Shown one piece after another: positions 1 through 64,000 of a stretch of DNA of 64,000 nucleotides; positions within the stretch are counted from its first letter, which is position 1, and each line of letters begins with the position of its first letter. The stretch spans positions 55,386 through 119,385 of the forward strand of contig CAKSER010000001.1 in the NCBI GenBank assembly GCA_934447715.1. Reading direction: 5' to 3'. This DNA is from an uncultured Eubacteriales bacterium. Lineage in GTDB: Bacteria > Bacillota > Clostridia > Oscillospirales > CAG-272. Under the pieces are notes generated by a model. That model did not search any database, had not been told where the DNA came from, and saw nothing but the letters and a program-made list of their open reading frames with translations. The position numbers were made by a program, and so were the translations under genes.

Positions 1-7
1 AATAGAA

Positions 8-46
8 TAAAAAAACAAAACCCCGGAAGTCGTAAAACTTCCGGGA
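8..46 (-). terminator. Rho-independent terminator downstream of the pmbA-like gene
   Basis: Stem CCCCGGAAGT (21-30) pairs with ACTTCCGGG (37-45). On the minus strand the hairpin is followed by TTTTGTTTTTTT. Confidence 0.6.
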
Positions 47-68
47 TTTTTAGGCTTATGCGGATAGA

Positions 69-1346
69 TTATATTCCTGCAACTGCAACATTTTCGATCT
101 TGATTGCCATAGGTCCGTTATAGGTGTCGTCCTCATAGCGTTCCTTGGAGAAGATCAGATTATTCTGCGAATCCGGCAGTGAGCCGTTGATCGATCCGCC
201 GGAAAGCTCTTCGACAGAGCCGTCTGCGTGGTGCAGCAGGGCAAGGCGGATCTCACCCTTGAAGTGACCGTCAAAAGTATCCATCTGGAAATCAGAGAAG
301 CTGATCGGCTCAAGCACGCCTTCTCCAATCATGTCGGCGTACGGTACGGTTCCGTTGTCCGAAACGATCTTTTCGTAATTGCCGGTCGGCTCGGTGTTAA
401 GGTAATAGCAGAATCTTGCATTACCGTGAACAAGAGCAAGAACGCCGTCCTTTATCAGCTCGCGGCGCTTCATACGGATTCCCTCGGACGAGTACGGAAC
501 TGAGGACTCGAGAGTGAGGTGGAGCTTTTCTCCTTCGGTGATCTCCTTCTGGATCCTTGTTCCGACCTTCCAATCGGAATATCCCGGATAAATCATTCCG
601 GCAGACGAATGTGAAAGGTAGTAATCTAGAATTGTGCGGATATGGTCACCCTTGAGAACGACGGTATATTTTCCGCTCTTCGGGGGCTGCGAGCTTCTTG
701 CGCGAGCACGGACATCGTTGATCGAGTCGATGACTTTCTGCTTCAGACCTTCCGTGTTGAGGGTATCATATTTAAAGCTGCGGTACTGCTCAACGTCCTT
801 CGGTGTAATGCACTGAACAACAAACTCTCCCTCGGCAAAGCAGCTGTCAAAGCATACATCAAGTCCTGTGGAGCCGACGATATGCGTTGTCGTCTTTGTG
901 ACGAAGATTTCAAGAGAGTTTACAAAAGCATCCTTTGCGGTGTCGACCGAGAAAACGCTGTCTGCAATGATTTTTGCGACCTCGTCGGTGCTCTTCTTTG
1001 CAAGATCGGAGCTTGAAAGCATATGCTCGCATACTTCGGGCTTCGGAAGCTCGAAGAACGGATTTGCAGCAAACTGTGCTGCAAAATATGCATCCTTTAT
1101 TGCAGAGGTGATTTCATCGTCGCTCATTGACGGGGAAAGGAGGACGTTTGTTGAAGCGCGTAATTTCTTTCCGTCCTTTTCAATATCACGGAAAATTTCG
1201 ATGCTTGTTTCGTCAAGAACCTTTTTTCTCGGCATGTCGAGCTTCTGCTTTATAAAATACAGCTCTGCTGTCTCGGTGTGCTTTTCATTGATGCGGTAAA
1301 CCGAAACGCCGCATTCTTCAAGTAAACTGCGAATATGATTAATCAT
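69..1346 (-). CDS. pmbA: TldD/PmbA-family protein, PmbA/TldE-like partner subunit (no HExxxH motif)
   Basis: About 425 aa and tightly packed behind tldD. I moved the start to the ATG at 1346, which follows AAAGGAGG; the track start at 1367 is a TTG lying inside the tldD stop region. Confidence 0.75.
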   Translation of the reverse strand: MINHIRSLLEECGVSVYRINEKHTETAELYFIKQKLDMPRKKVLDETSIEIFRDIEKDGKKLRASTNVLLSPSMSDDEITSAIKDAYFAAQFAANPFFELPKPEVCEHMLSSSDLAKKSTDEVAKIIADSVFSVDTAKDAFVNSLEIFVTKTTTHIVGSTGLDVCFDSCFAEGEFVVQCITPKDVEQYRSFKYDTLNTEGLKQKVIDSINDVRARARSSQPPKSGKYTVVLKGDHIRTILDYYLSHSSAGMIYPGYSDWKVGTRIQKEITEGEKLHLTLESSVPYSSEGIRMKRRELIKDGVLALVHGNARFCYYLNTEPTGNYEKIVSDNGTVPYADMIGEGVLEPISFSDFQMDTFDGHFKGEIRLALLHHADGSVEELSGGSINGSLPDSQNNLIFSKERYEDDTYNGPMAIKIENVAVAGI

Positions 1347-1359
1347 TATACTGCCTCCT

Positions 1360-2778
1360 TTAACCAAGACGAATGTTTGCTTTGATCCACGGGCCGCCGT
1401 CGGAAACCTTGACCCATTCCTTGTAGCCCTTGCCGCACATGCCGGAGCCGCCGAGCTCTACTGTGTTAGAAAGCATTGAAATCGACTTGAGCAGATCCGG
1501 GACATAGCCTGTAAGGACAACCGGCGAGAAGATTCTTCCGGTCAGCTTGCCGTCCTTGATTTCTCTTGCGTGGCTTACCATGCACTGGATTCCCCAGTTC
1601 TTCGGGTCCTCCATTCCGGATGAGGGCGATTCGAGCAGAAGTCCGTCCTTGACAGAAGCGATCATCTCCTCCGGAGTTGAATTTCCTGCCTCAAAGAAGG
1701 TGTTTGTCATACGCGTGTATGCCTTTCTTTCGACAGACTGTCTTCTTCCGTTTCCGGTCGGCGAAACGCCGAGTCTCGCTGCGCTGAGAGCGTCTGCATA
1801 TCCGCTTACGAGTGTTCCGTGGTCGATTACGAGTGTGTCCTTTGCAACATTGCCCTCGTCGTCGAAGAAGAAGGAGGCGACCTCTGTAGCAGAGGCAGCG
1901 CCGTCGCGCATGTTGACGATTTCGGATGCAACCTGCTTTCCGACCCAGTCCTTTGCAAGCGCTCTGTCCTTTACGAACATATCCATTTCAACGCCGTGGC
2001 CGAATGCCTCGTGAACGATCATTCCGGTGACCTCCGGTGTGCAGACGCATTCATATGTTCCGGGAACAAGCGGCTCGGAATCGAGCAGATCCATGCAGGT
2101 CTTTACGATTTTCGGAGTGTGCTCCTCCATTCTGTCAAGAAGCTCTGCGCCGCCGAGTGTAGAAAAGCCCTCGTAGGCGTTCTTGATTTCGTCGCCGCGC
2201 TTTGATATTACAGCGATGCTTCCGCAGGTCCAGAGGACATTCTGTGTAAGATCGCGTTTGTCGGATAAAAACAGCTTGTGATATTCCTGATAGGAAAGTC
2301 TGAAAAGCGCGTCGATAAGACGGCTGTCAAGAGCCATAGTGCGCTCGCGCATTCCGCTCAGCGTGTTTACGATTGCCTCGTCGCCGAGCTCTGCCGGATG
2401 ACGCTCATATTCGGTGCTCTTGTCGAATGAGAGCTCTTCCTCCTCAAGAATCGGTGTTTCGAATCTTTTGTATGCGCTTCCGTTGCCGTTTACCGAAACC
2501 TCTATCTGCCCCAGAATGTCCGGAATAAGCTCGTCGGATATTACGTTTCCTGCATACTCTGCATATGCGCCGTTGTGGTAAACACGTGCGCAGAAGCCGC
2601 GCTTTCCGAAGGTGTCGCCGGATTGAACCTGTGTTCCGGACGCGCTTACGGCATAGCCTTTTGCCTTGCTGTCCGCTGCCAGAACAGATGCATATTCATA
2701 TTTTGCCGAAAGAGCCTGCTGAAGCTTTTTGAAAAGCGGTTTGTTTTCCGAAAGATACTTACTTTCCTTTACTTTCAT
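1360..2778 (-). CDS. tldD: Metalloprotease TldD
   Basis: 472 aa with the motif HEAFGHGVEMD (HExxxH), typical TldD length, and the SD AAGGAG upstream. Confidence 0.85.
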   Translation of the reverse strand: MKVKESKYLSENKPLFKKLQQALSAKYEYASVLAADSKAKGYAVSASGTQVQSGDTFGKRGFCARVYHNGAYAEYAGNVISDELIPDILGQIEVSVNGNGSAYKRFETPILEEEELSFDKSTEYERHPAELGDEAIVNTLSGMRERTMALDSRLIDALFRLSYQEYHKLFLSDKRDLTQNVLWTCGSIAVISKRGDEIKNAYEGFSTLGGAELLDRMEEHTPKIVKTCMDLLDSEPLVPGTYECVCTPEVTGMIVHEAFGHGVEMDMFVKDRALAKDWVGKQVASEIVNMRDGAASATEVASFFFDDEGNVAKDTLVIDHGTLVSGYADALSAARLGVSPTGNGRRQSVERKAYTRMTNTFFEAGNSTPEEMIASVKDGLLLESPSSGMEDPKNWGIQCMVSHAREIKDGKLTGRIFSPVVLTGYVPDLLKSISMLSNTVELGGSGMCGKGYKEWVKVSDGGPWIKANIRLG

Positions 2779-3118
2779 ATAAATTGCTCCTTTTTTCTAT
2801 ATTGATCTGCTTCTGATTTGTTTTTCTGCCGGGCTTCTTCTGAAAACAGAAGTTTTAAAGAATATCTGTTTTTTAAGCAGCCCCGGGTCTGATAAATCAT
2901 AAATTATAAGTCAAAAATCAACCTATATTAACATATCAAAATAAGTATATCATCATTTTCCTGTTATTTCAAGCGGTTTTGAGCAGTTTAAGACCGTTTC
3001 GGGGGATTTTATTTAAAAGGTAATTATCGTGTTGAGATTACATATTATGTTAGTGGTGAATTTGTGTCCGAAAATCCCGGCAAAATCAAAAAACATAAAA
3101 GAACAAGGCGGCACGGCT

Positions 3119-3625
3119 ATGGAAATATCGATTGTAAGAAGGCTCCAGAAAAACGGGAATCTAAAGAGCAGGCTCGAATATCCGGCTTGCGGAATCGAAA
3201 AAACCGATGAATTTTACAGGCAGCTCGCAGAGGGATGCGTGTCGGAGGAATTTACGACAAATCTTTCGTGCAGGCTCTGCTGTTCTTCTGAAAACGCATA
3301 CAGCCTTTATTTTGATCTGAGGTACTATAAAGGAAGCGAGCTTGTGTTTTTTAAGAGATTCAGCGACAACCGAAAGCAAAACGGGCTTTGTATTATGCCT
3401 GAGGAGGTTTTTGTTCATCCGGCTATGATAAAAAAGCGCTTCGTGCTTAAAAGCACATCCGACTGGTATTTTCTTGACGGGAAAATAACCGTTTTTAAAA
3501 ACACCTTCAGGCCGGGAGACGGGCAGGGAATAAGGAAATCCGCCGAAAGCAGGTTCATTGTTGAACGGTTTCCGGATATGGCGGATATAAGACCCACATT
3601 TACAGATTGCCACTTTGTTAACTAA
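3119..3625 (+). CDS. Hypothetical protein (about 168 aa)
   Basis: Start taken at the internal ATG (MEISIVRR) after AAGGCGG. No family recognised. The antisense ORF 3161..3613 looks like a shadow. Confidence 0.5.
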   Translation: MEISIVRRLQKNGNLKSRLEYPACGIEKTDEFYRQLAEGCVSEEFTTNLSCRLCCSSENAYSLYFDLRYYKGSELVFFKRFSDNRKQNGLCIMPEEVFVHPAMIKKRFVLKSTSDWYFLDGKITVFKNTFRPGDGQGIRKSAESRFIVERFPDMADIRPTFTDCHFVN

Positions 3626-3668
3626 ATGTTAAACCAGTGTTAAACCGCGTCGAATTCAATTAAATATA

Positions 3669-3697
3669 TTGCAAAAAAGGGAATAAAGTGGTATAAT
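3669..3697 (+). promoter_or_regulatory. Sigma-A type promoter of the atp operon
   Basis: TTGCAA (3669-3674), a 17-nt spacer, then TATAAT (3692-3697), preceded by TGG. Confidence 0.5.
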
Positions 3698-3873
3698 GCG
3701 CACAGAGATTTTGCCGAAACGTCAAAATCTCATCGCTGCGCTCTGTCCGCGCTCCGCGCGGCTGTGTGCATTGACGGCTTCGCAAAAATGCCCTTGCAAG
3801 CAAGCATTTTTGCTTCATGGTAAACTTAAACAGTCGGGCTTCCGGGATTTTTGAAAGAATCAGCTGTGAAAAG

Positions 3874-4338
3874 ATGAAGAATTCAACAAAAAAGCTTTTC
3901 AGTATCGCATATACTGTAAACTACATATCGCAGGCGGCATTTAGTATGATCTGCCCGGCAGGGCTTTTTTCCCTTCTCGGATGGTATCTGACCGAAAAGA
4001 AGGGGTGCGGCAGCTGGGTTTTTGCCGCATTGATAGTATTCGGAGTGCTGTGCGGCTTTTTTTGCATGATCAAATACCTTATGACAATGTCATATCAGCT
4101 GGAGCTTATGCGCCGGGCGCAAAACGAAGGAGTCACCGGCAGCACCGGCAGCGTCGGCAGCACAAATAGCGCAAAAGCTGCAGGAAACGGTGAAAAAACC
4201 ATGAAAAGTGATTCCGGAAACGGAAATGACGACGTGAGAAACGACGTATACAGAGGTGCAAACAGAGATATAAGAACCGGCGAAAGCTGCCGTATTTCGG
4301 GCGAAAGCCGTGAAGATAATAAGGAGCATCCGAAATGA
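3874..4338 (+). CDS. AtpZ/AtpI-family small membrane protein with a long low-complexity C-terminal tail
   Basis: Two TM helices (FSMICPAGLFSLLGWYL, WVFAALIVFGVLCGFFCMI), sited directly upstream of atpI/atpB. The start is uncertain (3817 or 3874). Confidence 0.5.
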   Translation: MKNSTKKLFSIAYTVNYISQAAFSMICPAGLFSLLGWYLTEKKGCGSWVFAALIVFGVLCGFFCMIKYLMTMSYQLELMRRAQNEGVTGSTGSVGSTNSAKAAGNGEKTMKSDSGNGNDDVRNDVYRGANRDIRTGESCRISGESREDNKEHPK

Positions 4339-4901
4339 ACATTAATGAAGAAAATGCGGTAAAAAAGGAAACTTTAAAGATTGCCGCAGGGGAGGCAATT
4401 TGCGTCCTGCTTGTTATCGGCGTATATGCCCTTATAGGCCGCTTTTCCTTGAAGGTGCTTTGCGGCGCTGTCCTCGGCGGAATCGTTACTGTTCTGAATT
4501 TCTTCTTTATGGCGGTGACGGTCGACAGGGCAGCTGACAAATACGGAGATTCGGTGAGCCAGATGAAAAAATCTGTCAGCGCGTCGTATGTATTCAGGCT
4601 GATTATTGTTTTGGGAGTGCTTGCGCTTGCAATCGGATCGGGATATTTTGACGGGCTTGCGACGCTCATTCCGCTCGTTTTCGTAAGACCGATTCTGCTT
4701 GTTGAGGAATATATTTTAAAATCGAAAAAAAAGCCGGCAAAGCCGGTTAATATAAAAGATAGTACCGGCGAAAGCAAAGGCGAAAATCCGGGAATTCAAA
4801 ATGCCGTAAATGACGGAAATTTTAAAAAAGCCGGAAAAGAGGAAGAAAACGCCGGGGCTGCCGGCGAAAAAGCTCCGATTGACGGAGCCGGGAAGGAATA
4901 A
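4335..4901 (+). CDS. atpI: ATP synthase protein I (AtpI-like membrane protein)
   Basis: Four predicted TM segments; it overlaps the upstream gene (ATGA) and immediately precedes atpB. It carries a K/E/G-rich C-terminal tail. Confidence 0.6.
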   Translation: MNINEENAVKKETLKIAAGEAICVLLVIGVYALIGRFSLKVLCGAVLGGIVTVLNFFFMAVTVDRAADKYGDSVSQMKKSVSASYVFRLIIVLGVLALAIGSGYFDGLATLIPLVFVRPILLVEEYILKSKKKPAKPVNIKDSTGESKGENPGIQNAVNDGNFKKAGKEEENAGAAGEKAPIDGAGKE

Positions 4902-4903
4902 TA

Positions 4904-5689
4904 ATGAACGGACCGAAAATATTTTATGTAATACCGATTCTCGGCGGAATACCGATAACGCAGACGACCGTTTCCTCGTTTGTTATTACGCTTTCGCTGA
5001 TTATCGCAAGCATTCTGCTCGGGAAAGGGCTTAAAAAGCGTCCGACAGGAAAGCAGGTGCTTGTTGAAAAGCTTGTTTCGATGGTCTATAAGATGGTAGG
5101 CGAAACGATGGGCGAGCACAATCTCCGTTTCGCACCGTATATCGGCGCACTGTTTCTGTCATCGTTTCTCGGATCAATAATCAGCATGACCGGATTTTTC
5201 AGGTCAACGACGGCAGATCTTAGCACGACAGCTACATGGGCTGTCATGACAACCCTGCTTGTCTGGTATTCCAATATTAAAAACAACGGATTTTTCAAAT
5301 GGCTCAAGGGCTTTACCGAGCCGGTCGCGGTAATAACCCCGATCAATATCATAAGCGAAATTGCAAACCCGATCTCGATGGCGTTCCGTCACTTCGGAAA
5401 CATTGCCGGCGGATCGGTGCTGACCGCACTTGTTTATCAGGCGCTTGCGGCGCTTTCGTCCTTTGTTCTCGGATGGATTCCGAACAAGGTGATCGCGTCG
5501 ATTCCGATATTCCAGGTCGGAATCCCGGCGGTGCTGTCTATCTACTTTGACCTGTTTTCGGGATTTATACAGGCGCTTGTCTTCTGCATGCTGACGATGG
5601 TATATGTCGGCGCTGCAAATCCGCCGCCCGAAAATGCCGCTCCTTCAAAATCCGATAGGACAAGCTCAAAAAAAGCAGAGCAGGCGTGA
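4904..5689 (+). CDS. atpB: F0F1 ATP synthase subunit a
   Basis: Polytopic membrane protein containing PISMAFRHFGNIAGG (the conserved Arg region of subunit a), in the expected operon position. Confidence 0.9.
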   Translation: MNGPKIFYVIPILGGIPITQTTVSSFVITLSLIIASILLGKGLKKRPTGKQVLVEKLVSMVYKMVGETMGEHNLRFAPYIGALFLSSFLGSIISMTGFFRSTTADLSTTATWAVMTTLLVWYSNIKNNGFFKWLKGFTEPVAVITPINIISEIANPISMAFRHFGNIAGGSVLTALVYQALAALSSFVLGWIPNKVIASIPIFQVGIPAVLSIYFDLFSGFIQALVFCMLTMVYVGAANPPPENAAPSKSDRTSSKKAEQA

Positions 5690-5749
5690 TTTAATCGGTC
5701 AATAAGCAAAAATAGGAAAAAATAATAAAAAATAAGTAAAAAAAGATAA

Positions 5750-6034
<285 letters not shown>

Positions 6035-6085
6035 TAAAGCGGCTTAGGCGTTTTAATTACTACAACAAAAAAGGAAGCGCAATAA

Positions 6086-6589
6086 ATGGAAGGTTTTGAG
6101 AGCTTCGTCGGAATTGACTTCTGGACATGTCTTTTTACGCTCTGCAACCTTATCATTCTGGCTCTTGTAATGAAGAAATTCCTTTTCAAGCCTGTCAAGA
6201 AGATGATCGACGACAGACAAAAGGAAATTGACGGTCTTTATGAGGATGCCGGAAAGAAGAATGAGGAAGCCGAGAGAATACAGAAGGAGTATCAAGAAAA
6301 GCTTGACACGGCAAATGCCGAAAGCGAGGAGATACTGAAAAAGGCACAAAGGAAGGCACAGCTCCGCGAGGAAGAAATACTGCGTGATGCGCAGGAAAAG
6401 GCGAGAATTACGCTGAAGCGCGCAGAAGAGCAGGTAGAAATGGAAAAGAAGCGCGCGGTAAACGAAATCAAGGATGAGGTCTCCGGAATTGCAGTAGATA
6501 TTGCGTCCGCAATAATCGAAAAGGATGTTTCGGAGGACGAGCACAGAGAGCTTATCGACAAGTTTATCTGCGAGCTCGAAGATAAATGA
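6086..6589 (+). CDS. atpF: F0F1 ATP synthase subunit b
   Basis: One N-terminal TM helix followed by a long charged coiled coil, in the expected operon position. Confidence 0.85.
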   Translation: MEGFESFVGIDFWTCLFTLCNLIILALVMKKFLFKPVKKMIDDRQKEIDGLYEDAGKKNEEAERIQKEYQEKLDTANAESEEILKKAQRKAQLREEEILRDAQEKARITLKRAEEQVEMEKKRAVNEIKDEVSGIAVDIASAIIEKDVSEDEHRELIDKFICELEDK

Positions 6590-7125
6590 ATATGATAAAT
6601 CGCAATGAATATGCAAAGGCGCTTTTTTCGCTTTGCGAGGAGGAGGGAATTACCGATGCTGTTTTTGAGCAGCTCGGCTTTGCCTCGGAAATAATGAAGG
6701 AAAATCCGGAATATGTAAAGCTTCTTGACACGCCGACAGTAAAGGCGTGCGAAAAGGCTGCGCTTATAGATGAGGCGTTTAACGGATTTGAGCTCTATTT
6801 CCTTAACTTCCTCAAGCTGCTTTGCGAAAAGAGAGAAATGTGCGCTCTTTGCGACTGCAAAAAGGAATTTACAAGGCTGTATTTTAACAGCAGGGGAATT
6901 GTCGAATGCGAGGCTGTCACCGCGGTTTCGATGACCGAAAAGCAGCTTGCCTCTCTTAAGGACAAGCTTGAGGGGATTACGAAAAAAAAGGTGCTGCTTA
7001 AAAACAGAGTGGATCCCGGTATCCTCGGCGGAGTTAAGGTTCGCATGGAGGACATACAGCTTGACGGAAGCATAAAAAGCCGTCTTGACAAGCTGAAGGC
7101 AAGCCTTGAAAACGCAATTGTCTGA
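6586..7125 (+). CDS. atpH: F0F1 ATP synthase subunit delta
   Basis: 179 aa. The ATGA overlap with atpF and the C-terminal GGVKVRMEDIQLDGSIKSRL match the OSCP/delta family. Confidence 0.85.
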   Translation: MNMINRNEYAKALFSLCEEEGITDAVFEQLGFASEIMKENPEYVKLLDTPTVKACEKAALIDEAFNGFELYFLNFLKLLCEKREMCALCDCKKEFTRLYFNSRGIVECEAVTAVSMTEKQLASLKDKLEGITKKKVLLKNRVDPGILGGVKVRMEDIQLDGSIKSRLDKLKASLENAIV

Positions 7126-7323
7126 ATTTGCTTAAAATCGGCACGGCACGATCTGCGGCGCATTACATGCGGTGTTAACATGTACCGCACGGCAGTGGGC
7201 AGACGGCTCAAGTGCATTAAAAATCGGCGGCAATTGCTGCAGAACTTAGAGCATAAACAAATAATTATTATCCGTATCGCTCGGCTTTACGGCAGGCGGA
7301 ACGGAAAGAAAAAAGTTGGTGAA

Positions 7324-8844
7324 ATGATGCAGCTGAAAATCGATGATGTCAGCAAGATAATTAAGGATCAGATAAAGAATTATTCAAATAAAACGACCCA
7401 GGATGAGGTCGGCTATGTTATTCAGGTCGGAGACGGAATTGCAAAGGTTCACGGGCTTGATAAATGCAAGGCAAACGAGCTTGTAAGCTTTGAAAACGGC
7501 TCGTACGGAATGGTTCTGAATCTGGAAGAGAATACGGTCAGCGTTGTAATGCTCGGAACCGACGTCGGAATCAGCGAGGGCGGACTTGTCAAGCGCACAG
7601 GCGAGGTTGTTTCGGTGCCGGTCGGCGAAAAGCTTATCGGAAGAGTCGTTGACGCGCTCGGAAAGCCGATTGACGGCAAGGGACCGATCGAAACAACAGA
7701 GACAAGGCCTATCGAAAGAAAGGCACCGGGAATAATCGAGAGAAAATCGGTATCCGTTCCGCTTCAGACCGGAATCAAAGCGATCGACTCGATGGTGCCT
7801 ATCGGAAGAGGGCAGAGAGAGCTTATAATCGGGGACAGGCAGACCGGAAAAACCGTTATTGCAACCGATATTATAATCAATCAGAAGGGAAAGGATGTAA
7901 TCTGCATCTATGTGGCAATCGGTCAGAAGAGATCGACTGTCGCACAGCTTGTACAGACGCTGTACAAAAACGGGGCAATGGATTATACGATTATTGTCTC
8001 GGCAACGGCATCCGACCTTGCACCGCTCCAGTATATAGCGCCCTATTCGGGATGTGCTATGGGAGAGTATTTCATGGATCAGGGAAAGGATGTGCTGATC
8101 GTCTATGACGATCTTTCAAAGCATGCAGTCGCATACCGCGCACTGTCCCTGCTTATCCGCCGTCCGCCGGGAAGAGAGGCATATCCCGGAGACGTTTTCT
8201 ATCTGCATTCCAGACTGCTTGAAAGAGCGGCAAGACTGTCGCCGGAGCACGGAGGCGGCTCGATGACAGCCCTTCCGATAATCGAAACACAGGCAGGGGA
8301 TGTATCGGCTTATATTCCGACGAACGTAATATCTATTACCGACGGTCAGATATTCCTTGAAAGCGAGCTTTTCCACGCAGGTGTCCGTCCGGCGGTAAAC
8401 CCGGGTATTTCGGTATCGCGAGTCGGAGGAAGCGCACAGATCAAGGCAATGAAAAAGATATCCGGACCGCTCAAGCTTGCATATTCGCAGTACAGAGAGC
8501 TGCAGGCGTTTGCACAGTTCGGCTCGGATCTCGACGCAGATACGAAATCGAGGCTTGCACAGGGAGAAAGAATCGTTGAGGTTTTAAAGCAGGACAAAAA
8601 CCATCCTGTTCCGGTCGAGCTTCAGGTTGCGATAATCTATGCCGTAATCCACAATCTTTTAAAGGAGATTGCTCCGGAGGACATTCACAGGTTCGAGGAG
8701 GGGCTTTTCGAGTACCTTACCTCGGCACAGGATGAGCTGCTCTCGGAAATCAGAACGACAGGTGCGTTAAGTGAGGACGGAGAAAAGAAGCTTACCGAGG
8801 CTGTTAACTGCTTTAAGGACAGATTCCTTAATGTAAAGCAGTGA
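7324..8844 (+). CDS. atpA: F0F1 ATP synthase subunit alpha
   Basis: P-loop GDRQTGKT and alpha-type sequence throughout. Start moved to the ATG at 7324 (MMQLKIDD); the 48 codons upstream in the track ORF are not alpha-like. Confidence 0.95.
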
Positions 8845-8910
8845 GTAACGGCATTAAGCGATATTTAATAAAAGCAATGAAGAATAATCGGCACGAAAGG
8901 AGGGGGCGAG

Positions 8911-9831
8911 ATGGCAAACGCGCAAATCGGCGAGATTAAATCAAGAATTAAAAGCGTAAAAAGCACAATGCAGATTACCAAGGCGATGGAGCTGGTTGCA
9001 ACCTCCAAGCTGAGAAAGGCAAAGCAGAGGGTTGAAAGCTCAAGACAGTTCAACGGGATTCTTACAAGAACGATCTGCGGAATAAAAGACAGGCTCGGCG
9101 ATGCCGAATCCGTCTATTTAAAGGAATCCGGCGTGAAAAAGACCTGCTATGTCGTCTTCGGAGGAGACAGAGGGCTTGCCGGAGGATATAACGTCAATGT
9201 GTTCAAGCTGTTTAAAACCCTTTCGGAGGGTGAGGACTGCACTGTTTTGCCGATCGGAAAGAAGGCTCTTGAGTATTATGAAAAAAACGGGGCAGAGATA
9301 TTAAGCGACAGCTTCAGCTCGGTTGCCGCCATCGGGATCGGAGACTGTCAGACGATCGGACAGCTTCTCTGCAAGGGCTTTAAGAACCGGGAATATGACA
9401 GGGTTGTGCTTGTATATACCGATTTCGTATCGATGCTCTCGCAGGTTCCGAAGAGCATAACCGTGCTTCCTTTTTCAAGCAGCGCGGACGACGATGCGGA
9501 TGGTGCAGATGACAAAGGCAATGCAAATCAGGGTTCGAAAAGCAAGGCTGACGGTTCTGACGAAAAAAAGAATCTTGCAGGGTTTATGTTTGACGACGAC
9601 CCGGAAAAGCTGCTCATGAGCATTGTTCCGCAGTATGTCGGAGGGGTTGTGTATTCGGCGCTGTGCGAATCCGCGGTTTCGGAATACGGAGCAAGAAGAA
9701 CCGCAATGGACTCGGCAAACAAGAACGCCGGAGAGTTCATCGACGATCTTGTTTTAAAGTATAACAGGGCAAGACAGGCAATTATTACACAGGAAATTAC
9801 AGAGATTGTTTCGGGCTCGGAGGCGCTTTGA
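8911..9831 (+). CDS. atpG: F0F1 ATP synthase subunit gamma
   Basis: The N-terminal IKSRIKSVKSTMQITKAMELVA and C-terminal RQAIITQEITEIVSG are gamma hallmarks. SD is AAAGGAGGGGG. Confidence 0.9.
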   Translation: MANAQIGEIKSRIKSVKSTMQITKAMELVATSKLRKAKQRVESSRQFNGILTRTICGIKDRLGDAESVYLKESGVKKTCYVVFGGDRGLAGGYNVNVFKLFKTLSEGEDCTVLPIGKKALEYYEKNGAEILSDSFSSVAAIGIGDCQTIGQLLCKGFKNREYDRVVLVYTDFVSMLSQVPKSITVLPFSSSADDDADGADDKGNANQGSKSKADGSDEKKNLAGFMFDDDPEKLLMSIVPQYVGGVVYSALCESAVSEYGARRTAMDSANKNAGEFIDDLVLKYNRARQAIITQEITEIVSGSEAL

Positions 9832-9941
9832 ACCGGCTCGAAAAACATAGCCGATGCAATATCGGCGGCTTTAAAGACTTCTTTTGCGGTGGGGTGGATA
9901 AGTAAATGTCGCGCTCAAAGGATTCTTTTACAGCCTTTTAA

Positions 9942-11416
<1,475 letters not shown>

Positions 11417-11417
<1 letters not shown>

Positions 11418-11824
11418 TGGGAGCTTTTGATCTTTATATTGTTACTCCCGACGGAGAAGCTTTTTCCGACCGGGTGCAGATGATTACAGTCAGAACGACC
11501 GAGGGAGATCTCGGAATAATGAAGGGACATATCGATTACCTTGCCTCGGTTGATGTGGGCAGGGTAAGGATCAAGCTGGAGGACGGCTCTGAAAAAATCG
11601 CATCCTGCGGAGGAGGATTTATCACCTGCGAAGGAGGCGTTGTGAGATTTGTTGCAACCACCTTCGAGTTTGAAGAAGATATCGACCTTGAAAGAGCAAA
11701 GGCGGCAAAAGAAAGAGCGGAAAAAATGCTCGAGGAATCAAGAGACGACAGGAATGTTGCGATCGCAAAGCTGAAGCTTGCAAGAGCACTTAACCGGATT
11801 TCGGTAAAGGATCATAATTCCTGA
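11417..11824 (+). CDS. atpC: F0F1 ATP synthase subunit epsilon
   Basis: 135 aa, with a TAATG overlap with atpD and an epsilon-type beta-sandwich plus helical C-terminus. Confidence 0.9.
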
Positions 11825-11864
11825 AAGCCTCACCTGCGTTATTTCTTCATTTTTTGAAAAGCTA

Positions 11865-11894
11865 TTGACAACCGGATTTAAAAGATAGTATAAT
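11865..11894 (+). promoter_or_regulatory. Putative sigma-A promoter for the downstream membrane-protein gene
   Basis: TTGACA (11865-70), an 18-nt spacer, then TATAAT (11889-94). Confidence 0.45.
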
Positions 11895-11941
11895 ACTATT
11901 ATTCCCGGAGAGTCGGAAAATAATTTTTTGGAGATATTATA

Positions 11942-12673
11942 ATGGATTTCGAACGCAATTTGGCATATTTTGTAAAGAAATTTACACTCGGATATATTGG
12001 AATCGCCGTAACCGCAGTGCCGATTATGCTTCTTGTCGTACTCGACGGAGCTTTTTCGGGAGCATTCAGCGTAATTTTTACCGTTTTGATGATTGTTGCC
12101 GTTATAGCCGGCATAGTTCTTATGCTTAAGGGCTTCGGTAACAGATCCGATGAGGAGAACCTTGATATTCAGGTAAAATTCTTTACCAAGGATGCTGTTG
12201 AAACAGCACAGAAGAAGCTGCATGTCGGCGACTATATGCTCCGTCTTACCAAGTTCACATCCTTCGGCGGATATGACTTTAACGGACCGGAGGAGTTCTA
12301 TGCAAAAAGAGGCAAGGACAACAAGCTCCGTTCGACAATATATACAACGACCGAAATCCTCACATTCTCGGAGAGATTCTATGCCTATAAGTCAAGGCTT
12401 TCGCTTGTCGATCCGGATTATACCTATGAGGAATCCTATATAAAGACATATGACCAGATTAAATCCGCAGAGCTCAGGAATACCGAGTTCAAGTATGTTT
12501 CCCCGACAGCAAAGCCGGAGGAAAAGCCTGAGGACATTACAATTCACAATCTGGTTATCACCTTTACCGACGGTACGGAGCTTGTAGTTCCGACAGAGGA
12601 CAACATGGACGTTGAAAACGTAATCAAGAGTGTTCAGCAGTTCAAGAGACGTATGTCGGAGGCGCAGAACTAA
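11942..12673 (+). CDS. Hypothetical membrane protein (2 TM plus a soluble C-terminal domain)
   Basis: 243 aa with two N-terminal hydrophobic helices. It has its own promoter and terminator. No family recognised. Confidence 0.6.
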   Translation: MDFERNLAYFVKKFTLGYIGIAVTAVPIMLLVVLDGAFSGAFSVIFTVLMIVAVIAGIVLMLKGFGNRSDEENLDIQVKFFTKDAVETAQKKLHVGDYMLRLTKFTSFGGYDFNGPEEFYAKRGKDNKLRSTIYTTTEILTFSERFYAYKSRLSLVDPDYTYEESYIKTYDQIKSAELRNTEFKYVSPTAKPEEKPEDITIHNLVITFTDGTELVVPTEDNMDVENVIKSVQQFKRRMSEAQN

Positions 12674-12735
12674 GCGCCTGAGACTTGTATGGGTTTCCCC
12701 AAATAACAGCATGGCATGCTTATAAAAAACAATAT

Positions 12736-12770
12736 AAAATCCCGACAGATGTAAACCTGTCGGGATTTTT
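12736..12770. terminator. Bidirectional rho-independent terminator between convergent genes
   Basis: A 13-bp stem, AAAATCCCGACAG/CTGTCGGGATTTT, with an A-run on one side and a T-run on the other. Confidence 0.7.
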
Positions 12771-12829
12771 GCACTTTGTGGGGGTGTATGATTTGGTGGC
12801 TTTGCGCTGCTGTGATTTGAATTTGAACC

Positions 12830-13135
12830 TTATGATTTGCTCTTTGCTTCTTCTTCGGTTTTGATAAACTGCGAATATCCGCTGCCGTACTGAACGCATC
12901 TTGAAACACGGCTTAAGGTTGCGGAGGAAATCTCTGTTTCGTTAATGACCTGCTGATATGTTTTTCCCTCCATCAGCAGCCTTGCCGCACGGATGCGCTG
13001 TGCCATGTTTTCTACCTCCTTGCGTGTGCATAGGTCCTCGAAAAGTACGCGGCAGTCCTCTGAGGTTTTAAGAGAAAGTATAACCTCATAAAGCTCTTCG
13101 ATCATTTCTTCCGTTGCTTTTTTTTCAGTGTTCAT
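12830..13135 (-). CDS. YerC/YecD-like TrpR-family DNA-binding protein
   Basis: About 101 aa. The sequence [50 protein letters not shown] matches the YerC/YecD pattern. Start taken at MNTEKK. Confidence 0.75.
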
Positions 13136-13949
13136 CTTCGTCACCCTGTCCGATCCTTTCAAGAGATTTTGAGAGAAATGCCTTTGTTTTCTGCGATTTC
13201 GGATTGTCAAATACTTCCTTCGGTGTGCCTTCCTCCTCGATAACACCGTCCGACAGGAAGATGACCTTGTCCGCTACGCTTTTTGCAAATTCCATTTCGT
13301 GGGTTACAACGATCATTGTACGTCCGCCGTCACGGAGCTTTTTTATAACCTTCAGAACCTCTCCGGTAAGCTCGGGGTCGAGAGCGGAGGTCGGCTCGTC
13401 AAAGCAGAGGATTGCCGGCTTCATTGCAAGCGCGCGCGCAATTGCCACACGCTGCTGCTGACCGCCGGAAAGCTGGCACGGATAAAAATCCGCCCTTTCC
13501 GAAAGTCCGACCTTATAAATCAGCTCTTTCGCTTCCGAATCGATTGCATCGTATGCGGATTTTTTGTCCTTATATTTGCTCGTCCCTTTTTTTCTGCACT
13601 CGTCCTCGGCAAGCTTCGGTGCGAGCGTTACGTTTTCGAGCACCGTGTACTGCGGAAATAGATTGAAGGACTGAAAAACAAGTCCGAAATTGAGGCGTCT
13701 TGCGCGGATTTCGCTCTCGCTTATTCTTCCTTGCTCGGATGAATCGAAAACTGCTTTTCCGTCAACAGAAATAGACCCGACATCGGGTGTTTCAAGAGAG
13801 GTAATGCAGCGCAAAAGCGTGGTTTTTCCGCTTCCGGAGGAGCCGATGATTGCCAGCACCTTGCCGTACTCAAGCGAAAAATCAATTCCGCGGAGTACCT
13901 CTGAGTTTTCAAAATTCTTTTTCAGGCCTTTAACTTCTAAAAATGCCAT
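13125..13949 (-). CDS. Polar amino-acid ABC transporter ATP-binding protein
   Basis: Walker [10 protein letters not shown], signature [15 protein letters not shown], and Walker [13 protein letters not shown]. Confidence 0.9.
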
Positions 13950-14028
13950 GTGTCCCCCAATTGTTTCACAGATTTATGTATAAGGATTTGTATGCGATCA
14001 ATTTGCAGGCTTATTATCGTCTGTTTTT

Positions 14029-14739
14029 TCAGATCTTGAAATAATCAAGCTTCTTTTCAACCTTGTTTAAAAGGACGGTCAAAAGACCTACAAAGGCAAG
14101 GTAGAATATCGCGGTATAGAAAAGCGGCCATATCAGCGCCTTGGTTGCAGCCATGTCGCGCGCACGCTTGATGATTTCCGGGATTGCGATTACATTTGCA
14201 AGCGCCGTGTCCTTTACAAGCGTGATGATCTCGTTCGACATCGGCGGAACGATTCTTTTGATTACCTGCTTTAAAATTACCTTGCGGAATATCTGCGATT
14301 TTGTCATTCCGAGAACCTGACCTGCCTCATACTGACCGCGCGAAATGCTTTCGATTCCTCCGCGGTAGATTTCCGAAAAATAGCAGGCGTAGTTGATGAC
14401 AAAGGCGATCAGAACCGCAAGGAAGCTTCCGTAATAAAGAAGCGTCTGGCTTCCGCTCTGAAAGGTGAAATACCGGTCGATCTTGTCAAAAACATTGATC
14501 CCGTTAGAACCGAGAATCCCCGGCAGATAGTAGATCATGCAGATAAAGAGCATCAGCGGAATTCCGCGGATGATCCATACAAATATTTTGCTGAAGAATT
14601 TAAGCGGCTTAAAGCTGCTCATCGAGCAGAACGCGATTAAAAGTCCCAGCGGTATTGCAAAAATCAGCGTCAGGGCAAAGAGAAGCGCCGAGATGCCAAA
14701 GCCTCTTAAAAGCTCAAGGGTAATGTTCCAAAATGACAT
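14029..14739 (-). CDS. Amino-acid ABC transporter permease
   Basis: HisM/GlnP-type permease with the EAA-like region (YEAGQVLGMTKSQIFRKVILKQ). The start is uncertain: ATG at 14739 or GTG at 14811. Confidence 0.85.
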   Translation of the reverse strand: MSFWNITLELLRGFGISALLFALTLIFAIPLGLLIAFCSMSSFKPLKFFSKIFVWIIRGIPLMLFICMIYYLPGILGSNGINVFDKIDRYFTFQSGSQTLLYYGSFLAVLIAFVINYACYFSEIYRGGIESISRGQYEAGQVLGMTKSQIFRKVILKQVIKRIVPPMSNEIITLVKDTALANVIAIPEIIKRARDMAATKALIWPLFYTAIFYLAFVGLLTVLLNKVEKKLDYFKI

Positions 14740-14862
14740 AAAAGCTATCCGTTTCTTTTTTATTTTATGAGTTGATAAAGCGTCCGGTTTCCATGAAAAG
14801 AGGGCAGACACCGTTTTTTTGGTATCTGCCGCGGTACTCTTTTCCGCTCTTTGGATTATTTT

Positions 14863-15666
14863 TTATTTCTGGTCGGAAAAATCTGTAATTGCAGTGTTTG
14901 AAAGGCCGTACTTTTCGGCAAGCTTTGCAATCGTTCCGTCGGCTGCAAGCTCTTCTAATGCTCCGTTTACCTTTGCTGTAAGCTCGCTTCCTTTCTTAAA
15001 GCCGATTGCGTAATATTCTGCATCGCCGGATACGGAATCGACCTTTGCAAGAGAAGCATAGTCTCCTTTGCCGACATATGCGTTTGCAAGCTGCTCGTCG
15101 ACAACAACGAAGTCAACGTTTCCGAGCGCCAGCTCCTTTAATGCATCAAGCTGTGATGCGTTGTCCTTCTTTACGCAGCCTTCAAAGCTGTCAAGGTAGT
15201 CATATCCGGCAGAGCCTACCTCTGCAGAGCCGACCTTGCCGCTGAAGGATGACTTGTCGGTTACCGTCTTTGCAAAATCGGCGGTTGTTACGACAGCCTG
15301 CTTGTTTAACATGTAGTTGTAGGAAAAATCAACCTTTTCGCTTCTTGCAATGCCGTCGTCATCTGCGGTGTTTGCCGTGAAGCCGTTCCAGAGACAGTCA
15401 ACCGTTCCTGCATTCAGGTTGAGGTATTTGTCCTTCCATTCGATCTCCTTGAAAACGACATCGTAGTTGAGCTTTGCGAAAACCGCTTCTGCAAGCTCGG
15501 TGTCAAATCCGATGAGCTTTCCTGATTCGTCCTTGTAGTTCATCGGCTCGTAGATGGTGTAGCCGATGATAACCGAGTTCTTTTTGTTGTCCGAGCATCC
15601 GGCAAACGGGATTGCAAGTGCAGCAAGCATTACGCATGCTAAAATGAGAGTGAGAGTTTTTTTCAT
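14863..15666 (-). CDS. Amino-acid ABC transporter substrate-binding lipoprotein
   Basis: Signal peptide with the lipobox FAGC; family-3 solute-binding features (DTELAEAV, WNGFTA). Confidence 0.85.
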   Translation of the reverse strand: MKKTLTLILACVMLAALAIPFAGCSDNKKNSVIIGYTIYEPMNYKDESGKLIGFDTELAEAVFAKLNYDVVFKEIEWKDKYLNLNAGTVDCLWNGFTANTADDDGIARSEKVDFSYNYMLNKQAVVTTADFAKTVTDKSSFSGKVGSAEVGSAGYDYLDSFEGCVKKDNASQLDALKELALGNVDFVVVDEQLANAYVGKGDYASLAKVDSVSGDAEYYAIGFKKGSELTAKVNGALEELAADGTIAKLAEKYGLSNTAITDFSDQK

Positions 15667-16237
15667 GATAAATAGCCTCCGTAGATAGATTGGAATTTGC
15701 AGCAGCTACGGAAAGCGAATATACCGTAGAGCTTGTTTATGGGCATATTATACTTCATCTCGCTAAAGTTGTAAAGAGGTTTTTTGAAAAAAATTAATTT
15801 TTTCTCGCGTTTTGTAGGAATGCATAATTGCGGTCTTTAAAAATTCGGTTTCTTACTGCATTTTGCATTATGAAATCGGGGGGTTTTTAGAAACTCCGGG
15901 AATATCGGGCTTAGGGTCGGGGAATAAAGGAAAAAAAGGCAATATGAGAACATTAATTGTAGGGTTATAAAGTAATATTTTGTGAGATAAAATGTCGGGT
16001 TTTCAAAAAAAGTAGAATTTAAACTACGTATAAGACGGTGTTGTACATGTTTTGGAATTGAAAAGTATTGAAATCAAATATTTTCTCGTGAGATAAAGAA
16101 AATGCAGAAATTGAATTCCAACATATTAACAACATGGTATGATGTTGTTGCAGATAGGCGTGGATTGCCAAGCAAAAAATAGTACAGCGTATAAGGTTGT
16201 ATAAATTAAAGAAAAGAATAAAATATCTTTTTTACTC

Positions 16238-16266
16238 TTGAAATCGGCAATAATATAGGGTACAAT
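16238..16266 (+). promoter_or_regulatory. Putative promoter of the mrp-like gene
   Basis: TTGAAA (16238-43), a 17-nt spacer, then TACAAT (16261-66). Confidence 0.4.
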
Positions 16267-16325
16267 AATATGAATGCTTTAAAAATGGTAAAAATGAAAA
16301 GTATAAAGCGGATAGGAGATATAAA

Positions 16326-17153
16326 ATGAGCGAAGAATGCACGCATGATTGCTCCAGCTGCTCGGCAAGCTGCTCGTCTAAGCAGAGCTTGATTGAAAAG
16401 CTGAATGCTAAAAGCACGGTACGCAAGGTAGTCGGAATCGTAAGCGGCAAAGGCGGAGTCGGCAAATCGATGGTCACATCGATGCTCTCGGTGCTTATGA
16501 GCCGTAAGGATAAAAGTGTAGGAATTCTCGATGCTGATATTACCGGTCCTTCGATTCCGAAGATTTTCGGTCTTCACGAGAAGGTCGGCGCAACTGAGGA
16601 CGGAATTATTCCGGCACAGACAAAAACCGGAATTAAGGTAATGAGCATTAACCTAATTCTCGAGGACGAAAGCTCTCCTGTAATCTGGAGAGGTCCGGTA
16701 ATTGCCGGAACCGTCAAGCAGTTCTGGTCGGATGTCGTCTGGGATGATGTAGACTATATGTTCGTCGATATGCCTCCCGGAACAGGCGATGTTCCGCTGA
16801 CTGTGTTCCAGTCTCTTCCGGTTGACGGAATTATAATTGTTACAAGTCCGCAGGAGCTTGTTTCGATGATCGTTTCCAAGGCTGTCGGTATGGCAGAGCT
16901 TATGAATGTTCCGGTTCTCGGAATTGTGGAGAACATGAGCTATCTTCAGTGCCCCGACTGCGGCAAGAGAATCGAAGTGTTCGGCAAGTCTACAATAGAT
17001 AAGGTAGCAAGCGAGCACGGTCTTGAGGTTATTGCAAGGGTTCCGATCGATCCGGAGGTTGCATCAAAGTGCGACTCGGGAGAGCTTGAGGATATCAATG
17101 TAAGCTATCTTGACGATGCGGTCAAGACAATTGAGGAAAAGCTTCCTCTTTAA
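16326..17153 (+). CDS. Mrp/NBP35/ApbC-family Fe-S cluster carrier ATPase
   Basis: Deviant Walker A GKGGVGKS, CPDC near the C-terminus, and a Cys-rich N-terminus CTHDCSSCSASC. Confidence 0.9.
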   Translation: MSEECTHDCSSCSASCSSKQSLIEKLNAKSTVRKVVGIVSGKGGVGKSMVTSMLSVLMSRKDKSVGILDADITGPSIPKIFGLHEKVGATEDGIIPAQTKTGIKVMSINLILEDESSPVIWRGPVIAGTVKQFWSDVVWDDVDYMFVDMPPGTGDVPLTVFQSLPVDGIIIVTSPQELVSMIVSKAVGMAELMNVPVLGIVENMSYLQCPDCGKRIEVFGKSTIDKVASEHGLEVIARVPIDPEVASKCDSGELEDINVSYLDDAVKTIEEKLPL

Positions 17154-17244
17154 TCTGTACAGGTTATCCTATGGCATATTGACTTTCGTCAAGAGTGTTT
17201 TTTGGTGTTTATCGAATGTTTTTTTAAAAAAATTCAATTACCTA

Positions 17245-17273
17245 TTGCAATTTTGAAAAAAACATGATAAAAT
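17245..17273 (+). promoter_or_regulatory. Promoter of rpmE
   Basis: TTGCAA (17245-50), a 17-nt spacer, then the extended -10 TGATAAAAT. Confidence 0.55.
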
Positions 17274-17313
17274 ATGACGAGTATTGAAAACGTTAGCAAA
17301 AGGAGTGTAAGCA

Positions 17314-17523
17314 ATGAAGGAAGGTATTCATCCTGATTACAAGCAGGTGACCGTCAGATGCGCATGCGGTGAAGAATTTGTCACCGGTTCTACCAAGGAC
17401 AGTATCAAGGTTGATATTTGTTCGAAGTGCCATCCGTTCTTCACGGGAAAGCAGAAGTTTGTCGACAGCGGCGGACGCGTAGATAAGTTTAAGAAGCGTA
17501 TTGAAGCTGCAAATAGAAAATAA
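17314..17523 (+). CDS. rpmE: 50S ribosomal protein L31 (Zn-ribbon type A)
   Basis: MKEGIHPDY start, with CxC...[10 protein letters not shown] cysteines. Confidence 0.95.
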
Positions 17524-17542
17524 TTATTTTTGCATGGCGCGC

Positions 17543-17596
17543 AAGGGTAAGACAGTCACGGAAAAAACGTGGATTGCCTTACCCTGTTTTGCTTTT
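17543..17596 (+). terminator. Rho-independent terminator after rpmE
   Basis: Stem AGGGTAAG/CTTACCCT enclosing an inner CACG/CGTG hairpin, followed by GTTTTGCTTTT. Confidence 0.65.
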
Positions 17597-17795
17597 CCCG
17601 GGCTGAGGATATCATCAGTATGGTACGGGAGCATCCGGCATCTTTATACGGCAGCAGGGCGCACAGCCTGAAAAGCGGCTCGGCTGCAGATTAATGCAAA
17701 ACAGTTTACAACAGCAAAACAGCAAATAAAAAAAGAAAGGGAGTCTGACAGATTGAGGCTTTTTCAATCTGCAAAGGACCGCGGTAGAAAAATAT

Positions 17796-19121
17796 ATGGA
17801 TAAACAGCTAGATTCTGTTTCCGGAGGCGTAAGGGCGGCAGTTGTCAGTCTTGTAAAAAGAGATGACGATCCTGCGGCGGTAGAGGCCTCGCTTGACGAG
17901 CTTGAAAGACTGCTTGAAACTGCCGGGGCAGAGGCGGTTATCAGGCTTGTTCAGAACAAGGAAACACCGGATGCAAGAACATATCTCGGAAGCGGAAAGA
18001 TAAAGGAGCTGCAAAGCACATGCCGGGATTTCGGAGTGCAGCTTGTGGTGTTTGATACCGAGCTTTCGCCCTCTCAGATAAAGAATGCGGAGGATGAGCT
18101 TTCAAAGGACAATCCGGAGCTGCGCGTAATCGACAGATCGATGCTGATTCTGGATATTTTCGCAATTCACGCCACCACATCAGAGGGAAAGCTGCAGGTC
18201 GAGCTTGCTCAGCTGAAATATACCGCGCCGAGGCTTATCGGAAAGGGTATTTCCATGTCGAGGCAGCAGGGCGGAAACATTGCAATGCGAGGACCCGGAG
18301 AAACCAAGCTCGAAACCGACAGAAGGCATATCAGAAGGAGAATGCAGGCTCTTGAGCAGGAGCTGAAAACGGTTGAGGAGCAGAGGCTGACGCAGAGAAA
18401 GCAGAGGGACAAGTCGGGAATAACAAAGGTGGCGATTGTCGGATATACAAACGCAGGCAAATCCACACTGTTAAACAGACTTACCGATGCCGGAATACTT
18501 GCGGAGGATAAGCTTTTTGCAACGCTTGATCCGACGACCAGAAAATACACTCTTCCGGACGGAAACGAAATATTACTCATCGACACTGTCGGCTTTATAA
18601 GAAATCTTCCGCACCACCTTATAAAGGCGTTCAAAACCACGCTTGACGAGGTTGTATATGCCGATATCATTATTGCGATGACAGATGCCTCCGACAGGGA
18701 GGCTGCGGCTCAGCTTGAGGTTACCGATGGACTTTTAAATGACCTCGGCGCAACCGGGAAGCCGGTTATATATGTTTACAACAAATGCGATAGAGAGACC
18801 GACTTTGTTCCGTGCGTTGTTTCTCTCGGATCGAACGAAAATGTATTTTTTATCTCTGCAAGGACCGGAAAGAACGTAAATGCCTTGGTCGATCGGATAA
18901 TGCAGATTATTAATGAAAGAACGTGCGAGGTCGTTTTTGATCTGCATGTTTCCGAGCAGGGAGTGCTTAACAGGATGTATCGCTTTGCAAAGGTTGTCGA
19001 TGTTAGCTATGAGGGCGACAGGATCAAGGTAAAGGCGATCTGTGACGGAAAAGCAAAGGGAATGTTTCGCGAATGGATCGATAAAAAAGCTGCAGAAGAC
19101 GGAAACGGCGAAGATGAATGA
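17796..19121 (+). CDS. hflX: GTPase HflX
   Basis: HflX N-domain followed by G1 GYTNAGKST, G3 DTVGF, and NKCD. Confidence 0.9.
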   Translation: MDKQLDSVSGGVRAAVVSLVKRDDDPAAVEASLDELERLLETAGAEAVIRLVQNKETPDARTYLGSGKIKELQSTCRDFGVQLVVFDTELSPSQIKNAEDELSKDNPELRVIDRSMLILDIFAIHATTSEGKLQVELAQLKYTAPRLIGKGISMSRQQGGNIAMRGPGETKLETDRRHIRRRMQALEQELKTVEEQRLTQRKQRDKSGITKVAIVGYTNAGKSTLLNRLTDAGILAEDKLFATLDPTTRKYTLPDGNEILLIDTVGFIRNLPHHLIKAFKTTLDEVVYADIIIAMTDASDREAAAQLEVTDGLLNDLGATGKPVIYVYNKCDRETDFVPCVVSLGSNENVFFISARTGKNVNALVDRIMQIINERTCEVVFDLHVSEQGVLNRMYRFAKVVDVSYEGDRIKVKAICDGKAKGMFREWIDKKAAEDGNGEDE

Positions 19122-19137
19122 AGATAAATGAAAACAA

Positions 19138-19782
19138 ATGAAGATGAATGACGAAAAGGGCATGATAAGAAAGGTGACGCTTGCAAAGGAAGCAAGCGCC
19201 GAAATGACCGAGAAGAAATCGGTTTTTATCGGTCATGCAAAGCCGATAGGAAGCGAGGAAGAGGCGCTTGAGTTTATCAAGGCGAAAAAGAAGGAATTTT
19301 CGGATGCTACTCACAATGTCTTTGCATATGTTTTAAACGGAGGCGTGACTGCAAAGTATTCGGATGACGGAGAGCCGCAGGGCACTGCCGGAATGCCGGT
19401 TCTGGACGTGATAAGAAAAAGCGGAATCGATGATGCAGTCGTTGTTGTAACGAGATATTTCGGCGGAATTCTTCTCGGTGCCGGAGGGCTTGTCAGGGCA
19501 TACTCCGCCTCTGCAAAACTTGCACTCGACACGGCAGGGATCACCGTATTTGAGTATTATGACGAGTTTGAAATCAGATGCGGCTACTCGGATTATCAGA
19601 GGATAAAAAACGAGCTTCCTGCATTCGGCGTGAAAACCGACAGCTCGGCATTTGAAGGCGAGGTCACCCTTAAAATCGCAGTAAGACAGGACAGAAGCGA
19701 CAGTCTGATTTTAAAAATCACCGAGCTTACCGCCGCAAGAGCGGTAATAAACAAGCTCGGAGAGCGGTTTGATCACGATTGA
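19138..19782 (+). CDS. YigZ/IMPACT-family protein
   Basis: KKSVFIGHAKPI...ATHNVFAY...DDGEPQGTAGMP is the UPF0029 signature. Confidence 0.8.
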   Translation: MKMNDEKGMIRKVTLAKEASAEMTEKKSVFIGHAKPIGSEEEALEFIKAKKKEFSDATHNVFAYVLNGGVTAKYSDDGEPQGTAGMPVLDVIRKSGIDDAVVVVTRYFGGILLGAGGLVRAYSASAKLALDTAGITVFEYYDEFEIRCGYSDYQRIKNELPAFGVKTDSSAFEGEVTLKIAVRQDRSDSLILKITELTAARAVINKLGERFDHD

Positions 19783-19922
19783 CACGCATTTTTGCTGTCG
19801 GGAAATAATTGTTTACAAAATATTTATATATAACGAGAGGAAAACAGATTTTTTTTGCGTATCCTATAAATTGAGTATGAATGTCGTCGAAACGGGAAGC
19901 CGAAAAGAGAAGGAGAAGGAAA

Positions 19923-20918
19923 ATGGGCAGTGTTTGCGATTTTATTTATGAAAATGAGAAGAACAATCTGTCAAGATATGCCTTCCACACAGTCGACACA
20001 AAGGGAAGACTGGAGCCGATTACGCCGGATGACCTAAGAGGCGAATTTCAAAGAGACAGAGACAGAATAATCCACTCAAAGGCATTCAGGAGACTGATGC
20101 ACAAGACGCAGGTGTTTCTTGCACCGGAGGCGGATCATTACAGAACGCGCCTCACCCACACGCTTGAGGTGTCGCAGGTAGCAAGGTCTATTGCAAGGGC
20201 TTTGCGCTTAAACGAGGACCTTTGCGAGGCAATCGCGCTCGGTCACGACCTTGGGCACACCCCGTTCGGACACGCAGGGGAAAGAATGCTTCAAAGGCAC
20301 TACGACCCGGGCTTTTCGCATTACGCACAGAGCATCCGTGTTGTGGAAAAGATCGAAAATCTCAACCTTACATATGAGGTAAAGGAAGGAATTTTCAAGC
20401 ACACATTAGGCGGCTCCGAAACGCTGGAGGGTCAGATTATCTACGAGTCGGATCATATAGCATACATAAATCACGATATAGACGATGCGGTAAGAGCCGG
20501 GGTTATCTGCAACGAGGATATTCCGAGGGCGCTGCGCAACGGACTCGGCTATTCGCACGGAAAAAGAATAGATACAATGGTCAGGGCGATCGTTTCGGAA
20601 AGCTATGACAAGCCGTATATAAAAATGGAGCAGGAGGTCAGGGAGATGACCGATGAGCTTCACAAGTTCCTTTATGCAAGCGTATATACAAATCCGGTTG
20701 CAAAGAGTCAGGAATCGAAGGCGGAAGCTATGCTTATGCAGCTGTTTGATTATTTTACCGATCATCCGGAGCAGATGCCGCAAAGCTATTATTCGATCCT
20801 TGAGGAAGGAAACGAATCGGTTAAAAGGGTTGTCTGCGACTATATTTCCGGAATGACCGACAGGCACGCAATCAGCACCTTTACAAGGCTTTTCGTGCCG
20901 GAGGGCTGGCGAGGATGA
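19923..20918 (+). CDS. dgt: dGTPase-like HD-domain triphosphohydrolase (short form)
   Basis: FQRDRDRIIHSKAFRRL, RLTHTLEV and GHDLGHTPFGH. Start moved to the ATG after AGGAGAAGGA. Confidence 0.85.
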   Translation: MGSVCDFIYENEKNNLSRYAFHTVDTKGRLEPITPDDLRGEFQRDRDRIIHSKAFRRLMHKTQVFLAPEADHYRTRLTHTLEVSQVARSIARALRLNEDLCEAIALGHDLGHTPFGHAGERMLQRHYDPGFSHYAQSIRVVEKIENLNLTYEVKEGIFKHTLGGSETLEGQIIYESDHIAYINHDIDDAVRAGVICNEDIPRALRNGLGYSHGKRIDTMVRAIVSESYDKPYIKMEQEVREMTDELHKFLYASVYTNPVAKSQESKAEAMLMQLFDYFTDHPEQMPQSYYSILEEGNESVKRVVCDYISGMTDRHAISTFTRLFVPEGWRG

Positions 20919-22645
20919 TACCCGATATCGTTATTGAGGAAATCAAATACCGGAACAGGATAGAGGATGTTATCTCCTCATATGTTCCCTTGAAGCGCGC
21001 AGGCTCGAATCTAACAGCCTGCTGCCCGTTTCATTCGGAAAAGACCCCATCCTTTACGGTATTTACTGCGACCGACAGCTTCTACTGCTTCGGATGCGGA
21101 GCCGGCGGAAATGTTGTCTCGTTTATCATGAGGGCAGAGAACCTCGACTATGTATCCGCGCTCAAATTCCTTGCAAAGAGAGCCGGAATCGAAATTCCGG
21201 AGGATGAGGGGAGCAGAACCGGAGAGAGTACGGTAAAGAAATCCCGGCTGATCTCGATGAACAGGGATGCTGCAAAGTATTTCTTTGAGGAGCTGAAAAA
21301 AAGCGACAGCGCAAGAGAGTATCTTCTTAAAAGAAGAAGCCTGCCGGAAAAGCTGATCCGCCACTTCGGGCTCGGATATGCACCGGACGGATTTTACGGG
21401 CTGTCAAATCACCTTCATAAGCTCGGATATTCCGACGAGGAAATGTGTGTGGGTTTTCTTTCCGGGAAGAGCAGAAAGACGGGCAAGCCGTTTGATATGT
21501 TCCGAAACCGCGTGATGTTTCCGATTATCGATGTTTCGGGAGACATAATCGCGTTCGGCGGAAGGGTAATGGACGACAGCAAGCCGAAATACCTGAACTC
21601 GTCCGACACTCCGGTTTTTAAGAAAAGCAAGCAGCTTTTTGCTTTGAACTACGCAAAGAATTTCTGCTCGGAGCAGATGATTCTGTGCGAGGGATATATG
21701 GATGTCATTGCCCTGCACGGGGCAGGCTTTCAGAATGCGGTGGCGACGCTCGGCACCGCGCTTACACCGGAGCAGGCAAGAATAATGAAGCGATACACAA
21801 AGAGCGTCATTATTTCCTACGACAGCGACGAGGCAGGACAGAAGGCGGCAAACCGTGCTTTCGGAATTTTAGGCGAAGCAGGGCTTGATACAAAGATTCT
21901 GAAGATGGACGGAGCAAAGGATCCGGATGAATACATAAAGAAATTCGGAGCGGACGCATTTAAGCGCGTGCTTCAGTCCGGAAGGTCGAAATTTGATTTC
22001 AAGTTTGAAAATGTTCTTGCAAAATACAACATTGAAAGGCCCGAGGACCGCATAAGAGCGGCAGCCGATACCGTTCCGATTCTTGCCGAGATATATTCGG
22101 AGGTCGAAAGGGACGTACATATGCGAAGAGCTGCAAAAAAGCTCGATGTTCCGTACGATGGGTTAAAGGCTGATGTAAAGCGGTATCTTAAAAGTGCCGA
22201 CAGGAAGCAGAAAAGAGAGCAGAAGCAGCAGATACTGAGGAAAACCGAGGGATACGGAGACAGGGTAAATCCCGACAGGATACAGAACGCCGGAGCGTTT
22301 TTTGCCGAGGAGGCAATTATCGGTATTCTTGTGGCATTTCCCGAGATGATCCCGGAGATCGGCGATCTTTCAGGCGAGGACTTTTTTACCCCGTTTAACC
22401 GAAGGGTGTTTGAATTTATTGCTTCAAAAGGAAAGGAATTCAATCTCGGAATGCTCAACGAGGTCTTTTCTCCTGACGAAGTGGGAAGAGTGACCGGAAT
22501 GGCTGTTAAAAGGCAGATGCTTTCGGACAACAGAAAAAACACACTTGACGAGTGTATAAGAAAGCTCAGAAGCTCAAGGGGCGATGAGTCGATGTCACTT
22601 GAAGAGTTGATTAATAAAAAAAGAAACAGTGCGGCAAAATACTAA
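20915..22645 (+). CDS. dnaG: DNA primase
   Basis: Zinc finger CPFHSEKTPSF...CFGCG, the TOPRIM motif EGYMDV, and the classic position upstream of sigA. Confidence 0.95.
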   Translation: MIPDIVIEEIKYRNRIEDVISSYVPLKRAGSNLTACCPFHSEKTPSFTVFTATDSFYCFGCGAGGNVVSFIMRAENLDYVSALKFLAKRAGIEIPEDEGSRTGESTVKKSRLISMNRDAAKYFFEELKKSDSAREYLLKRRSLPEKLIRHFGLGYAPDGFYGLSNHLHKLGYSDEEMCVGFLSGKSRKTGKPFDMFRNRVMFPIIDVSGDIIAFGGRVMDDSKPKYLNSSDTPVFKKSKQLFALNYAKNFCSEQMILCEGYMDVIALHGAGFQNAVATLGTALTPEQARIMKRYTKSVIISYDSDEAGQKAANRAFGILGEAGLDTKILKMDGAKDPDEYIKKFGADAFKRVLQSGRSKFDFKFENVLAKYNIERPEDRIRAAADTVPILAEIYSEVERDVHMRRAAKKLDVPYDGLKADVKRYLKSADRKQKREQKQQILRKTEGYGDRVNPDRIQNAGAFFAEEAIIGILVAFPEMIPEIGDLSGEDFFTPFNRRVFEFIASKGKEFNLGMLNEVFSPDEVGRVTGMAVKRQMLSDNRKNTLDECIRKLRSSRGDESMSLEELINKKRNSAAKY

Positions 22646-22672
22646 AAAGCCGAACAGGATGTGGAGAAAAAT

Positions 22673-23776
22673 ATGGATAACAATCAGACCGAAAAGAAAT
22701 TTGACATAAGCGAGCTTATCGAAAAGGGAAAAGCAAAGGGCTCGCTTACAAACAGCGAGATCATGGAGGCGCTTGAGGACGTCGATTATGATCTTGAACA
22801 GATAGAAAAGCTGTACGAAACCTTTGAAAGACTCGGTATTGAGGTTACCGGCTATCTTGATTCGAATGATTATGAGCAGATCAAAACCGATGTCGAAAAG
22901 TATGAAAGCGCCGAGGAAATGGAGTCGATGTTAACCCAGGAGGGACTTGTCATCGACGATCCGGTGCGTATGTATCTTAAGGAAATCGGAAAGGTTCCGC
23001 TTCTTGATACCGAAAGAGAGCTTATGCTTGCAGAGAAGATGGCAAACGGAGATACAGAGGCAAAGCAGGAGCTTGTCGAGGCGAACCTCCGTCTTGTCGT
23101 CAGCATTGCAAAAAGATATGTAGGAAAGGGAATGTTCTTCCTTGATCTTATCCAGGAGGGAAACCTCGGTCTTATGAAGGCGGTCGATAAGTTCGATTAC
23201 CGCAAGGGCTATAAATTCTCGACATATGCGACATGGTGGATAAGACAGGCAATCACAAGAGCGATTGCGGATCAGGCAAGAACGATCCGTATTCCGGTTC
23301 ACATGGTTGAAACGATTCACAAGGTCAATCGAGTTCAAAGACAGCTTCTTCAGGAAAAGGGAAGAGAGGCAACCGCAGAGGAGATTGCTTCTGTTATGGG
23401 AATGACCCCTGACAAGGTAAGAGAGATTATGAAGATCTCGCAGGATCCCGTTTCGCTCGAAATGCCGATCGGAGAAGAGGAGGACAGCCACCTGGGAGAC
23501 TTCATTCCGGACGACGATTCGCCGGCGCCTGCAGAGGCAGCCTCCGCTATTCTGCTTCATGAGCAGCTTTGCGAGGTTCTTCACACGCTTACGCCGAGAG
23601 AGGAGCAGGTGTTAAAGCTTCGCTTCGGCCTTCAGGATGGAAGAACCAGAACCCTTGAGGAGGTCGGAAAGGAATTCCACATCACAAGAGAAAGAATCCG
23701 TCAGATAGAAGCCAAAGCGCTTCGTAAGCTGCGCCACCCGAGCCGTTCCAAGAGACTTAAGGATTATTTGGAATAA
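22673..23776 (+). CDS. sigA: RNA polymerase primary sigma factor
   Basis: Region 2 ([12 protein letters not shown]) and region 4 ([20 protein letters not shown]). The ATG at 22673 follows GGAG; a GTG at 22661 is the alternative. Confidence 0.95.
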
Positions 23777-23803
23777 TCGCCCGAATAATTAACCTTAGTG
23801 CTC

Positions 23804-23832
23804 TTGACATATGTGCAAGATTGTTGTAAAAT
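23804..23832 (+). promoter_or_regulatory. Putative promoter of the lipoprotein gene
   Basis: TTGACA (23804-09), a 17-nt spacer, then TAAAAT (23827-32). Confidence 0.5.
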
Positions 23833-23892
23833 TAATCTGATCACGAATTCCCGCGATCAGCGAAACCCGAGTTTATTAGGAGGAACCCTCGA

Positions 23893-25839
23893 ATGAGAAG
23901 AAGAATAGTAAGCATTGCCCTTGCATTGCTTATGGTTATGCTGCCGATCTCGCTTGCAGCGTGCGGTAGAAGCAGCGGAACAAGCGGAACAAGCACCGGT
24001 GAGACAAACAGTGACGGTTCAAACACAAACACCTCAAAAGGAACAAAGAAGACAAGGACAATTACGATATACTGCCCCACGGGAGACGAGACCACAGAAG
24101 CCGGAATAAAGGCGGCAGAAGAGGCTATTAACCAGTACACAGAGGGTACATATCTTACAAGAATAGTGCTTAAGCTTTATCCGGAAAACGAGTATTACGA
24201 CGTTTTAAAGTCGAAGCTTGAGCAGCATCAGACAAATGTCGATAACGGAATTTCCTCAAAGCAGGACCCTAATGAGGAAAACAAAGACAACAGTGACGAA
24301 AACCAAAGCGACGACAAATACACAAGCACTGTTAAATTCCCGGATCTTGTAGATCCGCAGGTTGATATATTCGTCCTTAACGGAAAGGACCGTCTTGAGG
24401 ATTATGCAAAAATGTGCGGTTCTTCAAGCTACAGCGGAGATACCGGATATCTTATGCCTATCGGTTCATATCTTGAAGTAAACTATAAGCTTATTAAGAA
24501 ATATATCACCTCCTCGTTTCTTTCGTCCGGAATGATCGGCGATTCTCAGGTCGGTATTCCCAATAACCATGTTATGGGAGAGTATACATATCTTCTGCTC
24601 AACAAGGAAATCGTAGACAGTCTGTACTTTTCTCCGGAAGAGATCGCAGGCTCCGCAGATAAGCTCCTTGAGTATCTTTCGGATGCAAGAAAGTATTACG
24701 GAAGCTATATTCCGATGTATAATTATCCGACAGACAGATCGGTACAGTTCACAGATGAATTTTCCTTCCTCGGAGGCATGGTCACCGACGGAATGTATGA
24801 AAAAACCCAGCTCCTTCCGTCCGATCTGCTTGCAAATGCAGAATATGTTGCATATCTGAAGTGCCTCAATACGCTGAAAAACGGCGGTTATGTAACCGAG
24901 GGCGATGAATATTCGCTTCCGGAGGGCAAACAGGTTGCTGCCGGATATATCAAGGGAGGATACGGAGCAGCATCGAAGTATTCCGAGGATTATTATGTAA
25001 TGACGGTAAACGAGCCGTTTGCAACCTCTGAGGAGTACCCGGGAAGCTTCCTCTGCGTCAGTCCGTATACTGCGGATGTTGACAGATGCGTAGAGATTAT
25101 TGAAGCGCTCACAACAGATTCCAAGCTCCGCAATCTTTTCCAGTACGGAAAAGAGGGTGTACACTACAGTGTAAACTATGACGGAGTATACAAGCTCATC
25201 AAGAACGCGGATACAAGATATGACATGGATCCGATGAACACAGGTAATGAGTTTATTATGGCTCAGAATTCCGACATGGATGAGAATATGCTTTCTCTTT
25301 CCGCAGATGATTGGAAGGGTGCAAAGCAGCAGGCAGCAGAGCTTATGAGATCGCCGTATTCACTGTTCACGCTTACCGAAATCACAGCGGAAAACTACTG
25401 GAAGAAATCGATGTACTGGACAAACACGAACACAGCGGAGTTCAATGAGCTTGCCGGAATCGATCCGGATGTTCTGAGCAAGGAAGATATCAAAGAGCTT
25501 CAGGATGCCGCAAGAGAAAAGGATCCGTTCTTCGAATATCCCTGCTACTATACAAAGGACATTATAGATAATGTCTGCGCGTACAGCAAAGAGCTGTATA
25601 ACGATATTTTAAATTACACCGGAAACAATTTTGAAGGCTATGTAGAGTCGATTCGCGAGCAGTTCGAAAGCTACAGCTACTATAAGGCGTTTATTGCAGA
25701 CGAGACAGGAGATCTTCCTGCAAGAGAGGACTATAACAGCGATGCTGCATATCAGGCAGCATTGAGAGAAGGTCCTAATGCCGACTCGCCTTATGCACAG
25801 TACAAGATCTTCTATGAGACCTCTGCAGGCTTAAGATAA
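23893..25839 (+). CDS. Large lipoprotein, extracellular solute-binding-protein-like (orphan)
   Basis: Signal peptide plus the lipobox SLAAC, then an S/G/T/N linker. Size and composition resemble large family-1 sugar-binding lipoproteins. No permease gene lies adjacent. Confidence 0.55.
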   Translation: MRRRIVSIALALLMVMLPISLAACGRSSGTSGTSTGETNSDGSNTNTSKGTKKTRTITIYCPTGDETTEAGIKAAEEAINQYTEGTYLTRIVLKLYPENEYYDVLKSKLEQHQTNVDNGISSKQDPNEENKDNSDENQSDDKYTSTVKFPDLVDPQVDIFVLNGKDRLEDYAKMCGSSSYSGDTGYLMPIGSYLEVNYKLIKKYITSSFLSSGMIGDSQVGIPNNHVMGEYTYLLLNKEIVDSLYFSPEEIAGSADKLLEYLSDARKYYGSYIPMYNYPTDRSVQFTDEFSFLGGMVTDGMYEKTQLLPSDLLANAEYVAYLKCLNTLKNGGYVTEGDEYSLPEGKQVAAGYIKGGYGAASKYSEDYYVMTVNEPFATSEEYPGSFLCVSPYTADVDRCVEIIEALTTDSKLRNLFQYGKEGVHYSVNYDGVYKLIKNADTRYDMDPMNTGNEFIMAQNSDMDENMLSLSADDWKGAKQQAAELMRSPYSLFTLTEITAENYWKKSMYWTNTNTAEFNELAGIDPDVLSKEDIKELQDAAREKDPFFEYPCYYTKDIIDNVCAYSKELYNDILNYTGNNFEGYVESIREQFESYSYYKAFIADETGDLPAREDYNSDAAYQAALREGPNADSPYAQYKIFYETSAGLR

Positions 25840-25902
25840 TCGAAAATCTTAGGATGATCTGAAATCAAACGGACATTCAAATAACTTAATAAGCCATTTA
25901 AT

Positions 25903-25952
25903 GGGGAGCGAGTGCTTCGGTATCATACCGAAGACCGCTCCTCTTCCTTTTT
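25903..25952 (+). terminator. Rho-independent terminator
   Basis: Outer stem GGAGCG/CGCTCC and inner stem CTTCGG/CCGAAG, followed by TCTTCCTTTTT. Confidence 0.7.
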
Positions 25953-25996
25953 GCCGAGTCAGGCTTTTTCTTGAAAATAACCCTTTTAAATTGTTC

Positions 25997-26036
25997 TTTA
26001 CAAATCGGGGAACATCTGATATAATTATAATCAGAT
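25997..26036 (+). promoter_or_regulatory. Putative holB promoter overlapped by a 23-nt near-palindrome
   Basis: TTTACA, a 17-nt spacer, then TATAAT (26020-25). The palindrome ATCTGAT-ATAATTATA-ATCAGAT spans 26014-26036. Confidence 0.35.
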
Positions 26037-26073
26037 TAATATGGGTTAGTATTTTTGAAAGGGCGGTGCGGCA

Positions 26074-27090
26074 ATGCTTTTTGATCTTGCAGGAAACGAT
26101 GCGATAAAGAGCATTGTAAGAGATTATACAGAAAATCGCAGTATGCCGCATGCCGTAATAGTCTGCGGCCCTCCCGGAACCGGTAAGCATACGGTGGCAA
26201 ATCATCTGATCATGTCGCTCGGCTGCAAAAGCACAAATGAAAAGCCGTGCGGAAAATGCGAAGCATGCAGAAAAATCGAGCAGAGGCTTTCTCCGGATGT
26301 TATCTATATCGAATGCGAGGGCAAGCGTAAAACAATCGGAATCGAATCGGTCAGGATGATTCGGGAAAATGCATATATTGTCCCGAACGATCTTGATGTG
26401 AAGGTGTTTGTGATTGACGACGCATCGCTTATGACGGTTCAGGCACAGAATGCGCTTTTAAAGCTGCTCGAGGAGCCTCCCGAAAATGTCTATTTTGTTC
26501 TGATAGCCTCCGATCCGTCGCTTCTTCTTACAACGGTAAGATCAAGAGCGCCGGAGCTTAAGCTTGCAGCCTTTTCCGGAAGCGAGCTTAAAGAACTGCT
26601 TCTTGAAAGAAGCGAAAGGGCAAGAGAGCTTTTCGAAAAGGACCCGGATGCATTTTTGGGGATCGTTAACTCGGCACAGGGAAGCTACGGAAGGGCAATT
26701 TCGGCACTTGAATCAAAAAAAAGCCAAAAGGACGAGATATCGCTTGTATTAGAGTATCTCACCGTTCTTTCCGGGTTTTCTAAGGGAGAGCTTTACGGAT
26801 TTATCTCTCTTCTGCCTTTAAAGCAGAGAGAGGATGCGGTTGCGTTCTGTGAAAAGCTGATGTTTGCCTTTCGCGACATGATTGCATCGAGAAAAAGCGA
26901 CAGTCCCGAAATGATGCTGTTTGCATCATGTGAAGGCGCAAGGGAATTTGCACTTAAATATCCGTTTGCGGCGCTTGTTTCGATGTATTCGATAACCGAG
27001 CAGATTTTTACCGAGCTTTCGACTACTAATGTGAATTTAACGACCGAATACACAACTCTTGCAAAAAGGCTGTGGGTGGCAAAATTATAA
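26074..27090 (+). CDS. holB: DNA polymerase III subunit delta prime
   Basis: HAVIVCGPPGTGK, a C-x-C zinc module (CGKCEACRKI), LLKLLEEPP and SRA. Confidence 0.85.
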   Translation: MLFDLAGNDAIKSIVRDYTENRSMPHAVIVCGPPGTGKHTVANHLIMSLGCKSTNEKPCGKCEACRKIEQRLSPDVIYIECEGKRKTIGIESVRMIRENAYIVPNDLDVKVFVIDDASLMTVQAQNALLKLLEEPPENVYFVLIASDPSLLLTTVRSRAPELKLAAFSGSELKELLLERSERARELFEKDPDAFLGIVNSAQGSYGRAISALESKKSQKDEISLVLEYLTVLSGFSKGELYGFISLLPLKQREDAVAFCEKLMFAFRDMIASRKSDSPEMMLFASCEGAREFALKYPFAALVSMYSITEQIFTELSTTNVNLTTEYTTLAKRLWVAKL

Positions 27091-27105
27091 TACGGAGATA
27101 TAAAT

Positions 27106-28275
27106 ATGGCAGATGAATACAAGGACATAAAGGATAAAAAGGATAAAAGAGACAAAAGGGATAACAGAGGCAACAGAAAGGGTGCCTATAAAAAAAGACG
27201 GGCAGCCGAAAATAAAAGAAATTCCGAGGCAGCCGATATATCAGTAAATGACTTGGAAGATGCAAAAGAGGCAGAAGATATAGAGACTGCTGAGGACATA
27301 AAGGAAGAGCCGGAGAAAATCGAGGCGGTTGAGGGATCGGAGAAGCCCGAAAATTCCGAGAACTCCGAAAATACGGAGAAAAGCAGAGAAACCGTCGAGA
27401 TCGTCGGGGTCAGATTTAAAAAAACCGGCAAGGTTTATTATTTTGACCCGAAGGAACTTAAGCTCGGCGCAGGCGACTGCGTAATTGTGGAAACCGCAAG
27501 AGGGCTTGAGTACGGCGAAATAACAATAGCCAATAAGGTAATAGACAGCAGGGAAATCGTATCTCCGCTCCGCCCGGTTATTCGCGTGGCAACAGAGGAG
27601 GACAGAAGCCATCACGAGCTCAACCTTGAAAAGGAGGTTGAGGCGTTTAACGTCTGCCTTGAAAAAATCGAGGCGCACAAGCTTGAAATGAAGCTGGTTG
27701 ATGTCGAATATACCTTTGATAACGGAAAGCTTCTGTTTTATTTTACATCCGACGGAAGGGTCGATTTTCGCGATCTTGTAAAGGATCTTGCGTCGCATTT
27801 CAGAACAAGAATCGAGCTGAGGCAGATCGGAATCCGCGATGAGGCAAAGCTTGTCGGCGGAATCGGAGTCTGCGGCAGACCGTACTGCTGTAGCAGCTTT
27901 TTAAACGACTTTGTTCAGGTATCGATCAAGATGGCAAAGGAGCAGAATCTTTCGCTCAACTCCGCAAAGATATCCGGTGCCTGCGGAAGACTTATGTGCT
28001 GCCTGCGCTATGAATACGAAACCTATGCAAGAGAGCTTGCCAAGATGCCGAAGGTCGATTCTATCGTGATCACCCCGGAGGGCAACGGCGTTGTTACCGA
28101 AATTGCTCCGCTTTCCGGAATCGTAAAGGTCAAGATGGATGAAAATGATGCGCTGAAGGCATTCCCTTACGATGTTCTTAAGGTCAAAGGTCACATAAAG
28201 GGCGGAAACCGTGTCGATATCAAGACGGAGGACGGCGAGGATCTTAAAGAGCTTGAAAAGCTTGAAAAGGATTGA
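27106..28275 (+). CDS. ricT: PSP1-domain protein RicT/YaaT with a K/E-rich N-terminal extension
   Basis: The PSP1 core (VGVRFKKTGKVYYFDP...GVCGRPYCCSSFL...CGRLMCCLRYE) and the conserved holB-yaaT synteny. Confidence 0.85.
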   Translation: MADEYKDIKDKKDKRDKRDNRGNRKGAYKKRRAAENKRNSEAADISVNDLEDAKEAEDIETAEDIKEEPEKIEAVEGSEKPENSENSENTEKSRETVEIVGVRFKKTGKVYYFDPKELKLGAGDCVIVETARGLEYGEITIANKVIDSREIVSPLRPVIRVATEEDRSHHELNLEKEVEAFNVCLEKIEAHKLEMKLVDVEYTFDNGKLLFYFTSDGRVDFRDLVKDLASHFRTRIELRQIGIRDEAKLVGGIGVCGRPYCCSSFLNDFVQVSIKMAKEQNLSLNSAKISGACGRLMCCLRYEYETYARELAKMPKVDSIVITPEGNGVVTEIAPLSGIVKVKMDENDALKAFPYDVLKVKGHIKGGNRVDIKTEDGEDLKELEKLEKD

Positions 28276-28376
28276 AAATGCTTAAAAAAGGTTGAAAGGG
28301 ATTGAATAAATTCCGAAAAAGGTGAAAAAATACCGAAAAAATCCTAAAAAAGGGCAGAAAATAATATAAAAAACGA

Positions 28377-28405
28377 TTGATTTATTTGAATCAGTGTGAT
28401 ATAAT
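28377..28405 (+). promoter_or_regulatory. Promoter of the ferredoxin gene
   Basis: TTGATT (28377-82), a 17-nt spacer, then the extended -10 TGATATAAT (28397-405). Confidence 0.55.
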
Positions 28406-28511
28406 ATGCGCGGTAATTGAATTACCGACATTCAACATAAATTCTGCCGCGTTTTAAGCTGAAAAGCTGCATGAATTAAATTTGGCAGATTAAATTTCGG
28501 AGGGGAATATA

Positions 28512-28688
28512 ATGGCATACGCAATTGACAAAGAAAAGTGTATCGGATGCGGCGCTTGCGCAGACGAATGTCCTGTAGGATGCATTTCCGAAGGCGATGA
28601 AGGCAAGTACGAGATCAACGCAGATGAGTGCCTCAGCTGCGGAGCTTGCCAGGGAGCATGCCCTGTAGAAGCACCTGCAGAGCAGTAA
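28512..28688 (+). CDS. fdx: 2x[4Fe-4S] clostridial-type ferredoxin (58 aa)
   Basis: Hand translation gives MAYAIDKEKCIGCGACADECPVGCISEGDEGKYEINADECLSCGACQGACPVEAPAEQ, with two CxxCxxCxxxCP motifs and the SD GGAGG. It falls below the ORF-track length cutoff. Confidence 0.85.
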   Translation: MAYAIDKEKCIGCGACADECPVGCISEGDEGKYEINADECLSCGACQGACPVEAPAEQ

Positions 28689-28910
28689 TCCGGTTTAGAA
28701 AACGTCCGGTTTCCGTTTTTTTCGGAGATCGGGCGTTTTTTTCTTTTCGTCCGTTTGTATTTATTTCCTTGCAAATTCAATGCACCTTCTCTCGATTGTG
28801 ATATTATGAAAAAAATAGTATTAAAAAGTTAACTTTTTTTGAATAAAAGCTTGACATAATGTTAATTATATGGTAAGATTAGTTCATAAAGTGAGAGGAG
28901 GGTAAGTAAT

Positions 28911-29108
28911 TTGAAAAAGATCGATAATATCGACAAAGCGTTTTTGACATGCTTCTGCCTTGTAATTGTCTTTGCGATAAGCGCATATTTTTTTGCCGGC
29001 AATATTACCGTAAATATTTCACACTTCCTATTTTCCTTTCGGTCATATGACAGGGCGTCGATAGCCGAATATCTGCTTTCGCTTGTGTCAAGAATAATTA
29101 AGGTATGA
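28911..29108 (+). CDS. Small hypothetical membrane protein (65 aa, TTG start)
   Basis: Its own promoter (TTGACA 28851-56, TGGTAAGAT -10), a strong SD GAGGAGGG 9 nt before the TTG, one TM helix, and a hairpin at 29127-55. Confidence 0.5.
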   Translation: MKKIDNIDKAFLTCFCLVIVFAISAYFFAGNITVNISHFLFSFRSYDRASIAEYLLSLVSRIIKV

Positions 29109-29126
29109 GATAGAGTATAAAAACTC

Positions 29127-29155
29127 AAAGCCCGGTGCTTATTGTACCGGGCTTT
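29127..29155. terminator. Hairpin terminator after the small membrane-protein gene
   Basis: A 10-bp stem AAAGCCCGGT/ACCGGGCTTT. The flanking A and T runs are short. Confidence 0.5.
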
Positions 29156-29248
29156 GACAATTGTAAGGCAAGAAGCATATAATGTTACCGTAACGCACGA
29201 ACGGGAGAGTGTTGCCGGTGCTGCTTTTTATACATAGTCCGGGGTACA

Positions 29249-29366
29249 GCGCAAAAGAGGCGTGAAAATGCCTGAACGGCAAGACCGGCTTTTGAGCTGA
29301 TCATCAGGCACAAAAGCGGCATTAAGACGCCGAACGGCAAAGCCTGCTTTTTGCTGCCGCATTATC
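29249..29366 (+). repeat. Two tandem degenerate copies (59 nt each) of a hairpin repeat family
   Basis: Unit A (29249-307) begins GCGCAAAAGAGGCGTGAAAATGCCTGAACGGCAAGACCGGCTTTTGAGC. Unit B (29308-366) begins GCACAAAAGCGGCATTAAGACGCCGAACGGCAAAGCCTGCTTTTTGCTGC. Both are related to 48798-48853. Confidence 0.6.
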
Positions 29367-29533
29367 CGCGTTCATGCAAAGCACGGAAAGGCAATAGCCA
29401 AACAGAATGCAACAGCAAGCTTTTTGTGGATATTTAAACAAGATTTTATGAAAACAGCTGCAGCCGAACCGAAAACGGCGTTTGTGCTTTTTTCACAATT
29501 TTTTTCGAAAATGAAAAAAGATATAAAAATCAC

Positions 29534-29562
29534 TTTTATTTTCATGAAATTTGTGTTATAAT
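29534..29562 (+). promoter_or_regulatory. Putative murA promoter
   Basis: Extended -10 TGTTATAAT (29554-62) with a weak -35 TTTTAT. Confidence 0.4.
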
Positions 29563-29648
29563 ACCTAAGATGAGTAAATGTGCCGTTTTGTATCGGCATA
29601 TTTTCATTGCCTTTTTGCAAATTTGAACTTAACATAAAGGTCATATAT

Positions 29649-30944
29649 ATGGAAAAAATAGTTGTAAACGGCGGAACGCCGCTTAACGGAACAATAGAAA
29701 TCGGAGGAATGAAGAACGCTGCTCTCGGAATTCTGATAGCGTCAATTCTTACAGAGGATACCTGTGTTATAGAAAACCTCCCGATTATAAATGATGTCAG
29801 TCTGACACTTGAGATACTTCACGAAATGGGAGTTTCCGTAAAAATGCTGAATAAGACGACAGTCGAGATCAATTCTGCCTGCTGCAAGGGCGGAACATCT
29901 CCTATCAGCCTTGTTCGCAAGATGAGAGCGTCGTACTACCTGCTCGGAGCAGAGCTCGGACGTTTCGGAAAGGCATATGTAGGATATCCCGGCGGATGCG
30001 ATTTCGGTGTAAGACCGATCGATCAGCACATAAAGGGCTTTGAGGCGCTCGGAGCAAGAGTCAACGTCGAGAGCGGATATATCGAAGCTGTAACAGACGG
30101 AGGGCTTGTCGGCTCACATGTCTTTTTTGATGTAAACACTGTCGGCGGAACGATGAATGTCATGATTGCCGCAGCGAAGGCGAAGGGCGTTACAATCATT
30201 GAAAACGCCGCAAGAGAGCCTCATATTGTCGATCTTGCCAACTTCCTCAATTCCTGCGGAGCAAGAATCAGAGGTGCCGGAACCGACACGATCAAGATCA
30301 CCGGTGTGGAAAAGCTCCACGGCTGCACATATGCAATAATTCCTGACATGATCGAGGCTGGAACATATATGATTGCCGCGGCAGCAGCCGGCGGAACAGT
30401 AAAAATTACGAATGTCATACCGAGACACCTTGAGTCGATATCCGCCAAAATGCGCGAGATGGGTGTGATTGTTGAGGATTTTGACGACTATGTTGTTGTC
30501 AGCCGCGATCCTCAAAAGAAGCTCGGAAAGATCAATCTGAAAACGATGCCGTATCCCGGATTCCCGACCGATATGCAGCCTCAGATGTGCGTTCTGATGT
30601 GCCTTGCACACGGTGTCAGTACACTCGGTGAGGGAATATTCGACAACCGTTTCCGCTATGTTGAGGAGCTGAAGCGTATGGGTGCATCGATTAAGGTAGA
30701 CGGAAAGATGGCAATAATAGAGGGCGGAGTTCGTCTCTCTGCCGCCAAGATCAAGGCGGTGGATCTGAGAGCCGGTGCTGCAATGGTAATTGCGGCGCTT
30801 GCAACAGAGGGAAGAAGCGAGGTCGAGGACATATATCATATCGAACGCGGATATGATGATATTGTTGGAAAGCTCAGAAACGTCGGGGCGGATATAAAAA
30901 AGATCTGGTATCCCGATGAGATCTCGGAGAAAAAAGCCAACTGA
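29649..30944 (+). CDS. murA: UDP-N-acetylglucosamine 1-carboxyvinyltransferase
   Basis: MEKIVVNGGTPLNGTIEIGGMKNAAL, RPIDQH and LRAGAAMVIAAL. Start moved to the conserved N-terminus. Confidence 0.95.
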   Translation: MEKIVVNGGTPLNGTIEIGGMKNAALGILIASILTEDTCVIENLPIINDVSLTLEILHEMGVSVKMLNKTTVEINSACCKGGTSPISLVRKMRASYYLLGAELGRFGKAYVGYPGGCDFGVRPIDQHIKGFEALGARVNVESGYIEAVTDGGLVGSHVFFDVNTVGGTMNVMIAAAKAKGVTIIENAAREPHIVDLANFLNSCGARIRGAGTDTIKITGVEKLHGCTYAIIPDMIEAGTYMIAAAAAGGTVKITNVIPRHLESISAKMREMGVIVEDFDDYVVVSRDPQKKLGKINLKTMPYPGFPTDMQPQMCVLMCLAHGVSTLGEGIFDNRFRYVEELKRMGASIKVDGKMAIIEGGVRLSAAKIKAVDLRAGAAMVIAALATEGRSEVEDIYHIERGYDDIVGKLRNVGADIKKIWYPDEISEKKAN

Positions 30945-30948
30945 TTTT

Positions 30949-30974
30949 AAAGGGGACGGTTTGTCCCCTTTTTT
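30949..30974 (+). terminator. Rho-independent terminator after murA
   Basis: AAAGGGGAC/GTCCCCTTT followed by a T-run. Confidence 0.75.
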
Positions 30975-31122
30975 GATGTTTTCTATGTTTTGATATTTGA
31001 CTTGATGCATGGGCGGTGCTTTGATTGAGACAGCCATGATCTGATGTTTTTTATAGTCGGCATATAGTTTTGCCGCTTGCTATTGTTTGTTTTTGAGTAT
31101 GCTTTGAAAAGAGGAAATTACA

Positions 31123-31719
31123 GTGAAAAGGCTCGGTAAGCTTGATAATCTCGATAAGAAAGAGGGAAAATCTAAGGTCGATTGTAAGTCACCCTTGGCT
31201 GCGGCGCGCAGATTTAAAAACGCACGAAGCATAATGCTAGTTTTAATTCTTTTTACCGTTTTCAGTCTGATCGGAAAGTCGCTTGAAACCGGCAGGAGCT
31301 TTATTTTACCCATGTCGCTTCTGTGGTATATGTTCGATGCCGGCTCTCCGCTTTTTGTAATTATTTCTCTGCTTGTGATCGGATTATATATTGCTCTTTA
31401 CATTTTTTCGGAAAAGACGCCGGAGTTTATGATTGTTGCTCTTGCCGGGCTCGTAATCGATAGGCTTTTTTGTCTTTATATCGATTTTTTCGCCGATGCG
31501 GCTGCCAAAGGAGCTCTGCTCGGCATTGGCGAGGTGGGCGAAACAGTTATGAGCGTGGTTTATGCAGGTGTGCTTATTTATATTGCTGTTGGTGTGTGTG
31601 GGATAAACGGCTACAAGAAATATCTTGCAAATGAAAGTGTTTCGAAAAGTGTTAGGACATGCTCTGAGGAGGTGCCTTGCGACGGCGGCAGCGAGGGAGG
31701 ACAAAAAGCAGGCGACTGA
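31123..31719 (+). CDS. Hypothetical polytopic membrane protein (GTG start)
   Basis: 198 aa with 4-5 hydrophobic helices. SD is AGAGGA. No family recognised. Confidence 0.55.
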   Translation: MKRLGKLDNLDKKEGKSKVDCKSPLAAARRFKNARSIMLVLILFTVFSLIGKSLETGRSFILPMSLLWYMFDAGSPLFVIISLLVIGLYIALYIFSEKTPEFMIVALAGLVIDRLFCLYIDFFADAAAKGALLGIGEVGETVMSVVYAGVLIYIAVGVCGINGYKKYLANESVSKSVRTCSEEVPCDGGSEGGQKAGD

Positions 31720-31832
31720 TTTGTTTTATGTGGGTTGCTTGAATTGCAGAATGTCGAAAAAATTCGAATATCCTCAGCCTAACAGTTGCCTACAAAAAGG
31801 CAGCATATTAATACTGCTTAAAAATAAAAACG

Positions 31833-31882
31833 CGCTCCCGGTTTGCCAAAGCAATTATAATGCTTTTGCACTAACGGGAGCG
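31833..31882. terminator. Compound hairpin between convergent genes
   Basis: Outer stem CGCTCCCG/CGGGAGCG with an inner AAAGCA/TGCTTT hairpin; A-rich 5' flank and T-rich 3' flank. Confidence 0.5.
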
Positions 31883-31931
31883 TTCTTTGCTCTGTTTAAA
31901 TTCTGTTTTTGCTGCTTTAGGAGCTTTTCGT

Positions 31932-32978
31932 TCAGGAAAAAATTGTTTTTGAAAGCTCCTTTGTATATTTTGTCACGGCTTTGAAGTCCATCGCCCTGCC
32001 GTAGATTTTTTCAAGACCGAAATGAGCATCTCTTACCTTTTCGAAATCTTTCAGAACGGTTTTTATAAACTCGTTTCTTGTCCGCTCAATCTGCTTCAGG
32101 CATGCCTTTGATGAGCCGAGCCTCGGAGAAGGAATAAAGCGCTCCATGTTAATGATTTTTGTGCTTCTTTCTTTCGTATCGTCATTTTCACCGTTTTTGA
32201 TTTCAACCATAGCATTTGAACCGGGGAAGAAAACAGAGCAGGGTTCGGTTGCGCGGAGGGGATCGCGGCTGACCCACACCTCGACTTGGTTTTCTTTCGC
32301 GGATCGAAGCACGGCGTCGCAAAAGCAGCTGCCGCTTCCATATCTTCCGTCTATATCAAAGCTTATTTCGGAAAGTCTTTTGAATGTGTCAAGCGAGTTG
32401 ATCCCATGCATGCCGACAGATAATGTCTGGCGGAACAGAATGTTTCCCTTTTTTGCTCCGATTCTTTTTACAAGCCTGTCGGCTGCTGCGTTCATTTTTT
32501 CTTTGTTTAGATAATCCGAAAGGATTTCATTTTCCGCACATTTCAGCCTTCCGAGAAGAGAAAGAGACGAAAAAATCCGCTTGTAGCCTTCTGTCTTGGC
32601 TTTGGTAAGCTCGGCAATCTCCTTCTTGCTTTCAAGAAGCACCTCGCTGTCCCAGAAGCGGCCGAGATCGACAAGCTCATCCCTTATCCCGGGAATTTTC
32701 GTATCTTTTGCGTGCGGAGAAGTTCCGTCCGTTATGCAGATTTTCTTTTTGGGAAACCATAATGCGTCGATCGACCGATGGTCGGATGAGCAGTAAAAAA
32801 TCTCTGTTTCCTCCGAACGGCAAAGCGAGAGCTCCTTCATCAAATGCGATTTTCCGGTGCCGGGAGCCCCCTTTACTATGTATATCCGTTCGGCATTTTC
32901 AAATACGTCATCGCAGCAGGAGGTATATCCGCTGCCGGTGGTTGCACCGATAAAAAATTCTTTTGTAGAACAGGACAT
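31932..32978 (-). CDS. Uncharacterised P-loop NTPase conserved in endospore-forming Firmicutes
   Basis: Walker A GAPGTGKS, followed by YCSSD...IDAL, DGTSPH and PGIRDE blocks that I recall from roughly 370-aa Bacillus/Clostridium hypothetical ATPases. Start taken at MSCSTKEFF. Confidence 0.65.
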   Translation of the reverse strand: MSCSTKEFFIGATTGSGYTSCCDDVFENAERIYIVKGAPGTGKSHLMKELSLCRSEETEIFYCSSDHRSIDALWFPKKKICITDGTSPHAKDTKIPGIRDELVDLGRFWDSEVLLESKKEIAELTKAKTEGYKRIFSSLSLLGRLKCAENEILSDYLNKEKMNAAADRLVKRIGAKKGNILFRQTLSVGMHGINSLDTFKRLSEISFDIDGRYGSGSCFCDAVLRSAKENQVEVWVSRDPLRATEPCSVFFPGSNAMVEIKNGENDDTKERSTKIINMERFIPSPRLGSSKACLKQIERTRNEFIKTVLKDFEKVRDAHFGLEKIYGRAMDFKAVTKYTKELSKTIFS

Positions 32979-33219
32979 TTCGCTGTCCTCCTGTTTTTTG
33001 GGATTTGGTATATAATATGTCGAAAAAACAGTTCTGTGAGTTTTTCTTGACAAAAGAATCCGGCGGTGCTACCATAATAAAAGCAAAAAGCAAGCAAAAC
33101 AAAAACGGATTTTCTTCCGGCGGCCAGGCTTGTAGGTAAAAGTCCGGTAATCGGCAAAAGATAGCGATATAATTGATTTTAAAAAGGAAGGCAGCAAGGC
33201 GTGCTGCCGCTGAAATGAA

Positions 33220-34392
33220 ATGATAACAGAAAGAATATTTGATCTTGACGGTGAAAAAAGAGAGTTTCTCGCCGCGGTAATCTCCTGCGACAGGGAAAGC
33301 AACGGCAGATATGCCGTTGTTCTTGACAGAACCGCGTTTTTTTGCGGCGGAGGAGGACAGGAATGCGATACCGGAACCATCGGTTTTGCAAATGTGCTTG
33401 AGGTGTGCGAAAAAAACGGCGAAATTATTCACTATACCGATGCTCCGGTCGAAAAGGAAATTGTTGTAAAGGGCAGACTCGATTGGGAAAAGCGCTTTCG
33501 GAGGATGCAGAACCACACCGGGGAGCATATTGTTTCCGGACTTATTCATGAGAAATACGGATTTGAAAATGTCGGCTTTCACATGGGCCATGATGACGTG
33601 ACAGCCGATTTTGACGGCGTTCTTACCGAGGAGCAGCTGAGGGAAATCGAAATTCTGGCTAACCGGATAGTGTACGAAAACCGGACGGTTTCTGCCGAAT
33701 ACCCATCGGAGGAGCGTCTTGCCGCTCTTAAGTACAGGTGCAAATCCGAGCTTAAGGGAAGGGTCAGGATTGTGACGATCGAGGGCTGCGACAGATGTGC
33801 CTGCTGCGCGCCGCATGTCGCACTTACGGGTGAAATCGGAATTATTCACCTTCTCGGATTTATACACTATAAGGGCGGAATCCGCATCCATATGCTTTGC
33901 GGACTGGATGCAATAGACAGGATCAAAAAGGACTGTGCCGATATGAAAAGGATATCATCGTCTCTTTCGGCAAAGATAAACGAACTGCCTGATGCGGTAA
34001 GCAGACTGCAGCAGAACGAAAGCAAGCTGAAAAAGGAGATAAGCGAGCTGAAGAAAGCCGTGGCAGATTCAAAAATCGAGCTGTTAAGGCAAAGCGGTGA
34101 GGATGTTTTTCTTGTAGAAAACAGCCTTGACTTTGCGGATTTGCAGAGGGTGGTGTCCGAGACGGCAGAGGCAACCGGAAAACTTTGTATGGCAATTACC
34201 GGAAGCGATGACGAGGGCTATAAATATGTGATTTCCTCAAAAAGCCGAAATATGAAGGATGTTTCGAGGACTATTAATGAAACGCTAGGCGGCAAGGGCG
34301 GAGGAAATCAGAGAATGGCGCAGGGCGCGGTAAAAGCGAAAGAAACAGAGATCAGAAGGCTTTTTAATTATCTGAAAAATCAGGATTCATAA
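33220..34392 (+). CDS. Alanyl-tRNA editing protein AlaX-L
   Basis: Contains the HxxxH (HTGEHIVSG) and CxxxH (CCAPHV) zinc motifs of the AlaRS editing domain, plus a C-terminal GGKGGG (DHHA1-like) tail. Confidence 0.85.
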   Translation: MITERIFDLDGEKREFLAAVISCDRESNGRYAVVLDRTAFFCGGGGQECDTGTIGFANVLEVCEKNGEIIHYTDAPVEKEIVVKGRLDWEKRFRRMQNHTGEHIVSGLIHEKYGFENVGFHMGHDDVTADFDGVLTEEQLREIEILANRIVYENRTVSAEYPSEERLAALKYRCKSELKGRVRIVTIEGCDRCACCAPHVALTGEIGIIHLLGFIHYKGGIRIHMLCGLDAIDRIKKDCADMKRISSSLSAKINELPDAVSRLQQNESKLKKEISELKKAVADSKIELLRQSGEDVFLVENSLDFADLQRVVSETAEATGKLCMAITGSDDEGYKYVISSKSRNMKDVSRTINETLGGKGGGNQRMAQGAVKAKETEIRRLFNYLKNQDS

Positions 34393-34473
34393 GTGTGAAA
34401 TACGGTTTTGCCTGCGTCTTAAGGGCTTCGGTCTTATATGACAAATATTTTTTAAAAAATGTTGAAAAAGGTG

Positions 34474-34502
34474 TTGACAAACCGTAGGCGCTATGTTATA
34501 AT
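34474..34502 (+). promoter_or_regulatory. Promoter of the tRNA cluster
   Basis: TTGACA (34474-79), a 17-nt spacer, then the extended -10 TGTTATAAT (34494-502). Confidence 0.65.
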
Positions 34503-34536
34503 ATCATCCGTCGCGAGGCGAGAGCCAAGCGTAAAT

Positions 34537-34609
34537 GGGAGCTTAGCTCAGCTGGGAGAGCATCTGCCTTACAAGCAGAGGGTCACAGGTTCGATCCCTG
34601 TAGTTCCCA
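34537..34609 (+). tRNA. tRNA-Val (anticodon TAC)
   Basis: Cloverleaf folded by hand: acceptor GGGAGCT/AGTTCCC, anticodon stem TCTGC/GCAGA with loop CTTACAA, and T-loop TTCGATC. Confidence 0.9.
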
Positions 34610-34614
34610 TTTGT

Positions 34615-34691
34615 GGCCCGGTAGTTCAGTTGGTTAGAACGCTAGCCTGTCACGCTAGAGGTCGTGGGTTCGAGTCCCATCCGGGTCGCCA
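34615..34691 (+). tRNA. tRNA-Asp (anticodon GTC), CCA encoded
   Basis: Acceptor GGCCCGG/CCGGGTC, anticodon loop CTGTCAC, T-loop TTCGAGT, and a 3' GCCA. Confidence 0.9.
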
Positions 34692-34720
34692 TTTATCCCT
34701 TGCTAAACCGGCATGGGTTT

Positions 34721-34793
34721 GCCTCTGTAGCTCAGTTGGTAGAGCGGGGGACTGAAAATCCCTATGTCGTTGGTTCAATTCCGACCGGAGGCA
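34721..34793 (+). tRNA. tRNA-Phe (anticodon GAA)
   Basis: Acceptor GCCTCTG/CGGAGGC, anticodon loop CTGAAAA, T-loop TTCAATT. Confidence 0.9.
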
Positions 34794-34850
34794 TTTGTTT
34801 CGGCAAAGCCGGGACGATAGAGCTACGGACAACCGGAGCAGTCAAAGGAT

Positions 34851-34923
34851 GCGGATTTAGCTCATTTGGTAGAGCGCGACCTTGCCAAGGTCGAGGTGGC
34901 GGGTTCGATCCCCGTAATCCGCT
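34851..34923 (+). tRNA. tRNA-Gly (anticodon GCC)
   Basis: Acceptor GCGGATT/AATCCGC, anticodon stem CGACC/GGTCG with loop TTGCCAA, T-loop TTCGATC. Confidence 0.9.
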
Positions 34924-34925
34924 TT

Positions 34926-34957
34926 AGCTCCCGATTTAATTGGGAGCTTCTTTTTTT
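34926..34957 (+). terminator. Rho-independent terminator after tRNA-Gly
   Basis: AGCTCCC/GGGAGCT stem followed by TCTTTTTTT. Confidence 0.75.
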
Positions 34958-35002
34958 CTCAAATCTGCATATAGTTGCATATAATAAAACAGAAATAAAT
35001 AC

Positions 35003-35073
35003 GGCGCCATAGCCAAGCGGTAAGGCAGAGGTCTGCAAAACCTTTATCCCCGGTCCGATTCCGGGTGGCGCCT
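35003..35073 (+). tRNA. tRNA-Cys (anticodon GCA)
   Basis: Acceptor GGCGCCA/TGGCGCC, a 3-bp D stem, anticodon loop CTGCAAA, and T arm CCCGG-TCCGATT-CCGGG. Confidence 0.9.
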
Positions 35074-35084
35074 TTAATACAAAA

Positions 35085-35108
35085 AGCACCCAAACCCGGG
35101 TGCTTTTT
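35085..35108 (+). terminator. Rho-independent terminator after tRNA-Cys
   Basis: AGCACCC/GGGTGCT stem followed by TTTTT. Confidence 0.75.
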
Positions 35109-35126
35109 GTGTTAAACCCGAAGGGC

Positions 35127-35176
35127 GGAATCGGACCGGGGATTAGGCGGCATGCCGCCGTCCGGGTGGCGCCTTT
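35127..35176 (+). other. Partial tRNA-Cys copies: an inverted T-arm fragment plus a direct copy of the 3' end
   Basis: 35127-42 is the exact reverse complement of tRNA positions 35047-62. 35161-76 (TCCGGGTGGCGCCTTT) is an exact direct copy of 35060-75. Confidence 0.8.
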
Positions 35177-35182
35177 GAAAAA

Positions 35183-35211
35183 AGAGCATTGCAAAAGCAA
35201 TGCTCTTTTTT
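35183..35211. terminator. Second terminator-like hairpin after the tRNA-Cys fragment
   Basis: A 10-bp stem AGAGCATTGC/GCAATGCTCT with loop AAAA, flanked by A6 and T5 runs. Confidence 0.7.
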
Positions 35212-35213
35212 CA

Positions 35214-35397
35214 ACGAAATAAATCCCTTCGGGATTTGTGAAATGCGCTACGCGCGTGAAATATGCCTTTGGCATGTGAAATGTCTGCGGACGTGGGAGG
35301 ATTTATTTCATTTCACGCTGCGACCGCAGGGAGCAACATTTCACAATTTCGAGCCTGCAAGAAATTATTTCACATCCGGCACAGCCGGATATTTCAC
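35214..35397. repeat. Mirror-symmetric array of the heptamer GTGAAAT/ATTTCAC interleaved with unrelated small hairpins
   Basis: GTGAAAT occurs at 35238, 35256 and 35276, with a degenerate ACGAAAT at 35214. ATTTCAC occurs at 35310, 35338, 35367 and 35391. Each interval holds a different stem-loop. Confidence 0.8.
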
Positions 35398-35448
35398 TCT
35401 TTACATAATGAAAAATATATTTTATACTAATTGTAAAGGGGGTGATTT

Positions 35449-35793
35449 ATGGCTGAATCAAAATTACGTGAGCTGTCAATGAATTTTGCAGTCGAGGTGT
35501 TGAAAATTTGCGACGGAATAAAAGGTCATTCTTCAATTGTCAACCAAATGTAACGTTCAGCAACCTCTATCGGTGCAAATATTCATGAAGCAAATTATGC
35601 ACAAAGCAGATCTGATTTTGTTGCAAAGCTGCAGATTGCTCTGAAAGAATGCTATGAAACCGAGTACTGGTTAGAATTGTTTGTCAAATCGGGTTTGCTC
35701 GGCTGCGAAGCAGCAAAGAAAGCATGCTCCGATTGTGGGACAATACGCAAGATTTTGATTTCCTCCATCAACACCGCAAGGGGCAGCATGTAA
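35449..35793 (+). pseudogene. Four-helix-bundle protein gene (23S rRNA IVS protein / Avd family) interrupted by one in-frame TAA
   Basis: Hand translation gives MAESKLRELSMNFAVEVLKICDGIKGHSSIVNQM*RSATSIGANIHEANYAQSRSDFVAKLQIALKECYETEYWLELF. The TAA at 35551-53 sits where the family has Leu (TTA). SD is AAGGGGGTGA. Confidence 0.8.
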
Positions 35794-35958
35794 CAAAATG
35801 TCTGCGGACGCAAAATGAAAGTGCAATATAATTAGACGTTGATTATGGATTTGTTTTATAATAAAATTCTCATATGAATAAAATGGGATTTTATGGTATT
35901 TTGCAGTCAAAAAGCCTCGGCTTCACCGCATTTTCATATAAGCTACACATTGTTTTCA

Positions 35959-35987
35959 TTGACTTTTTCGGACAAGTGTGCTATAAT
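35959..35987 (+). promoter_or_regulatory. Promoter of fucO
   Basis: TTGACT (35959-64), a 17-nt spacer, then the extended -10 TGCTATAAT. Confidence 0.55.
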
Positions 35988-36061
35988 TCAGACAGGCTCG
36001 GAAATGTAAAAAGTACGAGTAAATATACGAGTGAATAATTGAACTTCAGGAGGTCTTTATC

Positions 36062-37204
36062 ATGGTTAATCGTTTTGTTTTGAATGCCATTTCATATCAT
36101 GGCAAGGGAGCTATCAAGGAAATCCCGGGTATTATAGCTGCAAAGGGCTTCAAGAAGGCGTTTATTGCCTCCGACCCCGATCTTATCAAATTCGGTGTTA
36201 CAAAGAAGGTTACCGATCTTCTCGACGAGGCAGGAATGGCTTACGAGGTATACTCTGATATAAAGCCGAATCCTACGATTGAAAATGTAAAATCCGGCGT
36301 TGCCGCATATAAGGCATCCGGCGCGGATTATATGATAACTATAGGCGGCGGCTCGTCTATGGATACCGGCAAGGCTATAGGTATTATCATCAACAACCCC
36401 GAGTTTGCCGATGTACGCAGCCTTGAGGGCGTTGCACCGACCAAGAACCGCACAGTCTTCACAATCGCAGTTCCGACAACAGCAGGTACTGCTGCCGAGG
36501 TTACTATAAACTATGTTATTACCGATGTTGAGCGCAAGCGTAAGTTTGTCTGCGTTGATACAAACGATATCCCCGACATTGCAGTAGTCGACCCTGATAT
36601 GATGTCGACTATGCCGAAGGGTCTTACAGCCGCTACCGGTATGGACGCTCTTACACATGCAATAGAAGGATATACCACAAAGGCTGCATGGGAGCTTGCC
36701 GACTGCCTTAACCTCGAGGCTATCCGCCTGATCTCGAAGAACCTTCGCGCTGCTGTAAAGAACGAGCCGGAGGGAAGAGAAGGCATGGCTCTCGGACAGT
36801 ATGTTACCGGTATGGCATTCTCGAATGTCGGACTCGGTATTGCACACTCGGTTGCACACACTCTCGGCGCTGTATATGATACGCCGCACGGTGTTGCATG
36901 CGCAATGATGCTTCCTATCGTAATGGAGTATAACGCAGATGTCACCGGCGATAAGTTCAAATATATTGCAGAGGCTATGGGCGTTGATACAACCGGTATG
37001 AGCGTTGAGGAATACAGAAAGGCAGCAATCAATGCCGTTCGTCAGCTCAGCGTTGATGTCGGAATCCCGACAAAGCTCGAAGCAATTAAGGAAGAGGATC
37101 TTGACTTCCTTGCAGAGTCGGCACATGCCGATGCCTGCGCACCCGGAAACCCGAAGGATGCGTCGGTTGAGGATATCAAGGCTCTTATCCGCAAACTTAT
37201 GTAA
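36062..37204 (+). CDS. fucO: Iron-containing alcohol dehydrogenase, lactaldehyde reductase (1,2-propanediol oxidoreductase)-like
   Basis: GGGSSMD, NNPEFADVRSLEG, PTTAGTAAEVTINYVITD, RKFVCVD and DALTHAIEGY closely track E. coli FucO as I recall it. Confidence 0.8.
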   Translation: MVNRFVLNAISYHGKGAIKEIPGIIAAKGFKKAFIASDPDLIKFGVTKKVTDLLDEAGMAYEVYSDIKPNPTIENVKSGVAAYKASGADYMITIGGGSSMDTGKAIGIIINNPEFADVRSLEGVAPTKNRTVFTIAVPTTAGTAAEVTINYVITDVERKRKFVCVDTNDIPDIAVVDPDMMSTMPKGLTAATGMDALTHAIEGYTTKAAWELADCLNLEAIRLISKNLRAAVKNEPEGREGMALGQYVTGMAFSNVGLGIAHSVAHTLGAVYDTPHGVACAMMLPIVMEYNADVTGDKFKYIAEAMGVDTTGMSVEEYRKAAINAVRQLSVDVGIPTKLEAIKEEDLDFLAESAHADACAPGNPKDASVEDIKALIRKLM

Positions 37205-37227
37205 TCCTGGTCCAATTTTAACAGATC

Positions 37228-37259
37228 AAGCCCTCGGGAGATTTATCCCGGGGGCTTTT
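37228..37259 (+). terminator. Rho-independent terminator after fucO
   Basis: An 11-bp stem AAGCCCTCGGG/CCCGGGGGCTT (one G-T pair) followed by TTTT. Confidence 0.65.
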
Positions 37260-37356
37260 GTCATGGTTTTTGCAACCGGTGCAACTGAAATCGGATTATA
37301 GAGGCTGAAAGAAAGCCCGGGAATCCGGAGCTCCGGCAGCATTGTGTTTTAGGTGG

Positions 37357-37385
37357 TTGCAAAGTTGGCAGATTTGTGCTAAAAT
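37357..37385 (+). promoter_or_regulatory. Promoter of the TetR (DhaS-type) gene
   Basis: TTGCAA (37357-62), a 17-nt spacer, then the extended -10 TGCTAAAAT. The roughly 110-nt leader contains the hairpin ATGCTGC...GCAGCAT. Confidence 0.5.
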
Positions 37386-37496
37386 ATCCATGCTGCCGCC
37401 TATCCGTACTCTGCACGGATGCGGATGTTGCAGCATTAAAAATCAGATTTATGAATTATAAGCTATGAATGTTATGAACAGGAAAGGAAACGCAGT

Positions 37497-38051
37497 ATGT
37501 CGCAGGTGACGAAACGGGCGCTGGAGCAGTCGCTTAAGAATCTTTTGCTTAAAAAGCCGCTTACAAAGATAACGGTGGCAGATATAACCGATGACTGCGG
37601 AATCAACCGCATGACCTTCTACTACCATTTTAAAGATATATATGATCTTGTGGAATGGTCCTGCCTTGAGGATGCGAAGCGCGCGCTTGAGGAGAAGAAA
37701 ACATACGACACATGGCAGCAGGGGCTTTTACAGATTTTTGAGGCGGTGCAGGAAAACAAGCCGTTTATTTTAAATGTTTACCGCTGTGTGCACAGGGAGC
37801 AGGTCGAAAAGTATCTTCAGCCGCTGGTCGATCAGCTGCTGCTCGGCGTAATTGACGAGGAATCGCAGAATATGACCGTAAGAGCCGAGGACAAGCAGTT
37901 TATTGCCCAGATTTACGGCTATATGTTTATCGGGCTTATGCTTGACTGGATCAAGGATGACATGCGCGAGGATTCGCATCAGATTGTGGACAAGCTGGCA
38001 AGGCTTATAAAGGGCTCGATGTCGGCGGCTCTTTCAAGATTCAAGCTCTGA
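37497..38051 (+). CDS. TetR-family transcriptional regulator (DhaS-like subgroup)
   Basis: N-terminal HTH ITVADITDDCGINRMTFYYHFKDIYDLVEW. Confidence 0.85.
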   Translation: MSQVTKRALEQSLKNLLLKKPLTKITVADITDDCGINRMTFYYHFKDIYDLVEWSCLEDAKRALEEKKTYDTWQQGLLQIFEAVQENKPFILNVYRCVHREQVEKYLQPLVDQLLLGVIDEESQNMTVRAEDKQFIAQIYGYMFIGLMLDWIKDDMREDSHQIVDKLARLIKGSMSAALSRFKL

Positions 38052-38099
38052 TTTTTTTGACATTTTTGCGGATTTGATAAGTTTTTTTACAGATTTATG

Positions 38100-38132
38100 C
38101 CCCGTGATAATATTTTTATCACGGGGATTTTT
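38100..38132 (+). terminator. Rho-independent terminator after the TetR gene
   Basis: A 10-bp stem CCCCGTGATA/TATCACGGGG followed by ATTTTT. Confidence 0.8.
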
Positions 38133-38139
38133 CTGTTTA

Positions 38140-38167
38140 TTGTAAAAAGTTGTCGTTAGGATATAAT
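38140..38167 (+). promoter_or_regulatory. Putative promoter of the oleate hydratase gene
   Basis: TTGTAA (38140-45), a 16-nt spacer, then TATAAT (38162-67). Confidence 0.45.
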
Positions 38168-38212
38168 AAAGCCATAAAGAAAAAAACATGAAACAATCAG
38201 GAGGTTTTCATT

Positions 38213-40006
38213 ATGTATTATTCTGCTGGAACTTATGAATCATTTGCTCATCCGGAAAAGCCGAAGGATGTCGATAAAAAATCGGCATATATCATAGGCA
38301 CCGGTCTTGCGGGTCTTACGGCTGCGTTTTATCTTGTCCGCGACGGACAGATGAAGGGCGAGCATATTCATCTGCTTGAGAAGCTTGAGCTTGCCGGAGG
38401 CAGCTGCGACGGACGCAAGGATGTTACAAAGGGCTTCTTCATGAGAGGCGGACGCGAGATGGACAACCACTTTGAGGTCATGTGGGACACCTTCCGCGAT
38501 GTTCCGTCGATCGAGACTCCGGGCGTATCGGTTCTTGATGAGTATTATTGGTTAAACAAGCACGATCCGAACTACTCTCTCTGCCGCGCAACGGTAAACT
38601 GCGGTGAGGACGCACACACAGACAAGCAGTTCAAGCTTGACAAGGAATCTGCAATGGCTCTTTCCAAGCTGTTTCTGACCCCGGAAAAGGATCTTGAAGA
38701 CAAGAAGATTTCGGATGTTCTGCCGGATTCCTTCTGGGACACAAACTTCTGGCTCTATTGGCAGACGATGTTCGCTTTCCAGCGCTGGTCGAGCGCACTT
38801 GAAATGAAGCGCTATCTCTGCCGCTATGTTCACCATATCGACGGTCTTCCGGATTTCAGCGCACTTCGCTTTACAAAATACAACCAGTACGAGAGCATGA
38901 TCCTGCCGCTTGTAAAATATCTCGAGTCGCACGGTGTTAAAATCGAGTACGGCATGGATGTAAAGAATGTTATAATCGAAACCGAGGGCGACAAGAAGGT
39001 CGCAACGCAGATTGTCTATGTAAAGGACGGCAAGGAGCAGACAATCGACCTGATCGAGGACGATCTTGTATTTATCACAAACGGCTGCTGCACCGACACC
39101 TCCTGCTACGGCGATCAGACACACGCTCCCGACCTTTCGGGTGTAAAGAACGGTTACGGTGAGTCGTGGGATATGTGGAAGGCTATCGCCGCACAGGCAG
39201 AGCACGGCGAGTACGGCAATCCGGACAACTTCTGCTCGGATGTTGATGCAACCAACTGGATGAGCGCTACGGTTGCCACCTCGAACGAGGAGATTATTCA
39301 GCATATCATGAATGTCTGCAAGCGTGATCCGCGTGCCGGCAAGGTAACGACCGGCGGAATTGTTACAGTCAAGGACAGCACAGACAACTGGTATCTTTCC
39401 TGGACAATCAACCGTCAGCCGCAGTTCAAGTCGCAGGACAAGAATATGGTGCTTGTATGGCTCTATTCGCTTAATACCGACAGGGAAGGCAACTATGTAA
39501 AGAAGGCTATGCGCGATTGCACAGGCGAGGAGGTTTGCCGCGAGTGGCTTTACCACATCGGTGTTCCGACCGATAAGATTGATGCTCTGGCGCACGACGC
39601 CTGCAATACAACAACCTGCTTCATGCCGTATATCAATGCATTCTTCCAGCCGAGAAAGGAATCCGATCGCCCGAAGGTAGTTCCTAACGGAGCCGTAAAC
39701 TTTGCATTCATCGGTCAGTTTGCCGAAACGCCGCGCGACACAATCTTCACCACCGAATACTCTATGCGTACCGGTATGGAATCGGTTTACACGCTGCTTG
39801 ACATCGACCGCGGTGTGCCGGAGGTTTGGGGCAGCAAGTATGACGTCCGTGAACTCCTTCGTGCCTGCTATTATGCAATCGACAAGAAGCCGATAAGCGA
39901 GGCTAAGCTCTCGTTTGCCGAGAAGGAAATGCTCAAGGTGCTCCTAAAAAAGATCAAAGGAACGGATATCGAGATCCTTTTAAAGGAAAGCGGACTTATA
40001 AAATAA
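38213..40006 (+). CDS. ohyA: Oleate hydratase (MCRA family, FAD-dependent)
   Basis: 597 aa with the N-terminal FAD fold AYIIGTGLAGLTAAFYL, GGSCDG and GGREM, and MCRA-type length and sequence. Confidence 0.9.
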   Translation: MYYSAGTYESFAHPEKPKDVDKKSAYIIGTGLAGLTAAFYLVRDGQMKGEHIHLLEKLELAGGSCDGRKDVTKGFFMRGGREMDNHFEVMWDTFRDVPSIETPGVSVLDEYYWLNKHDPNYSLCRATVNCGEDAHTDKQFKLDKESAMALSKLFLTPEKDLEDKKISDVLPDSFWDTNFWLYWQTMFAFQRWSSALEMKRYLCRYVHHIDGLPDFSALRFTKYNQYESMILPLVKYLESHGVKIEYGMDVKNVIIETEGDKKVATQIVYVKDGKEQTIDLIEDDLVFITNGCCTDTSCYGDQTHAPDLSGVKNGYGESWDMWKAIAAQAEHGEYGNPDNFCSDVDATNWMSATVATSNEEIIQHIMNVCKRDPRAGKVTTGGIVTVKDSTDNWYLSWTINRQPQFKSQDKNMVLVWLYSLNTDREGNYVKKAMRDCTGEEVCREWLYHIGVPTDKIDALAHDACNTTTCFMPYINAFFQPRKESDRPKVVPNGAVNFAFIGQFAETPRDTIFTTEYSMRTGMESVYTLLDIDRGVPEVWGSKYDVRELLRACYYAIDKKPISEAKLSFAEKEMLKVLLKKIKGTDIEILLKESGLIK

Positions 40007-40026
40007 AAACTGATATATATAAATTT

Positions 40027-40058
40027 AAAAGTACCTGCACGGTTGTGCAGGTACTTTT
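40027..40058. terminator. Bidirectional terminator between ohyA and the ABC permease gene
   Basis: A 14-bp stem AAAAGTACCTGCAC/GTGCAGGTACTTTT. Confidence 0.85.
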
Positions 40059-40169
40059 ACTTGACAAGTTCATTTGACGGGTGGTTATGATTGTTGCAAT
40101 TACTTTGGAGTATATAAACAAATACTGTAGAAAGCGATTGTGTTTTCGAGGTTCTTTGACTAATAGCTT

Positions 40170-42449
40170 TTATTCCTGACCCTTAAGCGCCTCGACCATG
40201 TCGATCTTTCTGTTCTTCATTGCAATCATGAGGCTGACAAGGAACGACATGCCTATCGTTAAAAGCGCTGTGAAGAGATATGAGCTGAAGCCTATTGACA
40301 TTTTCATTTCATATTCGGATGCAAGGGTTTTTAACAGATATGAAAGCGTCAAAGCTCCGATCGGCATACCGATCAGGATTCCGAGCACCGAAAGAGCAAG
40401 GTTCTGTCCGGAAAGAAGTCTGCCGATCTTCCGATCCCTGAAGCCGACGACCTTCAGCGTTGCCATTTCGCGGTAGCGCTCGGTGTAGCTCATTGCACCG
40501 AGGTTATAAAGAACGATTATGCCGAGAAGCATTGCGCCTCCTACAAGCAGATAGATCATCGTGTCCATAATCGAAAGGAATGATTCAAAGGAGTCCATAA
40601 TCATCTGCTTCGACTGGACGGATTTTATTATGTCGGTGCTTGCTATATCCGCCTTTTCGGTATCGGTATAAACCGAATCGATTTTATATGGAATATCTAA
40701 GCTGTCGGCGTATTTGTCCGAAATTATAATATTTTCCGAAACGCTGCGGAAGATTCCGGCAACTTTCAGTTTATATACATCGTCGGTGCCGAACGGGCTT
40801 ACCTCAAACGAATCTCCTTTTTTAAGACCGAACTGCTCCGCAATGCGCATGCAGATATATGCTCCGTCGTCCTTTATATCGATTTCGTCGGTGTTTTCAT
40901 CCATAATCCGGATTTTGTCGTGCGAGATATTATAGATATCAAGCGACACGGTCTTTTCGTTTAGCTGTACGCTGACAGAGCCGCCGGAATCGCCATTGTA
41001 TTTGTCAATGATTTTCCTTCGGTCATCGTCGGATGCGCTTTCAGAAAGGAAGATGCGCGAGGAGTAATTAAGCCCGTTGTCGTAGTACATTTCAAGGAAC
41101 GCGTTCATGGTGTCCTTCATTCCGAACGATGCAAGGACAAGGATTGTGCATCCGACAATTCCCAAAAGACTCATTGCCGTTCTTGCCTTGTGACGGACGA
41201 TGTCTCTCATGTTCCAGCGCGTGCCGAACGGGAGACGGTGGAAGAATTTCGTGCGTTCGATGAGCATGGGCTTCATCTTTTTCGGTGTGTAGGGACGCAG
41301 CGAATCTGCCGCCGTTCCCTTAAGCATTGATCTGACCGAGAAATATCCGATCAGCGTGAGAACAAAGATAATAATTACGATTGCCAGAATGCAGAACCAC
41401 GGCATAACAAGCTTCCATTCCGGAAGGTCAAGATAGGTTCCCATCATTCCGTTCGGGTTCATGATAAACCACGCAACCGCGTATCCCATGCCTACTCCGA
41501 GCGCCGTTCCGACGAGTGCTACGAAGAACGCAAAGGATGTATAATGCCGTGTGATCCTGCTGTCGTGAAATCCGAGCGCCTTGAGCGTGCCGATCTGTGT
41601 CTTTTCTTTTGCCGTCAGGCGGTGCATGGTCGTGACCATCGTAAGAAGTCCGATCAGAAGGAACAGAGCAGGGAGAATGCTTCCCATTGCCTTGCCCTCA
41701 TTTACCTCTCCTTCCGCCTCCGAATAGGAAACCGTGTCCTCCTTTGTTAAAATTACGGTTGTCTTGTCGAGAATGTCGTTTACCTTTTTTGCAAAATCTT
41801 CTTTATTAAGGTCGGATATTACGTTAATCTGAGGATAGTAATCAAATCCGACGGCATTTTTGTACATCAAAGGAGAAATGAAGGCAAATCCGTGTGTCGA
41901 AAAATCCGGCATGAGCTGTGTCACGTCCCGGACGCAGATCATCTGTTCGGCTGCCTTGATAAGTCCGGCAACCTTTCCCGAAATTTCCTTTCCTCCGTAT
42001 ACAAAGGTAATCGTATCGCCTACCGAAATGCCGTTTTTGTCGGCATACTGATCCGAAAGCCATACGCCGTCGGTGCTGTCCTTGTCATATGCATTTCCGC
42101 TTATCAGAACGAAGGAGGAGACCTTTTCGTTTGTAGTTACGGCAAGAGCGACACTGTCGCCGTTTCTGTCCTTTACGTCTGCGTTGACCGAAAGATAGCG
42201 TGCTGCCGCTTTTATTCCGTCAAGCTTTTCGATCCTTTCAAGATCGTCCTTTGAATATCCGTTTTCGTCTACAAGCCGATAATCTGCAAAATTGCAGTCG
42301 TCAAGGAAGGAAAACATGTTCTCTTCAATGCTTACCCATTCCATATTGAAGCCGACAAACATTCCGACGCCGAGCATTACCATTAAAATCATGGAAATGA
42401 ACTGCGCCTTGTATTGCCAGGCTGTACGGAGCATTTTTTTCGCTAACAT
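40170..42449 (-). CDS. ABC transporter permease with two FtsX/MacB-type domains
   Basis: 759 aa. Two 4-TM FtsX-like modules, each preceded by a large extracytoplasmic domain, coupled to a MacB/LolD-type ATPase. Confidence 0.85.
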   Translation of the reverse strand: MLAKKMLRTAWQYKAQFISMILMVMLGVGMFVGFNMEWVSIEENMFSFLDDCNFADYRLVDENGYSKDDLERIEKLDGIKAAARYLSVNADVKDRNGDSVALAVTTNEKVSSFVLISGNAYDKDSTDGVWLSDQYADKNGISVGDTITFVYGGKEISGKVAGLIKAAEQMICVRDVTQLMPDFSTHGFAFISPLMYKNAVGFDYYPQINVISDLNKEDFAKKVNDILDKTTVILTKEDTVSYSEAEGEVNEGKAMGSILPALFLLIGLLTMVTTMHRLTAKEKTQIGTLKALGFHDSRITRHYTSFAFFVALVGTALGVGMGYAVAWFIMNPNGMMGTYLDLPEWKLVMPWFCILAIVIIIFVLTLIGYFSVRSMLKGTAADSLRPYTPKKMKPMLIERTKFFHRLPFGTRWNMRDIVRHKARTAMSLLGIVGCTILVLASFGMKDTMNAFLEMYYDNGLNYSSRIFLSESASDDDRRKIIDKYNGDSGGSVSVQLNEKTVSLDIYNISHDKIRIMDENTDEIDIKDDGAYICMRIAEQFGLKKGDSFEVSPFGTDDVYKLKVAGIFRSVSENIIISDKYADSLDIPYKIDSVYTDTEKADIASTDIIKSVQSKQMIMDSFESFLSIMDTMIYLLVGGAMLLGIIVLYNLGAMSYTERYREMATLKVVGFRDRKIGRLLSGQNLALSVLGILIGMPIGALTLSYLLKTLASEYEMKMSIGFSSYLFTALLTIGMSFLVSLMIAMKNRKIDMVEALKGQE

Positions 42450-42467
42450 ATTCCGCGTCCTTTCCGG

Positions 42468-43169
42468 TTACCAGTCGATGTCATCTGCAGAGACCGGGTT
42501 TGCCTGATCTTCAACAGATACGACCTTTCCGTTCTTTACATGGATTACGGTGTCCGCCATCTGCGCAATATTCTGGTTGTGGGTGACGATGACGATTGTC
42601 TTTTTATATTCGCGTGCCATCTTTAAAAGCAGCTTTAAAACAAGAACGCCTGTTGCGGAATCGAGAGCGCCTGTCGGCTCGTCGCAAAGAAGTATCTTCG
42701 GGTTCTTTGCAAGCGCACGGGCAATAGAAACTCTCTGCTGCTCGCCGCCCGAAAGCTCCGACGGGAAATTCTTCAGGTGGTCCGCGAGTCCGACCTCCTC
42801 AAGCATTTTGGTAGCCGAGAGCGGATTTTTTGAGATTTCCTTTACAAGCACGACGTTTTCGTGCACGGTAAGCGTCGGGATCAGATTGTAAAACTGAAAA
42901 ACAAATCCGACTGTTTCCGCACGGTAATCGGCAAGCTCGTTTTTTGACAGGGTCGAGATGTCCTTGCCGCAGACGGTGATTTTGCCGGATGTGGGGCTGT
43001 CAAGTCCTCCGAGCAGATTTAAAAGAGTGCTTTTTCCGGCGCCTGACGGTCCTAGAATAACCACAAACTTGCCCTCGTCAAGGGTCAGGTTAACTTTGTC
43101 AAGTGCCTTCAGCTCATGATCGCCGCTTTTGTATACGCGGCTTACATCCTGAAATTCTACAATAGGCAT
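42468..43169 (-). CDS. ABC transporter ATP-binding protein (MacB/LolD type)
   Basis: Walker A GPSGAGKST, signature LSGGEQQRVSIARAL, Walker B ILLCDEPTGALD. Confidence 0.9.
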   Translation of the reverse strand: MPIVEFQDVSRVYKSGDHELKALDKVNLTLDEGKFVVILGPSGAGKSTLLNLLGGLDSPTSGKITVCGKDISTLSKNELADYRAETVGFVFQFYNLIPTLTVHENVVLVKEISKNPLSATKMLEEVGLADHLKNFPSELSGGEQQRVSIARALAKNPKILLCDEPTGALDSATGVLVLKLLLKMAREYKKTIVIVTHNQNIAQMADTVIHVKNGKVVSVEDQANPVSADDIDW

Positions 43170-43172
43170 TTT

Positions 43173-43301
43173 TTATTTTTCCTCCGTATTTATGTATCGG
43201 TTCTTCGACCGTTTTTTAAGATATGCTCTGCAGATATGTTTGACGGCTTCAGAAATCAAAACAAAGCCGAAAGCAATAAGTGCCGAAATGACAATTTTCA
43301 T
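43173..43301 (-). CDS. Possible 42-aa single-TM peptide (not in the ORF track)
   Basis: Hand translation gives MKIVISALIAFGFVLISEAVKHICRAYLKKRSKNRYINTEEK. It fills the gap between the HMA gene and the ATPase gene. There is no clear SD, and the stop lies 3 nt before the ATPase ATG. Confidence 0.3.
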   Translation of the reverse strand: MKIVISALIAFGFVLISEAVKHICRAYLKKRSKNRYINTEEK

Positions 43302-43309
43302 ATTCTTTG

Positions 43310-43564
43310 TTATCCGAACAGCTTGAACAGCCCTTTCTTTTTGTTTTCCTCGGATTTGACCGAAAGAACCTTATATCCGGTCTTTTCGATTGCCGCCTTT
43401 AGCTCTTCCTCACTTATTTCGCTTTCCGAAAGAATAACCGCCTCTCCCTTAGAGTGGGAAGATTTTACCTGGTTTACCTTGAAGCTGTTTCGAATACAGT
43501 AGTTTACATGGCTTTCGCACATTGAACACATCATTCCGTCGATTTTTACAGTTGTTTTAATCAT
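43310..43564 (-). CDS. Heavy-metal-associated (HMA) domain protein, CopZ-like
   Basis: 84 aa with GMMCSMC (MxCxxC) in a beta-alpha-beta-beta-alpha-beta-sized domain, plus a basic C-terminal tail. Confidence 0.8.
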   Translation of the reverse strand: MIKTTVKIDGMMCSMCESHVNYCIRNSFKVNQVKSSHSKGEAVILSESEISEEELKAAIEKTGYKVLSVKSEENKKKGLFKLFG

Positions 43565-43663
43565 TGCTTTTTCTTCCTTTCAATAAATTAATTGAATTAT
43601 TTAAAATTTTGAGTTTAAAATACGAAGCATTTAAGGTCGGCTTAAAGCCCCACATATAAGCCA

Positions 43664-43695
43664 GCTCACGCGGTTAGTGCACACTAACTGTGAGC
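43664..43695. promoter_or_regulatory. 32-nt compound palindrome between the TetR and HMA genes (candidate operator)
   Basis: Outer arms GCTCAC/GTGAGC enclose GTTAGTG-CA-CACTAAC (43673-88), which has 7-bp perfect arms. Confidence 0.4.
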
Positions 43696-43730
43696 CCTTT
43701 TAAAAGCCGCCGAAAGGGCAGCTTTGTTAT

Positions 43731-44315
43731 TTATCCGTCGGGGAAAAGCTCCTTCATGGCTCCGCGGACAAGGATGAGCAGGACATCGGGGTACATTTTT
43801 CCGATCTCGTTCTGATGTGATACAGTCAGGATCAGTCCGCGCACCGTAGCTGCTGCAAGCTCCGCGCCGCCGAGCGGCATAAGCTCGCTTTCCTCAAGCA
43901 ACCTGCAGATATGAACCTCGTCATTGTGATAGTGCTCTGCTTTAATCTTTTCCGGAATCCGGCGGAGAATATATTCCGCGTCAGATTCGATAAAGTGCAT
44001 CTCTCCGGTTTCCGAAAGCCTGCGGCACACCTCAAGCAGTGTCAGGGTCGTTCTTTCGCTTGCCGGAAGCGATGAATGCCTGAGTAGAGTTTCCTTTGCG
44101 ACATTATAAAGCTCGGTGTGAATGCTTTCGAGAACCGAAAAAAACAGCAGCTCCTTTGAATCATAGAACTTGTAAAACGAGCCCTTCGATATTCCGACAG
44201 TGTCGGTCAGCTCCTCGACAGAGGTTTTGCGAGTTCCTACCGTCATTGCGCGCTTTTTTGCTTCATCGAAAAGCGCTTTTTGTATGTTTTTGTTTTCCTC
44301 TTCCGAAAATGCCAT
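43731..44315 (-). CDS. TetR-family transcriptional regulator
   Basis: HTH VEELTDTVGISKGSFYKFYDSKELL. Start taken at MAFSEEENK after GGAGA. Confidence 0.85.
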   Translation of the reverse strand: MAFSEEENKNIQKALFDEAKKRAMTVGTRKTSVEELTDTVGISKGSFYKFYDSKELLFFSVLESIHTELYNVAKETLLRHSSLPASERTTLTLLEVCRRLSETGEMHFIESDAEYILRRIPEKIKAEHYHNDEVHICRLLEESELMPLGGAELAAATVRGLILTVSHQNEIGKMYPDVLLILVRGAMKELFPDG

Positions 44316-44335
44316 TTGTTCTCCAAAAAAAAATA

Positions 44336-44388
44336 TGACCAAAATATTTTTACGGTCACATTATAGCATACACATCTCGCTTTTGCAA
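44336..44388 (-). promoter_or_regulatory. TetR gene promoter with an overlapping imperfect palindrome (candidate autoregulatory operator)
   Basis: On the minus strand: TTGCAA (44383-88), a 17-nt spacer, then TGCTATAAT (-10 at 44360-65). The palindrome TGACC-N13-GGTCA lies at 44336-58 near the predicted +1. Confidence 0.5.
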
Positions 44389-44560
44389 GAGGAAAATAAA
44401 GTTTTTTGAAAAAAACAGGCTTTTTTAATATATCCGCAGGTTTTTGTGCGATATTGACTTTTTTGAGCTTTTTTGAGCTTTTTTGTTACCATATATCATA
44501 TATAATATAAATATATAATATAAATACCGCTGTGCCGAAAAAGGCAATGAGGAGGTCTGC

Positions 44561-44920
44561 ATGGAAAATAATTTTAAAAAGCTTTTCGAATACGCGTCAA
44601 CGCAGGACGTAGCATTAAAGCAGGGAAGCAATGCGGTTTTCATGCTTTCGGAAAACGGAAAAATGTATCATCTGATTTCAAAGAACACCGCCGATTCAAA
44701 GCAACTGCTTTGCGAACTTACAAAACTGCTTACAAATGACCGTGTTATTTGCGCAATGATATGCTTTTTGCCGCCGCATCAGCTTGACCTGCCCAGCTTC
44801 GATTTTCGAAAGGCACTTGCCGAGTTGGATCTTAAAAACAGGCATGCGGCAATCTATCTTAAAGGAGACAGCTTAGGGAATTCGATTGTAAAAAGAGAGC
44901 TTTACGTTACCATGCCGTAG
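44561..44920 (+). CDS. Hypothetical protein (119 aa)
   Basis: SD GAGGAGG 6 nt upstream. No family recognised. Divergent from the TetR gene. Confidence 0.55.
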   Translation: MENNFKKLFEYASTQDVALKQGSNAVFMLSENGKMYHLISKNTADSKQLLCELTKLLTNDRVICAMICFLPPHQLDLPSFDFRKALAELDLKNRHAAIYLKGDSLGNSIVKRELYVTMP

Positions 44921-44971
44921 AGGCACTGTATCATTTCTGCTGCTTTTCACAGCTGCTCTTTTAAAAAAGGG

Positions 44972-45000
44972 TTGACAAATCAGGCTTAATGTGATACAAT
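44972..45000 (+). promoter_or_regulatory. Promoter of the pnuC leader
   Basis: TTGACA (44972-77), a 17-nt spacer, then the extended -10 TGATACAAT (44992-45000). Confidence 0.6.
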
Positions 45001-45075
45001 CCGAAAAACTGAATATAAGCTGCCACCGGGCAGAGCAGTGCAACATGCACTATGCAGCATGTACTATACAATATG

Positions 45076-45127
45076 CACTCGCCATCACATCGTTAGGTCT
45101 TAGAAGATGTGTTTGCGAGTGTTTTTT
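45076..45127 (+). terminator. Leader terminator (attenuator) upstream of pnuC
   Basis: Outer stem CACTCGC/GCGAGTG and inner stem CACATC/GATGTG, followed by TTTTTT, sited 17 nt before the pnuC SD. Confidence 0.65.
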
Positions 45128-45143
45128 ATTTTCGGAGGATTTT

Positions 45144-45836
45144 ATGATTAAAAGGATTACCGGTTATTTTTCAAAGGGAGAGCTTGTTTTATGGAGCCTT
45201 TCGGTTATGCTGATCGTCTCGTCATTCTGCATCTTCGGCGGAAACGGTTTTTTGACGCTTCTTGCCTCGCTTATCGGTGTGACCTCAATTCTTATAAACG
45301 CGAAGGGCAATCCGATAGGTCAGCTTTTGATGATTGTTTTCGGACTGATGTACGGAATTATTTCCTATACATTTTCCTATTACGGCGAGATGATTACATA
45401 TCTCGGCATGACGATGCCGATGGCTGTAGTTGCTCTTGTTTCATGGCTTAAAAATCCGTATAACGGAAAGCGATCCGAGGTTAAGGTTAATTCGATTTCG
45501 AAAACCGAGGTTTTTCTTATGCTCCTGCTTGCCCTTGTAATCACAGCCGGGTTTTACTTTGTACTTGACTTTTTTAACACCGCAAACATAATTCCGAGCA
45601 CGATATCGGTTACAACCAGCTTTATAGCGGTATATCTTACCTTCAGGAGAAGCCCGTATTTCAGCCTTGCATATGCCGCAAACGACATAGTCCTTATTGT
45701 TCTCTGGTCGCTTGCAAGCATGCTTGATATGCGGTATATTTCAGTTGTCGTCTGTTTTGCTGCATTCTTTGTTAATGATATATACGGCTTTTTAAGCTGG
45801 CAGAGGTTAAAAAGGAAGCAGAATTCCTGTTCTTGA
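45144..45836 (+). CDS. pnuC: Nicotinamide riboside transporter PnuC
   Basis: About 230 aa with 7-8 TM segments, and NAKGNPIGQ and SWLKNPY-type motifs. Start moved to the ATG after GGAGGA. Confidence 0.8.
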   Translation: MIKRITGYFSKGELVLWSLSVMLIVSSFCIFGGNGFLTLLASLIGVTSILINAKGNPIGQLLMIVFGLMYGIISYTFSYYGEMITYLGMTMPMAVVALVSWLKNPYNGKRSEVKVNSISKTEVFLMLLLALVITAGFYFVLDFFNTANIIPSTISVTTSFIAVYLTFRRSPYFSLAYAANDIVLIVLWSLASMLDMRYISVVVCFAAFFVNDIYGFLSWQRLKRKQNSCS

Positions 45837-45950
45837 AACAAAAAAGCAGATACGACTTATATCTGCCGATAATCTAAATATATCTTTTTCCGTGTTTTAT
45901 GAATCGCTTACCGGTTTGCTGAATTTGGCAGTGTCGGATTATAAAAAAAT

Positions 45951-45979
45951 TTGACAAGGTGAATTTTTTTTGTTATACT
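45951..45979 (+). promoter_or_regulatory. Promoter of alaS
   Basis: TTGACA (45951-56), a 17-nt spacer, then the extended -10 TGTTATACT. Confidence 0.6.
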
Positions 45980-46035
45980 GAACTGTTAATGTATATCAGC
46001 ACGCGAAAACAAATCACATTGGAGGATATTAATAT

Positions 46036-48681
46036 ATGAAATGGACGGGTCTGAACGACTTGAGAGAGTCATATCTTTCGTTTTTTGAGTCAAAGGGACA
46101 TCTTCGCCATAAAAGCTATCCGCTTGTCCCTATCGGAGACAAGTCGATCCTGCTTATCAACGCCGGAATGACGCCGCTGAAAAAATATTTCACAGGCGAG
46201 CTTGAGCCGCCGAGACACAGAATGACAACCTGCCAGAAATGTATTCGAACACCGGATATCGAGAGAGTCGGTATTACCGCAAGGCACGGCACATTTTTTG
46301 AGATGCTCGGAAACTTCTCCTTCGGTGACTATTTCAAGCACGAGGCGCTTCCCTGGGCATGGGAATATCTTACAAAGGTTCTTGAAATGCCGGGGGACAA
46401 GCTCTGGGCTACCATTTATGTCGATGACGATGAGGCATACGATATCTGGGTAAACGAAATCGGACTTCCGCCGGAAAGGGTAATCCGTCTCGGAAAAGAG
46501 GATAACTTCTGGGAGCACGGTCAGGGACCCTGCGGACCCTGCTCGGAAATCCACTTCGACCGCGGACCGGAATTCGGATGCGGCAAGCCGGACTGCAAGC
46601 CGGGCTGTGACTGCGACCGCTATATGGAAATCTGGAACAACGTATTTACGCAGTTCGAAAATGACGGAAACGGCAATTATACAAGGCTCGCAAAGCCGAA
46701 TATTGATACCGGAATGGGTCTTGAGCGCCTTGCATGCGTAATGCAGGGAGTAAACAACCTGTTTGAGGTTGATACCGTCAGAAATATCATGAAGGCGGTA
46801 GAGGATGTTTCAGGTGTCAGATACGGAGACGGAGAAAAGACGGATATTTCCTTACGCGTTATTACCGACCATATCCGCTCCACAACCTTCCTTGTCTGCG
46901 ACGGTGTTGTTCCGTCAAACGAGGGAAGAGGTTATGTCCTTCGCAGGCTTCTTAGAAGAGCGGCAAGACACGGCAGACTTCTTGGAATCAACAAGCTGTT
47001 CCTTTCGGATATTATCGACGTTGTTGCAAGAGAAAACTATTCCGAATATCCCGAGCTTACGGAAAAGCTCGACTATATAAAGAAGGTTGTATCTATCGAG
47101 GAGGAGAGATTCGCCTCGACGATAGACAGCGGACTTTCGATTCTTTCCGGACTTATCGAGGATGCAAAGAAAAACGGATCGAACACCATTTCCGGCGACG
47201 ATGCGTTCAGACTTAACGACACCTTCGGCTTCCCGATCGATATAACAAGAGAGATTTCGCTTGAACAGGGCATTTCGATCGACGAGGACAGATTTGTCGA
47301 GCTGATGAAGGAGCAGAAGGAAAGGGCAAGAGCAGCTCACAGAGCGCTCGGCGATCTCGGCTGGACACAGGACGCAATGGCGTTCGTCGACAAAACTCAC
47401 AAGACCGAGTTTGTCGGATACGAGACCACAGAGAGTGAGGCAAAGGTAATTGCCATTGTCGACGGCGGCAGCAAGGAGCCGTGCGGAGAGGCTGTAGAGG
47501 GAGAGAGCGTATATGTCCTTCTTGACCGTACTCCGTTTTATGCGGAAAGCGGCGGACAGGTCGGAGATACCGGATATATCAGAAGTGAAAAGGCAACCGT
47601 CCGCGTAAAGGATACAAAAAAGCACGACGGAGTATATATTCAGATCTGTGAGGTCGAAGCCGGCAGCATTTCGGTAGGCGACCTCGTTAAGGCAGAGGTC
47701 GACAAAAACAGACGTGATGCCATCAGAAGAAACCATACCGCAGTGCATCTGCTCCATGCTGCGCTCCGCAGAGTGCTCGGAGAGCATGTTGAGCAGGCAG
47801 GCTCATATGTTGACGGGTTCAGAGCAAGATTTGACTTTTCTCACTTTGCTCCGATGACAAAGGATGAAATCGAACATGTAGAGGCCGCCGTAAATGCCGA
47901 AATTCTTTCGGGAACAGATGTAAAAACCGATGTTATGGATGTCGAGGAAGCAAAAAAGAGCGGCGCTATGGCTCTGTTCGGCGAAAAATACGGCGACAGG
48001 GTAAGAGTTGTTTCTATCGGAGACTTTTCAAAGGAGCTTTGCGGAGGAACACATATCGACAACACAGCAAAGATCGGGCTTTTCAAGGTCATTTCCGAAA
48101 GTTCTGTTGCTGCCGGCGTCAGAAGAATCGAGGCAGTAACCGGTCTTAATGTCCTTGAACTTCTTTCGGAAAAGGAGGCTCTGATAAACGAAACCGCCGC
48201 AGAGCTTAAGGTTCAGAACCCTGCGGACATTTCAAGAAGAGCTGTTCAGCTCCAGGAGGAGCTCCGCGACGCAAGAAAGCAGGCTGAAACGCTGAATTCG
48301 AAACTTGCAGCTGCACAGACAAGCCGGATTCTTGATTGTGCAAGACAGGTTGGCGCTGTAAGAGTAGCAACCTACAGTCTTGAAAATGCATCAAGCGAGA
48401 TGCCGAGAGCAATCTGCGATGAGCTGAAGGCGTCGAACGACGATGTTGTTGTTGTAATTTCAAATGTTTCTGCAGGAAAACTCACATTTGCCGCAGCATG
48501 TGGAAAGAAAGCGGTTGAGGCAGGTGCGCACGCAGGAAATATCCTGAAGCAGGTAAGCGCCGTTACAGGCGGAAAGGGCGGCGGAAGACCCGACAGCGCA
48601 ATGTCCGGCGGAAAGGACATTGACAAGCTCGGCGACGCTCTTGATGCCGTATACGGAATAGTTGAAGGAATGCTGAAATAA
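46036..48681 (+). CDS. alaS: Alanine--tRNA ligase
   Basis: 881 aa with the class II core (FFEMLGNFSFGDYFK), editing-domain HxxxH/CxxxH motifs, and a C-terminal GGKGGGRPD. Confidence 0.97.
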   Translation: MKWTGLNDLRESYLSFFESKGHLRHKSYPLVPIGDKSILLINAGMTPLKKYFTGELEPPRHRMTTCQKCIRTPDIERVGITARHGTFFEMLGNFSFGDYFKHEALPWAWEYLTKVLEMPGDKLWATIYVDDDEAYDIWVNEIGLPPERVIRLGKEDNFWEHGQGPCGPCSEIHFDRGPEFGCGKPDCKPGCDCDRYMEIWNNVFTQFENDGNGNYTRLAKPNIDTGMGLERLACVMQGVNNLFEVDTVRNIMKAVEDVSGVRYGDGEKTDISLRVITDHIRSTTFLVCDGVVPSNEGRGYVLRRLLRRAARHGRLLGINKLFLSDIIDVVARENYSEYPELTEKLDYIKKVVSIEEERFASTIDSGLSILSGLIEDAKKNGSNTISGDDAFRLNDTFGFPIDITREISLEQGISIDEDRFVELMKEQKERARAAHRALGDLGWTQDAMAFVDKTHKTEFVGYETTESEAKVIAIVDGGSKEPCGEAVEGESVYVLLDRTPFYAESGGQVGDTGYIRSEKATVRVKDTKKHDGVYIQICEVEAGSISVGDLVKAEVDKNRRDAIRRNHTAVHLLHAALRRVLGEHVEQAGSYVDGFRARFDFSHFAPMTKDEIEHVEAAVNAEILSGTDVKTDVMDVEEAKKSGAMALFGEKYGDRVRVVSIGDFSKELCGGTHIDNTAKIGLFKVISESSVAAGVRRIEAVTGLNVLELLSEKEALINETAAELKVQNPADISRRAVQLQEELRDARKQAETLNSKLAAAQTSRILDCARQVGAVRVATYSLENASSEMPRAICDELKASNDDVVVVISNVSAGKLTFAAACGKKAVEAGAHAGNILKQVSAVTGGKGGGRPDSAMSGGKDIDKLGDALDAVYGIVEGMLK

Positions 48682-48742
48682 AGCGGCATTCAAAGCCAAA
48701 GCAGCAGGAAAACGGCGATAAGACAAAATAATAGGTTATATA

Positions 48743-48777
48743 AAAGGCAGAGCCCGGATTTTCCGGGCTCTGTTTTG
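48743..48777. terminator. Bidirectional terminator after alaS
   Basis: A 10-bp stem CAGAGCCCGG/CCGGGCTCTG flanked by AAAA and TTTT. Confidence 0.85.
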
Positions 48778-48797
48778 TAATATAAACATTGTTATTA

Positions 48798-48853
48798 TAG
48801 CACAAAAGCGGCTTTTTTGCTGTTTCTGGCGTTTTCACGCCGCTTTTGTGCTA
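48798..48853 (-). repeat. Best-preserved copy of the hairpin repeat family (15-bp perfect arms, 26-nt loop)
   Basis: TAGCACAAAAGCGGC (48798-812) pairs with GCCGCTTTTGTGCTA (48839-53). Read on the minus strand it aligns with units A and B at 29249-29366, including the inner GGCGTGAAAACGCC. Confidence 0.65.
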
Positions 48854-48982
48854 AAATGTCAGCATGCAGTTAATACGAGCCTCAGCCTAGGCGCAATCTT
48901 ATTGACCACCCGATTTTTTGAGATAACAGCTCGGATTTCGGGCGGATATTTTCGCTCGGTTGCAAAATGGCTTTTCGGGCAA

Positions 48983-49621
48983 TTATTTTTTGCAGTAACA
49001 GGATTGAGCGCGTTTGGTGCATCCCATACCGTCAAAGCTCGGGTTGCAGGCATAGAGATTGTTTGAGCCTAAGGAGTCCTTAAGCCGCTCGAGAGCTTCA
49101 CCGAAGCGCTGATAGTGGACAATTTCCCTTTCGCGTAAGAACTTGATTACATCCGCAACATCGGGATTGTCAACAAGCCGCAGGATATTGTCATAGGTGA
49201 CTCGCGCCTTTTGCTCTGCTGCAAGGTCCTCGTTTAAATCCGCGATCGGGTCGCCCTTTACCGAAAAGCAGAGGGCGTTGAACGGTACGCCTCCTGCGGA
49301 CTGGGGCCAGACCCCGGCGGTATGGTCTACAAAATACGAATCAAATCCCTGTGCCTTCAGTTCCTTTGCCGACAGCCCCTTTGTGAGCTGATATACAAGC
49401 GTGCCGACAATTTCAAGATGTGCAAGCTCCTCTGTTCCGATATCGTTAAGAATGCCTTTTGTAATGTTGTCCGGCATTGTGTATCTCTGGGACAGGTATC
49501 TCATGCTTGCCCCGAGCTCGCCGTCCGGGCCTCCATACTGCGAAATGATTATTTTTGCCGATCTTGCGTCCGGGCATTTTATGTTTACCGGATATTGCAG
49601 TCTCTTTTCATATTCCCACAT
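48983..49621 (-). CDS. cotJC: Manganese catalase-family spore coat protein CotJC
   Basis: MWEYEKRLQYPV, GELGASMRYLSQRY, and EELAHLE (di-Mn ligands). The cotJB gene is adjacent. Confidence 0.85.
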   Translation of the reverse strand: MWEYEKRLQYPVNIKCPDARSAKIIISQYGGPDGELGASMRYLSQRYTMPDNITKGILNDIGTEELAHLEIVGTLVYQLTKGLSAKELKAQGFDSYFVDHTAGVWPQSAGGVPFNALCFSVKGDPIADLNEDLAAEQKARVTYDNILRLVDNPDVADVIKFLREREIVHYQRFGEALERLKDSLGSNNLYACNPSFDGMGCTKRAQSCYCKK

Positions 49622-49624
49622 AAT

Positions 49625-49879
49625 TCAGCATACCTCCCACGGCCACGGCGAACTGATCCAATTCCAATCGCAGGCGGAGCTTGCCGCATAGCCCTCCATC
49701 TGCGCGATCTGCGAATACTTGGACAATATATTTTCGCGCTTTTCGCTTAAGCTTTTAAAGTAATCGAGTGCTTCCCTGCACTCGGGATGTGTGTCAAGAA
49801 AGAGTCTCAGCTCATCCATCGAAAAGCTGACAGTGTCAAGATCTCTTTGAAGCTGTTTTATTATTGCTCTTTTATCCAT
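49625..49879 (-). CDS. cotJB: Spore coat protein CotJB
   Basis: MDKRAIIKQLQ...MDELRLFLDTHPEC...SPWPWE, a typical CotJB sequence. Start moved to the internal ATG that overlaps the cotJA stop. Confidence 0.8.
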   Translation of the reverse strand: MDKRAIIKQLQRDLDTVSFSMDELRLFLDTHPECREALDYFKSLSEKRENILSKYSQIAQMEGYAASSACDWNWISSPWPWEVC

Positions 49880-50018
49880 TACACTTGCCTCCCTGATACG
49901 GTGCAAGGAACGGCAGGTCAAGATCCGCGAATATGGTTCCTCGCTTCAGGCCCTTACACGGATCGTATATATTACAAAAATCCTGTATGACGATTGATAC
50001 AATTGCAAGCTTTTGCAT
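49872..50018 (-). CDS. cotJA: Spore coat-associated protein CotJA (48 aa, not in the ORF track)
   Basis: Hand translation gives MQKLAIVSIVIQDFCNIYDPCKGLKRGTIFADLDLPFLAPYQGGKCNG. The GT(I/L)F..LD.PF motif and the ATGGATAA overlap with cotJB support the call. Confidence 0.65.
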   Translation of the reverse strand: MQKLAIVSIVIQDFCNIYDPCKGLKRGTIFADLDLPFLAPYQGGKCNG

Positions 50019-50094
50019 TTTATTATTCGTTCCTTTCTTGTCATGAGCGGAAAGCCGCTCTGTTTTTATTTTATGCGCTGTGCTTTTTAAGGTG

Positions 50095-50985
50095 CTAAAA
50101 AAGCAGCCCCTGTGCCTTCATTGCGGCGATGAGTCTGTCTTTATTCTGCTCCTCCATTTTACAAAGCGGAAGCCGGAATTCTTCGGTGCAAAGTCCGATA
50201 AGAGAAAGAGCTGTCTTTATCGGTATGGGATTTACCTCGCAGAACAGAGCTTCGATTAAATCGAGCATTTCGAGCTGGAGCTCAAGGGCATCGGCATGCC
50301 TGCCGTCAAACCATCTTTCGCAGATAAGATGAGTTTTTTCGGGGAGAATGTTCGATACAACCGAAATTACGCCAAGGGCGCCGACCGACAGCATCGGCAC
50401 AATCATGTCATCGTTTCCGCTGTAGATATCAAGCCTTCCTTTGAGCTCATGAGCAAGCTCGGTTGCCTTTGCAATGCTTCCGGACGCTTCCTTGACGGCT
50501 GTAATACAGTCGATATCGCAAAGCTCGGTATATGTTTTTATGTCAATATCGATTCCGGTTCTTGACGGAACATTATAAACAATTATCGGAAGATCCGAGG
50601 CGCTCGCCGCTGCCTGATAGTGCTTTATAAGCCCCTTGTGGCTTGCCTTGTTGTAATACGGGGTGACGATTAAAAGCGCATCGGCACCTGCCAAAGCAGC
50701 CGCCTTTGATCTTGAAACCGCCTTCTCTGTTTCATTGCATCCTGTCCCGGCAATTACCGGTATTCTTTTGCCTACCGTCTTTACCGCAGCCTCGATGACC
50801 GATTTCCGCTCGTCCTCGCTCAGCGTTGCGGCTTCTCCTGTCGTTCCGCAGACGATCAGCGCATCGGTCTTTTCTTTGATCTGCATTTCGATCAGTCTTT
50901 CAAGCAAGTAAAAATCGATTTTTCCGTCCCGGAACGGCGTAATTATCGCTGTCCCGGAGCCTGAAAATATGTGAGTATGTTTCAT
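50095..50985 (-). CDS. dapA: 4-hydroxy-tetrahydrodipicolinate synthase
   Basis: GSGTAIITPF, GTTGEA, and YNVPSRTG, with the catalytic Lys in the AVKEASG context. Confidence 0.92.
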   Translation of the reverse strand: MKHTHIFSGSGTAIITPFRDGKIDFYLLERLIEMQIKEKTDALIVCGTTGEAATLSEDERKSVIEAAVKTVGKRIPVIAGTGCNETEKAVSRSKAAALAGADALLIVTPYYNKASHKGLIKHYQAAASASDLPIIVYNVPSRTGIDIDIKTYTELCDIDCITAVKEASGSIAKATELAHELKGRLDIYSGNDDMIVPMLSVGALGVISVVSNILPEKTHLICERWFDGRHADALELQLEMLDLIEALFCEVNPIPIKTALSLIGLCTEEFRLPLCKMEEQNKDRLIAAMKAQGLLF

Positions 50986-51154
50986 TTTATAGCATCGGCT
51001 TTTTTATAAGCCTTCCTTTCAAAGATTTTGAGTCAAAGATTTTTAATATAATTCGGCAGCCATATTTTATTTTTTTGTTCAAAGCTGTTGAAAAAAGCAG
51101 GTAAATAATATATACTGTAAGATGATAAATTGTGTTTACGGAGCAATCAAACGG

Positions 51155-52204
51155 ATGATTAACAATAAAAGAATAGATACAAACCTGACAACAAAGGATT
51201 TTTTCTACGACCTTCCGCAGGACAGGATCGCACAGACGCCTGCTGAGCCGAGAGACTCATCAAGGCTTATGGTTGTCGACAGAAAGACCGGCAGCCTTGA
51301 GCACAGGATATTCAGGGATATAATCGATTATCTTGACGAGGGCGATGTCCTTGTTGTAAACGATTCAAAGGTGATTCCGGCGCGGCTTTACGGAATCAAG
51401 GAGTCATCCGGAATTACAATCGAGGTTGTTCTGCTCAGATCGAGGAAAATCGACACCTGGGAGGTCATGACCCGTCCGGGCAGAAGAGCGATTCCCGGTA
51501 CTACCATAGTATTCGGAGACGGACTGCTTCGTGCCGAGGTGCTTGAGACGGTTGAGGGCGGAAACAGACTTGTTAAATTTTCATATGAGGGAGACAACTT
51601 TTTCTCTATACTTGACCAGATTGGTCATATGCCGCTTCCGCCGTATATTACCGAAAAGCTGAAGGAGAAATCGAGATATAATACGGTATATGCAAGGGAG
51701 GAGGGCTCTGCCGCAGCGCCGACCGCAGGACTGCATTTTACAAAGGAGCTTCTTGAAAAAATCAAGGCAAAGGGTGTAAAGATCGCACCGGTAATGCTTC
51801 ATGTCGGGCTCGGCACCTTCCGTCCGGTCAAGGTTGACAATGTAAGCGAGCATGTAATGCATTCGGAATATTTTTCGGTGTCAAAGGAAAGCGCAGATAT
51901 AATCAACAACCGCAAGGGAAGGGTAATTGCGGTCGGAACGACCTCGTGCAGGGTTCTCGAATCGGCATCCGACGAGAACGGAATTATTCACCCGATGTCC
52001 GACGATACGCAGATTTTCATCTATCCGGGGTACAAGTTCAAGATGATTGACGGCCTGATTACAAATTTTCATCTTCCGGAGAGCACGCTTCTTATGCTTG
52101 TTTCTGCTTTTTCGTCAAAAGAAATTATGATGAACGCCTACAAGGAAGCGATCGAGAAGGAGTATCGGTTTTTCTCGTTCGGCGATGCGATGTTCATCCG
52201 ATAA
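51155..52204 (+). CDS. queA: S-adenosylmethionine:tRNA ribosyltransferase-isomerase
   Basis: [35 protein letters not shown] and [10 protein letters not shown]. The start could be 51122 or 51155. Confidence 0.92.
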
Positions 52205-52366
52205 GCTGCGCAATACTGCGTTGCTCCTTGCCTTATCCCCTCAGCGTATGGAACTATACCGTCGACTGTGGAAGCGGCTGTTGTGCCGGTACAGACAGGT
52301 ATTGTTTCCCGGCTTTAAAAACGCAATTTCGGTGATTTGCAATTCGTAAAAGGAAAAAACAGAAGA

Positions 52367-53341
52367 ATGAATAAAAAAACAGTTGCCATAGTCGGTCCGA
52401 CGGCGTCCGGGAAAACCGAGACTGCGGTTATGCTTGCCGAAAGGCTCGGCGGAGAGGTGATCTCCTGCGACTCGATGCAGCTTTACAAAAAAATGAATAT
52501 CGGAACTGCGAAGCCTACAAAAGAAGAGATGCGGAATATTCCGCACCACATGATTGATATTGTGGACCCCGAAATCGACTATTCCTGTGCGGATTACGCA
52601 GCCGAGGCAAGAAAAGCAATTATTGAAATTCAAAAAAAAGGCAGGCTGCCGATTTTTTGCGGAGGAACCGGGCTGTATCTTGATTCCGCACTCGGAAAAA
52701 ACGCCTTTTCTCCTGATATTCCGCCTCAAATTCGAAAAGAGCTTGAGGGATATTCAAAAGATGAGCTTTTTAAAAGGCTTAAGGAGGTTGACCCACAGTC
52801 GGCAGATGAAATTCATCCGAACAATGTAAAAAGGGTGATGCGTGCGCTTGAGGTGTTTTTGGGAACCGGAATTCCGAAAAGCGAATGGGACAGGCGGTCA
52901 AAGGAAGCAGAGCCGGAATTTTCTGCGGTTTTTGTCGGAATTTCGTACGAGAACAGGGAAATTCTGTATGACAGAATCAATCTTAGGGTTGAAAATATGT
53001 TAAAGCTCGGTCTTATCGATGAGGTAAGGGAGCTTGATCTTGACAGAAGCAGCAACGCGGCTCAGGCAATCGGATACAAGGAGATATACAGCTATCTTGA
53101 CGGGAAGATTTCCTATGACGAGGCTGTCGAGCTTCTCAAGAAAAACACCAGAAACTATGCAAAGCGGCAGCTGACCTGGTTTAAAAGAGAGCCGGGCATT
53201 AAATGGTTTTATAGGGACACCGACGAAAATTATCTTGAAAATATTCTAAAGTACCTTGAAGAAAGTCTGAAAAATGAAGAATCATGTCAAGATGAACCAA
53301 AAAAGGACGACAAACAGAGAATCAACCGAGAATTTACTTAA
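52367..53341 (+). CDS. miaA: tRNA dimethylallyltransferase
   Basis: P-loop GPTASGKT, DSMQLYK, and HHMID. Start moved to MNKKTVAIVG. Confidence 0.92.
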   Translation: MNKKTVAIVGPTASGKTETAVMLAERLGGEVISCDSMQLYKKMNIGTAKPTKEEMRNIPHHMIDIVDPEIDYSCADYAAEARKAIIEIQKKGRLPIFCGGTGLYLDSALGKNAFSPDIPPQIRKELEGYSKDELFKRLKEVDPQSADEIHPNNVKRVMRALEVFLGTGIPKSEWDRRSKEAEPEFSAVFVGISYENREILYDRINLRVENMLKLGLIDEVRELDLDRSSNAAQAIGYKEIYSYLDGKISYDEAVELLKKNTRNYAKRQLTWFKREPGIKWFYRDTDENYLENILKYLEESLKNEESCQDEPKKDDKQRINREFT

Positions 53342-53353
53342 CGGAAGTGTAAA

Positions 53354-54616
53354 ATGAACGTAACGATAAAAAATGTGGCAAAATACATACTGACTGCTGT
53401 TATTTCGCTGCTCGTCATTGCCTATCTTGTTTATCACCTTATCGGCGGCTTTGATGTAAAGCTTGAAACGCTTGCGGTCGAGGAGGCTACTCAGCAGGAT
53501 ACGCTTGCGCTCGATGTGTACATCATGAGAAACGAAAAGATACTGTATGCATCGACAAAGGGAGATGTAAACTATCTTTATAACGACGGAGAAAAGGTGG
53601 CAAAGAACACTGCTGTGGCGGATATCTATGCCGAAAACACTTCGTCCTCGATAAGATCGAGAATTATCGAAATCGACAGGAAGATAAATCTTTTAAAGAA
53701 CAGCAATATCAGCCCCAATTCGTTAAGCTCGGACACATCTGCAATAGACAAGAAGATCTGGCAGATGTTCTATACGGTTACGGGAAAAATCGAGGAGGGC
53801 GATCTTTCGTATGCCTCACTTAAATATGATGATTTTCTTGTAATGCTCAATCAGAGAAGAATTATTGTAAGAACGGTAAAGGACTACAACAGCCAGATAA
53901 CCAAGCTTCAGGGCGAAAGAGATGCTCTTATGGCACAGCTGAACGATGTAATCGATACTGTATATACCGACGAATCGGGATATGTATACTCTGCTCTTGA
54001 CGGATATGAGGAGATATTCGACGGCTCAAAGGCATCCGGACTTACAATTTCCGGCTTTCACGAAATGATAAGCTCGGAGCCGGAAACCGGAACGGTTACA
54101 CCGGGCAAATATGAAATCGGTAAACTCGTCACGAACTATGTCTGGTATATTGCATGCGAGATTAATATCGACCTGCTTCATTATTTTGAAACCGGGGCAT
54201 CCTATCCTGTCATCTTCCCGTACAACTCGGACACAACAATCAACATGGAGCTTGACAGAATAGTTACAAGCAACGAAAGCGACACGATAGTCCTGATTTT
54301 CAAGACCGGAACGATTCCGGACAACTTCAACTATCTGCGCCTTCAGACTGTCAATCTTGTTCTGACATCCCATACCGGATTTAAGGTTCCGACATCCTCT
54401 GTCAGGATTGTGGACGGAAAGCAGGGTGTGTATGTTTTAAGCGGCAACATGGTCAAATTCAAGCTTATTGACCCCCTGTTTGAATCGAACGGATATTTTA
54501 TAGTCGCGGAGGACGGCAGCGAGTTTATCGAAAATTCCGATTACGGCTATATTTCGGCAAACGACCTATTGATTATAAAAGGAAAGAATCTATATGACGG
54601 AAAGATTATCGAATGA
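53354..54616 (+). CDS. Membrane-anchored protein of unknown function (possibly HlyD/barrel-sandwich-like)
   Basis: 420 aa with one N-terminal TM helix, then a coiled-coil segment (ITKLQGERDALMAQLNDV). The family assignment is tentative. Confidence 0.45.
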   Translation: MNVTIKNVAKYILTAVISLLVIAYLVYHLIGGFDVKLETLAVEEATQQDTLALDVYIMRNEKILYASTKGDVNYLYNDGEKVAKNTAVADIYAENTSSSIRSRIIEIDRKINLLKNSNISPNSLSSDTSAIDKKIWQMFYTVTGKIEEGDLSYASLKYDDFLVMLNQRRIIVRTVKDYNSQITKLQGERDALMAQLNDVIDTVYTDESGYVYSALDGYEEIFDGSKASGLTISGFHEMISSEPETGTVTPGKYEIGKLVTNYVWYIACEINIDLLHYFETGASYPVIFPYNSDTTINMELDRIVTSNESDTIVLIFKTGTIPDNFNYLRLQTVNLVLTSHTGFKVPTSSVRIVDGKQGVYVLSGNMVKFKLIDPLFESNGYFIVAEDGSEFIENSDYGYISANDLLIIKGKNLYDGKIIE

Positions 54617-55361
54617 GTATGAAAGCCCGGCTTTGACCGAGGAGGACAAAAAGAGGATATCGGACAGCCTTAAAAGCATCCGTGAAACGGTAAAGGAATG
54701 CTGCGAAAAAGCAGGAAGAAAGAACGATGTTACGCTCATGGCGGCGACAAAGACCGTTTCTGTTGAAAAAATCAACTATGCGATAAGCGAGTGCGGTCTT
54801 ACCGACATCGGCGAAAATCGGGTCCAGGAGCTGCTTGAAAAATATGACATGCTTAAAAAGGATGGAGTAAGAATCCACTTTATCGGAACGCTGCAGCCGA
54901 ACAAGGTAAAGTATATAATCGATAAGGTTTGCCTCATTCATTCGCTTGACAGCATGTCTCTTGCGCGCGAAATTGACAAAAGAGCATCCGCAAAGGGGAT
55001 AAGGATGGATGTTTTAATCGAGGTCAATATCGGGTCGGAGGAAAACAAGGGCGGAGTTGCAAAAGACGAAGTGATTCCTTTTGCCAACGAACTGCGCAGC
55101 TTTGGCGGAATCCGTCTTGTGGGACTTATGACAATGGCGCCGAAATGCGAAGACAAAGAGGATTACAGGGGATATTTTTCCAGTGTAAGGGCTCTGTTTG
55201 ACAAAATGGCAAAGGAGGGCTGTTTTGATGCCGAAAGCCCGATTTTGTCGATGGGAATGTCGCAAAGCTATGATATCGCGGTCGAATGCGGATCGACCCT
55301 TATAAGACCCGGAAGCGCGGTTTTCGGCAATCGTATTTATAAAAACAGCGACCTGAAGTGA
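54594..55361 (+). CDS. yggS: YggS/YlmE-family pyridoxal-phosphate-binding protein
   Basis: LMAATKTV (the PLP Lys), GENRVQE, HFIGTLQPNK and SMGMS. Confidence 0.85.
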   Translation: MTERLSNEYESPALTEEDKKRISDSLKSIRETVKECCEKAGRKNDVTLMAATKTVSVEKINYAISECGLTDIGENRVQELLEKYDMLKKDGVRIHFIGTLQPNKVKYIIDKVCLIHSLDSMSLAREIDKRASAKGIRMDVLIEVNIGSEENKGGVAKDEVIPFANELRSFGGIRLVGLMTMAPKCEDKEDYRGYFSSVRALFDKMAKEGCFDAESPILSMGMSQSYDIAVECGSTLIRPGSAVFGNRIYKNSDLK

Positions 55362-55407
55362 TTTTTTTATCGAAAAAATATTATTTTTTTTAATTTTCAA
55401 AAAAAAC

Positions 55408-55436
55408 TTGCGTTTGCGAAAATAATATGCTATAAT
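55408..55436 (+). promoter_or_regulatory. Promoter of sepF
   Basis: TTGCGT (55408-13), a 17-nt spacer, then the extended -10 TGCTATAAT. Confidence 0.55.
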
Positions 55437-55522
55437 GCAAAAAGAGTATTGTCACTATCTGTGACAATGGCGGATGTACTACTGTTTTTGATAATTATAT
55501 ACTATATATTTGGAGGGGCAAT

Positions 55523-56032
55523 ATGGGATTCATTGACAAGCTTAAAGGCATGGTCAATCCGGACGACGTCGATGACGGCTACGAGGATGATTACGGCTAC
55601 GATGACGGAGAAAACGATGTAGATTATGAGGAGTTTCAGCCTCAGCAGCAGCCGGTAAGAGCACAGCAGAATGTTCAGAACCAGGGCTATGCACAGCAGA
55701 GACCTGCTCAGCCGGGAGGAATGAGCCTTAATTCCACAAACCTGGAGCTTAAAGTTGTAAAACCGGAGAAGTATGACAGCGTAACGGCACAGAAGATTGC
55801 AGATCACCTGCTCAACCGCCGTACGGTTGTACTTAACCTTGAGCTTACAAACAAGGAAAGCGCAAGACGCCTTATAGACTTCCTCAGCGGCGTTGCATAT
55901 TCGATTGACGGATACATTCAAAGAGTTGCAAACAACACATTTGTAATCGTTCCTAACAATGTTGATGTATCCGGCGAGCAGATCAACGAGCAGCCGCAGG
56001 TTCAGCGTCCGAACGCAGCAGATTTGTTCTGA
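55523..56032 (+). CDS. sepF: Cell division protein SepF
   Basis: The N-terminal MGFIDKLK amphipathic helix, a disordered Q-rich linker, and the C-terminal core (VVLNLELT...RLIDFLSGVAYSIDG). Confidence 0.88.
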   Translation: MGFIDKLKGMVNPDDVDDGYEDDYGYDDGENDVDYEEFQPQQQPVRAQQNVQNQGYAQQRPAQPGGMSLNSTNLELKVVKPEKYDSVTAQKIADHLLNRRTVVLNLELTNKESARRLIDFLSGVAYSIDGYIQRVANNTFVIVPNNVDVSGEQINEQPQVQRPNAADLF

Positions 56033-56067
56033 AAATAAACGGAGCATCACAGCCCGTTTGTCGTGTA

Positions 56068-56112
56068 AAGGGGATGTAGTGCCATAGTGCAGCATCCCCT
56101 TGCGATTTTTTT
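56068..56112 (+). terminator. Rho-independent terminator after sepF
   Basis: AAGGGGATG/CATCCCCTT stem followed by GCGATTTTTTT. Confidence 0.7.
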
Positions 56113-56189
56113 GCAAAAAAATCAGCTTTTACAGCGTTTTTTGCGAAATTTTCGCATTTTTTCACTTTCATGAAGGGATTGGTTAAAGA

Positions 56190-57557
56190 ATGCTGTCACC
56201 GCAAGAACTTAGAAAAGATGATTTCACAAAAACCATCAGAGGCTACAGTGCCGAAGAAGTTGACGAGCACATAAATTACATAATCGAGAAATATTCCGAG
56301 CTTTATCAGGCAAACGACGAGCTTGAAAGAAAGCTGCGCACCGCTCTTTCGGAAATCGACAATTTCAGGCAGGATGAGAAGGCGATCAAGACCGCTCTTA
56401 TAAATGCCCAGAAGGCGAGCGCCGCAATGCTGAGCGAGGCGAGCACAAAGGCAGATTCGATAATTGAGGATTCAAAGACCGAATGCGGCAGAATCCTTTC
56501 GGAATTTGACAGAAGAATTGCTGAAAAGAGAGACGAGCTTTACAAAATGGAAAGGCTGGTCGAGCTTTTCAAAAAGACGCTGTTTGAGGAATATCACAAG
56601 CATATCGCAAGGCTCGAGCAGATATCTCTTGAGGAGGGAAGCGAGTTTACGAATTTCGATCTTCCCGAGGATTACTTCATGCGCAAGGTCAAGGGTGATG
56701 TTGAACAAAGGGCATCCGAAATGGTTTCTTCGGGCAAATATGAAATAAAGCTTGAAGAAGACAGTAAGCCGGTACCGGAAAACGGGACGGCAAGTGAGAC
56801 ACCGGATGCGTCGGCAAACAGAGAGCCGGAGGATGATTCGGCTGTGCCGGGAAGCGTGGAGCTTAATGCCGAGGATGATGACGAGCAGATTTTTGCAGAC
56901 AATGCTCCTGCTCCGCTGCATCATGTTGAAAAGGCGGACGGACATGCTCCGATGACTGCTTTTTCGGGCAGTGAAGACGGTGCCGAAACCGGCAAGGCAG
57001 GCGCTGCGGACAGCACGGACGGCACAAAGACCGAAATCCATGACGAAGACGGCGAGGATGATATGGTCTTCAGCATGGGCGACGAACGTGATGAATTCAG
57101 CCATTTTGTGGGCGAAAACATAGACAGAACAGACAAGTCCTTAAAGGAAGATGAAAAAGAGGACGCAAAAGAAGCTGCAAAGAACGCGGAAGAATCGATA
57201 AACGGCGAGCCTCTTCCCGAAAACGAGGACGATGATGACGATATAATCATTGCGACAAGGACTCCTGTCGGAAGCGAGATGACAAGCGTCAAGGATGCAA
57301 TCAAGGCGCTGAATTTCAAGCTTAAAAACGAAAAGGACAATCCGGAAAGCGATGCACCAAAGGAGAACGAAAAGTCTGCTTTGGATGATGAAAACGACGA
57401 GTTTATCAAGCTCCTTAAAAAGGTGACCGTAAATACAGAGGCAAAAAGGCGCTCTGAGCTTGATGAGGTTTACTCAGGCGGAAATGCGAAAAAATCCGGA
57501 AAGGATCTTTCGATAACCGAAGAGTTTAATGCTGTATATAATAACAAACAAAAATAA
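56190..57557 (+). CDS. divIVA: DivIVA-domain protein with a long acidic C-terminal region
   Basis: The N-terminal LSPQELRKDDFTKTIRGYSAEEVDEHINYI is the DivIVA lipid-binding domain, followed by a coiled coil. The remaining roughly 300 aa are D/E-rich and low complexity. Confidence 0.85.
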   Translation: MLSPQELRKDDFTKTIRGYSAEEVDEHINYIIEKYSELYQANDELERKLRTALSEIDNFRQDEKAIKTALINAQKASAAMLSEASTKADSIIEDSKTECGRILSEFDRRIAEKRDELYKMERLVELFKKTLFEEYHKHIARLEQISLEEGSEFTNFDLPEDYFMRKVKGDVEQRASEMVSSGKYEIKLEEDSKPVPENGTASETPDASANREPEDDSAVPGSVELNAEDDDEQIFADNAPAPLHHVEKADGHAPMTAFSGSEDGAETGKAGAADSTDGTKTEIHDEDGEDDMVFSMGDERDEFSHFVGENIDRTDKSLKEDEKEDAKEAAKNAEESINGEPLPENEDDDDDIIIATRTPVGSEMTSVKDAIKALNFKLKNEKDNPESDAPKENEKSALDDENDEFIKLLKKVTVNTEAKRRSELDEVYSGGNAKKSGKDLSITEEFNAVYNNKQK

Positions 57558-57592
57558 ATTGCCGAATAATCGGAGAAACGGACATAAATAAT

Positions 57593-60376
57593 ATGGCTCA
57601 GGATTACACGAAAACGCTTAATTTGCCGCAGACCGACTTTTCGATGCGCGCAAACCTTCCTACAAAAGAACCGGAAATCTATAAAAAATGGACCGCACTT
57701 GGTCTTTATAAAACCGTTGTTCAGAAGAACACGGGCAAGCCGAAATTTATCCTTCACGACGGACCTCCCTATGCAAACGGAAACATTCATCTCGGTCATG
57801 CGCTGAACAAGATTTTAAAGGATTTTATTATCCGTGAAAAGAACATGAGCGGCTACTGCGCTCCCTTTATCCCCGGCTGGGATACGCACGGACTTCCGAT
57901 TGAAAATCAGATGATCAAAAAGTACGGAATCAAGAGGGGAGAGCTTGACACGGTCAAGTTCCGCGAGCTTTGCGATTCCTTTGCAAGAGAGAATGTCGAA
58001 AGACAGAGATCGCAGTTCAAGCGCCTCGGTGCGATTGCCGACTGGGACAATCCATATATGACGATTCTCCCGGGCTTTGAAGCCGATCAGATCAGAATTT
58101 TCGGCAAGATGACCGAAAACGGATATATTTACAAGGGAATGAAGCCGGTATACTGGTGCCCGAGCTGCGAAACGGCTCTTGCAGAGGCTGAAATCGAGTA
58201 TGCCGACGATCCCTGCACATCGATTTATGTAAAGTTTGCCCTTGACGATGACAAGGGACTTATAAAGAATGCAATCGGCACGACCGAGAATGTATATTTT
58301 GTCATCTGGACAACAACGACCTGGACTCTTCCGGCAAACCTTGCAATCTGCCTCGGACCGGAATTCGATTATTCGGTCGTTAAGGCAGGAAACGAGTATT
58401 ACATCCTGGCAAAGGAGCTTACCGAAAGCACAATGAATGCAGCCGGAATCACCGATTATGAGGTCAAGGCGACATTCAAGGGTCAGGATTTTGAAGGAAT
58501 GACGGCACGTCATCCGTTTATCGACCGCCCCTCCTATATCATTGTGGGCGACCATGTAACACTCGAATCCGGTACCGGATGCGTCCATACGGCGCCCGGA
58601 CACGGTGCAGACGACTTTGAGGTATGCAAGAAGTATCCGCAGATCGACTGTGTTGTACCGGTTGACGGAAGAGGAAGAATGAATGAGCTTGCAGGCAAAT
58701 ATGCAGGGCTCAAGACAGAAGAAGCGAACAAGGCGATCCTTGAGGATATAACAGCAAGCGGAGCGCTCCTTGCTTCAAAGCAGATTGTGCATCAGTATCC
58801 GCACTGCTGGAGATGCAAGCATCCGATTGTATTCAGAGCGACAGAGCAGTGGTTCTGCTCGGTTGACGGCTTTAAGAAGCAGACCTTTGAGGCAATCAAG
58901 GGCGTAAAGTGGATTCCGTCCTGGGGACAGATCAGAATCGAAAAGATGGTCGCCGACAGAAACGACTGGTGCATTTCAAGACAGAGAACCTGGGGTGTGC
59001 CGATTCCGATCTTCTATTGCGAGGATTGCGGAGAGCCGATCATCAGCCACGACACAATCGAAAAAATCGCACAGCTTTTCGAAAAGGAGGGCTCTGTTTC
59101 CTGGTTCAAGTATGAGCCGGAGCAGATTATAGGAGATCTTGCCGTATGCCCGAAATGCGGATGCAAAAAATTGCGCAAGGAAAAGGACATTATGGACGTC
59201 TGGTTTGATTCCGGAAGCTCATATGCCTATGTTCTTTCCAAGATGCTTGACGGGGGCGACAACTTCCCGGCAGATCTGTATCTTGAAGGAAACGACCAGT
59301 ACAGAGGCTGGTTCCAGTCGTCGATGCTCACCTCGGTTTCCACAAGAGGCTGCGCTCCGTACAAGACTGTTTTAACTCACGGTATGATTATCGACCTTGA
59401 GGGAAGGAAGATGTCGAAGTCCGCAGGAAACGGAATCGATCCTGCCGATGTAATAAAGCAGTACGGTGCGGATATCCTTCGTCTTTGGGTTTCCTCGGTT
59501 GACTATACAAGCGATGCAAGAATTTCGAACGAGATTCTGAAGCAGATGGCAGAGGTTTACAGAAAGATCAGAAACACCGCAAGAATCATGCTTGCGAACC
59601 TCGGAAACGGCGATGACCGCTTCAACCCGGACACAGATCTTGTACCGTACTCCGAGCTTTATGCAATCGATAAATGGATCCTTTCACGGCTCAACAAGGT
59701 CGTAAAGGAGGTAAGGGAAGCATATGATAATTATGAGTTCCACCTTATCTATCATACACTTAGCAACTTCTGCACGGTTGATCTTTCGAATCTTTATATC
59801 GATATTACAAAGGACAGAGTTTATGTCGAGGGCAAGAGCTCGCTTGCACGCCGCTCTGCGCAGACTGCTATGTATCTTGTTCTCAGCGCATTTGCAAGAA
59901 TGGTTTCGCCGATCCTTGCATTCACCTCTGAGGAGATCTGGGCTTGTATGCCGCACTTCTCGACCGATGATACAAGAAGCATTCTGTTAAATGACATGCC
60001 GAGCTACGACGAAAAGCTTGCCTTTGCAGACGAGGACAAGTGGAATAAGCTGTTTGACTACCGCGACGAGGTGATGAAGGCTCTCGAGCTTTCAAGAGCC
60101 GAAAAGAAGATCGGAAAATCTCTTGATGCAAAGGTAGAAATCAGCACATCCTCGGATGAAATCTATGCTCTTTTAAAGGAATTTGAGCCCGAACTTGAAA
60201 CGGTATTTATCGTTTCGCAGGTTTCGCTTACCAAGGGAGACGATAAGGTGGTTGTTTCTGCCGCCGACGGAAGAAAGTGCGACAGATGCTGGAAGTTTGA
60301 CCTTGACGGAGTCGAGGACGGAGAAGGCTTCCTTTGCGCAAGGTGCAAAAAAATTATAGGAGAGCTTGAGCTTTGA
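57593..60376 (+). CDS. ileS: Isoleucine--tRNA ligase (type 1)
   Basis: HIGH (PYANGNIHLGH), KMSKS, and the C-terminal zinc motif CDRCW...CARC. Confidence 0.97.
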   Translation: MAQDYTKTLNLPQTDFSMRANLPTKEPEIYKKWTALGLYKTVVQKNTGKPKFILHDGPPYANGNIHLGHALNKILKDFIIREKNMSGYCAPFIPGWDTHGLPIENQMIKKYGIKRGELDTVKFRELCDSFARENVERQRSQFKRLGAIADWDNPYMTILPGFEADQIRIFGKMTENGYIYKGMKPVYWCPSCETALAEAEIEYADDPCTSIYVKFALDDDKGLIKNAIGTTENVYFVIWTTTTWTLPANLAICLGPEFDYSVVKAGNEYYILAKELTESTMNAAGITDYEVKATFKGQDFEGMTARHPFIDRPSYIIVGDHVTLESGTGCVHTAPGHGADDFEVCKKYPQIDCVVPVDGRGRMNELAGKYAGLKTEEANKAILEDITASGALLASKQIVHQYPHCWRCKHPIVFRATEQWFCSVDGFKKQTFEAIKGVKWIPSWGQIRIEKMVADRNDWCISRQRTWGVPIPIFYCEDCGEPIISHDTIEKIAQLFEKEGSVSWFKYEPEQIIGDLAVCPKCGCKKLRKEKDIMDVWFDSGSSYAYVLSKMLDGGDNFPADLYLEGNDQYRGWFQSSMLTSVSTRGCAPYKTVLTHGMIIDLEGRKMSKSAGNGIDPADVIKQYGADILRLWVSSVDYTSDARISNEILKQMAEVYRKIRNTARIMLANLGNGDDRFNPDTDLVPYSELYAIDKWILSRLNKVVKEVREAYDNYEFHLIYHTLSNFCTVDLSNLYIDITKDRVYVEGKSSLARRSAQTAMYLVLSAFARMVSPILAFTSEEIWACMPHFSTDDTRSILLNDMPSYDEKLAFADEDKWNKLFDYRDEVMKALELSRAEKKIGKSLDAKVEISTSSDEIYALLKEFEPELETVFIVSQVSLTKGDDKVVVSAADGRKCDRCWKFDLDGVEDGEGFLCARCKKIIGELEL

Positions 60377-60864
60377 TTTTAATTCTTTGGTTTTCGATAA
60401 TTGCCGCGGCGGTTGTCCTTGATCAGGTAACGAAGATGATCGTTGTAAAAAACCTGATGCCGATCGGCAGTGCTGATTTTATAAAGGGCATAGTCGGCTT
60501 CAGATACACCGAAAATACCGGTGCGGCATTTGGAATGCTTAAGGATCACAGATGGTTTTTCCTTATTTTTTCCTCAATTGCGATAATTGCGGTTATGATT
60601 ATTCTTGTTGTATACCGCAAGAAAATGCATCCGCTTCTTTCTCTGACACTGGCGCTTTTTGCAGGCGGAGGAATCGGAAATCAGATCGACAGGCTTGTTA
60701 AGGGCTATGTTGTGGATTTTATCGAATTCCAGTTTGTCGATTTTGCAATCTTCAATGTTGCGGACATATTCGTAACCGTCGGAGCATGCATCGGAATTCT
60801 GTATTTTCTCATTTTTGAGGTATTTCGGAAAAACGGAGAAGAATCAATAAAAAATGAAAATTGA
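60373..60864 (+). CDS. lspA: Signal peptidase II
   Basis: TTG start overlapping the ileS stop, four TM segments, and GAAFG, NQIDR and FNVAD motifs. Confidence 0.88.
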   Translation: MILILWFSIIAAAVVLDQVTKMIVVKNLMPIGSADFIKGIVGFRYTENTGAAFGMLKDHRWFFLIFSSIAIIAVMIILVVYRKKMHPLLSLTLALFAGGGIGNQIDRLVKGYVVDFIEFQFVDFAIFNVADIFVTVGACIGILYFLIFEVFRKNGEESIKNEN

Positions 60865-61771
60865 TCCTCGGTATATAGGGGCAAGACTTGACGTGTACGC
60901 AGCGGAACGTGAGAACATTACACGTTCCGCTGTTCAAAAATTAATAGAAAACGGCGGCATTACGGTTTCTGGCAGAACCGTTCCGAAAAACTACAGGCTT
61001 CGGGACGGGGACGAGGTCGAAATCAGGCTGCCCGAGGCAAAGGAGCTTGAAAATGTCGAGGCAGAAAATATTCCGCTTGACATTGTTTATGAGGACGACT
61101 GTCTGATTGTCCTAAACAAGCCGAAGGGGATGGTGGTTCATCCAGCACCTGGCAATCCGGACGGAACGCTTGTAAATGCCCTGCTTTACCACTGCAAGGG
61201 AAGTCTGTCCGGGATCAACGGAGTGATCCGCCCGGGAATTGTTCACCGTATTGATAAGGACACAAGCGGTCTTCTCGTGGTTGCAAAAACCGACGAGGCG
61301 CATCTGTCCCTTTCCGAGCAGATTTCATCCCACAGCTTCGAAAGGCTTTATAATGCCATTATAAACGGCTCTCTTAAGGAAGATGCCGGAATGGTGGACA
61401 AGCCCATCGGCAGAAACCCGTATGACCGAAAAAAGATGGCTGTTGTAAGCTGTGGCAGGGATGCGGTGACCTTTTATCGGGTAATCGAGCAGCTTGAAAG
61501 AAGCCAGCTTATTGAGCTCAGGCTGAAGACCGGAAGAACGCATCAGATAAGAGTCCATATGGCAAGCCTCGGTCATCCTCTTCTGGGAGACACGGTATAC
61601 GGCGGAGGAAGAACACCGTTTGAAAAAGCCAACGAAAAGCTTCTTAACGGGCAGTGCCTGCATGCGAGGACGATCTCGTTTATCCACCCCAAAACCGGAG
61701 AGCTTATGCGCTTTGAATCGCCTCTGCCGGATTACTTTGAAACAATACTCGGAAAGCTGAGAATAAAATAA
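60854..61771 (+). CDS. rluD: RluA-family 23S rRNA pseudouridine synthase (RluD-like)
   Basis: An S4 domain, HRIDKDTSGLLV (catalytic Asp), and GRTHQIRVH. Confidence 0.9.
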   Translation: MKIDPRYIGARLDVYAAERENITRSAVQKLIENGGITVSGRTVPKNYRLRDGDEVEIRLPEAKELENVEAENIPLDIVYEDDCLIVLNKPKGMVVHPAPGNPDGTLVNALLYHCKGSLSGINGVIRPGIVHRIDKDTSGLLVVAKTDEAHLSLSEQISSHSFERLYNAIINGSLKEDAGMVDKPIGRNPYDRKKMAVVSCGRDAVTFYRVIEQLERSQLIELRLKTGRTHQIRVHMASLGHPLLGDTVYGGGRTPFEKANEKLLNGQCLHARTISFIHPKTGELMRFESPLPDYFETILGKLRIK

Positions 61772-61773
61772 AA

Positions 61774-62544
61774 ATGGAACACGAAAAGATAGTAATATTA
61801 AGCGACCTTGACGGCACGTTTCTTGATCGCGAGTCGAAAACGGTCGAAAGAAACATGAAGGCAATAGAGGATTTCAAGGCAAAGGGCGGTCATTTCTCGT
61901 TTGCAAGCGGAAGGGTTCCGCCGATGATGAGAAAGACATATCCCGGCTTTGACAGTCAGATTAACTCTCCTGCGATTTTGTGCAACGGAGGCTGTCTTTA
62001 CGATCCCGAAAGCCGCACATATCTTTATGAGCACCGGATGGACGGAGCGTTCTGTGCAGGTGTGCTCAAAGAGATGAAAGAAAACTTTGATATTCCGTAT
62101 TACGTTGTTTATACCGGCAATGAATATCAGATAAACGAAAATGCCGATATAGACAAAATCGACGGTATTGAGTGGAACAAGTTCTGCATCGGCGGAAAAA
62201 ATCCGGATTCTACCGAGGAAATGAAGAAATATCTTGACAAAAAATACGGCGATCGGTTCAACATGATACGCTCGAATGCGAGATTCCTTGAAATTGTCGA
62301 CAAATGCGTCGCAAAGGGAAACATGCTTCCTGTAATCAAGGATTATTATAAGAAAAAAGGGCTTGACGTTACGATCTGCTGCATCGGAGATTACGAAAAC
62401 GATCTTGACATGCTGAAAAAGGCTGACGAGTCGTTCTGCCCTGCAAATTCATTTGATTTGGTTAAAAAAATTGCAAAGCATACTGTTTGCTCAAACAATG
62501 ACGGAGCGATTGCCGATCTGATCGAATTTATGCTTGCAAAATAA
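61774..62544 (+). CDS. Cof-type HAD-IIB family hydrolase
   Basis: The DLDGTFL nucleophile motif and the C-terminal GDYENDLDML. Confidence 0.8.
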   Translation: MEHEKIVILSDLDGTFLDRESKTVERNMKAIEDFKAKGGHFSFASGRVPPMMRKTYPGFDSQINSPAILCNGGCLYDPESRTYLYEHRMDGAFCAGVLKEMKENFDIPYYVVYTGNEYQINENADIDKIDGIEWNKFCIGGKNPDSTEEMKKYLDKKYGDRFNMIRSNARFLEIVDKCVAKGNMLPVIKDYYKKKGLDVTICCIGDYENDLDMLKKADESFCPANSFDLVKKIAKHTVCSNNDGAIADLIEFMLAK

Positions 62545-62569
62545 TTCGGCGGTTTTATGGCGGTTTATT

Positions 62570-63673
62570 ATGAAAAATAGCTTTAATTACAAGAACGCGC
62601 TTATTTATGACAGCGAAAAGAGAACATTTTTTAAAGGCGGAATAAACGCTGAAAACGGGATTATAACCGATTTTGAGGAAAAGCAGGAGGCTGTTGATCT
62701 TTGCGGAAGGTATGTAATTCCGGGGCTTATCGATGCCCATACGCACGGCAGAGGCGGCTTTGACTTCAACACCGCAACCTCAGAGCAGATAAAGCAGATG
62801 AAGCAGCTTTACAGGCAGATGGGAGTTACGACCGTCATTCCGACGCTTGCTTCGGCACCTTACGATGATCTTTTAAGGGCGATCGACTATATAAAAGACG
62901 CAGGCTATCTCGGAGTGCACATCGAGGGAAGATATTTAAATCCCGAAAAGAGAGGTGCGCACCGTCTTGATCTTCTTGCGCCGCTTGACAAAAAAGAGGC
63001 AAGCGAGATCTGCAAGAGGGCAGAGCCGATCGCGGTACACATATCTGCCGCGTACGAGCTTGACAAGGACGGAAGCTTTTTAAAGGCAGCGCTCGAAGGA
63101 GGGGCTACCTGCGGTCTTGCGCACACGAGCGCGACTGTAGAGGAGGCTCTTGACTGTGTAGAGAGGGGAGTTACCTCGTTTACCCATTTGTTCAACGCCA
63201 TGCCTCCACTTCACCACAGAAAGCCGGGAGCCGTCGGTGCAGGGCTTATTTCGGATGCTTACACCGAAATTATCTGCGACGGATTCCATCTTGCACCGCA
63301 GACCGTCAAGCTTGTTCACAAGGCAAAGGCCGCCGACAGGATTGTTCTTATAACAGACTCGATGGAGGGCACCGGATGCCCGGACGGCGATTACAGCATT
63401 GCCGGTCTTAAGGTCGTTTTAAAGGACGGAAAGGCATATACCGTAGAGGGTGCGATTGCGGGAAGCACGCTTGAGCTTTTTGACGGCGTCAAAAATTACA
63501 TGAAATTCTGCAATACGACCTTTGAGGATGCTGTCGGCAAGGCGACGGTCAATCCTGCAAAAATGATCGGAATTTACAGTTCTGTCGGGTCGCTTGAGAT
63601 AGGAAAAAAGGCGGATATCTGCATCGTTTCCGGCAAAAATGACGATCTTAGAATCGATGAAGTAATCGGCTGA
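62570..63673 (+). CDS. nagA: N-acetylglucosamine-6-phosphate deacetylase
   Basis: GLIDAHTHGRGGFDF, HIEGRYLNPEKRGAH, and THLFNAM. Start moved to MKNSFNYKNALIYD. Confidence 0.88.
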   Translation: MKNSFNYKNALIYDSEKRTFFKGGINAENGIITDFEEKQEAVDLCGRYVIPGLIDAHTHGRGGFDFNTATSEQIKQMKQLYRQMGVTTVIPTLASAPYDDLLRAIDYIKDAGYLGVHIEGRYLNPEKRGAHRLDLLAPLDKKEASEICKRAEPIAVHISAAYELDKDGSFLKAALEGGATCGLAHTSATVEEALDCVERGVTSFTHLFNAMPPLHHRKPGAVGAGLISDAYTEIICDGFHLAPQTVKLVHKAKAADRIVLITDSMEGTGCPDGDYSIAGLKVVLKDGKAYTVEGAIAGSTLELFDGVKNYMKFCNTTFEDAVGKATVNPAKMIGIYSSVGSLEIGKKADICIVSGKNDDLRIDEVIG

Positions 63674-63680
63674 AAAAATA

Positions 63681-64000
<320 letters not shown>

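Follow-up and report, generated by a model that had tools for sequence, protein, structure and literature searches.

A conserved hairpin-array module containing the Gut-1 motif beside tRNA terminators and four-helix-bundle genes in gut Clostridia

What kind of element consists of one heptamer repeated on one strand, the same heptamer repeated on the other, and a different hairpin in every gap? The stretch of DNA analyzed here (64 kb, from now on referred to as the window) contains 15 copies of GTGAAAT on both strands, compared with 11.45 expected from shuffles, and 7 of the 15 lie inside 160 nt, strictly partitioned by strand. With the other 8 copies taken as background rate, a stretch of this size should contain about 0.02 copies, in line with the claim of an earlier note on this DNA that the array is beyond chance. 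The heptamers act as linkers between hairpins (Table 1), and the positions reported before for hp1 to hp4, hp6 and hp7 agree with ours. For hp5, a CTGCG-AC-CGCAG hairpin with a 2-nt loop is indeed found at 35318-29, but the spacer is really larger, the family norm being a hairpin of 17-21 nt that is degenerate in the window copy. Only spurious ORFs overlap the block, confirming it as non-coding, and the hairpins of one element have no common sequence, which sets them apart from a REP/BIME palindrome family. T-runs are absent within the block, which is thus not a set of terminators; the statement that there are none holds inside the block but not at its left edge, where a terminator hairpin with A-run, stem and T-run (hpT) abuts the array. 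Folding of the region, on both strands and as RNA or DNA, gave z-scores of -4.7 to -7.4 relative to shuffles.

Table 1 Features of the element and its surroundings in the window
Feature	Position	Strand	Basis or remark
tRNA-Cys, last of five-tRNA operon	35003..35073	+	ARAGORN and Rfam
tRNA-Cys 3'-end duplicate TCCGGGTGGCGCCTTT	35160..35176	+	Just before terminator hairpin; sequence comparison
hpT, GAAAAAAGAGCATTGC-AAAA-GCAATGCTCTTTTTTC	35177..35212	.	Bidirectional-terminator-like hairpin; left end of repeated unit
Short-hairpin half, Rfam Gut-1 RF01706	35212..35287	+	cmscan
H1, ACGAAAT (degenerate)	35214..35220	+	
P0 5' arm, GAAATAAATCC	35216..35226	+	Complementarity to own centre
hp1	35221..35237	+	
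H2, GTGAAAT	35238..35244	+	
hp2	35245..35255	+	
H3, GTGAAAT	35256..35262	+	
hp3	35263..35275	+	
H4, GTGAAAT	35276..35282	+	
hp4, GTC-TGCG-GAC	35283..35292	+	CTGCGG core; family listings, direct-repeat boundaries
Centre, GTGGGAG-GATTTATTTC	35293..35309	+	
P0 3' arm, GGATTTATTTC	35299..35309	+	3' part of centre
Long-hairpin half	35310..35397	+	Gut-1 model on minus strand, family statistics
H'1, ATTTCAC	35310..35316	+	
hp5	35317..35337	+	Degenerate here
H'2, ATTTCAC	35338..35344	+	
hp6	35345..35366	+	Loop enlarged here
H'3, ATTTCAC	35367..35373	+	
hp7	35374..35390	+	
H'4, ATTTCAC	35391..35397	+	
Outward promoter-like TTTACA-17-TATACT	35400..35428	+	10/12 consensus matches; directly after last heptamer
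Four-helix-bundle gene, PF05635/TIGR02436	35449..35793	+	Pseudogene here; translation
Second AAAT + hp4 + G	35796..35810	+	Exact 15-nt direct repeat

The left half belongs to the catalogued Gut-1 motif, a match that the earlier note missed. It scores 74.2 bits against the Rfam model (E 5e-13, gathering score 50) and aligns to model positions 1-77 with all three stems paired. The right half, read on the minus strand, reaches 43.2 bits and remains below the threshold of 50. Among 18 loci scanned, the short half of all 17 full bipartite relatives exceeds the threshold at 54-80 bits, while the truncated array of locus L401 falls below it; in 5 better-kept relatives the long half also scores 50-54 bits. 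Gut-1 was described as a stand-alone sRNA class of 77 nt from gut metagenomes without a proposed function, and was judged to be RNA by its curators on the basis of covariation (Weinberg et al. 2010, Genome Biol 11:R31, PMC2864571). The shared features are the CAAYGAAAU start, three hairpins with GUGAAAU between them, a closing GUGAAAU and the human gut habitat, and the published alignment contains tandem copies at 240-nt spacing. Neither the paper nor its alignment mentions a mirrored half, a terminator hairpin, a long-range helix, a tRNA or tmRNA position or a four-helix-bundle linkage (PMC2864571). Our literature search on Gut-1 and PF05635 returned only the 2010 description, a review of diversity-generating retroelements (DGRs) and an unrelated genome paper; within the literature searched, no function for Gut-1 has been proposed since 2010.

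A wider search for such arrays yielded 64 unique relatives in Clostridia of the gut and rumen, and more than 90 loci with the same architecture. The block in the window represents a copy, in slight decay, of a modular and conserved element some 220 nt long, which also has an analogue in Akkermansia; the initial description covered only half of the real unit. The order is a strong terminator hairpin, bidirectional in type and belonging to the tRNA, tmRNA or protein gene upstream, then four GTGAAAT-type linkers with short hairpins, the centre, and four ATTTCAC linkers with longer hairpins, frequently with an outward promoter-like site and a four-helix-bundle gene beyond. The terminator hairpin, overlooked previously as a component, is part of the repeated unit, being located inside the 218-247-nt duplicated units of L151 and L182 and the 125-nt direct repeat of L289. 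The 4+4 linker layout is found in 53 of 64 unique elements, and GTGAAAT precedes ATTTCAC in 92 loci versus 2 with the reverse order. Short-hairpin sequences are free and linkers constant (consensus GTGAAAT), with hp4 and its CTGCGG core representing the most conserved hairpin sequence of the family. Four complementary linker classes could be identified: GTGAAAT/ATTTCAC, ATGAAAT/ATTTCAT, GTGAAGY/RCTTCAC and GTTATAT/ATATAAC. The hairpins covary strongly. Covariation and loop statistics were taken from our own anchored parser because unequal hairpin lengths put the short half out of register when 26 full elements were aligned with MAFFT; the hairpin-chain finder was tightened, its generic form being too permissive. 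Single-sided arrays exist as well, those in GTGAAAT orientation ending in GTTAAGGAAG, a hairpin and a U-rich tail, and L230 carries convergent arrays with different, non-complementary linkers. A scan of viral contigs gave nearly exclusively unrelated repeats, with Gut-1-like arrays only in L012, L039 and L088, and querying collections of phages and plasmids by BLAST with a consensus-like element produced no match.

Besides the local hairpins, a long-range helix not recognized before (P0) connects the first unit with the centre, and it too covaries. Exact complementarity to the centre extends, at its longest, over 10.1 nt on average within an element versus 5.3 nt with the centre of another locus, the maximum in 200 shuffles of locus pairings being 6.9 nt, and P0 sequences fall into at least six covarying classes. 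P0 and hp1 are mutually exclusive, as the 5' arm of P0 shares nucleotides with H1 and with that of hp1. The predicted minimum-energy fold (-67.6 kcal/mol, z -4.7) instead pairs H2 with H'4, H3 with H'3 and H4 with H'2, and this linker pairing is a topological competitor of P0. A branched RNA with heptamers paired across the halves, as proposed earlier, corresponds to this predicted fold and is compatible with the complementarity seen in four linker classes and with the strict 4+4 layout, but it stays a candidate structure, given linkers that hardly vary and the occurrence of single-sided arrays. Invariance of the main linker class makes covariation uninformative on linker pairing there. Position-specific compensation in the register of the predicted fold was seen in two elements (the second element of L266 and L409), too few independent cases. 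The commonest right-linker variant is ATTTCAT, which keeps a G.U pair on the tRNA-sense strand. Taken as predictions of folding, the hairpins would be expected to form in vivo and complementary linkers would be expected to pair.

The stems and loops carry information on the nucleic acid under selection. Stems are about 97% Watson-Crick without wobble bias, G.T and A.C mispairs numbering 5 and 5 in the short half and 12 and 8 in the long half. Of the 197 hairpins, 180 are closed by a C-G pair, and loops are of the cGNAg or cGNNAg type, on opposite strands in the two halves. These are classic extra-stable DNA mini-hairpin loops. RNA selection for GNRA would disfavor GNYA loops, which make up 15 of 39 GNNA loops, and we know of no report of UNC or UNNC as stable RNA loops. 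We infer that DNA rather than RNA is the selected form. The + strand of the long half shows 45 G.A versus 2 T.C mismatches as well as GNA and GNNA loops, many of them GNRA; this G.A excess and these GNRA loops are equally typical of either nucleic acid. Transcription may occur, either through read-through of the terminator or starting on the opposite strand.

The genomic position of the element is highly regular. The tRNA operon in the window (Val, Asp, Phe, Gly, Cys; 34536-35073; ARAGORN and Rfam tRNA matches) lies upstream of it, and a tRNA or tmRNA lies directly upstream on the same strand in 24 of 37 relatives and, in a larger set, in 33 of 57, so that the previously guessed tRNA-locus link is now borne out over dozens of loci. 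Many isoacceptor types are represented, their genes ending 0-3 nt before the terminator hairpin and, where present, always lying on the GTGAAAT strand; other arrays follow protein-coding genes. A T-run of at least five is present upstream of the array in 41 of 62 relatives, and the left array begins 0-2 nt past the canonical terminator. The tRNA-Cys 3'-end duplicate found just before hpT in the window is most likely a displaced attachment-site fragment of a former island that would have integrated in the tRNA 3' end, judging from the sequence comparison; analogous displaced 3' ends occur in L242 (tRNA-Met), L261 (tmRNA) and L247. The terminator hairpin and the first linker leave no room for a promoter between them, and no consistent promoter was found upstream of single-sided arrays. 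Past the last heptamer, a promoter-like site is present on the + strand in 15 of 61 relatives compared with 3.3 expected from shuffles, its candidate -35 box starting 0-4 nt after the heptamer, while minus-strand promoters right of the long half were found in 3 of 61, equal to the shuffle level.

This arrangement may be read as a single multi-branched tRNA-sense RNA that would arise when transcription passes the tRNA-operon terminator and would act in cis. The linkers would zip the halves into a rod serving as an RNase III-type processing signal, as a stabilizer, or as an insulator that separates the stable-RNA operon from the four-helix-bundle or host gene downstream, comparable to the stems of 23S rRNA intervening sequences. 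The predicted cross-half pairing, the prevalent 4+4 layout and four linker classes, the two compensated elements, the G.U-preserving ATTTCAT variant, the fixed polarity relative to tRNA and the location of tandem G.A mismatches and GNRA loops of the long half on the tRNA-sense strand are all consistent with such an RNA. However, a strong intrinsic terminator must be passed first, the four-helix-bundle gene downstream of the array has its own predicted promoter, the short half carries UNC loops on the tRNA-sense strand, the well-supported P0 competes with the rod, and arrays also occur after protein-coding genes and in tandem without cargo. We therefore regard a cis-acting RNA as unlikely.

The second recurrent neighbor is a gene encoding a PF05635 four-helix-bundle protein. 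A PF05635 gene follows 14 of 60 elements, starting 49-75 nt past the last heptamer, whereas most elements (about 77%) have no adjoining gene of this type. Conversely, an array is found upstream of the gene in all 3 homologue groups taken for their long contigs and in 2 further groups on short contigs (L409/L410, and L411, which is cut within the long half), so that the suspected PF05635 link holds. Protein identity among array-linked genes goes down to about 66%. In Akkermansia (L123), a 118-aa homologue is located at the centre of one of at least five tandem bipartite arrays with ATATAAC/GTTATAT linkers. Four-helix-bundle proteins of this kind are exceedingly abundant in gut metagenomes, where at least 7,992 protein clusters are related to this one subfamily. 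An intact homologue matches the Pfam family with E 3.4e-25 and NCBIfam TIGR02436 with E 2.4e-28, and its nearest relative among solved structures is 2RLD (E 1.5e-21), whose deposition comprises five chains. A check for a defence role with PADLOC gave no match for the protein, and PHROGs gave one weak match (E 0.044) to a function-unassigned family. The window gene is a pseudogene in which an in-frame TAA (35551-35553) replaces a conserved Glu and the C-terminus is replaced; the same stop is present in L242 and in assemblies 100% identical over the gene. We know of no general function for PF05635 four-helix-bundle proteins, which include the ORFs of 23S rRNA intervening sequences and relatives of the DGR protein Avd. 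Avd itself forms a basic pentamer with affinity for nucleic acid.

Eight evenly punctuated heptamers between hairpins might form a protein-binding platform, a reading already raised in the earlier note, with the PF05635 protein as the putative binder, for promoter autoregulation or nucleoprotein assembly. Adjacency of array and gene across diverged subfamilies and, with a different heptamer, in a second phylum points in this direction, as do the proximity of the -35 box to the last heptamer, the five chains of 2RLD and the pentameric, nucleic-acid-binding Avd. Against it, roughly three quarters of elements lack an adjacent four-helix-bundle gene, the window gene is defective, 4+4 sites mismatch a pentamer, and palindromic spacers are unnecessary for binding duplex DNA. 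A platform of this kind could coexist with the multi-copy module favored below; as an explanation of the array, we give it a low probability.

The cassette surrounding the four-helix-bundle gene is itself bounded by repeats. The recurrence of AAAT-hairpin-G noticed earlier beyond the gene is an exact 15-nt repeat, AAATGTCTGCGGACG, at 35279-93 and 35796-810 (E 4e-4 within the region), and together with GCATGT at 35785-90 the distal copy extends to an imperfect repeat of about 24 nt of 35270-93. It represents what is left of a second short half beside the cassette; the layout is intact in L289, where direct short-half repeats of 125 nt and 96% identity enclose the cassette, and in L247; the window cassette retains only the short repeat of 15-24 nt. 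In the window and in L289, hp4 marks the right edge of the direct repeats. Arrays with complementary linkers flank the PF05635 ORF on both sides in L247, L289 and Akkermansia L123, an arrangement that most other loci and the window do not show, and in L386 and L387 remnants of the gene are fused to the last heptamer.

The element occurs in several copies and appears prone to recombination. Single metagenome-assembled genomes contain 2-4 copies on separate contigs, copies at different places within one locus are 95-97% identical over 218-247 nt (L151, L182), tandem copies without cargo occur, and L247 includes a deletion derivative with a GTGAAAT|ATTTCAC junction. Metagenome assemblies break inside the element, which has the practical consequence of broken assemblies at tRNA loci; these breaks are the sole fact related to an artefact reading. 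No transposase or recombinase is consistently adjacent to the elements, large serine recombinase genes being found upstream in one locus group derived from the four-helix-bundle search (L247) and in one relative found through the ADH protein (L400). Neither a true empty site nor an excised circle turned up. At the window locus, searches with the exact ADH and AlaX proteins led only to this same arrangement or to contigs that break off within the tRNAs or within the element. ADH relatives of 90-96% identity have other neighborhoods, the sole informative one being L401 (ADH 94% identical), where a tRNA operon is followed by the terminator hairpin and a short array, with neither long half nor four-helix-bundle gene before ADH and an ADH upstream region resembling that of the window.

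Strict polarity next to terminators, four-helix-bundle linkage and short-half direct repeats around cassettes, together with the conserved architecture and the covariation of hairpins and long-range helix, are thus properties of the family. Based on these, we tentatively favor, at somewhat less than even probability, a multi-copy, recombination-prone hairpin-array module that would bound four-helix-bundle cassettes rather than represent a simple sRNA gene. We hypothesize that this intergenic module acts as folded single strands, that its constant linkers and CTGCGG hairpin are read by a factor supplied in trans, and that the two arrays may zip via complementary linkers into a branched rod. It would bound small four-helix-bundle cassettes and serve as their docking site, analogous to the complementary flanks that enclose a PF05635 ORF in 23S rRNA intervening sequences. 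We further propose that the element is probably mobile ('selfish'); mobility via recombination at hp4, and the four-helix-bundle protein as binding partner of the element, are speculative extensions. A bolder version, to which we assign only a small chance, is that Gut-1-type arrays are folded ssDNA or RNA attachment or boundary sites of an unrecognized cassette system that would be present in gut Firmicutes and also, there using different linkers, in Akkermansia. PF05635 cassettes would then dock at the CTGCGG hairpin or the centre, in the tRNA or tmRNA trailer, with the recombination machinery provided in trans and the four-helix-bundle protein binding the array. If true, this would constitute an attC-like or IVS-like system and provide a function for both Gut-1 and PF05635.

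The hairpin-array module has to be weighed against the Rfam reading extended to both halves, namely two convergent genes for small trans-acting RNAs, each strand carrying four GUGAAAU-hairpin units and ending near the centre, with single-stranded heptamers that would act as a sponge, titrating either an RNA-binding protein or an RNA complementary to them. The Gut-1 model does match the left half on the + strand and the right half on the - strand, single-sided arrays end in a hairpin and U-rich tail, L230 joins two arrays with different linkers, and hairpin covariation is strong. Yet an array starting 0-2 nt past a terminator with a tRNA just upstream leaves no room for a promoter, minus-strand promoters right of the long half stay at shuffle level, G.U is not in excess over A.C, and the centre has no terminator. 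In GUGAAAU orientation the loops are UNC or UNNC, and the tandem G.A mismatches of the long half would become U.C or C.U. Convergent sRNA genes are therefore distinctly improbable. A chance cluster or assembly artefact can be dismissed, as the same sequence is present in seven contigs from six independent samples, the architecture recurs at the more than 90 loci and the Rfam match is highly significant (E 5e-13).

Several known classes were considered and rejected. A CRISPR array or CRISPR-repeat mimic is excluded, as the earlier note had it, by a repeat of 7 nt and palindromic spacers, with only a chance-level match to CRISPR-DR63 (19.9 bits, E 2.7). A type III toxin-antitoxin RNA (ToxI-like) was dismissed because the units differ in sequence and the PF05635 neighbor is without a PADLOC match. 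parS or NBS half-sites for ParB/Noc, mimicry of tRNA-Glu or tRNA-Phe anticodons, Rex or CRP-type operators, and a replication origin or single-strand initiation signal were dropped, having resemblance only or failing membership tests.

The mirrored 4+4 layout, the anchoring to tRNA and tmRNA terminators and the coupling to four-helix-bundle genes in two phyla are new relative to the known Gut-1, and they turn two orphan annotations, Gut-1 and PF05635, into one testable system. The tRNA position and the four-helix-bundle link are the first concrete leads on Gut-1, whose Rfam model and 'sRNA' type may need revision.

Among known systems, REP/BIME elements, suggested earlier, are closest in behavior: both are extragenic palindromes in inverted clusters at gene 3' ends (here eight hairpins in two inverted blocks located after a terminator), multi-copy and recombination-prone, with a short conserved motif beside each hairpin. 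That motif is, however, the 7-mer GTGAAAT instead of GT[AG]G, which is absent; the hairpins are all unlike in sequence, the 4+4 layout with its closing helix is fixed, and in the flanks of the 64 elements no RAYT transposase was seen, the recurrent neighbor being a PF05635 gene. The 23S rRNA intervening sequences share a PF05635 ORF in a stable-RNA unit; complementary structured flanks like theirs surround the ORF in L123, L247 and L289 but not at most other loci. Unlike them, our element resides in a tRNA or tmRNA trailer and not in a 23S helix (no rRNA matches were found in the window), its flanks are hairpin arrays with 7-nt linkers instead of one long stem, and its gene has its own predicted promoter. 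Similar to integron attC sites, structure rather than sequence is conserved, small cassettes without an internal recombinase are bounded by sites, and 7-nt boxes are reverse-complementary (GTGAAAT/ATTTCAC compared with GTTRRRY/RYYYAAC). To our knowledge, classical integrons have not been reported in Firmicutes, and no IntI-type integrase recurs in the element flanks. The boxes differ from attC in being direct repeats within each half, not one R''-L''/L'-R' pair, the hairpins are independent, and a terminator comes with every element, often together with a promoter.

In an Rfam search, the left half of the array (plus strand) was recognised as Gut-1 (RF01706), with 74.2 bits where the gathering score is 50. 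Under relaxed thresholds, the model also hit the right half, on the minus strand with 43.2 bits, a low score in keeping with the degenerate hp5 and hp6 of the window's long half. Gut-1 was introduced with 43 representatives as a likely non-coding RNA, and nothing was reported beyond its occurrence in human-gut metagenomes (Weinberg et al. 2010, PMC2864571). Its alignment consensus consists of three hairpins and an upstream pyrimidine run followed by CA, with nothing downstream, and the alignment includes tandem copies spaced 240 nt (PMC2864571). No later paper on the motif was found in the literature searched. Each of the 17 full bipartite relatives scanned has a short half that passes the threshold (54-80 bits); the long half reaches it in five relatives, on the opposite strand. 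It is near certain that the block is Gut-1 plus a previously undescribed mirror half.

Sequence reading of 34800-36100 and a pattern search bore out the array as described in the earlier note: three GTGAAAT copies, a degenerate first unit, four ATTTCAC complements and palindromic spacers, each with its own sequence. The clustering is likewise not due to chance, seven strand-split copies falling within 160 nt and just eight more in the window's 128 kb (both strands). The hairpin proposed for one spacer, at 35318-29, would have a loop of just 2 nt; across the family this spacer forms a 17-21-nt hairpin, which is degenerate in the window copy. When folded, each strand beats shuffles by far with RNA or DNA parameters (z -4.7 to -7.4). 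The 15-nt recurrence beyond the four-helix-bundle gene is exact by sequence comparison. Two mechanical ORFs of 137 and 97 aa cross the tRNAs and the hairpin array; the 137-aa public gene call on an identical contig (L240, no Pfam) is almost certainly spurious.

Coordinates of features in the window and in relative loci
Feature	Locus	Position	Remark
Second terminator	window	35083-35112	
Inverted tRNA-Cys T-arm copy	window	~35125-35143	
Displaced 3' fragment	window	35160-76	duplicate of tRNA-Cys end, direct
Displaced 3' fragment	L242		tRNA-Met
Displaced 3' fragment	L261		tmRNA
Left hairpin	window	35177-35212	canonical A-run/stem/T-run, directly abuts block's edge
Gut-1 match	window	35212-35287 (+)	
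First unit ACGAAAT	window	35214	degenerate
GTGAAAT (+)	window	35238, 35256, 35276	
ATTTCAC	window	35310, 35338, 35367, 35391	
Long-range helix, first segment	window	35216-26	GAAATAAATCC
Long-range helix, centre	window	35299-309	GGATTTATTTC
Mechanical ORF, 137 aa	window	34862-35275 (-)	
Mechanical ORF, 97 aa	window	35189-35482 (+)	
Four-helix-bundle gene	window	35449-35793	
In-frame TAA	window	35551-35553	
15-nt recurrence	window	35796-810	
Serine recombinase gene	L400	1309-2973	
Serine recombinase gene	L247/L248	720-2318	
Deletion derivative	L247	2880-2990	
Second bipartite element	L266	3590-3810	
Array region 1	L123	1976-3324	ATATAAC/GTTATAT-type linkers, PF05635 gene inserted in one array
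Array region 2	L123	5700-7050	arrays mixing GTGAAAT and ACGAGATT linkers

To collect relatives, one genome per species was scanned for the pattern, with hits chiefly in MAGs of gut and rumen Clostridia (Oscillospiraceae, Ruminococcaceae, Acutalibacteraceae, Christensenellaceae); pooling with a metagenome scan gave 64 unique bipartite elements. The GTGAAAT block precedes the ATTTCAC block in 92 loci, with the opposite order in 2, and exactly 4+4 linkers are present in 53/64 elements once degenerate linkers are recovered. The conserved order is terminator-like hairpin, CA, (A/G)YGAAAT, hp1, GTGAAAT, hp2, GTGAAAT, hp3, GTGAAAT and hp4 (core CTGCGG), followed by GTGRG, the centre, ATTTCAC, hp5, ATTTCAC, hp6 (AAT...ATT), ATTTCAC, hp7, ATTTCAC and T. 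The real unit is thus twice the catalogued size and rigidly built. The left hairpin is part of the element, since the duplicated units of L151 (247 nt, 95.5%) and L182 (218 nt, 96.8%) include it. Metagenome contigs often break inside the element (L243 and L245 start at window 35254, L244 at 35301, and many scan loci behave alike), which therefore is an assembly-breaking repeat at tRNA loci.

The suggested link to tRNA loci was confirmed: in 24/37 genome loci and 33/57 overall, 0-3 nt separate the left hairpin from the end of a preceding tRNA gene, which in every case shares the strand of GTGAAAT. Among these tRNAs are Arg, Trp, Leu, Tyr, Gly, Asn, Ala, Gln, Glu, Ser, Thr, Val, Met, Lys and Cys, and in one lineage a tmRNA gene takes their place. 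Loci without an adjoining tRNA often carry a displaced tRNA or tmRNA 3' fragment instead. Fragments of this kind are left behind when islands insert at tRNA 3' ends. In the window, the stretch that separates tRNA-Cys from the element (35074-35176) holds a second terminator, an inverted T-arm copy and a 3'-end duplicate, and from its sequence it looks like the scar of an element formerly integrated into the tRNA 3' end. In L242 (positions 1-1108, compared with the window from 35212 onward), one assembly matches the window at 99.5%, starting exactly at the first base of the Gut-1 match. Its upstream region differs, with tRNA-Leu, tRNA-Met and, in place of the terminator hairpin, a tRNA-Met 3'-end fragment. 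This is a second copy in the genome or else a recombinant/chimeric join at the repeat. Large serine recombinase genes (Resolvase + Recombinase + Zn_ribbon_recom) end just upstream of the ADH gene in the 96%-identical relative L400 and, in L247/L248, just upstream of the Gut-1-element terminator hairpin, which has a CCACCA fragment before it. Both loci are hot spots for integrated elements. In loci L266-L275, a ~1.3-kb unit comprises tRNA-Arg, element, four-helix-bundle gene, 183-aa ORF and tRNA-Arg. Its two bounding tRNA-Arg(acg) genes are identical, it assembles as separate 1.0-1.5-kb contigs and in L271 it is apparently tandem-repeated, which suggests local amplification or a circular form.

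The window's four-helix-bundle gene belongs to the PF05635/TIGR02436 family (nearest solved structure 2RLD). Its association with the array holds across the family, as ~115-aa homologues begin 49-75 nt past the last heptamer in 14/60 elements, with protein identity from 100% down to ~66% over several element subfamilies. Starting from the gene, the full array was found upstream in 3/3 homologue groups chosen for long contigs (one each behind a tmRNA gene, tRNA-Arg and an integrated element with a serine recombinase); two further groups on short contigs have the array upstream too. The subfamily is very abundant (at least 7,992 protein clusters, E <=1e-10), and the best 120 of these matches lie mostly on 0.5-1.5-kb contigs. 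In the window gene, an in-frame TAA takes the place of a conserved Glu (NQLERSATS to NQM*RSATS), and the C-terminus is replaced. Because the same stop is translated in L242 and implied in assemblies 100% identical over the gene, this is a real pseudogene and no sequencing error. Other copies have decayed as well: L145 and L370 are frameshifted, and L386 and L387 retain only 3' gene fragments joined to the last heptamer.

Several loci show a cassette-like arrangement. In L289, a 125-nt direct repeat (96% identity), containing the terminator hairpin and the short half as far as hp4, lies on both sides of the centre, long half, promoter, four-helix-bundle gene and MazG-like ORF. L247 carries a second terminator hairpin and short half after the gene, fused GTGAAAT|ATTTCAC to a second promoter copy. 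In this deletion derivative the short half meets the last linker in a perfect palindrome of 14 nt, and the ends show ATT microhomology; replication slippage across a folded structure would be expected to give this product. Downstream in the window, just GCATGT..AAAT-hp4-G survives. L401, a relative with a 94% identical ADH, runs from a tRNA operon through terminator hairpin, GTGAAAT, hp1, GTGAAAT, hp4 and GTGAGGAG into a window-like ADH upstream region. Neither long half nor four-helix-bundle gene lies between, and this truncated array has no Gut-1 match in Rfam. A promoter-like site past the last heptamer is present on the plus strand in 15/61 elements, against 3 on the minus strand and 3.3 in shuffles. 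The element thus provides a terminator at one end and frequently a promoter at the other. There is good support for placing the window block in a modular, multi-copy family that is anchored at terminators and coupled to four-helix-bundle cassettes.

The centre is complementary to a segment made up of the first linker and the hp1 5' arm, and both segments covary among loci (AAATAAATCC, AAATTTGCCC, AAATTCGCC, AAATTCGTTCC, AAATCCACCC, AAATCCGTCC). Within one element, the longest run of exact complementarity is 10.1 nt on average, vs 5.3 with centres swapped between loci (maximum 6.9 in 200 shuffles). This new, covarying long-range helix and hp1 compete, which leaves the element with two or more alternative folds. 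A further question is whether the linkers of the two halves pair with each other. In the minimum-energy fold, H2:H'4, H3:H'3 and H4:H'2 would zip up to give a rod containing four-way junctions. Such pairing would agree with the strict 4+4 count, with four complementary classes (GTGAAAT/ATTTCAC; ATGAAAT/ATTTCAT in L409 and L410; GTGAAGY/RCTTCAC in the second element of L266; GTTATAT/ATATAAC in Akkermansia), with compensation in exactly the rod register in two elements and with ATTTCAT, the commonest variant, which retains a G.T/G.U pair. However, main-class linkers are nearly invariant, single-sided arrays exist, L230 combines GTGAAAT and GTGAATT arrays, and a simple rod is topologically at odds with the covarying long-range helix. 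Linker-class covariation would be explained equally well if one common motif were recognised on both strands.

Single-sided arrays of four GTGAAAT-hairpin units (L125, L126, L135, L156, L203, L208, L230, L231 and others) are a related yet distinct architecture. They also adjoin terminators of protein genes, on the downstream side, and end in a conserved purine-rich, Shine-Dalgarno-like tail (GTTAAGGAAG, GTGAAGGAGG) followed by a hairpin and an A/U-rich stretch. The genome of L266 has a further bipartite element after its second tRNA-Arg gene, belonging to a different linker class (GTGAAGC/GTGAAGT left, ACTTCAC/GCTTCAC right) with its own covarying long-range helix (AAGTGTGCC/GGCACACTT). L123, from an Akkermansia sp. 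MAG, has at least five tandem units of ~195 nt, with four ATATAAC linkers on one side and four of GTTATAT type on the other. A 118-aa PF05635 homologue is central in one unit, with a ~45-nt direct repeat on both sides. The range of hairpin arrays with lineage-specific linkers therefore reaches past Firmicutes.

Neither a wobble excess in stems nor a strand bias from wobble was found among 197 distinct hairpins (short half: 79 hairpins, 341 Watson-Crick pairs, 5 G.T, 5 A.C; long half: 118, 735, 12 and 8). The closing pair is C-G in 180/197. On the plus strand, the short half has UNC triloops (52/63) and the long half GNA triloops (34/55) and GNNA tetraloops (39/47; 24 GNRA, 15 GNYA); by these counts the G...A loops switch strand from one half to the other, a dyad symmetry. 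Long-half mismatches on this strand are 45 G.A vs 2 T.C, mostly tandem 5'-GA/3'-AG in Y-GA-R context. The loops cGNAg and cGNNAg are classic extra-stable DNA mini-hairpin loops, and selection on RNA would favour GNRA/UNCG and tolerate G.U. No promoter room was found after the terminator, and a conserved minus-strand promoter is absent (3/61 elements vs 3.3 in shuffles). Based on loops, pairs and these two promoter results, we lean towards an element acting at the DNA level by single-strand folding, although GNRA loops and tandem G.A also make good RNA motifs.

Among the rival readings still in contention, a cis-acting read-through RNA appears unlikely, as does a putative binding platform for the four-helix-bundle protein, which could coexist with the main reading; convergent sRNAs are somewhat less probable still. 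Our tentative reading is that the element may be a recombination-prone, structured DNA module that would bound and dock four-helix-bundle cassettes, akin to REP/BIME elements.
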